A DNA stretch of 11,267 nt from a virus (lineage: Duplodnaviria; Heunggongvirae; Uroviricota; Caudoviricetes), in IMG/VR virus record IMGVR_UViG_2526164634_000012, positions 1 to 11,267 of that record; one strand, 5' to 3'. Under the pieces are notes generated by a model. That model was given only the letters and a program-made list of their open reading frames with translations. It ran no database searches and was not told the origin of the DNA. Shown here piece by piece: positions 1 to 11,267 of this stretch. The position numbers were made by a program, and so were the translations under genes. Positions within the stretch are counted from its first letter, which is position 1. The number at the start of each line of letters is the position of its first letter.

Positions 1-533
1 TGTGGGCGATTGACTGCGGCGATCTTCCGCTGGCGTTGCGTATTGGTGCGTATGTGGTCCGTCATAACCTCATTATGCCGGATAACTTTGGCCGTACTGC
101 TGCCACAGTGCTGACCGAAGAAATCTGCAACCCGGTACTGACGCAGGCCGGGGCGGATGCCGACGCGGATTTGTCCGCCTTTATCGAACCACTGGACACC
201 CTCCGGAAGATTGTCACCGACCAGGACATGCCGGACGAAGTACGCGCCAAATTATGCAAGGCGTGCGCCTTTGCCCGTCGTGGTCTGACCGATGCAGACA
301 ACATGGCCTTATCACTGAAGCTGCTGCGCGAAGCGATGCACCTGAACCCGAACGCAGGTGTGAAACGCGAGATTGCAACCCTTTCCCGCGCCCTGAAAAA
401 AGCCGATTCCGCAGCCGCATCAGAAGACGCCAGCGCACAGCAGGCGCAGGACGAAAGCAGCAAAAGTAAAAAGACAACGCGGAAGCCTGCAACACGAAAA
501 ACCACCGCGACGCAGAAGGCGAAGCGCGGTTAA
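1..533 (+). CDS. M: Terminase small (endonuclease) subunit, P2 gpM-like; 5'-partial, frame open from window edge
   Basis: Frame is open from position 3 with no stop until TGA at 531-533. Lys/Thr/Ala-rich basic C-terminal tail. Sits immediately upstream of an L-like gene as in P2. Confidence 0.75.
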   Translation, partial: WAIDCGDLPLALRIGAYVVRHNLIMPDNFGRTAATVLTEEICNPVLTQAGADADADLSAFIEPLDTLRKIVTDQDMPDEVRAKLCKACAFARRGLTDADNMALSLKLLREAMHLNPNAGVKREIATLSRALKKADSAAASEDASAQQAQDESSKSKKTTRKPATRKTTATQKAKRG

Positions 534-634
534 CGACTGACCCCGTCAGCGGGCGGCGTGCGCGGTGTTCCGGTTTGACTCCGTGGCCGTTTACACCGCG
601 CACCCACCGCCCGATTTTTTCAGGAGTGAATCCC

Positions 635-1129
635 ATGAGCATGGTTGCCAGAACCAACCCCGGCCCCGCAGAGGACGACATCACCGATACCGATGATGGT
701 GATACCCGTATTTCAGCGGGTGCATTCTGGCCGGATATTGTGCTGCGTGAGCTGCGTCTGGCGGTACGACTGCCGGGCCGTGTGACCACCTCCCGTCTGC
801 TGCATACCGCCACCGGGGCTGTGGCACATGTTACCCGCGAGCTGGAAGCATGGCAGCAGGAACAGCAGGCGGCTGGCCATCAGACGCTGGCCGATGTTCC
901 GGCACCCGTAATTAACGGAGAAAGCGTCAATCTCTGGCACTGGCGCAATGCGGTTTACACCGCCACACGCGCCCTGATTCTGGAGCGTTACCGCGATGCG
1001 GACACAACGGACAAGGGCGACCGCCGGGCGGACGCACTGGATATACAGACATCGGATTTGTGGCGTGATGTGAGCTGGGCCATCTCTGACATTCTGTGCC
1101 GTCCGCGAATCTTTGCGGAGTTGTGCTGA
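635..1129 (+). CDS. L: Head completion/stabilisation protein, P2 gpL-like
   Basis: ATG at 635 preceded by AGGAG (622-626); ORF-track ORF 575..1129 trimmed to this start. About 164 aa, close to P2 L. Stop TGA overlaps the ATG of the next gene by 1 nt. Confidence 0.8.
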   Translation: MSMVARTNPGPAEDDITDTDDGDTRISAGAFWPDIVLRELRLAVRLPGRVTTSRLLHTATGAVAHVTRELEAWQQEQQAAGHQTLADVPAPVINGESVNLWHWRNAVYTATRALILERYRDADTTDKGDRRADALDIQTSDLWRDVSWAISDILCRPRIFAELC

Positions 1130-1329
1130 TGAAAGTAAAGGCACTGGAAGGCGACACCGTGGATTCGCTCTGTTTCCGGTACTACGGCACGACGCAGGGC
1201 GTCACCGAAAAGGTGCTGGATGCCAACCCCGGACTCTGTCAGCAGGTATTTCTGGACGCCGGGCAGGAAGTGGAGATGCCGGAGCCGGAGAAGAAGAAAC
1301 GAGAAATGATTCAGTTGTGGGGGGAGTAG
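1129..1329 (+). CDS. X: Tail protein X (LysM-like), P2 gpX-like
   Basis: 66-aa ORF starting MKVKALEGDTVDSLCFRYYG..., matching the P2 X pattern (..GDTLD.ICVRYYG..NPGL). Start is the internal ATG at 1129 of track ORF 1096..1329. Confidence 0.8.
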   Translation: MKVKALEGDTVDSLCFRYYGTTQGVTEKVLDANPGLCQQVFLDAGQEVEMPEPEKKKREMIQLWGE

Positions 1330-1331
1330 CA

Positions 1332-1640
1332 GTGAGCACCATTCAAACAGGGATCACAGAGCAGGTTATTGCGTGGCTCTTTGACCACCTGCCAACGGTG
1401 TATGCAGTAGGCGCGGCGGTCAGCATTTCCGCGCTGATGAGTCTTTATGACGGACGAACACTGGTTCAGACCGTAACGGGATCGCTGGCGTGCGGCGTTC
1501 TTGCCATGGCCGTGGCCGGGTCGTTGCGCTTCTTCGGTTTTCCTGAAGATGCCGTGACGTTTATCGGCGCACTCAATCGGTTTTATGGGGGGCAGAGAAA
1601 GCACGCGACAAGGTTATTGCGGCCTTTAATCGCAGGGTGA
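1332..1640 (+). CDS. Holin (two predicted TM helices); 3' end uncertain, alternative frame ends at 1657
   Basis: GTG at 1332 preceded by GGGGGAG. Hydrophobic stretches TVYAVGAAVSISALMSL and LVQTVTGSLACGVLAMAVAGSL. Position between X and the endolysin matches P2 Y. Confidence 0.6.
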   Translation: MSTIQTGITEQVIAWLFDHLPTVYAVGAAVSISALMSLYDGRTLVQTVTGSLACGVLAMAVAGSLRFFGFPEDAVTFIGALNRFYGGQRKHATRLLRPLIAG

Positions 1641-1653
1641 AGGAGAAGGACGA

Positions 1654-2045
1654 ATGAGCAACACATTTAAATTCAGCAGCCGGAGCGAAAAGAATTTGCA
1701 GGGCGTAAATCCTGATCTGGTGAAAGTGACCCGACGGGCACTGGAAATCTCGGAAGCGGATTTGGTATCACCGAAGGGTTGCGCAGCCGTTACCGCCAGA
1801 AGCAACTGGTGGCCACGGGTAAGAGCCAGACCATGAACAGCCGCCACCTTACGGGGCATGCCGTGGATGTTGTGGCTTATATCGGCAGCCAGGTGTCATG
1901 GGAATGGTCGCTGTACGAAAAAATCGCAGCAGCATTCAGACAGGCCAGCCGGGAACTGAATATTCCGGTGGAATGGGGCGGCGACTGGAAGACCCTGAAA
2001 GACGGACCGCATTTTCAGTTACCACACGGAGCCTATCCGGCATGA
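1654..2045 (+). pseudogene. Endolysin, peptidase M15 (L-alanyl-D-glutamate / VanY-like) family; frame broken by apparent 1-nt deletion in T-run at 1761-1763
   Basis: Track ORFs 1654..1836 and 1779..2045 join into one ~131-aa protein if GATTTGG is read as GATTTTGG, giving ...EADFGITEGLRSRYRQKQLVATGKSQTMNSRHLTGHAVDV... with Zn-binding H-x6-D and downstream GPHFQ histidine. AAGGAG RBS lies upstream of ATG 1654. Confidence 0.7.
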
Positions 2046-2449
2046 AGCTCTGGCCCACGCTGGGTGTCGCTTTCCTTCTGATTGCCGCATGGGGAACATC
2101 CATACGTCTGTCGTGGTCGCTGGGCCGGGAGAACGCCAGAAACGAAGCGCAGGCCAGCACCCTGAAAAGTACCGTCGACACCCTGAATATCATCAGCACC
2201 GGGGTACAGGATATGCAGCAGGTGCTGGCGCAACTCCGCGTGGAAAATCAGCAACGCAATCAGGACGGAGAAGCCATACGTGAACAGCTACGCAACGATA
2301 TTGCAAAAGATGAATGCGCCCACGCTTTGCCTGATGCTCGTTTTACTGACAGGTTGCGCAGGCACGCAGAACGCGCCACGGCCAGCGCCGTCAGTCCGGC
2401 TTATACCGCAGACGCTGACCATACCGGTAACGCCTCCCCCCTTCCCTGA
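2042..2449 (+). CDS. lysB: i-spanin (Rz-like), P2 LysB-like
   Basis: ATG 2042 overlaps the endolysin stop (ATGA). N-terminal TM segment LWPTLGVAFLLIAAWG followed by a coiled-coil-like Q/E/R-rich region. Contains the embedded out-of-frame lipoprotein gene. Confidence 0.7.
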   Translation: MKLWPTLGVAFLLIAAWGTSIRLSWSLGRENARNEAQASTLKSTVDTLNIISTGVQDMQQVLAQLRVENQQRNQDGEAIREQLRNDIAKDECAHALPDARFTDRLRRHAERATASAVSPAYTADADHTGNASPLP

Positions 2450-2600
2450 CACTCCCACATGGGGAAATCTCGGTATATGGGGCGACCGCCTTCTGGATGC
2501 ACTGGAAACCTGTAACGCGGATAAACGGGCCATTGAATTACTGGAACAGCGCAGACTGCAACGACTGAACAACGAGGACAACAACCATGCTGAAAACTGA
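2310..2600 (+). CDS. lysC: o-spanin (Rz1-like outer-membrane lipoprotein), P2 LysC-like, embedded in and extending past lysB
   Basis: Lipobox LLTGC after a hydrophobic stretch; Pro-rich mature region. The 96-aa length from ATG 2310 equals P2 LysC; an alternative GTG start at 2280 has a better RBS (GGAGAAG). Confidence 0.65.
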   Translation: MNAPTLCLMLVLLTGCAGTQNAPRPAPSVRLIPQTLTIPVTPPPFPDTPTWGNLGIWGDRLLDALETCNADKRAIELLEQRRLQRLNNEDNNHAEN

Positions 2601-3054
2601 TTCCCTGCGTGAAGCCATGACCCGTTCATGCCGATGGTGTCAGGCCAACCCGGAAAAATTCACCATTTTCGTGGAGAGCGGCAACATTGAAACGACCGGA
2701 GAAACACCCTCGTTTGTTTACCGCTATCAGATGGTGATGTTTGTCATGGATTACGCCGGGGAGCTGGACGACCTCACGCTGCCGCTGCTGGCGTGGTTAT
2801 CCGAAAATCAGCCACAGTTGTTGCTCAACCCTGAGCGTAATCAGGACATCAAATTTTCCGCCGTTATCAATGACGATGACAGCGCCGATCTCCTGTTTAC
2901 GCTCCCCCTGCGGGAACGCGTTCGCATCACGCGCAGCAGTCAGGGCACACCGCAGGCAGAACACCTGCCGGAGCCAAAACCCCGCCTGCCATCTTCCGAA
3001 GGCGACTGGTCGCATGTATTCCAGGATGTGACGTGGGGTGAAAGCGATGGATAA
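2587..3054 (+). CDS. R: Tail completion protein R, P2 gpR-like
   Basis: 155 aa, the same length as P2 R. Starts MLKTDSLREAM... and contains LLAWLSENQP, matching the recalled P2 R pattern. Confidence 0.8.
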   Translation: MLKTDSLREAMTRSCRWCQANPEKFTIFVESGNIETTGETPSFVYRYQMVMFVMDYAGELDDLTLPLLAWLSENQPQLLLNPERNQDIKFSAVINDDDSADLLFTLPLRERVRITRSSQGTPQAEHLPEPKPRLPSSEGDWSHVFQDVTWGESDG

Positions 3055-3683
3055 GGCATTCACCCGCGTGGATGAAACCTTTGAGGCCATCCGCGACAGC
3101 CTGAATCAGCAGGCCATCAATAACATCGCCAGAAAGCTGGCACAGGATTTACGCCGCGCCCAGCAGGCGCGCATCCGGTCACAGAAAGCGCCGGACGGGA
3201 CCGCATGGACACCACGCAGACGCCGCGTAACCCGGATACAGGAGCGCATTCGCTTTATCTGGAATAACGAAGCACGCACGCTGAAAAACTGGCATCACGA
3301 CACGGGGAAATACGGGCGAACCATTACCGGGTGGGATGAGGATAAAAACAATATCCGCACGTTTTACCGGGATGACATCGACCGTTTTTCTGGAAATACG
3401 CACCCGGCGCATCAACCAGGACAGCACAAAGCGCGTCCCCATGTTCGTAAAACTGCGCACCGCCCGCTACCTGAAAGCCCGTGCAGATGCTTCCGGTGTG
3501 ACGGTGGGTTACAGCGGCGTGGCCGCACGTATTGCACGCGTTCATCAGTTCGGTGAGCGCGATCAGGTTGCGCCGGGCATTTTCACCGATTACCCGGTAC
3601 GTGAGCTGCTGGGTATCAGCCAGGCAGATGAGCGCCTGATTTATAACACGGTGCTGGGCCGGATTGCGGAGGCTGTACGGTGA
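3047..3683 (+). pseudogene. S: Tail completion / virion morphogenesis protein S, P2 gpS-like; frame switches at TTTTT run 3385-3389
   Basis: Track ORF 3038..3556 is protein-like only up to ...FYRDDIDRF, then becomes Arg/His/Pro/Cys-rich. Track ORF 3336..3683 is protein-like only from LEIRTRR onward (...IARVHQFGERD...YPVRELLG...). Removing one T joins them. Start could be GTG 3038 or ATG 3047. Confidence 0.55.
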
Positions 3684-4260
3684 GCGCAGAACTCATGCGA
3701 CTGCTGAGCAACATCATCCGTACCGGGATCATCTCTGAAGTTGATGAGGAATCCTGGTGCGTGCGCGTTCGCAGCGGCGAACTGGAAACAGGCTGGCTGC
3801 GCTGGAACACCACGCGCGCGGGAGCCTTCAATGTGTGGCTGCCGCCATCACCAGGCGAACAGGTGGTAATTGCCTGCATTGGCGGCAACCCGGAAACCGC
3901 CATGATAATTGGCAGCCTGTGGAGTGATGCCAGTCCGGCCCCCGGCAAAAGCCTGAAAGAAATCGTGATCAGCGCGCCGGATGGCGCGGTGTTCCGCTAC
4001 GACACGGACGCAGGCGCACTGAGCGCCAGCGGCATGAAAACAGCCACCCTGCAGGCATCCGTCAGCGTGACACTGGATACGCCCGTCGTGGAATGCACAG
4101 ACCTTCTGAGAACAGCGACGCTTGACGTCACAAAAGGGGGAAGATGAGCGGCAATATCACGCACAGCGGCGGCGATTTCACCTCAAACGGCATCACAGTG
4201 CATACGCATAAGCACGGTGGCGTTAAAGGTGGCAGCGATTCGACAGGAGGCCCGCAGTGA
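3680..4260 (+). pseudogene. V: Baseplate spike/assembly protein V, P2 gpV-like; frame broken near 4136-4143
   Basis: Track ORF 3680..4147 ends ...LDVTKGGR*. A short frame from 4144 encodes MSGNITHSGGDFTSNGITVHTHKHGG..., the His-rich apex motif of gpV. A 1-nt insertion in GGGGGAAG would give ...TKGGKMSGNITHSGG... as one ~193-aa protein. GTG start overlaps the S stop (GTGA). Confidence 0.7.
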
Positions 4261-4607
4261 CAACCCGCTACACAGGAATGAATCCGGACGGGACGGGAAA
4301 CCTGAACGATATGGAGCACCTGAAACAGTCAGTCAGGGACATCCTGATCACCCCGCTGGCAAGCCGGGTTATGCGACGGGAATATGGCAGCCTTGTGCCT
4401 GATTTGATTGACGAACCCATGAATAACACAACTCGTCTGCAATGCATGAGTGCTGCCGTGATTGCGCTGACACGATGGGAACCCCGCATTGCCCTGGACG
4501 CCATCGACGTTGTCTGGAAAGCGGGAGGCCGCGCCGGGGTGACGCTGTCGGGCACTGTCATGCAGACCATGCAGAATGTTGAGTTAACCATCACGCTGAA
4601 GGAGTAA
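4257..4607 (+). CDS. W: Baseplate wedge protein W (gp25/GPW family), P2 gpW-like
   Basis: 116 aa from GTG 4257, overlapping the V stop; position and size match P2 W (115 aa). An alternative ATG start lies at 4278. Confidence 0.75.
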   Translation: MTTRYTGMNPDGTGNLNDMEHLKQSVRDILITPLASRVMRREYGSLVPDLIDEPMNNTTRLQCMSAAVIALTRWEPRIALDAIDVVWKAGGRAGVTLSGTVMQTMQNVELTITLKE

Positions 4608-4610
4608 ATC

Positions 4611-5507
4611 ATGCCCGCCGTTGACCTTTCCCAGTTACCGGAACCCGCCATCATCGCGGAGCCTGACTTTGAGGCAATTCTGGCTGACACAAAGGCCATG
4701 ATGATTGCGGCTTATCCCGCCGAACAGCGTGAAGCCGTCTCCGCCGCGCTGGAGCTGGAATCGGAACCCCTGAACGTTATCGCCCAGACAACAGCGTTTC
4801 GTGAAATGCTGTTACGCCAGCGGGTCAATGAGGGGGCACGCGCCTGCATGTTAAGCCACAGCGCCGGGACAGACCTGGACAACCTCGCGGGCAATATGAA
4901 CACAAAGCGCCTGACCATCACTCCGGCAACGGATACCACCGACGCAGTGATGGAAAGTGACACCTCGCTGAGACTGCGGGCACAGCGGGCGTACGATGGC
5001 CTGAGTGTTGCTGGCCCGTCAGGTGCATACGAGTATTTTGCACGCAGCGCCAGCGGTCTGGTGCGTGATGCGCGGGCCATCAGCCCGTCTCCGGCCTGTG
5101 TGACGGTTTCCATTCTGTCCACTGAAGGCGACGGCACAGCAACGGAGGCGTTGCTTAATACCGTTCGCGCCGTTCTGAATGCAGAGGATACCCGTCCGGT
5201 GGCCGACCGCCTGACCGTACAGAGCGCCAGAATCGTGACATGGCGGCTGAATGCAAAACTGTACTTTTACCCCGGCCCGGAATCCGAACCTATTCTGGCC
5301 GCGGCTGAATCGTCGTTCAGGAAGTGGCTGGCTGAGCAGGGGCTTATCGGTCAGGACGTGGCGTTGTCCGCCATTGCTGCCGCACTGCATGTGCACGGTG
5401 TGCAACGCGTGGAGATAATCGAACCCACACAGAATATGGCCATCAGCGACATACAGGCGGCGCGCTGTGAGTCATTCACCATCAGCGAAGGTGGGCGCAA
5501 TGAGTAA
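4611..5507 (+). CDS. J: Baseplate protein J, P2 gpJ-like
   Basis: 298 aa; begins MPAVDLSQLPEP..., and contains ...RLTITPA...GLSVAG...SPSPACVT...RPVADRVTVQSA..., matching the recalled P2 J pattern. Confidence 0.85.
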   Translation: MPAVDLSQLPEPAIIAEPDFEAILADTKAMMIAAYPAEQREAVSAALELESEPLNVIAQTTAFREMLLRQRVNEGARACMLSHSAGTDLDNLAGNMNTKRLTITPATDTTDAVMESDTSLRLRAQRAYDGLSVAGPSGAYEYFARSASGLVRDARAISPSPACVTVSILSTEGDGTATEALLNTVRAVLNAEDTRPVADRLTVQSARIVTWRLNAKLYFYPGPESEPILAAAESSFRKWLAEQGLIGQDVALSAIAAALHVHGVQRVEIIEPTQNMAISDIQAARCESFTISEGGRNE

Positions 5508-6108
5508 TTCGTTGTTACCACCATCAGCCAGCAATTTCATGCGTTGTGCCGAAGCCGTCGGAACACGCATTACAGACATTCCGGTAGACCTCAACACGCT
5601 GTGGTCGCCGGACACCTGCCCGGTGCATCTGCTGCCTTATCTCGCCTGGGCGTTTTCCGTTGACCGCTGGGATCGCAACTGGCCGGAAGAGACAAAGCGA
5701 CAGGTGATTCGTGATGCATGGCTGATACACCGACACAAAGGGACCATCAGCGCACTGCGAAGAGCCGTGGAGCCTCTCGGTTACCTGATTGAAGTAAAGG
5801 AGTGGTGGCAACTCAACGAGGAGCCGGGAACATTTCGCATTGTTGTCGGAGTACTTGATCAGGGCATCACCGATGAAATGTATCAGGAACTTGAGCGCCT
5901 TATTGCGGATGCAAAACCAGTAAGTCGCCATCTGACGGGGCTGGCGATCAGCCTGAGTGTGAACGGAAAGATTTTCGTTGGTACGGGATGCTATCACGGC
6001 GATGCCCTGACGGTTTATCCCTACACCCCGGAGTCCATTATTGTCGAAGGGGACTATTTCCCTGCCCCGGCCATTCATTTAATTGATAATCTGAGAGTAA
6101 ACGCATGA
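5500..6108 (+). CDS. I: Baseplate/tail protein I, P2 gpI-like
   Basis: ATG 5500 after GGTGGG, overlapping the J stop. Contains WSPDTCPVHLLPYLAWAFSVDRWD and ...RLIADAKP.SRHL..., matching recalled P2 I. Start chosen inside track ORF 5467..6108. Confidence 0.8.
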   Translation: MSNSLLPPSASNFMRCAEAVGTRITDIPVDLNTLWSPDTCPVHLLPYLAWAFSVDRWDRNWPEETKRQVIRDAWLIHRHKGTISALRRAVEPLGYLIEVKEWWQLNEEPGTFRIVVGVLDQGITDEMYQELERLIADAKPVSRHLTGLAISLSVNGKIFVGTGCYHGDALTVYPYTPESIIVEGDYFPAPAIHLIDNLRVNA

Positions 6109-8137
6109 CAGTGAAATACTACGCCATTCTGACTAATCAGGGCGCGGCACGACTGGCTAACGCGACGATGCTCGGCAGTAAGCTGAATCTGACGCAAATG
6201 GCCGTTGGTGATGCAAATGGTGTGTTACCAACACCAGACCCTGCACAAACAAAACTGATTAACCAGAAACGCATTGCACCGCTGAATCTTCTGAGTGTTG
6301 ACCCTAACAATCAGAGCCAGATTATTGCGGAGCAAATCATCCCTGAAAACGAGGGAGGATTCTGGATCCGTGAGATTGGTCTTTATGATGATGAAGGTGT
6401 ACTCATTGCGGTGGCAAACTGCCCGGAAACGTACAAACCGCAGTTGCAGGAAGGCAGTGGTCGTACCCAGACTATCCGCATGATTCTGGTTGTCACGAAC
6501 ACCGAAGCCATCACGCTGAAAATCGACCCGTCTGTGGTTCTGGCAACCCGCAAATATGTGGATGATAAAATCTCAGAGCACGAACAGTCACGACATCACC
6601 CGGACGCCTCGCTGACCGCAAAAGGTTTTACTCAGTTAAGCAGTGCAATTAACAGTGAATCAGAAACACTGGCCGCAACACCGAAAGCAGTTAAGGCTGC
6701 ATATGACCTGGCTGACGGGAAATATACCGCCCAGAACGCCACCACAACACAAAAAGGGATTGTTCAGCTCAGTAGCGCCACGAACAGCACGTCTGAAACG
6801 CTGGCAGCAACACCAAAAGCTGTTAAGGCGGTAATGGATGAAACGAACAAGAAAGCACCATTAAACAGCCCGGCACTGACCGGAACGCCAACAACACCAA
6901 CAGCGCCACAGGGGACTAATAGTACCCAGATCGCAAGCACGGCTTTCGTTATGGCCGCGATTGCCGCACTTGTAGATTCGTCACCTGATGCACTAAACAC
7001 GCTGAGCGAACTGGCTGCGGCGCTGGCAATGACCCGAATTTTGCGACCACCATGACTAACGCGCTTGCGGGTAAGCAACCGAAAGATGCCACCCTGACGG
7101 CGCTGGCCGGGCTTGTTACTGCGGCAGACAGGTTTCCGTATTTTACGGGGAATGACGTTGCCAGTTTGGCAACCCTGACAGAAGTCGGGCGGGATATTCT
7201 TGCGAAATCGACCGTTGCCGCTGTTATCGAATACCTCGGTTTACAGGAAACGGTAAACAAGGCTGGTAACGCCGTTCAGCGTTCCGGCGATAAAATGACC
7301 GGAGAACTGAAAATTGGAACGATGAATGCGCTGCGAATTTTTAATGATGCCTTCGGTCTTATTTTCCGCCGTTCAGAAGAGTCCCTTCATTTCATCCCTA
7401 CGGCTGAAGGACAAGGCGAAAACGGTGATATCGGCCCATTAAGGCCATTCGCTATAAATCTAAGAACAGGTGCTATATATGTCAGCCACGGGGCCAAAAT
7501 TGAAGGAGGTCTAGCTATTGGTGCTACTGATAACGCACTGGGTGAAAACTCCATTGTTCTGGGAGATAACGACACCGGATTTAGGCAAGATGGAGATGGT
7601 ATTATTAGCTTCTATTCAAATGGTTCGCGCATCGGACATATTGATGGGTTAGGATTACATCTTTATAAAGATATTGAATCTAATTGCAGCAATTTTAGAT
7701 TAAAAAGTAATTACCGCCACCACATTACATTCACCAACGAAGACGGAAGTATTCGTATGTTTTTGTGGAAAGATAACGGTGGTGATGGTGTTCATATTAA
7801 TAACGGTTCAGATGGTGGTGGTGATTTCATTTTTAAAACAGATGGGGGATTTGCGCTGGGAAGTGGTGCGCAAGTTGCGTCTAGTGGCGATATTTATGGT
7901 TCAGTGTGGGGAAACAACTGGTTAAGCACATGGCTGCATAATCATGTCGTTCGGGATATTCGTCTTGGCAGCATTGAATATAAAAACGTATGGCGCGACT
8001 ACGGCTTTGGCGATGCGTCAGGTTATGTTTTAACAGCCGCAATTAACGGCAATGCGGATGATCTTGTCGACACTGTTGCCAGAAGGCCAATTCAGAAATT
8101 GATTGGGGGAATATGGTACAACGTGGGGAGTGTTTAA
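6105..8137 (+). pseudogene. H: Tail fibre protein H, P2 gpH-like; frame broken by apparent 1-nt deletion in G-run at 7025-7026
   Basis: Track ORFs 6105..7055 and 7052..8137 are the N and C parts of one gene. Reading CTGGCAAT as CTGGGCAAT restores ...ELAAALGNDPNFATTMTNALAGKQPKDATLTALAGL..., a junction I recall from P2 H. C-terminus ...[17 protein letters not shown] resembles the P2 H end. Confidence 0.8.
6624..6836 (+). repeat. Two copies of the phage tail-fibre repeat motif (QLSSA.NS.SETLAATPKAVKA) within H
   Basis: GFTQLSSAINSESETLAATPKAVKAA at about 6624-6704 and GIVQLSSATNSTSETLAATPKAVKAV at about 6756-6836, repeated at protein level with diverged DNA. Confidence 0.55.
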
Positions 8138-8138
8138 G

Positions 8139-8666
8139 ATGATGCACTTAAAAAATATTACTGCTGGCAACCCTAAAACAAAAGAACAATACCAGCTAAC
8201 TGAAAAAGCGGGCGTGGTATGGCTCTTTTGCGAAGATGGCAAAAACTGGTATGAGGAACAAAAGAATTTTCAGCCAGACACCATAAAAATTGCTTACGAT
8301 GAGAACAACATCATCGTTGCTGTCAGTAAAGACGTTTCAACTATTAATCCTGAAGGGCTAAGCATAGTTGAAGTTCCTGATATTACGGCAAATCGTCGCG
8401 CAGACAATAACGGAAAATGGATGTTTCTGTATGGTAAAGTAGTAAAGAGGGAATATACAGAACAGGAACTGCAACAACAGGCCGAATCACAAAAGGCCGC
8501 GTTGCTTTCTGAAGCAGAAAGCGTTATTCAGCCACTGGAACGCGCTGTCAGGCTGAACATGGCAACAGATGAGGAGCGTAGCCGACTGGAAGCATGGGAG
8601 CGCTACAGTGTTCTGGTCAGCCGTGTGGATACGGCAAATCCTGAATGGCCACAAAAGCCTGAATAA
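8139..8666 (+). CDS. G: Tail fibre assembly chaperone, P2 gpG-like
   Basis: ATG 8139 after GGGGAG, 2 nt after the H stop. 175 aa; N-terminus [21 protein letters not shown] and C-terminus ...[34 protein letters not shown] match recalled P2 G closely. Confidence 0.85.
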
Positions 8667-8671
8667 AAATT

Positions 8672-8700
8672 AAGGCCCGATAGCGGGCCTTGTCTCATTC
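8672..8700 (+). terminator. Putative rho-independent terminator after the V-W-J-I-H-G operon
   Basis: Perfect 8-bp stem AAGGCCCG / CGGGCCTT (8672-8679 and 8684-8691) with a 4-nt loop, followed by a T-rich but interrupted tail TTGTCTCATT. Confidence 0.4.
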
Positions 8701-8725
8701 GTAAGCGCATCATTTAAACCGTCTT
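8701..8725 (+). repeat. Putative left terminal inverted repeat of the IS66-family element (exact length not determinable without the right end)
   Basis: GTAAGCGCATCATTTAAACCGTC... begins 10 bp after the terminator hairpin; the right IR is outside the window so pairing cannot be verified. Confidence 0.4.
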
Positions 8726-8785
8726 TCGCCTCCCTTTCCTGTTTCCGATACTAATGTCCATTTTCGCAGTAAAAGGACATTTAAG

Positions 8786-9436
8786 ATGAATGCACGAAAA
8801 GCGGTACTGGCAGATAATCCAGAATTGATCCTGCGTGTGCTACAGCTGAGATTTGACGAGTCACTGTCGTACCCGCGCATTTCTGCGCAGACTGGTGTCA
8901 GCAAAACCGCCATTTTTTCTCTGGTGAGGCGATTTCACCAGGTATTCACTGACTGGCCTCTTTCCGGTGAATATTCCTGCGGGCAACTGGCCCGGGCTCT
9001 TTTCCCGGGGCGATACCCTTCAGCCCCGACCGTGACTCAGCCTGTGAAAGCAGAGAAACCCCGCCGGAACCGATTTTCACCGGAGTTTAAATGGAGACTG
9101 GTTCAGCAAACTCTTTTACCCGGTGCCTGTGTCGCACAAATAGCTCGAGAGAATGGAATTAACGATAACCTGCTCTTTAACTGGCGGCATCTCTGGCGTA
9201 ACGGTGGCCTGCAACCGCCCGGCGAACATGAAACATCGCTACTTCCCGTGACGTTAACTCCGGAGCCGGATAATAAAATCCCGGCACCAGTGCAGATACC
9301 TGAACAGATAAATACACTGCCAGACAGTCTGTGCTGCGAGCTGGTTCTGCCGGCCGGAACTCTCAGGCTGAAAGGTGAACTGACACCGGCGTTATTACAG
9401 ACACTTATCCGCGAAATGAAAGGGAGCAGCCACTGA
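8786..9436 (+). CDS. tnpA: IS66-family accessory protein TnpA-like, with an N-terminal extension of about 90 aa (HTH-like)
   Basis: C-terminal half ...RRNRFSPEFKWRLVQQTLLPGACVAQIARENGINDNLLFNWR... fits the IS66 TnpA pattern. AAGGA RBS before ATG 8786. Stop overlaps the tnpB start (TGATG). Confidence 0.7.
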   Translation: MNARKAVLADNPELILRVLQLRFDESLSYPRISAQTGVSKTAIFSLVRRFHQVFTDWPLSGEYSCGQLARALFPGRYPSAPTVTQPVKAEKPRRNRFSPEFKWRLVQQTLLPGACVAQIARENGINDNLLFNWRHLWRNGGLQPPGEHETSLLPVTLTPEPDNKIPAPVQIPEQINTLPDSLCCELVLPAGTLRLKGELTPALLQTLIREMKGSSH

Positions 9437-9782
9437 TGATATCTCTCCCTGCCGGTTCGCGTATCTGGCTGGTCGCCGGTATCACCGATATGCGAAATGG
9501 CTTTAACGGCCTGGCCTCAAAAGTTCAGAACGTCCTGAAGGATGACCCGTTCTCCGGGCATCTGTTCATCTTCCGCGGACGCCGGGTGACCAGATAAAAG
9601 TGCTGTGGGCTGACAGTGACGGACTGTGCCTCTTCACCAAACGCCTGGAGCGGGGCCGCTTCGTCTGGCCGGTCACCCGCGATGGAAAGGTTCACCTTAC
9701 TCCGGCTCAGTTGTCCATGCTTCTCGAAGGCATCGACTGGAAGCACCCGAAACGAACGGAACGCGCTGGCATCCGCATATAA
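9436..9782 (+). pseudogene. tnpB: IS66-family TnpB (orf2); frame broken by apparent 1-nt deletion in G-run at 9584-9586
   Basis: MISLPAGSRIWLVAGITDMRNGFNGLASKVQNVLKDDPFSGHLFIFRGRR then stops at 9595-9597. The shifted frame (track ORF 9600..9782) continues ...VLWADSDGLCLFTKRLERGRFVWP...LTPAQLSMLLEGIDWKHP. Reading CGCCGGGTGAC as CGCCGGGGTGAC joins them into a ~116-aa protein. Confidence 0.75.
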
Positions 9783-9801
9783 CCCGTTGTAAAGTGAGGA
9801 T

Positions 9802-11267
9802 ATGGACACCTCACTTGCTCATGAGAATGCCCGCCTGCGGGCACTGTTGCAGACGCAACAGGACACCATCCGCCAGATGGCGAAATACAACCGCCTGCTC
9901 TCACAGCGGGTGGCGGCTTATGCTTCCGAAATCAACCGGCTGAAGGCGCTGGTTGCGAAACTGCAGCGCATGCAGTTCGGTAAAAGCTCAGAAAAACTTC
10001 GCGCTAAAACCGAACGGCAGATACAGGAAGCACAGGAGCGAATCAGCGCACTTCAGGAAGAAATGGCGGAAACGCTGGGTGAGCAATATGACCCGGTACT
10101 GCCATCCGCCCTGCGCCAGTCTTCAGCCCGTAAACCGTTACCGGCCTCACTTCCCCGTGAAACCCGGGTCATCCGGCCGGAAGAGGAATGCTGCCCGGCC
10201 TGTGGTGGTGACCTCAGTCCTCTGGGGTGTGATGTGTCAGAGCAACTGGAGCTTATCAGCAGCGCCTTTAAGGTTATCGAAACACAACGTCCGAAACTGG
10301 CCTGTTGTCGGTGCGACCATATCGTGCAGGCAACAGTACCTTCAAAACCCATTGCACGCAGTTATGCCGGAGCGGGGCTTCTGGCCCATGTTGTTACCGG
10401 GAAATATGCAGACCATCTGCCGTTATACCGCCAGTCAGAAATATACCGTCGCCAGGGCGTGGAGCTGAGCCGCGCCACGCTGGGGCGCTGGACAGGTGCC
10501 GTTGCTGAACTGCTGGAGCCGCTGTATGACGTCCTGCGCCAGTATGTGCTGATGCCCGGTAAAGTCCATGCTGATGATATCCCCGTCCCGGTCCAGGAGC
10601 CGGGCAGCGGTAAAACCCGGACCGCCCGGCTGTGGGTCTACGTCCGTGATGACCGTAACGCCGGTTCGGAAATGCCCCCGGCGGTCTGGTTCGCGTACTC
10701 ACCGGACCGGAAAGGTATCCATCCACAAAATCATCTGGCCGGTTACAGCGGTGTGCTTCAGGCCGATGCTTACGGTGGTTACCGGGTGTTATACGAATCC
10801 GGCAGAATAACGGAAGCCGCGTGTATGGCTCATGCCCGGAGAAAAATCCACGATGTGCATGCAAGAGTGCCCACCGACATCACCACGGAAGCCCTGCAGC
10901 GTATCGGTGAACTGTATGCCATAGAGGCAGAAGTCCGGGGATGTACAGCAGAACAGCGTCTGGCGGCAAGAAAAGCCAGAGCTGCGCCACTGATGCAGTC
11001 ACTGTATGACTGGATACAGACTCAGATGAAAACACTGTCGCGTCACTCGGATACGGCAAAAGCGTTCGCATACCTGCTGAAACAGTGGGATGGCCTGAAC
11101 GTGTACTGCAGTAATGGCTGGGTGGAAATCGACAACAACATCGCAGAGAACGCCTTACGGGGAGTGGCCGTAGGCCGGAAAAACTGGCTGTTCGCGGGTT
11201 CCGACAGCGGTGGCGAACATGCGGCGGTGTTGTACTCGCTGATCGGCACATGCCGTCTGAACAATGT
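9802..11267 (+). CDS. tnpC: IS66-family transposase TnpC (DDE), 3'-partial, open to window end
   Basis: My own translation from ATG 9802 shows no stop to the window end; this ORF is absent from the supplied track, presumably because it has no stop. N-terminal leucine-rich coiled coil, Cys pairs CPACGG...CCRC, and motifs ...[12 protein letters not shown]..., ...HADD.PVPV..., ...LQADAY.GY..., ...[25 protein letters not shown]... typical of IS66 transposases. Confidence 0.85.

Follow-up and report, generated by a model that had tools for sequence, protein, structure and literature searches.

Single-base errors in the consensus of the draft contig AIHD01000041.1, most of them miscalled homopolymer lengths, very probably account for the frame breaks in six genes of a P2-like prophage and its adjoining insertion element in Escherichia coli DEC12D; in the strain itself, the genes for holin, endolysin, S, V, H and IS679 TnpB are most likely all intact. 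The window, which is the whole stretch of 11,267 bp that was analysed, is identical (100%, full length) to this 11,267 bp contig of the 2012 draft of the strain, whose assembly accession is GCA_000250275.2. The DEC collection was reportedly described by Hazen and co-workers in 2012. In literature text, accessions AIHA-AIHS are those of the DECA collection.

The window consists of two blocks, the late operon of a P2-like prophage (gpM' to gpG, positions 1-8700) and a copy of IS679 that continues up to the contig end; all features lie on the plus strand. From gpM to gpG, the late cluster shows the canonical gene order and the corresponding Pfam families. The contig start cuts the terminase small subunit gene gpM, of which the 3' part is left (1-533; Pfam Phage_term_smal), collinear with the annotated gpM of three relatives (L001-L003). 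The genes gpL (635-1129) and gpX (1129-1329) are intact and encode 164 and 66 aa, as long as in relatives. Also intact are LysB (2042-2449), the LysC/Rz1-like gene (2334-2600), gpR (2587-3054), gpW (4257-4607), gpJ (4611-5507), gpI (5500-6108) and the tail-fibre assembly gene gpG (8139-8666), which is followed on its 3' side by a GC-rich hairpin (8674-8689). The closest P2-like phages (Peduoviridae) are P88 / Xuanwuvirus and 500465-2 (Gemsvirus), with which the window shares the order M-L-X-holin-M15 endolysin-LysB/LysC-R-S-V-W-J-I-H-G and a nucleotide identity of 94-98%, while the identity to E. coli prophages reaches 98-99.7%. Unlike P88 and 500465-2, the deposited window contains six frame-broken genes, plus IS679 after gpG.

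The original prediction was a cluster of frame breaks in five or six genes, and such a cluster is present, comprising the holin, endolysin, S, V, H and IS679 tnpB genes; each of the six sites that had been named is found where it was placed, as a 1-bp length difference from the relatives. Seven 1-bp indels are involved, two in the holin gene and one in each of the other five, at a density of roughly 0.5 per kb. Six of them fall in mononucleotide runs of at least 3 bases (counted on the longer allele), which make up 15.9% of bases, so the association with homopolymers is above chance (binomial P about 1e-4); the seventh, at 1572, lies outside any run. The runs concerned are between 2 and 6 bases long, and most are short, with 2-5 bases. 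Three of the seven indels are extra bases and four are deletions, and hence the pattern is not one of pure under-calling, as had been proposed; over-calling contributes as well, and the indel at 1572 does not belong to a homopolymer. Likewise, four of the five clear cases had been read as a missing T or G, which holds for only three of them, since S has an extra T and V lacks an A. The expectation that the halves of the broken genes would be recognisable was borne out by matches of both halves to the expected Pfam families, except for the N-terminal endolysin fragment (60 aa), which has no Pfam match.

The holin gene (1332-1657), which had been listed only as possibly broken, is definitely so, by two insertions. 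Its deposited reading frame stops at 1640, ahead of the native stop at 1655-1657, and encodes 102 aa instead of the 107 aa of relatives. The first insertion is the extra, non-homopolymer C at 1572 (context GCGCA[C]TCAAT), which is absent in 14/14 relatives, and the second lengthens a G6 run at 1587-1592, which is one base shorter (GGGGG, GGGCG or GGGTG) in all 14. The M15 endolysin gene (1654-2045; 130 aa in relatives) is split into 1654-1836 and 1779/1809-2045, with Peptidase_M15_4 on the C-terminal half. Its T3 run at 1761-1763 is T4 in 13/13 relatives, and at 1757, 4 nt before the run, the window has a private change from T to C. A similar truncated endolysin on a Logan contig (P0017) is shifted by a -1 of its own, which the protein sequence places about 10 nt before that in the window.

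The gpS gene for virion morphogenesis or tail completion (3047-3683; 211 aa in relatives) is split into 3047-3556 and 3519-3683, both halves matching Phage_tail_S, by one extra T in a T5 run at 3385-3389 that is T4 in 14/14 relatives. Outside this contig, the same out-of-frame S tail occurs only in proteins from the drafts DEC8E and P0304777.1, where the frame is lost at a position of its own in each case; the S gene of DEC8E has a private additional A in an A4 run. For substitutions, the census of private changes is uninformative in DEC8E, because its prophage and the panel share only about 96% identity. The gpV gene for the baseplate spike (3680-4260; 193 or 188 aa in relatives) is split into 3680-4147 and 4144-4260, with Phage_base_V and Phage_spike on one half and Apex on the other. 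Here, the window reads GGGGGAA at 4136-4142 with one A missing at 4141-4142 (A2, as opposed to A3 in the relatives, adjoining G5 at 4136-4140); the relatives have GGGGGAAA in 10/14 cases and GGAGGAAA in two. The same stretch lacks one G in an error-laden assembly (L015), and in L034 and L040 genuine deletions truncate V.

The gpH tail-fibre gene (6105-8137) is split into 6105-7055 and 7052-8137 at a G2 run (7025-7026), which is G3 in all 11 relatives covering the site, and one added G restores an ORF of 677 aa. The last break lies in IS679, an IS66-family element whose left end, GTAAGCGC, starts at 8701 and which runs off the contig end (8701-11267). Annotated IS679 copies share 99.9% identity with it over 2,571 bp, and it shows the tnpA-tnpB-tnpC organisation and the terminal sequence typical of the IS66 family, with tnpA at 8786-9436, the broken tnpB at 9436-9782, overlapping tnpA in ATGA, and tnpC from 9802 to beyond 11267. 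It differs from the annotated copies in the loss of one G in tnpB, where a G3 run (9584-9586) replaces the G4 of intact IS679 copies, and its right end and the expected 8-bp target duplication lie beyond the contig.

None of the six phage indel alleles was found in the 14 relatives, and the frameshifted products of the holin, endolysin, S and V genes and the N-terminal part of H occur on no other contig in a search of about 15 billion proteins. The nearest relative (L007, an independent Logan assembly of SRR6185872) has no substitutions relative to window positions 2707-8700, and its holin, endolysin, S and V are all intact, at 107, 130, 214 and 193 aa, respectively. Reversal of the seven single-base changes yields six full-length ORFs, the products of which are 99-100% identical to intact proteins overall. 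Repair makes S and TnpB 100% identical to intact homologues and gives an H sequence that agrees in every letter with a protein encoded on 12 other contigs; in holin and V, the GTG start codon accounts for the only difference, and the endolysin is left with a single differing residue. Thus, no divergence has built up in reading frames that would otherwise be regarded as dead.

The breaks are also more clustered than natural variation would give. The phage part of the window (8.7 kb) has three private substitutions relative to the relatives, at 1757, 2277 and 2706, which gives a ratio of private indels to substitutions of 6:3, compared with 6:236 for the 14 ordinary relatives pooled (five indels from the census plus the G-run at 1587) and 11:3 for the error-laden assembly L015. 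The window therefore differs from the ordinary relatives (Fisher, p = 2e-7), with a ratio about 80 times theirs, and is compatible with L015 (p = 0.64). From this ratio, the contig identity, the private indels and their repair, it is inferred that read or consensus error is the cause: the draft consensus would have miscalled single bases in both directions, mostly in mononucleotide runs, and the miscalls would have produced spurious frameshifts in the holin, endolysin, S, V, H and IS679 tnpB genes. The sister draft DEC12A points the same way, as 2.68 kb of its IS679 (contig L027) differ from the finished genome FDAARGOS_1059 (CP066032) by five 1-bp indels, all private, and by two substitutions; the separate S shifts of the drafts DEC8E and P0304777.1 are in line with this. 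Errors of this kind are known from drafts made with early next-generation methods or from unpolished long reads, in which private 1-bp indels, mostly in runs and in both directions, outnumber substitutions; the return of known intact proteins upon single-base repair, the noise in the sister draft and a profile indistinguishable from that of L015 fit this class as well, while the one indel of seven outside runs and the shortness of the runs are unlike its typical members. The T6 run at 615-620 was considered as a further candidate error and rejected, since the panel is divided 7:7 between T6 and T7. No contig other than AIHD01000041.1 encodes LysB with the change at 2277.

Homopolymer miscalling had been proposed to be no less likely than a degraded prophage, and the private indels, the intact genes of the nearest relative, the repair, the indel-to-substitution ratio and the sister draft favour the former. 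According to the latter, selection would have been relaxed after the insertion of IS679, real slippage indels would have accumulated, and DEC12D would carry a cryptic remnant. IS679 sits precisely at 8700/8701, within the tail-fibre invertible segment, so relaxed selection is possible, and broken phage genes do occur naturally, as in the -1 in H of L007 and the V deletions in L034 and L040. The window also resembles the cryptic, decayed prophages of E. coli in its broken structural and lysis genes plus an IS insertion. Unlike these, it has no shared or older lesions, deletions or excess of substitutions, and the lesions that it does have are confined to a single draft contig. Genuine pseudogenisation is very unlikely, given the roughly 80-fold excess of indels over the natural ratio of the same region, the absence of any extra amino-acid change in the broken genes once they are repaired, the restriction of the phage alleles to this assembly, with no lesions common to related strains, and the same indel excess at a different locus in DEC12A. 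Moreover, the affected runs are short, and in mutation-accumulation studies of E. coli natural slippage is rare in short runs. A mismatch-repair-deficient mutator strain was also considered and rejected. In such E. coli strains, mutation-accumulation studies still find several substitutions per indel, with indels mostly in longer runs, and the 6:3 ratio does not fit this spectrum.

Most of the breaks could be errors and one or two real, the candidates being H (7025-7026) and IS679 tnpB (9584-9586). The nearest relative L007 also has a broken H, by a different -1 located 4 nt away (7020 versus 7024-7026) on a contig present in two samples, and a real H defect in the lineage is therefore conceivable. 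Both deletions closely precede the exchangeable part at the C-terminus of H, and in two near-identical prophages they could mark a slippage-prone site or a selected fibre-off site. However, L007 was found through a search with the exact C-terminal H product, which selects for a nearby frameshift, so that the proximity of the two deletions is largely a matter of ascertainment, and L007 keeps GGG at 7024-7026. That the H break is real and recurrent or, more broadly, that the prophage of DEC12D underwent a true burst of 1-bp indels is highly improbable. In the case of tnpB, the same truncated TnpB of 53 aa is encoded on seven other contigs, from several independent assemblies, in related IS66 elements, two of which have intact tnpA and tnpC (L023 and L025), suggesting that the change from G4 to G3 can probably also arise as a real mutation. 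The element in the window is, however, 99.9% identical to IS679, and in that context the G3 allele has no exact match at any of the 891 corresponding sites in 5,426 complete E. coli genomes. Repaired H and TnpB are also both identical to intact proteins, and such a mixture is very unlikely.

The position of every break at or beside a mononucleotide run would also suit programmed ribosomal frameshifting, transcriptional slippage or phase variation, by which full-length proteins would still be made. A programmed -1 frameshift is known in P2-like phages, where it acts in the tail chaperone genes E/E+E'. The six genes considered here are single uninterrupted ORFs in all relatives, the shifts go in both directions at runs of 2-6 bases that have no conserved slippery motif in common, and the alleles are unique to one contig, all of which makes a programmed shift almost inconceivable. 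Points that count against consensus error as the cause are the indel at 1572 outside any run, the shortness of most runs, the H break in L007, the recurrence of the truncated TnpB and the location of IS679 in the prophage, where selection may be relaxed.

As the breaks look like sequencing errors in a draft and not like prophage decay, the finding is an ordinary one, and its main value is for quality control. The apparent pseudogenes of this contig are unfit as grounds for calling the DEC12D prophage cryptic, for inferring gene loss in EPEC O111, or for training pseudogene and frameshift detectors. The comparison used here offers a practical test that needs no reads: private indels are counted against private substitutions relative to close relatives, and it is checked whether single-base repair returns known proteins. 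If the breaks were real, they would add a further case to the P2-like prophages in decay, which are nothing unusual.

The insertion of IS679 after gpG is an event of its own, and probably a real one. Among complete genomes checked for an insertion at this site, the only candidate with a longer match (H51) was rejected as a parallel, since its insertion is an unrelated one in a lambdoid prophage. The original prediction contrasted an inducible phage with a cryptic remnant, which is too simple, because IS679 occupies the tail-fibre invertible segment regardless of how the frame breaks are explained, and the remaining prophage lies off the contig. Within this segment, the C-terminal part of H and the G gene of the window are in the alternative orientation compared with FDAARGOS_1059.

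The window is identical, at every base and over its full span, to the 11,267-bp contig AIHD01000041.1 of Escherichia coli DEC12D (GCA_000250275.2); accessions AIHA to AIHS are drafts of the E. coli 'DECA collection', published in 2012. A P2-like prophage late operon occupies positions 1-8700, with the gene order gpM (3' part), L, X, holin, M15 endolysin, LysB, LysC, R, S, V, W, J, I, H and G, which shares 94-98% nucleotide identity with phages P88, P884B11 and 500465-2 and 98-99.7% with prophages of E. coli genomes. The IS66-family element IS679, which is 99.9% identical to annotated copies, runs from 8701 (GTAAGCGC...) to the contig end. The prophage is thus an ordinary P2-like one, and the insertion sequence is IS679.

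Compared with its relatives, the window contains seven single-base indels across six genes, three of them insertions and four deletions. The holin gene has gained two bases, an extra C at 1572, which lies outside any run and is absent from the relatives, and a G at 1587-92 (G6, against five bases in the relatives). The endolysin gene has lost a T at 1761-63 (T3 for T4), S has gained a T at 3385-89 (T5 for T4), V has lost an A at 4141-42 (A2, after G5, for A3), H has lost a G at 7025-26 (G2 for G3) and tnpB of IS679 has lost a G at 9584-86 (G3 for G4). Runs of at least three bases in the longer allele, which make up 15.9% of bases, contain six of the seven (binomial P ~1e-4). Every site named in the original prediction is a real 1-bp length difference from the relatives, but the extra C at 1572 had been missed, and the description of four of five breaks as a missing T or G holds for endolysin (T), H (G) and tnpB (G) but not for S and V. 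The T6 run at 615 is a natural polymorphism that splits the panel of 14 aligned relatives 7:7. The terminal G6 run of gpX (1319-1324) is G5 in phage 500465-2, in which X is annotated with 84 aa and the holin with 85 aa, and this run at the X/holin junction is a natural or annotation-level length polymorphism.

Judged from sequence comparison, the frame breaks are very probably an artefact of assembly, as the original prediction had preferred, and five lines of evidence support this reading: the privacy of the alleles, the comparison with the nearest relative, the known proteins obtained by repair, the mutation spectrum and the noise in other drafts. The six phage indels are found in none of the 14 relatives. 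Exact matching against some 15 billion proteins placed the shifted products of holin, endolysin, S and V, and the N-terminal one of H, on this contig alone. Across 5,426 complete E. coli genomes, 891 places were compared with the tnpB G3 allele, and none matched it exactly. The nearest relative, a Logan assembly of SRR6185872 (L007), shows a different picture: it has intact holin, endolysin, S and V genes, despite zero substitutions between the two sequences over 2707-8700. Of the 22 substitutions that separate them, 18 fall within window positions 1-640 (the 3' part of gpM and the gpM-gpL spacer), a pattern suggestive of a recombination patch or of a second P2-like prophage of the same genome having influenced this contig end.

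With the seven single-base changes reverted, all six genes again have full-length ORFs. S and TnpB repaired in this way match intact homologues at 100% identity, the holin and V differ solely at a GTG start codon, the endolysin differs in one residue, and the 677-aa H is letter-identical to a protein on 12 other contigs, so that the supposedly dead frames have not drifted. Genuine decay following the IS679 insertion is improbable, as it fails on this missing drift as well as on allele privacy and on mutation spectrum. In a census of changes private to each sequence over the same region, the window has six indels (five from the census and the G run at 1587 from a separate run comparison) and three substitutions, against six indels and 236 substitutions in 14 ordinary relatives pooled (Fisher test, p = 2e-7). 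Such a spectrum does not fit natural decay and is statistically indistinguishable from that of L015 (UGEB01), in which many phage genes are broken (11 private indels, three private substitutions; p = 0.64). The long public contigs UGEB01000001.1 (L015, L036 and L037) and JAVQOB010000001.1 (L038) carry P2-like prophages with many fragmented genes, such as portal, terminase, capsid and V, and, given the counts in L015, both assemblies appear heavily affected by indel errors.

Similar noise is present in other drafts. Against the finished FDAARGOS_1059 genome, the IS679 copy on a DEC12A contig from the same collection has five private 1-bp indels, several of them outside runs, and two substitutions in 2.68 kb. 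The out-of-frame S tail of the window recurs only in proteins of the drafts DEC8E, where the shift is an extra A in an A4 run, and P0304777.1, where S is shifted several times within ~80 nt. The differences of the window also cluster locally, as expected for low-quality stretches: 4 nt separate the first of its three private substitutions (1757, 2277 and 2706) from the T-run deletion, and the two insertions in the holin gene are spaced by 15 nt. The LysB variant with the 2277 change occurs nowhere else among the 15 billion proteins. The break pattern is most likely no biological feature and bears the well-known marks of early draft assemblies with single-base indel errors. A programmed frameshift or phase variation is scarcely credible, since the runs are short and the ORFs are uninterrupted in all relatives.

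A mixture, in which the breaks in H and/or tnpB are real, is a slim possibility, slightly slimmer than wholesale decay. For tnpB, the identical 53-aa truncated product and the G3 run both recur on seven further contigs from unrelated assemblies (L019-L021 and L023-L026), whose IS66-family elements are 94-96% identical to window 8701-11267 and, in L023 and L025, have full-length tnpA and tnpC. The change from G4 to G3 thus probably also arises naturally, and these contigs may represent a naturally circulating tnpB-defective IS66 lineage or a recurrent miscall. Within an IS679 context, none of the complete genomes has the G3 allele. For H, L007 is also split into 316 + 361 aa, through a different single-base deletion, at window 7020 (GCGGCG to GCGCG), and 4 nt from there still has GGG at 7024-26. 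A real H defect in the lineage of the two is possible, and the L007 deletion may be a real tail-fibre pseudogene, as its contig was seen in two samples. However, L007 was found by searching for the exact 361-aa C-terminal H product, a search that picks out assemblies frameshifted a short way upstream; the closeness of the two breaks is therefore largely ascertainment.

Gene G and the C-terminal portion of H (7224-8700) are inverted relative to the closest finished genome, FDAARGOS_1059. Alignment to it is collinear up to 7264 and inverted from 7224, an overlap which indicates that the window holds a Cin/Gin-type invertible tail-fibre segment in its alternative state, with a crossover site at ~7224-7264; the gene for the invertase is outside the contig. 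Whether the phage is inducible or cryptic, a distinction that the original prediction had raised, is undecidable on this contig, because the invertible segment contains IS679, and other contigs carry the tail-sheath, replication and lysogeny regions. The contig stops short of the right end of IS679 and of the target duplication, and every relative examined lacks an IS at 8700/8701. The insertion point falls exactly between G and G', the segment's two convergent tail-fibre assembly genes, and is just preceded by a GC-rich hairpin at 8674-8689.

What the first reader, a model, noticed from the sequence alone, without database searches (positions are those of the whole stretch)
1755..1770. Endolysin (M15 peptidase) split by 1-nt deletion in T-run
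GCGGATTTGGTATCACC reads ...EAD|LVSPKGCAAV... and terminates early, whereas the other frame gives FGITEGLRSRYRQKQLVATGKSQTMNSRHLTGHAVDV, the catalytic core of an M15 peptidase. One extra T (GATTTTGG) yields a continuous ~131-aa endolysin. As written, the lysis enzyme is inactivated.
Basis: seen in the sequence. Interest (0 to 1): 0.5.

Follow-up and report, generated by a model that had tools for sequence, protein, structure and literature searches.

The report
Endolysin frameshift, probably a sequencing error
The phage cell-wall-cutting enzyme gene really is split by one missing T in this deposited sequence, but the same short draft contig has six other one-base slips that no related genome shares, so the break is most likely a sequencing error and not a biological inactivation.

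Summary
A 130-aa M15 (L-Ala-D-Glu peptidase type) phage endolysin is read in frame 1 for residues 1-36 (1654-1761) and in frame 3 for residues 37-130 (1761-2042). All relatives have TTTT where the window has TTT (1761-1763). The window is the whole contig AIHD01000041.1 of the draft genome of E. coli DEC12D. It holds the late region of a P88-like (P2-family) prophage, followed by an IS679 copy.

The frameshift is not isolated. Against seven finished relatives the contig has 7 private one-base indels and only 4 private substitutions. The indels break the holin (twice), the endolysin, gpS, gpV, tail fibre H and IS679 TnpB. Six finished relatives treated the same way have 125 private substitutions and no private indels. 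None of 1009 complete E. coli genomes with this gene shares the deletion. Two other draft contigs of this prophage, one of them from strain DEC8E, carry their own private indels at other positions.

The most likely reading (about 0.73) is a homopolymer or consensus error in a draft assembly. The rival (about 0.24) is real decay of an IS-disrupted prophage. Either way the finding is ordinary, and read-level data would settle it.

The parts
1332..1657 (+). Holin gene (Phage_holin_3_1). It is 107 aa in relatives. Here two private 1-nt insertions (+C at 1572, +G in the G-run at 1587) break it, and the ORF as written ends at 1640 (102 aa).
   Evidence: indels. (Pfam PF05106: 48 bits for the window product, 71 bits for an intact relative). 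(removing both bases restores the 107-aa product).
1654..1836 (+). N-terminal fragment ORF of the endolysin: 36 native residues (with V35A) followed by 24 out-of-frame residues and a stop.
   Evidence: The product EHX45643.1 is found on this contig only.
1761..1763 (+). T-run with three T where every relative has four. This is the frameshift site.
1761..2045 (+). Remainder of the endolysin (residues 37-130) in the other frame. It carries the Peptidase_M15_4 domain and the SRHLTGHAVD ... PHF motif. The mechanical ORF from TTG runs 1779-2045.
   Evidence: 100% identity, frame 3. (PF13539, 47.9 bits). (alignment to ChiX and 23ri).
2042..2449 (+). LysB/Rz-like spanin component (DUF2570), intact, overlapping the endolysin stop codon.
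2334..2600 (+). LysC (Rz1-like) gene, partly embedded in the DUF2570 gene, intact.
   Evidence: PF23793.
3385..3385 (+). Private +T (T4 to T5) that splits the tail completion/virion morphogenesis gene gpS into 3047-3556 and 3519-3683.
4140..4141 (+). Private -A (A3 to A2) that cuts baseplate protein V at 4147 and leaves the Apex domain as a separate 38-aa ORF (4144-4260).
7024..7025 (+). Private -G (G3 to G2) that splits tail fibre gene H into 6105-7055 and 7052-8137.
9583..9584 (+). -G (G4 to G3) that truncates IS679 TnpB to 53 aa. Unlike the others, it is not unique to this assembly.
   Evidence: The same 53-aa product is on 8 contigs from several sources.
8702..11267 (+). IS679 (IS66 family) copy. 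Its left end, GTAAGCG..., is inserted in the last codons of the minus-strand tail-fibre-assembly gene. The contig ends inside the transposase gene.

Best explanation
The gene is the ordinary M15-family (L-alanyl-D-glutamate peptidase type) endolysin of a P88-like, P2-family prophage of E. coli DEC12D. It sits in the usual holin, endolysin, LysB, LysC lysis cassette. The missing T at 1761-1763 is most likely not in the bacterium's DNA. It is probably a base-calling or consensus error, a homopolymer-length miscall in a short and probably poorly covered contig of a 2012-era draft assembly. The six other single-base indels on the same contig are probably mostly of the same kind. In the real prophage the gene would then encode the intact 130-aa enzyme. 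Shown: the gene's identity, the single frame change, that the change is private, and the excess of indels on the contig. Inferred: that the cause is technical.
For: (1) The window is the entire 11,267-bp contig AIHD01000041.1 of draft assembly GCA_000250275.2, E. coli DEC12D. (2) Against seven finished relatives it has 7 private one-base indels and 4 private substitutions. Six of the seven indels change the length of a run of 2-5 identical bases. (3) As a control, six finished relatives treated the same way have 125 private substitutions in total and 0 private indels. Pairwise, finished relatives show 0-6 gaps per 90-179 mismatches, whereas the window against its closest relative shows 7 gaps per 23 mismatches. 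(4) If indels made up 10% of real mutations, the chance of at least 7 indels among 11 changes is about 2e-5; at 20% it is about 2e-3. (5) The private changes cluster: +C 1572 and +G 1587 are 15 nt apart, and SNP 1757 and -T 1760 are 3 nt apart (P about 0.01). This suggests locally poor consensus. (6) None of 1009 complete E. coli genomes carrying this gene shares the deletion or the adjacent SNP; the best match is 98.5% over 131 nt. The exact 40-mer across the site is absent from 185,579 species-representative genomes. The 60-aa fragment occurs on this contig only. The repaired protein with A35 occurs nowhere among about 15 billion proteins. (7) Two other draft contigs of the same prophage, from DEC8E (AIGJ01000041) and P0304777.1 (AQEN01000020), carry their own private indels and split genes at other positions. 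(8) The closest prophages, in FDAARGOS_1059 (99.6% identical) and O111:H2 strain 12A, have every one of these genes intact.
Against: No reads or quality values are available, so the error is inferred and not seen. I could not confirm the sequencing platform because the genome announcement is not held; that it involved 454 reads, and that the three draft assemblies come from one sequencing centre, are my recollection only. The runs involved are short (2-5 bases), and one insertion (+C 1572) is not in a homopolymer. One error per 1.6 kb of consensus is high even for pyrosequencing unless coverage was low. The prophage carries a genuine IS679 insertion, so it may not be under selection. The IS679 TnpB frameshift recurs in independent assemblies, so at least that indel may be real.
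Confidence: 0.73

Rival explanations
1. The deletion is real. The P88-like prophage of DEC12D is a decaying, defective prophage in which the holin, endolysin, gpS, gpV and tail fibre H have each been inactivated by single-base frameshifts and an IS679 has been inserted. The endolysin is then a true pseudogene and the prophage can neither lyse the cell nor build tails.
For: The IS679 left end abuts prophage DNA precisely, in the last codons of a tail-fibre-assembly gene, which is a genuine insertion. Several late genes are hit, as expected once selection is lost. The two private substitutions I translated in the lysis genes (1757 V35A, 2277 R to I) are non-synonymous. The IS679 TnpB frameshift is seen in independent assemblies, so not every indel here need be an artefact.
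Against: Six private frameshifts against three private substitutions in the prophage part is far from the indel share seen among finished relatives (0 of 125 private changes; P values). No frameshift is shared with the closest prophages (99.6% identical, all genes intact) or with any other assembly. All the events would therefore have to be very recent, yet almost unaccompanied by substitutions. Other draft contigs of the same prophage show the same kind of private indels at different sites.
Confidence: 0.24
2. The frameshift is real and is bypassed during expression, by a programmed -1 ribosomal frameshift or transcriptional slippage on the T-run, or it acts as a phase-variable switch of lysis.
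For: A -1 shift at the site would restore the frame (arithmetic). The site is a run of T.
Against: The zero-frame sequence GCG GAT TTG GTA has no X XXY YYZ slippery heptamer. A run of three T is far below the length (about 7 or more) at which transcriptional slippage or slipped-strand phase variation is known to work (established knowledge). All 1009 complete genomes with the gene, and all phages, encode it in a single frame with TTTT, so nothing is conserved that would indicate recoding.
Confidence: 0.02

Closest known systems
Endolysin of Escherichia phage P88 (Xuanwuvirus P88, Peduoviridae; YP_009113074.1) and the identical or near-identical 'M15 family metallopeptidase' WP_000072334 / WP_000072335 / WP_000072327 of E. 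coli prophages
   Same: Same gene in the same place in the cassette: tail protein X, holin, endolysin, DUF2570/LysB, LysC, gpR. DNA identity over 1300-2500 is 98-99.5%. Residues 37-130 are 100% identical.
   Different: The window lacks one T of the TTTT run and carries the private V35A substitution, so as written the gene is split into a 60-aa ORF and an 88-aa ORF.
Solved L-alanyl-D-glutamate peptidases of the M15 (LAS-type zinc) family: Serratia marcescens ChiX (PDB 5opz), 23ri, 8q2g, and phage T5 endolysin (2mxz)
   Same: Full-length collinear homology over residues 5-130, with E 1e-48 to 6e-23. The SRHLTGHAVDVVA and DGPHFQL stretches are identical to ChiX. Pfam Peptidase_M15_4 is matched.
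   Different: No activity was tested here. The window copy is interrupted upstream of the metal-binding motif.
Homopolymer-length indel errors of draft assemblies (pyrosequencing or long-read consensus errors)
   Same: Single-base gains or losses, mostly in runs of identical bases, that are private to one assembly, outnumber substitutions, fall anywhere in otherwise conserved genes, and recur at other positions in two other draft contigs of the same prophage.
   Different: The runs are short (2-5 bases), one event is outside a run, and no read-level proof is available.

Membership tests
Peptidase M15 (Peptidase_M15_4 / L-Ala-D-Glu peptidase) phage endolysin | Match to the family profile above the curated cut-off | tested here: met
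   PF13539 scores 47.9 bits (cut-off 25) for window 1779-2045 and 46.5 bits for the intact relative.
Peptidase M15 (Peptidase_M15_4 / L-Ala-D-Glu peptidase) phage endolysin | Full-length collinear homology to characterised or solved members, across the frameshift site | tested here: met
   Residues 5-130 align to 23ri, ChiX 5opz, 8q2g (E about 1e-48) and T5 endolysin 2mxz (6e-23). The window encodes aa 1-36 and aa 37-130 in two frames.
Peptidase M15 (Peptidase_M15_4 / L-Ala-D-Glu peptidase) phage endolysin | Zinc-binding His / Asp / His motif (S-x-H-x-x-G-x-A-x-D ... H) | tested here: met
   S63-R-H65-L-T-G-H-A-V-D72 and H120 are present and identical in ChiX in the alignment. The assignment of these residues as metal ligands rests on my knowledge of the family and was not tested here.
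Peptidase M15 (Peptidase_M15_4 / L-Ala-D-Glu peptidase) phage endolysin | One uninterrupted reading frame encoding the whole domain | tested here: not met
   The gene is split at 1761-1763 in the sequence as deposited.
Peptidase M15 (Peptidase_M15_4 / L-Ala-D-Glu peptidase) phage endolysin | Peptidoglycan-cleaving activity | not testable with these tools
   This requires an enzyme assay.
P2-family (Peduoviridae, P88-like) lysis cassette | Gene order tail protein X, holin, endolysin, LysB-like, LysC-like, gpR, with overlapping stop and start codons | tested here: met
   Annotation of relatives and Pfam hits of the called genes on this contig.
Programmed ribosomal frameshift or transcriptional slippage site | Slippery motif, or a long homopolymer, that is conserved among relatives | tested here: not met
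   There is no X XXY YYZ heptamer and the run is only three T. All relatives are in a single frame.
Assembly or sequencing indel artefact | The indel is private to one assembly and absent from all close relatives | tested here: met
Assembly or sequencing indel artefact | Excess of single-base indels over substitutions on the same contig, compared with finished sequences | tested here: met
   The window has 7 private indels and 4 private substitutions. Finished relatives have 0 and 125.
Assembly or sequencing indel artefact | Reads or quality values contradict the consensus at the site | not testable with these tools
   No read data are accessible, and the genome announcement is not held.

The most novel reading that the evidence does not exclude
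All or most of the frameshifts are real. E. coli DEC12D would then carry a very recently and heavily frameshifted P88-like prophage, with holin, endolysin and three tail or baseplate genes knocked out by single-base indels and almost no substitutions. That would point to an unusual indel-biased mutational process, or to selection against lysis and virion production.
Probability: 0.1. Interest if true: 0.25.

Novelty: not a real feature. Interest (0 to 1): 0.06.

Why it matters
It matters mainly as a caution. A frameshifted lysis gene in a draft contig should not be read as prophage domestication or lysis inactivation without read support, least of all when the same contig has many other private single-base indels. 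If the deletion were real, it would be one more pseudogene in a decaying P2-family prophage, which is common in E. coli. The gene, its family and its cassette are all well known.

Tried and rejected
1. Programmed frameshifting, transcriptional slippage and phase variation are rejected. There is no slippery heptamer, the run has only three T, and relatives show no conservation of a shift.
2. The idea that the two halves are genuinely separate genes is rejected. Solved homologues and more than 1000 relatives are single 130-aa proteins collinear across the site. Shorter cluster members are contig-end partials.
3. I looked for the same deletion elsewhere: an exact 40-mer scan of species-representative genomes (nothing), 5,426 complete E. 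coli genomes (none), and an exact-protein look-up (this contig only). The one other 60-aa cluster member (Logan SRR21655553) has a different 1-nt deletion 8 nt upstream.
4. I tried to confirm the sequencing platform. Hazen et al. 2012 (J Bacteriol 194:3026, PMC3370608, reference found) is not held. Searches for the accession and strain name found nothing useful.
5. I first assumed that all seven indels are unique to this assembly. That is wrong for the IS679 TnpB indel, which recurs on 8 contigs from several sources.

Full report
**The observation**

ORF 1654-1836 (60 aa) ends ...EISEADLVSPKGCAAV... ORF 1779-2045 (88 aa), in another frame, contains ...RSRYRQKQLVATGKSQTMNSRHLTGHAVDV....

tblastn of the intact protein of a close relative against the window gives two collinear pieces: residues 1-36 in frame 1 from 1654, and residues 37-130 in frame 3 at 100% identity (1761-2042). 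Alignment with the closest E. coli prophage and with phage P88 shows GATTTTGG in the relatives and GATTTGG in the window. Adding one T gives a 130-aa protein.

**What the gene is**

- The intact protein and the C-terminal ORF both match Pfam Peptidase_M15_4 well above the cut-off.
- The intact protein aligns over residues 5-130 with solved L-alanyl-D-glutamate peptidases: 23ri, Serratia ChiX 5opz and 8q2g at E about 1e-48, and phage T5 endolysin 2mxz at 6e-23. The SRHLTGHAVD and DGPHFQL stretches are conserved.
- In relatives the gene is annotated as endolysin or M15 family metallopeptidase. It sits between a Phage_holin_3_1 holin and a DUF2570 (LysB/Rz-like) gene with an embedded LysC (Rz1-like) gene, downstream of tail protein X. 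This is the P2-family lysis cassette.
- The nearest phages are P88 and other Xuanwuvirus members, at 94-98% identity.

**Where the window comes from**

An exact-protein look-up shows that the window is the whole 11,267-bp contig AIHD01000041.1 of draft assembly GCA_000250275.2. The source's protein names identify the strain as E. coli DEC12D (EHX45642 to EHX45658).

Positions 1-8701 are the late region of the prophage, from gpM to tail fibre assembly. From 8702 an IS679 (IS66 family) copy begins with its terminal GTAAGCG, inserted in the last codons of the minus-strand tail-fibre-assembly gene. The contig ends inside the IS transposase.

**The frameshift is not alone**

Gapped comparison with finished relatives shows further single-base indels that all of them lack:

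| Position | Change | Gene affected |
|---|---|---|
| 1572 | +C | holin |
| 1587 | +G (G5 to G6) | holin |
| 1760-1763 | -T (T4 to T3) | endolysin |
| 3385 | +T (T4 to T5) | gpS |
| 4140 | -A (A3 to A2) | baseplate protein V |
| 7024 | -G (G3 to G2) | tail fibre H |
| 9583 | -G (G4 to G3) | IS679 TnpB |

Gene calls on the contig show each of these genes truncated or split.

I then kept only the differences in which the window disagrees with every relative covering the position. This gives 7 private indels and only 4 private substitutions.

As a control I applied the same procedure to six finished relatives. They have 2-46 private substitutions each, 125 in total, and no private indel. Pairwise, finished relatives differ by 0-6 gaps per 90-179 mismatches. 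The window differs from its nearest relative by 7 gaps per 23 mismatches.

If indels were 10% of real changes, at least 7 indels among 11 changes has probability about 2e-5. At 20% it is about 2e-3.

The private changes are also clustered. Positions 1572 and 1587 are 15 nt apart, and positions 1757 and 1760 are 3 nt apart (P about 0.01).

**Is the deletion seen anywhere else?**

- None of the 1009 complete E. coli genomes that carry this gene shares the deletion or the adjacent C1757 substitution. The best identity over 131 nt is 98.5%, which is two differences, and the record spans are 132 nt.
- The exact 40-mer across the site is absent from the species-representative genome collection.
- The 60-aa fragment is on this contig only.
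- The repaired protein with Ala35 is absent from a collection of about 15 billion proteins, whereas the Val35 form is on at least 1000 contigs.
- The only other 60-aa member of its cluster comes from a Logan assembly of run SRR21655553. It has a different one-base deletion 8 nt upstream, and its tail protein X and DUF2570 gene calls are longer than in relatives.

**Other draft contigs of this prophage**

The cluster of the frameshifted gpS fragment has just three members: DEC12D, DEC8E and P0304777.1. Their frameshifts are at different positions.

The DEC8E and P0304777.1 contigs each carry private indels of their own, and several genes on them are split or shortened. On DEC8E these are the capsid gene, tail protein X, the holin and gpS. 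On P0304777.1 they are gpS, gpJ and gpU. The endolysin is intact in both.

So in this comparison private single-base indels appear only in draft or read-derived assemblies and never in finished ones.

**Interpretation**

The most economical explanation is that the missing T, like most of the other indels, is a homopolymer or consensus error in a short contig of a 2012-era draft, and that the prophage's endolysin is really intact.

I recall that the DEC collection drafts were produced with 454 and/or Illumina reads (Hazen et al. 2012). The paper is not held, so I could not verify this. It counts as memory, not evidence.

Several things keep me from certainty:
- No reads are available.
- The runs are short, and one insertion is outside any run.
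- The implied consensus error rate, about 1 per 1.6 kb, is high.
- The prophage does carry a genuine IS insertion.
- The IS679 TnpB frameshift recurs on eight contigs from independent sources, so it may be real.

The rival is a truly decaying prophage with real frameshifts, and I give it about one chance in four. Against it, the closest prophages (99.6% identical in FDAARGOS_1059, and O111:H2 strain 12A) have every gene intact. Six recent frameshifts with only three substitutions do not fit the indel share seen among the finished relatives.

Recoding or phase variation is rejected. There is no slippery heptamer, the run has only three T, and relatives show no conservation of a shift.

**Verdict**

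The biological conclusion is probably wrong. Whether artefact or real pseudogene, nothing here is new: the enzyme family, the phage group and the cassette are all known. Interest is low.

Noticed in passing
window 1572 and 1587 (holin gene 1332-1657): The holin immediately upstream is also broken, by two private one-base insertions 15 nt apart (+C, and G5 to G6). They replace its last 27 residues, and the ORF ends at 1640. As written, both the holin and the endolysin are defective. The source record names the truncated product 'phosphotransferase system IIC component' (EHX45642.1), which looks like a misannotation.
   Followed up: yes
window 3385, 4140, 7024: Private one-base indels in short homopolymers split gpS (tail completion), baseplate protein V (its Apex domain becomes a separate 38-aa ORF) and tail fibre H (316 + 361 aa instead of 677 aa).
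   Followed up: yes
window 8695-8710, IS679 from 8702 to the contig end: An IS679 (IS66 family) left end, GTAAGCGCATC..., is inserted after 8701, inside the last codons of the minus-strand tail-fibre-assembly gene of the invertible segment. The contig stops about 130 nt short of the IS right end, so the rest of the prophage is on another contig or missing.
   Followed up: partly
window 9436-9597 (IS679 tnpB), deletion at 9583: TnpB is cut to 53 aa by a G4 to G3 change. The identical 53-aa product is called on 8 contigs from NCBI, ENA and Logan assemblies, one of them with intact TnpA and transposase. This frameshift may be a real, recurrent IS679 variant or a recurrent error at a G-run.
   Followed up: partly
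window 7224-8700 compared with L004 13202-11726 and L009 13201-11725: The distal tail-fibre and tail-fibre-assembly segment is in the opposite orientation to FDAARGOS_1059 and O111:H2 strain 12A, with a 41-nt overlap (7224-7264) at the switch point. This fits a Cin/Gin-type invertible host-range segment. The recombinase gene lies downstream in relatives and is not on this contig.
   Followed up: partly
window 1757: A private T to C substitution (Val35 to Ala) lies 3 nt from the deleted T. Neither change occurs in any other assembly searched, which suggests a locally unreliable consensus.
   Followed up: yes
window 614 (intergenic, gpM to head completion gene): A T-run is T6 here and in most relatives aligned (L002, L003, L005, L009) but T7 in FDAARGOS_1059. 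It was the only indel between the window and FDAARGOS_1059 (L004) that was not private to the window.
   Followed up: no
L012 (Logan SRR21655553_1765) 1255; P0002 (STK46900.1): Two other read-derived or draft sequences show independent frameshifts in the same cassette. One is a G deletion 8 nt upstream of the T-run in the endolysin. The other is a 101-aa holin frameshifted at the same G-run as in the window.
   Followed up: partly
window 8672-8691: A GC-rich hairpin (AAGGCCCGATAGCGGGCCTT) lies between the convergent tail-fibre-assembly genes. It is probably a bidirectional terminator, and it sits just before the IS insertion point.
   Followed up: no

Follow-up and report, generated by a model that had tools for sequence, protein, structure and literature searches.

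IS679 at the midpoint of a putative invertible tail-fibre segment in a P88-like prophage

The G segment of phage Mu and the C segments of P1 and P7 are organised as two convergent sets, each composed of a variable fibre end and a chaperone gene, together with gix/cix-like inverted repeats and an adjacent serine invertase. The same kind of invertible fibre segment is shared by P88 (Xuanwuvirus P88, KP063541) and by the prophages of strains FDAARGOS_1059 and E300082, where the tail-fibre chaperone gene is succeeded by another chaperone gene in convergent orientation (U'), then by an alternative fibre C-terminus and a Gin-like invertase; beyond the invertase lies the 3' end of the FI-U operon, encoded on the opposite strand. 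P88 is an isolated, plaque-forming phage and has this same gene order (PMC5285337). In phage P2 the order is instead G - terminator - fun(Z) - pF - FI, and the spot immediately 3' of the fibre chaperone gene varies among P2-family phages. The second known component of the locus described here is IS679, a member of the IS66 family which is said to have been first described, by Han and colleagues in 2001, on the EPEC plasmid pB171. Annotated copies of this element start with GTAAGCG and carry tnpA, tnpB and tnpC in that order, with a TGATG overlap between the first two genes and the transposase domains of the family.

The window analysed in this study, i.e. the whole stretch of 11,267 nucleotides, is a complete draft contig (AIHD01000041.1, 11267 bp; assembly GCA_000250275.2) which ends inside the insertion sequence, 137 bp before the end of the element. 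The contig breaks off at this point because IS679 is a multicopy repeat, and, since the window is the entire contig, the right inverted repeat and the predicted duplication would lie beyond the sequence read. Judged by its sequence, the prophage is P88-like (Xuanwuvirus, Peduoviridae) rather than P2 proper. Its late genes M to I have the same order as in P88, FDAARGOS_1059 and E300082, at identities ranging from 96.5% for P88 (over 5.9 kb) to 99.6%, and the closest IS-free prophages are those of FDAARGOS_1059 (99.6%) and E300082 (98.3%). The chaperone gene is identical in this group; unlike in the window, however, the two chaperone genes of P88 and of the two prophages are not separated by an IS. 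A scan of the window against Rfam returned no match. The features of the locus are collected in Table 1.

Table 1. Features of the tail-fibre locus and of the IS679 copy (positions in the window)
Feature	Position	Strand	Evidence
Tail-fibre gene H, constant N-terminal and variable C-terminal part	6105..8137	+	Pfam Phage_tail_fib, Phage_fiber_2, gp37_trimer
Left crossover site (gix/cix-like), TTATCGAATACCTCGGTTTACAGGAA	7224..7249	.	Inverted repeat with L014 22146-22201
Tail-fibre assembly chaperone (G / U equivalent)	8139..8666	+	Pfam Caudo_TAP E=2e-35
G+C-rich hairpin common to the two convergent chaperone genes	8671..8692	.	Fold energy, terminator scan
Predicted 8-bp target site, TCTCATTC	8693..8700	.	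Empty site of IS-free relatives; 8-bp duplications of other IS679 copies
IS679 (IS66 family), first 2567 of 2704 bp, cut by contig end	8701..11267	+	99.92% to L003 copy; RefSeq annotation
Left terminal inverted repeat, starts GTAAGCG (8701-8707)	8701..8725	+	Complete reference copy; boundary constant across contexts
tnpA, accessory HTH protein, 216 aa	8786..9436	+	NF038385 IS66_access_TnpA E=6e-85; PF01527
tnpB (IS66 Orf2), split as read into 53-aa and 60-aa pieces	9436..9782	+	PF05717, NF033819
tnpC, DDE transposase, first 488 of 523 codons, contig end inside	9802..11267	+	PF13007, PF13005, PF03050 (E=1e-103), NF033517 (E=4e-137)

Over all of its 2567 bp the element matches a complete 2704-bp copy of IS679 (L003) at 99.92% identity, the differences being one synonymous substitution at 9474 and a 1-bp deletion at ~9583, whereas identity to other IS66-family relatives is 94-96%. 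Moreover, megablast returned 2232 E. coli records with at least 80% query coverage, annotated as 'IS66-like element IS679 family'. At the level of sequence, then, the element is the same IS as the named IS679 and not merely a relative of it. As in the annotated copies, the genes follow the order tnpA, tnpB, tnpC and the tnpA stop overlaps the tnpB start in a TGATG at 9434-9438. The two tnpB pieces match positions 2-45 and 49-100 of the PF05717 profile and, between them, both halves of NF033819; the split is caused by GGGG -> GGG, the sole indel with respect to the intact L003 copy. The tnpC product is of the IS66 type, with zf-IS66 and LZ_Tnp_IS66 in addition to PF03050, and scores 457 bits against NF033517 (cut-off 180); intact tnpC copies measure 1572 bp. 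Compared with the known IS679, the copy in the window thus differs in the tnpB split as read and in its last 137 bp, which lie beyond the contig.

Native phage DNA continues after the chaperone gene over positions 8667-8700, comprising the hairpin and TCTCATTC, and the first base of the IS is 8701. Where the window has GTAAGCG, the IS-free relatives read ...GTCTCATTC directly followed by TGGTTGTTCTGG, and hence GTAAGCG is not native phage sequence; similarity among IS679 copies in unrelated contexts also begins at GTAAGCG. When the right end of the complete reference copy is reverse-complemented, it starts with the same heptamer as the left end, and the two agree at ~17 of their first 25 bases. 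The three other IS679 copies checked are 2704-bp simple insertions, each flanked by an 8-bp duplication. An earlier note on this DNA had placed an IS66-family element here, with GTAAGCG as its terminus and TCTCATTC as its left flank; all of this is borne out, the flank lying directly 5' of 8701. Two sets of candidates for a shared insertion or flank were rejected. Seven IS66-family copies matching the 53-aa TnpB piece proved to be relatives at 94-96% identity in unrelated contexts, and one IS679 copy (H1), which matched from 14 bp upstream of the IS, has a flank (TTGCCTGTTCGTCC) of unrelated context and its own duplication, GTTCGTCC.

On the phage side, the late operon closes with the chaperone gene in the orientation of the window, and the counterpart of this gene is that for WP_000972132.1 in E24377A, FDAARGOS_1059 and E300082 (0 differences from E300082). 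The hairpin which follows ends 8 bp before the IS and folds at -15.5 kcal/mol on the plus strand (z -4.3) and at -20.2 on the minus strand, no shuffled sequence folding as well; the position of the IS just after the fibre chaperone gene and a genuine hairpin, also proposed earlier, is upheld. The terminator scan calls the hairpin on the minus strand only, with the tail AATTTTTATT, the T-run being on the minus-strand side. On the minus strand, positions 8695-8700 correspond to the final Glu codon and the stop with which the convergent U' gene ends in the IS-free relatives, and these two codons are all that the window keeps of U'. The empty site of one such relative (L014) reads GGGCCTTGTCTCATTC followed by TGGTTG, and its U' coding sequence ends at L014 20695, equivalent to window 8695.

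The match to FDAARGOS_1059 changes strand within the fibre gene: positions 1-7264 of the window align to its minus strand (99.56% identity) and positions 7224-8700 to its plus strand (99.87%), which places the switch point at 7224-7264. The partner repeat of the left crossover site in L014 adjoins the invertase gene. Both orientations of the segment therefore occur among near-identical prophages, the window having that of E300082, opposite to that of FDAARGOS_1059. The first set of variable fibre end and chaperone gene lies in the window (7250-8666), and the second is present in all close relatives, the three nearest of which differ in their U' protein. The invertase of the relatives, beyond the contig here, matches Resolvase and HTH_7 and, at E=1e-100, two structures of Mu Gin (4m6f and 3uj3). 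The region from U through the hairpin to U' has ~80% nucleotide identity to Mu-like phages (D108, SfMu) and to P1/P7, and the homology of the U-U' regions of Mu, D108, P1, P7 and SfMu likewise ends at window 8700. Unlike the Mu and P1/P7 segments, the switch here forms part of the tail module of a P2-family (Peduoviridae) phage and is read with a 2.7-kb IS at its centre; its left half lies inside the window and the rest is known from the relatives. Taken as a whole, the comparisons make it almost certain that the element is IS679 and that the site of its insertion belongs to an invertible-segment locus.

Several genes appear split in the window, including H, which is read as 6105-7055 and 7052-8137 owing to a missing G at ~7024 (GGG -> GG, its only indel). 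The counterpart of H in E300082 is a single 2034-bp gene, and the corrected H is intact with 1 aa difference. Along the window, seven single-base indels, the tnpB frameshift among them, were located at 1572, 1587, 1760, 3385, 4140, 7024 and 9583, most of them within short runs of one base. Once these were corrected, 13 of the 13 phage genes were intact, with 116 nucleotide differences resulting in only 30 amino acid differences and no nonsense codon. The seven indels, the apparent tnpB frameshift included, are probably read errors, and the pseudogene status of the genes split as read here (holin, endolysin, S, V, H and tnpB) is doubtful without a check of the reads. The deletion in the G-run of tnpB recurs in seven further IS66-family copies, which come from several data sources, and that frameshift could be real.

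The arrangement suggests that IS679 transposed into a P88-like prophage at the midpoint of a Gin-type (Mu-G / P1-C type) invertible tail-fibre segment, the target being the 8 bp that separate the body of U' from the shared hairpin. To the right of the element, one would expect an 8-bp duplication of TCTCATTC and then U', the alternative fibre end and the invertase, and a simple right junction would read ...GGCGAGCCGCTTAC-TCTCATTC-TGGTTGTTCTGG...; the presence of GGCGAGCCGCTTACTCTCATTCTGGTTGTTCTGG in the source genome would indicate a simple insertion with an 8-bp duplication and an intact U'. With such a duplication no reading frame would be broken, because the last codon and the stop of U' would be restored, and the insertion probably breaks no gene. 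The fibre and chaperone pair now expressed would be untouched, as would the FI-U tail operon, which is convergent and has its own promoter in the relatives. U' would be parted by the IS from the hairpin bearing its T-tail, and the segment would have grown from ~3.0 to ~5.7 kb, with inversion still expected and the IS carried along. A phage genome lengthened by the 2.7-kb IS would measure ~38.5 kb, against 35.8 kb in P88. We consider this reading, i.e. IS679 in the middle of a P88-like Gin-type segment with a simple right junction beyond the contig, to be likely.

A different reading had been offered by the earlier note, in which the IS occupies the cargo slot at the G/FI junction, the site of the Z/fun moron of P2, where it may have displaced or disrupted cargo and could exert a polar block on the tail operon downstream, or separate that operon from the rest. 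P2 does have fun(Z) and pF between the terminator and FI, and the IS does come after the chaperone gene and the hairpin. However, the window shares only 257 nt of similarity with that part of P2, and the comparison with IS-free related prophages which the note had proposed, now carried out, revealed in every close relative and in P88 a locus occupied by U', the fibre end and the invertase, with FI-U reversed, and not Z/fun followed by FI; there is no fun(Z) homologue. As the native sequence of the empty site continues directly into U', displaced cargo would have had nowhere to lie. A polar block likewise loses its basis, since the FI operon of the relatives is no downstream part of this transcription unit: it is encoded on the other strand, and its 3' end faces the locus. 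The P2 template is thus very improbable for this site.

The preferred reading of a simple insertion into the invertible segment has also to be set against two explanations which concern the join itself. Searches for the left junction in 5426 complete E. coli genomes, GenBank phages, GTDB representatives, JGI metagenomes, IMG/VR and PLSDB plasmids gave no match, nor did those for the predicted right junction in the complete E. coli genomes (5426) and GTDB representatives. The absence of the junction from every other genome searched, the many single-base indels of the draft assembly and the position of the contig end inside a multicopy repeat would all fit a chimeric join of a phage contig with a collapsed IS repeat, no IS being present at the site in the real genome. 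Such an artefact is nevertheless hardly credible, given that the join coincides to the base with the start of the IS terminus (GTAAGCG), as a true insertion produces, and that phage and IS have no common sequence there to mislead an assembler. The IS could alternatively mark a rearrangement breakpoint, produced by recombination of this IS679 copy with another, which could have linked it to other DNA, or by an IS-mediated adjacent deletion or inversion, with U', the fibre end and the invertase removed or relocated. Closely related strains carry many copies (IS679 occupies 17 places in FDAARGOS_1059, 16 in O111:H2 12A and up to 31 per genome), and the right side is unconstrained, with the contig stopping inside the IS. 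Against a breakpoint, the phage part otherwise keeps the order of intact relatives as far as the junction itself, and each of the three IS679 copies checked is a simple insertion whose duplication is intact. We regard a breakpoint as unlikely; if it were true, the tail fibre would be locked in one form, or the prophage split.

The element is already known, and its insertion site is new but unremarkable. Beyond annotation the significance of the finding is small, the insertion being private to one draft genome; the correction that it brings is that the prophage is P88-like with a Mu-G-type switch, so that the P2 Z/fun template misfits the region after the chaperone gene. More tentatively, and rather doubtfully, the simple insertion may have left IS679 as a passenger in a still-functional segment, whose flips would reverse the orientation of the element with respect to the other chromosomal copies. 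As the hairpin has no T-run on the plus strand, read-through from the late operon could also express tnpA-tnpC upon induction of the prophage. Should the IS indeed be such a passenger, its orientation would decide between deletion and inversion upon recombination between IS679 copies.

An exact protein match shows that the 11,267-bp stretch is contig AIHD01000041.1 of draft assembly GCA_000250275.2 in its entirety. It starts within the gene for the terminase small subunit of a P2-family prophage, proceeds through lysis, tail-completion and baseplate genes to a tail fibre with its chaperone, and stops within an insertion sequence; both ends are probably assembly breaks induced by repeats. The IS66-family element reported here in the earlier note is confirmed by alignment to IS679 and by Pfam and NCBIfam matches, with the IS proper beginning at 8701 and the left flank, TCTCATTC, being as first read. 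Positions 8701-11267 align colinearly, without rearrangement, with the complete 2704-bp element of plasmid NZ_CP066034 (L003), which is annotated as IS679 and flanked by an 8-bp duplication, CCAGGGAG. Only two differences separate these copies, namely a synonymous C/T at 9474 and one G missing from GGGG at about 9583. Two further IS679 copies (L004 and L005) also measure 2704 bp, each with its own 8-bp duplication, and GTAAGCG is where similarity starts among copies in unrelated contexts. Judged by its alignment, the element is IS679 itself, already known; 2232 E. coli records each cover at least 80% of the query (megablast).

Coordinates of the IS679 genes in the window and of the tail operon in P88 and P88-like loci
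Feature	Position	Strand or orientation	Basis
tnpA	8786-9436	+	Pfam, NCBIfam
tnpB, in two pieces	9436-9782	+	Pfam, NCBIfam
DDE transposase, 488 of 523 codons present	from 9802	+	Pfam, NCBIfam
FI-FII-E-E'-T-U tail operon, L014 (E300082)	22875-28456	opposite to H	
FI-FII-E-E'-T-U tail operon, L002	1960-7551	opposite to H	
FI-FII-E-E'-T-U tail operon, L015	11774-17349	opposite to H	

In IS-free sequences, the phage-side similarity ends at window 8700 in every case, and the chaperone gene is directly followed by a second, convergent one. The closest prophage, in E. coli FDAARGOS_1059, matches window 1-7264 at 99.56% on one strand and 7224-8700 at 99.87% on the other, while E300082 is a colinear relative with 98.3% identity across 1-8700 in a single piece. 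Both share with P88, an isolated phage which forms plaques (PMC5285337), the fibre gene H and chaperone gene U, a convergent chaperone gene U' with an alternative fibre C-terminus, and a serine recombinase, beyond which U, T, E', E, FII and FI lie on the opposite strand, followed by D and ogr. The recombinase resembles the Mu Gin structures 4m6f and 3uj3 (E=1e-100). In the relatives, inverted repeats, TTATCGAATACCTCGGTTTACAGGAA and its partner, form the edges of the invertible segment; the left one is also present in the window (7224-7249), coinciding with the point where the FDAARGOS_1059 alignment changes strand. Furthermore, the stretch from U through the hairpin to U' finds matches of about 80% in Mu-like phages (D108, SfMu) and in P1/P7. 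Since gene order, recombinase, repeats, strand switch and Mu/P1 matches agree, comparative sequence evidence identifies the IS site as the centre of an invertible tail-fibre segment of the Mu-G/P1-C type in a P88-like (Xuanwuvirus) prophage.

The earlier note had assigned the site to the G/FI junction, where P2 carries Z/fun. It is right about P2, whose order is G, terminator, fun(Z), pF and FI, but this layout does not apply here, as the relatives and P88 have U', the alternative fibre end and the recombinase. P88 is 96.5% identical to the window over 5.9 kb, whereas only 257 nt are common to the window and the corresponding part of P2. The suggested polar block on the sheath operon likewise finds no basis in the relatives, whose FI-U operon is convergent; in the present orientation the chaperone gene is the last of its operon, with nothing downstream. 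In P88 and P88-like prophages the tail operon abuts the invertase gene with its 3' end; in P2, unlike these, it is co-oriented with H. In the two P88-like prophages the D-like gene is annotated at a mere 266 aa.

The variable fibre end, chaperone and hairpin (7217-8700) are 99.7-100% identical to 8217-9701 of L001, a prophage of a different kind. This remnant in ssuA of E. coli E24377A carries a transposase-domain gene and a Com regulator, and outside the fibre cassette it is unrelated to the window. Substitutions between the window and E300082 fall from about 2% to nearly zero past window ~6500. This cassette seems to be exchanged between phage families.

The empty site of E300082 reads GGGCCTTGTCTCATTC up to the junction and TGGTTGTTCTGG beyond it. 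Because the U' coding sequence of the relative ends at the equivalent of window 8695, positions 8695-8697 (TCA) and 8698-8700 (TTC), read on the minus strand, are the U' stop codon and last codon; the IS entered between this last codon and the remainder of U'. The hairpin noted earlier ahead of the IS (8671-8692) is real by its fold energy of -15.5 kcal/mol, which no shuffled sequence equalled. Terminator scoring recognises it as an intrinsic terminator on the minus strand only, where AATTTTTATT follows and the T-run lies, so the IS would separate U' from the hairpin bearing its T-tail. On the plus strand the hairpin is followed by GTCTCATTC, and the H-U late transcript may therefore be poorly terminated and read into the IS.

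The left junction was found in none of 5426 complete E. coli genomes, PLSDB plasmids, GenBank phages, GTDB representatives, JGI metagenomes or IMG/VR, nor the predicted right junction in complete E. coli genomes or GTDB representatives. An assembly chimera joining phage and IS is unlikely, as the join coincides precisely with the first base of the IS terminus, where the two share no sequence. The main rival to a simple insertion is a later recombination of this IS with a second copy, which would place something other than U' on the right side. IS679 occupies up to 17 places in related strains and up to 31 in some genomes, so that such an exchange could have happened; we regard it as improbable, though well worth keeping in mind. 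The insertion site is the sole new fact, and unsurprising to a specialist; the phage belongs to a known genus, and invertible fibre switches of this kind are classical.

Compared with E300082, the phage part shows six single-base indels (1572, 1587, 1760, 3385, 4140 and 7024), all but one within short same-base runs; with the tnpB indel at ~9583, seven separate the window from close relatives, mostly in base runs. As read, holin, M15 endolysin, S, V, H and tnpB are split or truncated. Correcting the indels leaves all 13 phage genes intact, with 116 nucleotide but only 30 amino acid differences from E300082 and no nonsense codons. Purifying selection is evident in the mostly synonymous substitutions, while frameshifts are the only disruptions and lie for the most part in base runs; read errors in such runs give this picture, and the indels probably reflect them rather than pseudogenes. 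The loss of a G in tnpB (GGGG to GGG) follows the same pattern. Seven other IS66-family copies (L006, L007, L008, L009, L011, L012 and L013) from NCBI, ENA and Logan assemblies carry the identical deletion; they are 94-96% identical to the window copy and lie in unrelated contexts. All yield an identical 53-aa product, some alongside an intact 523-aa transposase. The deletion thus recurs in some way, either by repeated slippage at the G-run or through a spreading defective lineage, and the frameshift could be real. Han et al. 2001 reportedly found that transposition of IS679 requires all three of its genes; if the frameshift is real, this copy would depend on others.

On the simple-insertion reading, which is the most likely one, IS679 would have entered an intergenic-like 8-bp target by ordinary DDE transposition, disrupting no reading frame. 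If it made its usual 8-bp duplication (TCTCATTC, 8693-8700), the right copy would restore the last codon and stop of U', leaving the gene intact. The invertible segment would be enlarged from about 3.0 to about 5.7 kb. Gin, Hin and Cin systems employ invertase dimers at two crossover sites, together with an enhancer that is bound by Fis and lies close to the invertase gene; a summary of the Gin scheme is given in PMC3575834. Inversion should still occur at the larger spacing, and the IS would thus be flipped together with the segment.

What the first reader, a model, noticed from the sequence alone, without database searches (positions are those of the whole stretch)
9580..9602. IS66 tnpB interrupted by 1-nt deletion
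tnpB stops at 9595-9597, yet the next frame continues with ...VLWADSDGLCLFTKRLERGRFVWP...GIDWKHP, a strongly conserved IS66 TnpB segment. Reading CGCCGGGTGAC as CGCCGGGGTGAC repairs it. A frame break in a mobile element normally kept intact is the strongest hint that the indels are assembly artefacts.
Basis: partly seen in the sequence, partly recalled or inferred. Interest (0 to 1): 0.5.

Follow-up and report, generated by a model that had tools for sequence, protein, structure and literature searches.

The report
Likely sequencing-error frameshift in IS679 tnpB
A well-known E. coli jumping gene (IS679) looks broken by one missing G, but the same short draft contig has six other private one-base errors of this kind. 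The break is therefore most likely a base-calling error in the draft assembly and not biology.

Summary
tnpB (9436-9597) stops at a TAA at 9595-9597. The next frame carries the rest of the protein up to 9782, and restoring GGG (9584-9586) to GGGG gives the 115-aa IS66-family TnpB.

The window is the whole draft contig AIHD01000041.1. It holds a P2-like prophage (1-8700) with the left 2567 bp of IS679 inserted at 8701. The IS differs from an intact IS679 in a complete genome by one synonymous substitution and this deletion.

None of 891 matching places in complete E. coli genomes has GGG. Neither does any of 6 IMG/VR contigs, 21 metagenome contigs or 1 GTDB contig.

In the prophage the window has 6 private 1-nt indels and only 2 private substitutions. 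Three complete genomes together have 1 private indel and 152 private substitutions (Fisher p = 9e-9). Five of those six indels lie in homopolymer runs, each splits a gene, and the two truncated products I looked up occur on no other contig.

The same G4-to-G3 change recurs in 7 unrelated contigs. Four of them carry further 1-nt indels in the IS.

Best reading (about 0.85): a homopolymer consensus error in a draft assembly. The rival is a real, recent slippage mutation in one of about 15 copies. Reads are needed for proof. This is an ordinary finding of low interest.

The parts
1..8700 (+). P2-like prophage late region, from the 3' part of gpM (terminase small subunit) to a tail-fibre assembly gene. 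It contains six private 1-nt indels (1572, 1587, 1761, 3385, 4141, 7025) that split the holin, the M15 endolysin, gpS, gpV and the tail fibre gene.
   Evidence: 98.3% identical to the E. coli E300082 prophage and 99.7% to FDAARGOS_1059 over 1-7150. The split gene calls appear (L016).
8701..8725 (+). Left end of IS679, beginning GTAAGCGCATC. The prophage/IS junction lies at 8700/8701.
   Evidence: Homology to the prophage stops at 8700 and homology to IS679 starts at 8701. In FDAARGOS_1059 the full element is 2704 bp (L011:1501-4204) and ends in GCTTAC.
8786..9436 (+). tnpA (216 aa, intact). Its TGA stop overlaps the tnpB ATG by one base.
   Evidence: Pfam HTH_Tnp_1 at 7.5e-17. Annotated as the IS66-like accessory protein TnpA in matching complete genomes.
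9436..9597 (+). tnpB 5' fragment: 50 native residues plus VTR, then TAA at 9595-9597.
   Evidence: PF05717 profile positions 2-45.
9584..9586 (+). GGG run where every compared relative has GGGG. This is the site of the 1-nt deletion.
9587..9782 (+). tnpB 3' part, read in the -1 frame (residues 51-115 of the intact protein), with its stop at 9780-9782.
   Evidence: PF05717 profile positions 49-100.
9802..11267 (+). tnpC (DDE transposase). The first 488 of 523 codons are present; the gene is cut by the contig end.
   Evidence: Pfam LZ_Tnp_IS66, zf-IS66 and DDE_Tnp_IS66 (1e-103). Annotated as an IS66-like element IS679 family transposase in records that are 99.9% identical.

Best explanation
The window is a complete 11.3-kb contig of a draft E. 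coli assembly (AIHD01000041.1). It shows a P2-like prophage with a copy of IS679 inserted between the two convergent tail-fibre assembly genes. IS679 is a known IS66-family element with tnpA, tnpB and tnpC. The missing G in the tnpB G4 run is most likely a consensus base-calling error at a homopolymer, of the kind made by pyrosequencing-type or poorly polished assemblies. It is not a property of the DNA. In the cell this copy most likely encodes the normal 115-aa TnpB. Shown here: the deletion itself, the identity of the element, the fact that the deletion is private to this contig among high-quality genomes, and the excess of private homopolymer indels on the contig. Inferred: that these indels arose in sequencing or assembly and not in the bacterium.
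For: (1) Apart from the deletion, the IS part (8701-11267) differs from an intact IS679 in a complete genome by one synonymous substitution at 9474. (2) GGG occurs at 0 of 891 places in 448 complete E. coli genomes, 0 of 6 IMG/VR contigs, and 0 of 22 GTDB or metagenome contigs. (3) A four-way alignment of the prophage gives the window 6 private 1-nt indels and 2 private substitutions. Three complete genomes pooled give 1 private indel (in an intergenic T-run) and 152 private substitutions (Fisher p = 8.8e-9). (4) Six of the 7 private indels change a run of 3 or more bases, while only 16% of window bases lie in such runs (p = 1e-4). Insertions and deletions are mixed, and one private substitution (1757) lies 4 nt from an indel, which suggests a local low-quality patch. 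(5) Every indel splits a gene. The truncated gpH and gpV products occur on no other contig in the gene index. (6) The same G4-to-G3 change is seen on 7 other contigs, all in different IS66 variants (94-96% identical). Four of these carry additional 1-nt indels in the IS. One is AFDT01, whose accession falls inside a batch (AFDQ to AFEA) described as 454 Titanium assembled with Celera (PMC3491183). (7) The contig ends inside tnpC and inside gpM, which is typical of a draft assembly breaking at repeats.
Against: No reads or quality values were available, so the error is not demonstrated. I could not confirm the sequencing platform of this assembly, because the genome announcement is not in the library. 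Real slippage mutations also prefer homopolymers. Two Logan contigs (L015, L018) carry the same deletion with no other indel in the IS, so the deletion may exist in nature. A prophage interrupted by an IS might be under relaxed selection.
Confidence: 0.85

Rival explanations
1. The deletion is a real, recent replication-slippage mutation in this one IS679 copy. It truncates TnpB after residue 50. The copy can no longer transpose on its own but can still be mobilised in trans by the other IS679 copies in the lineage.
For: G4 runs are natural slippage sites. The exact 53-aa truncated product is on record from 7 other contigs, and two of them (L015, L018) have no other indel in the IS. Related complete genomes carry 15-16 matching places per chromosome, so losing one copy would cost the host nothing. 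From my own knowledge, Han et al. 2001 (J Bacteriol 183:4296) reported that tnpA, tnpB and tnpC are all needed for IS679 transposition; I could not read that paper here.
Against: This reading does not explain the six other private frameshifts on the same 11-kb contig, where only 3 private substitutions are found. Seven indels among 10 private changes has probability 9e-6 if indels make up 10% of changes, and 0.01 even at 30%. The deletion is absent from all 891 places in complete genomes.
Confidence: 0.13
2. The frame break is functional. Either a programmed -1 ribosomal frameshift or transcriptional slippage at the G run produces full-length TnpB from two frames, or the G run acts as a phase-variable switch on transposition.
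For: The downstream frame is -1 relative to the upstream one, and a 52-nt overlap (9546-9597) is open in both frames. The same change recurs in several IS66 variants.
Against: The overlap contains no X XXY YYZ slippery heptamer; the codons read CCG TTC TCC GGG CAT CTG TTC ATC TTC CGC GGA CGC CGG GTG ACC AGA TAA. All 920 other copies examined are in a single frame with GGGG, so the split arrangement is not conserved. A run of 3-4 G is far shorter than known slippage or phase-variation tracts (my own knowledge). Rfam finds nothing in the window.
Confidence: 0.02

Closest known systems
IS679 (IS66 family; first described on plasmid pB171 of EPEC strain B171, Han et al. 2001, cited from my own knowledge and from the reference lists seen)
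   Same: It is 99.9% identical over 2567 bp to elements that PGAP annotates as IS679 family in complete genomes. It has the same tnpA-tnpB-tnpC order, the same tnpA stop/tnpB start overlap, and the same left end beginning GTAAGCG.
   Different: One G is missing in tnpB, and there is one synonymous C/T difference at 9474. The right 137 bp, including the end of tnpC and the right inverted repeat, are absent because the contig ends.
Homopolymer-length consensus errors in pyrosequencing-type or under-polished draft assemblies
   Same: The changes are single-base, mostly in runs of 3-7 identical bases, and mix insertions with deletions. They are private to one assembly and far outnumber private substitutions. 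The same site is affected in other assemblies that have multiple such indels.
   Different: The platform and read support for this assembly could not be checked. One of the seven indels (+C at 1572) is not in a homopolymer run.
Programmed -1 frameshifting in IS1 and IS3 family transposase genes
   Same: Two consecutive overlapping reading frames in an IS, with the second in the -1 phase.
   Different: There is no slippery heptamer. The split is not conserved in any relative, and the affected gene is an accessory gene that is a single ORF everywhere else.

Membership tests
IS66 family / IS679 | Three consecutive same-strand ORFs: tnpA (HTH), tnpB (PF05717) and tnpC (DDE_Tnp_IS66 with zinc finger and leucine zipper) | tested here: met
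   Pfam hits. The order is 8786-9436, 9436-9782 and 9802 onward. Matching annotation is seen.
IS66 family / IS679 | The tnpB start codon overlaps the tnpA stop codon (TGATG), with tnpB in the -1 phase | tested here: met
   Read directly from the sequence: TGA at 9434-9436 and ATG at 9436-9438.
IS66 family / IS679 | Near-identity at DNA level to IS679 | tested here: met
   99.9% over 2567 bp to elements that PGAP labels IS679 family. The ISfinder reference sequence itself was not available for comparison.
IS66 family / IS679 | Terminal inverted repeats beginning GTAAGCG at both ends | tested here: inconclusive
   The left end is present at 8701. The right end lies beyond the contig end.
IS66 family / IS679 | 8-bp target-site duplication flanking the element | not testable with these tools
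   The right junction is not in the window, and the same insertion was found in no other collection.
IS66 family / IS679 | Intact 115-aa tnpB ORF (needed for an autonomous copy) | tested here: not met
   The ORF is split at 9584-9597 in the deposited sequence. The split is probably an artefact.
Sequencing or assembly homopolymer error | The indel changes the length of a homopolymer run | tested here: met
   G4 becomes G3. Six of the 7 private indels are in runs of 3 or more.
Sequencing or assembly homopolymer error | The indel is private to the assembly and absent from close relatives | tested here: met
Sequencing or assembly homopolymer error | Excess of indels over substitutions compared with high-quality genomes | tested here: met
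   The window has 6 indels to 2 substitutions and the three complete genomes have 1 to 152, Fisher p = 8.8e-9.
Sequencing or assembly homopolymer error | Reads disagree with the consensus, or coverage/quality is low at the site | not testable with these tools
   No reads or quality values are accessible.
Programmed -1 ribosomal frameshift | Slippery heptamer X XXY YYZ in the overlap of the two frames | tested here: not met
   None is present in 9546-9597 (read).
Programmed -1 ribosomal frameshift | The two-frame arrangement is conserved in relatives | tested here: not met
   All 920 other copies examined are in one frame.

The most novel reading that the evidence does not exclude
The G4 tract in tnpB of IS66-family elements could be a genuine, recurrent slippage hotspot that switches individual copies off and possibly back on, acting as a crude copy-by-copy brake on transposition. 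The window and the seven other contigs with the identical deletion would then be natural examples.
Probability: 0.03. Interest if true: 0.3.

Novelty: not a real feature. Interest (0 to 1): 0.05.

Why it matters
This matters only for data quality. The contig, and probably the whole draft assembly, carries about one homopolymer indel per 1.6 kb. Its apparent pseudogenes (the prophage lysis, baseplate and tail-fibre genes, and IS679 tnpB) should therefore not be read as gene decay. If the deletion were real, it would inactivate one copy among about 15 of a well-known IS, and the other copies could supply TnpB in trans. That would also be unremarkable.

Tried and rejected
- **Same prophage/IS junction elsewhere.** I looked for another copy of this insertion so that the same IS copy could be compared. 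None was found in complete E. coli genomes, IMG/VR, GTDB representatives or JGI metagenomes.
- **Sequencing platform and strain.** I searched the papers for AIHD/GCA_000250275 and found no hits. The DECA genome announcement is not held. My recollection that AIHD belongs to the DECA set (probably a DEC12 O111 strain) from the Institute for Genome Sciences is unverified.
- **IS679 functional paper.** I tried to read Han et al. 2001 and it is not held. The statement that all three ORFs are required rests on my own knowledge.
- **Programmed frameshift.** Considered and rejected: there is no slippery site and no conservation of the split.
- **Real prophage decay.** Considered as an explanation for all the indels and rejected as the main one. 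The ratio of private indels to private substitutions (7:3) is improbable even under generous indel rates.
- **Rfam scan.** A scan of the window found nothing.
- **A technical hitch.** Locus L002 was not visible to the script, so I refetched the stretch as L003.

Full report
**What the window is.** An exact-protein look-up of the truncated TnpB shows that the window is the entire 11,267-bp contig AIHD01000041.1 of the draft E. coli assembly GCA_000250275.2 (locus L016). Bases 1-8700 are the late region of a P2-like prophage, running from the 3' part of gpM to a tail-fibre assembly gene. This region is 98.3% identical to the prophage of strain E300082, and over 1-7150 it differs from that of FDAARGOS_1059 by only 23 substitutions. 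Bases 7224-8700 equal the invertible tail-fibre segment of FDAARGOS_1059 and O111:H2 strain 12A, in the opposite orientation (99.87%, no gaps).

At 8701 the sequence switches exactly to the left end (GTAAGCGCATC...) of an IS66-family element. In complete genomes that are 99.9% identical, this element is annotated as IS679. The full element is 2704 bp in FDAARGOS_1059, and the window holds its first 2567 bp. The contig ends inside tnpC.

**Check of the observation.**
- The tnpB frame from ATG 9436 ends ...FRGRRVTR at TAA 9595-9597.
- The -1 frame carries ...GDQIKVLWADSDGLCLFTKRLERGRFVWP...GIDWKHPKRTERAGIRI up to 9782.
- Alignment with an intact tnpB shows a single gap, one G missing from the run at 9584-9586.
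- Pfam PF05717 is covered at profile positions 2-45 by the first fragment, 49-100 by the second, and 2-100 of 101 by the repaired protein.
- tnpA (8786-9436) and the visible 488 codons of tnpC are intact. They carry the expected HTH, leucine-zipper, zinc-finger and DDE_Tnp_IS66 domains.

**How unusual the GGG is.**
- An 81-nt query centred on the site finds 891 places in 448 complete E. coli genomes, and none is 100% identical. All carry the extra G.
- All 6 IMG/VR contigs with the flanking 20- and 22-mers have GGGG.
- So do the single GTDB-representative hit and all 21 metagenome contigs.
- Apart from the deletion, the IS part of the window differs from the FDAARGOS_1059 IS679 by one base, at 9474 (GTC against GTT, Val13, synonymous).

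**The context that decides the interpretation.**
- Compared with three complete genomes that carry the same prophage, the window has six further single-base indels:
  - +C at 1572
  - G5 to G6 at 1587
  - T4 to T3 at 1761
  - T4 to T5 at 3385
  - A3 to A2 at 4141
  - G3 to G2 at 7025
- Each one splits a gene. The gene calls on the contig show the holin shortened to 102 aa, the M15 endolysin split into 60 + 78 aa, gpS into 169 + 54, gpV into 155 + 38, and the tail fibre into 316 + 361.
- In a four-way alignment the window has 6 private indels and only 2 private substitutions. The three complete genomes together have 1 private indel, in an intergenic T-run, and 152 private substitutions. The Fisher exact p is 8.8e-9, or 1.8e-9 when the IS part is included.
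- Seven indels among ten private changes has probability 9e-6 if indels make up 10% of mutations, and 0.01 even at 30%.
- Six of the seven indels lie in runs of 3 or more bases, which cover only 16% of the window (p = 1e-4).
- One of the two private substitutions (1757) lies 4 nt from the indel at 1761.
- The truncated gpH and gpV products exist on no other contig in the 153-billion-gene index.

This is the signature of homopolymer consensus errors in one assembly. It is not the signature of gene decay.

**Recurrence of the same deletion.** The exact 53-aa truncated protein is on record from seven other contigs. All of them are different IS66-family variants, 94-96% identical to IS679, and they sit in unrelated contexts, so the G4-to-G3 change arose independently each time. 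Four of the seven (L012, L013, L014, L017) carry two to five more indels in the IS, nearly all of one base and mostly in short runs, and they have split tnpA or tnpC genes. One of these, AFDT01 (E. coli 3030-1; name), has an accession inside the series AFDQ to AFEA. A paper from the Institute for Genome Sciences describes genomes in that series as 454 Titanium reads assembled with Celera v6.0 (PMC3491183). That the series is a single batch is my inference. Two Logan contigs (L015, L018) and one short metagenome contig (L019, whose only other indel is an in-frame 3-nt deletion) have no other frameshifting indel, so the deletion may be genuine in a few cases.

**Mechanism and consequence.** Most likely (about 0.85) there is nothing to explain biologically. 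The DNA has GGGG, and this IS679 copy encodes normal TnpA, TnpB and TnpC.

If the deletion is real (about 0.13), TnpB ends after residue 50. From my own knowledge, Han et al. 2001 showed that all three ORFs are needed for IS679 transposition; that paper could not be read here. The copy would then be non-autonomous, but the other copies could complement it. Related complete genomes hold 15-16 matching places per chromosome.

A programmed frameshift or a phase-variable switch (about 0.02) is contradicted in three ways. There is no slippery heptamer in the 52-nt two-frame overlap. All other copies examined are in a single frame. The run is also very short.

**Comparison with what is known.** The element is IS679, a described member of the IS66 family. 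The gene order, the tnpA/tnpB overlap, the domains, the left end and the DNA identity were all tested and met. The right inverted repeat and the 8-bp target duplication cannot be tested, because the contig ends before the right end of the element. The insertion site, between the two convergent tail-fibre assembly genes of the prophage's invertible segment, was found nowhere else. That is ordinary for an active IS.

**Limits.** No reads or quality values were available. The platform and strain of the AIHD assembly could not be confirmed from the library. My recollection that it belongs to the DECA collection (probably a DEC12 O111 strain) is unverified, although the best matches are O111-type EPEC genomes.

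**Verdict.** The frame break is most probably not a real feature, and interest is low.

Noticed in passing
window 1572, 1587, 1761, 3385, 4141, 7025: Six further private single-base indels split the prophage holin, M15 endolysin, gpS, gpV and tail-fibre genes. Five of them are in homopolymer runs. All are absent from three complete genomes that carry the same prophage.
   Followed up: yes
window 8700/8701 (and 7224-8700): IS679 is inserted between the two convergent tail-fibre assembly genes, in the middle of the prophage's invertible tail-fibre segment. In the window that segment is in the opposite orientation to FDAARGOS_1059 and strain 12A. The junction was found in no other collection.
   Followed up: yes
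window 1 and 11267: The window is a whole contig. It begins inside gpM and ends inside tnpC, as expected when a draft assembly breaks at repeated prophage and IS sequence. Other IS copies of the same genome therefore cannot be compared.
   Followed up: partly
L012-L019 (other assemblies): The identical G4-to-G3 deletion in tnpB occurs on seven other contigs, in different IS66 variants. Four have more 1-nt indels in the IS. Logan contigs L015 (SRR32380404) and L018 (SRR5441566) have none, so the deletion may be real there.
   Followed up: partly
window 9474: A synonymous C (GTC, Val13 of TnpB) where the compared IS679 copies in complete genomes have T. It is the only substitution in the IS part. 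It may be a real copy-specific SNP or another error.
   Followed up: partly
window 1757: One of only two private substitutions in the prophage lies 4 nt from the private deletion at 1761. This suggests a local low-quality patch in the consensus.
   Followed up: no
L023 (NZ_SSXV01000059.1, 'Thauera sp. 2A1', 3095 bp, coverage 1.68): A very low-coverage contig in a Thauera draft genome carries an exact 43-nt match to the E. coli-type IS66 tnpB. It is probably contamination and not a Thauera element.
   Followed up: no
window 615: An intergenic T-run between gpM and gpL is T6 in the window, E300082 and strain 12A, but T7 in FDAARGOS_1059. It is the only indel among the complete genomes.
   Followed up: partly
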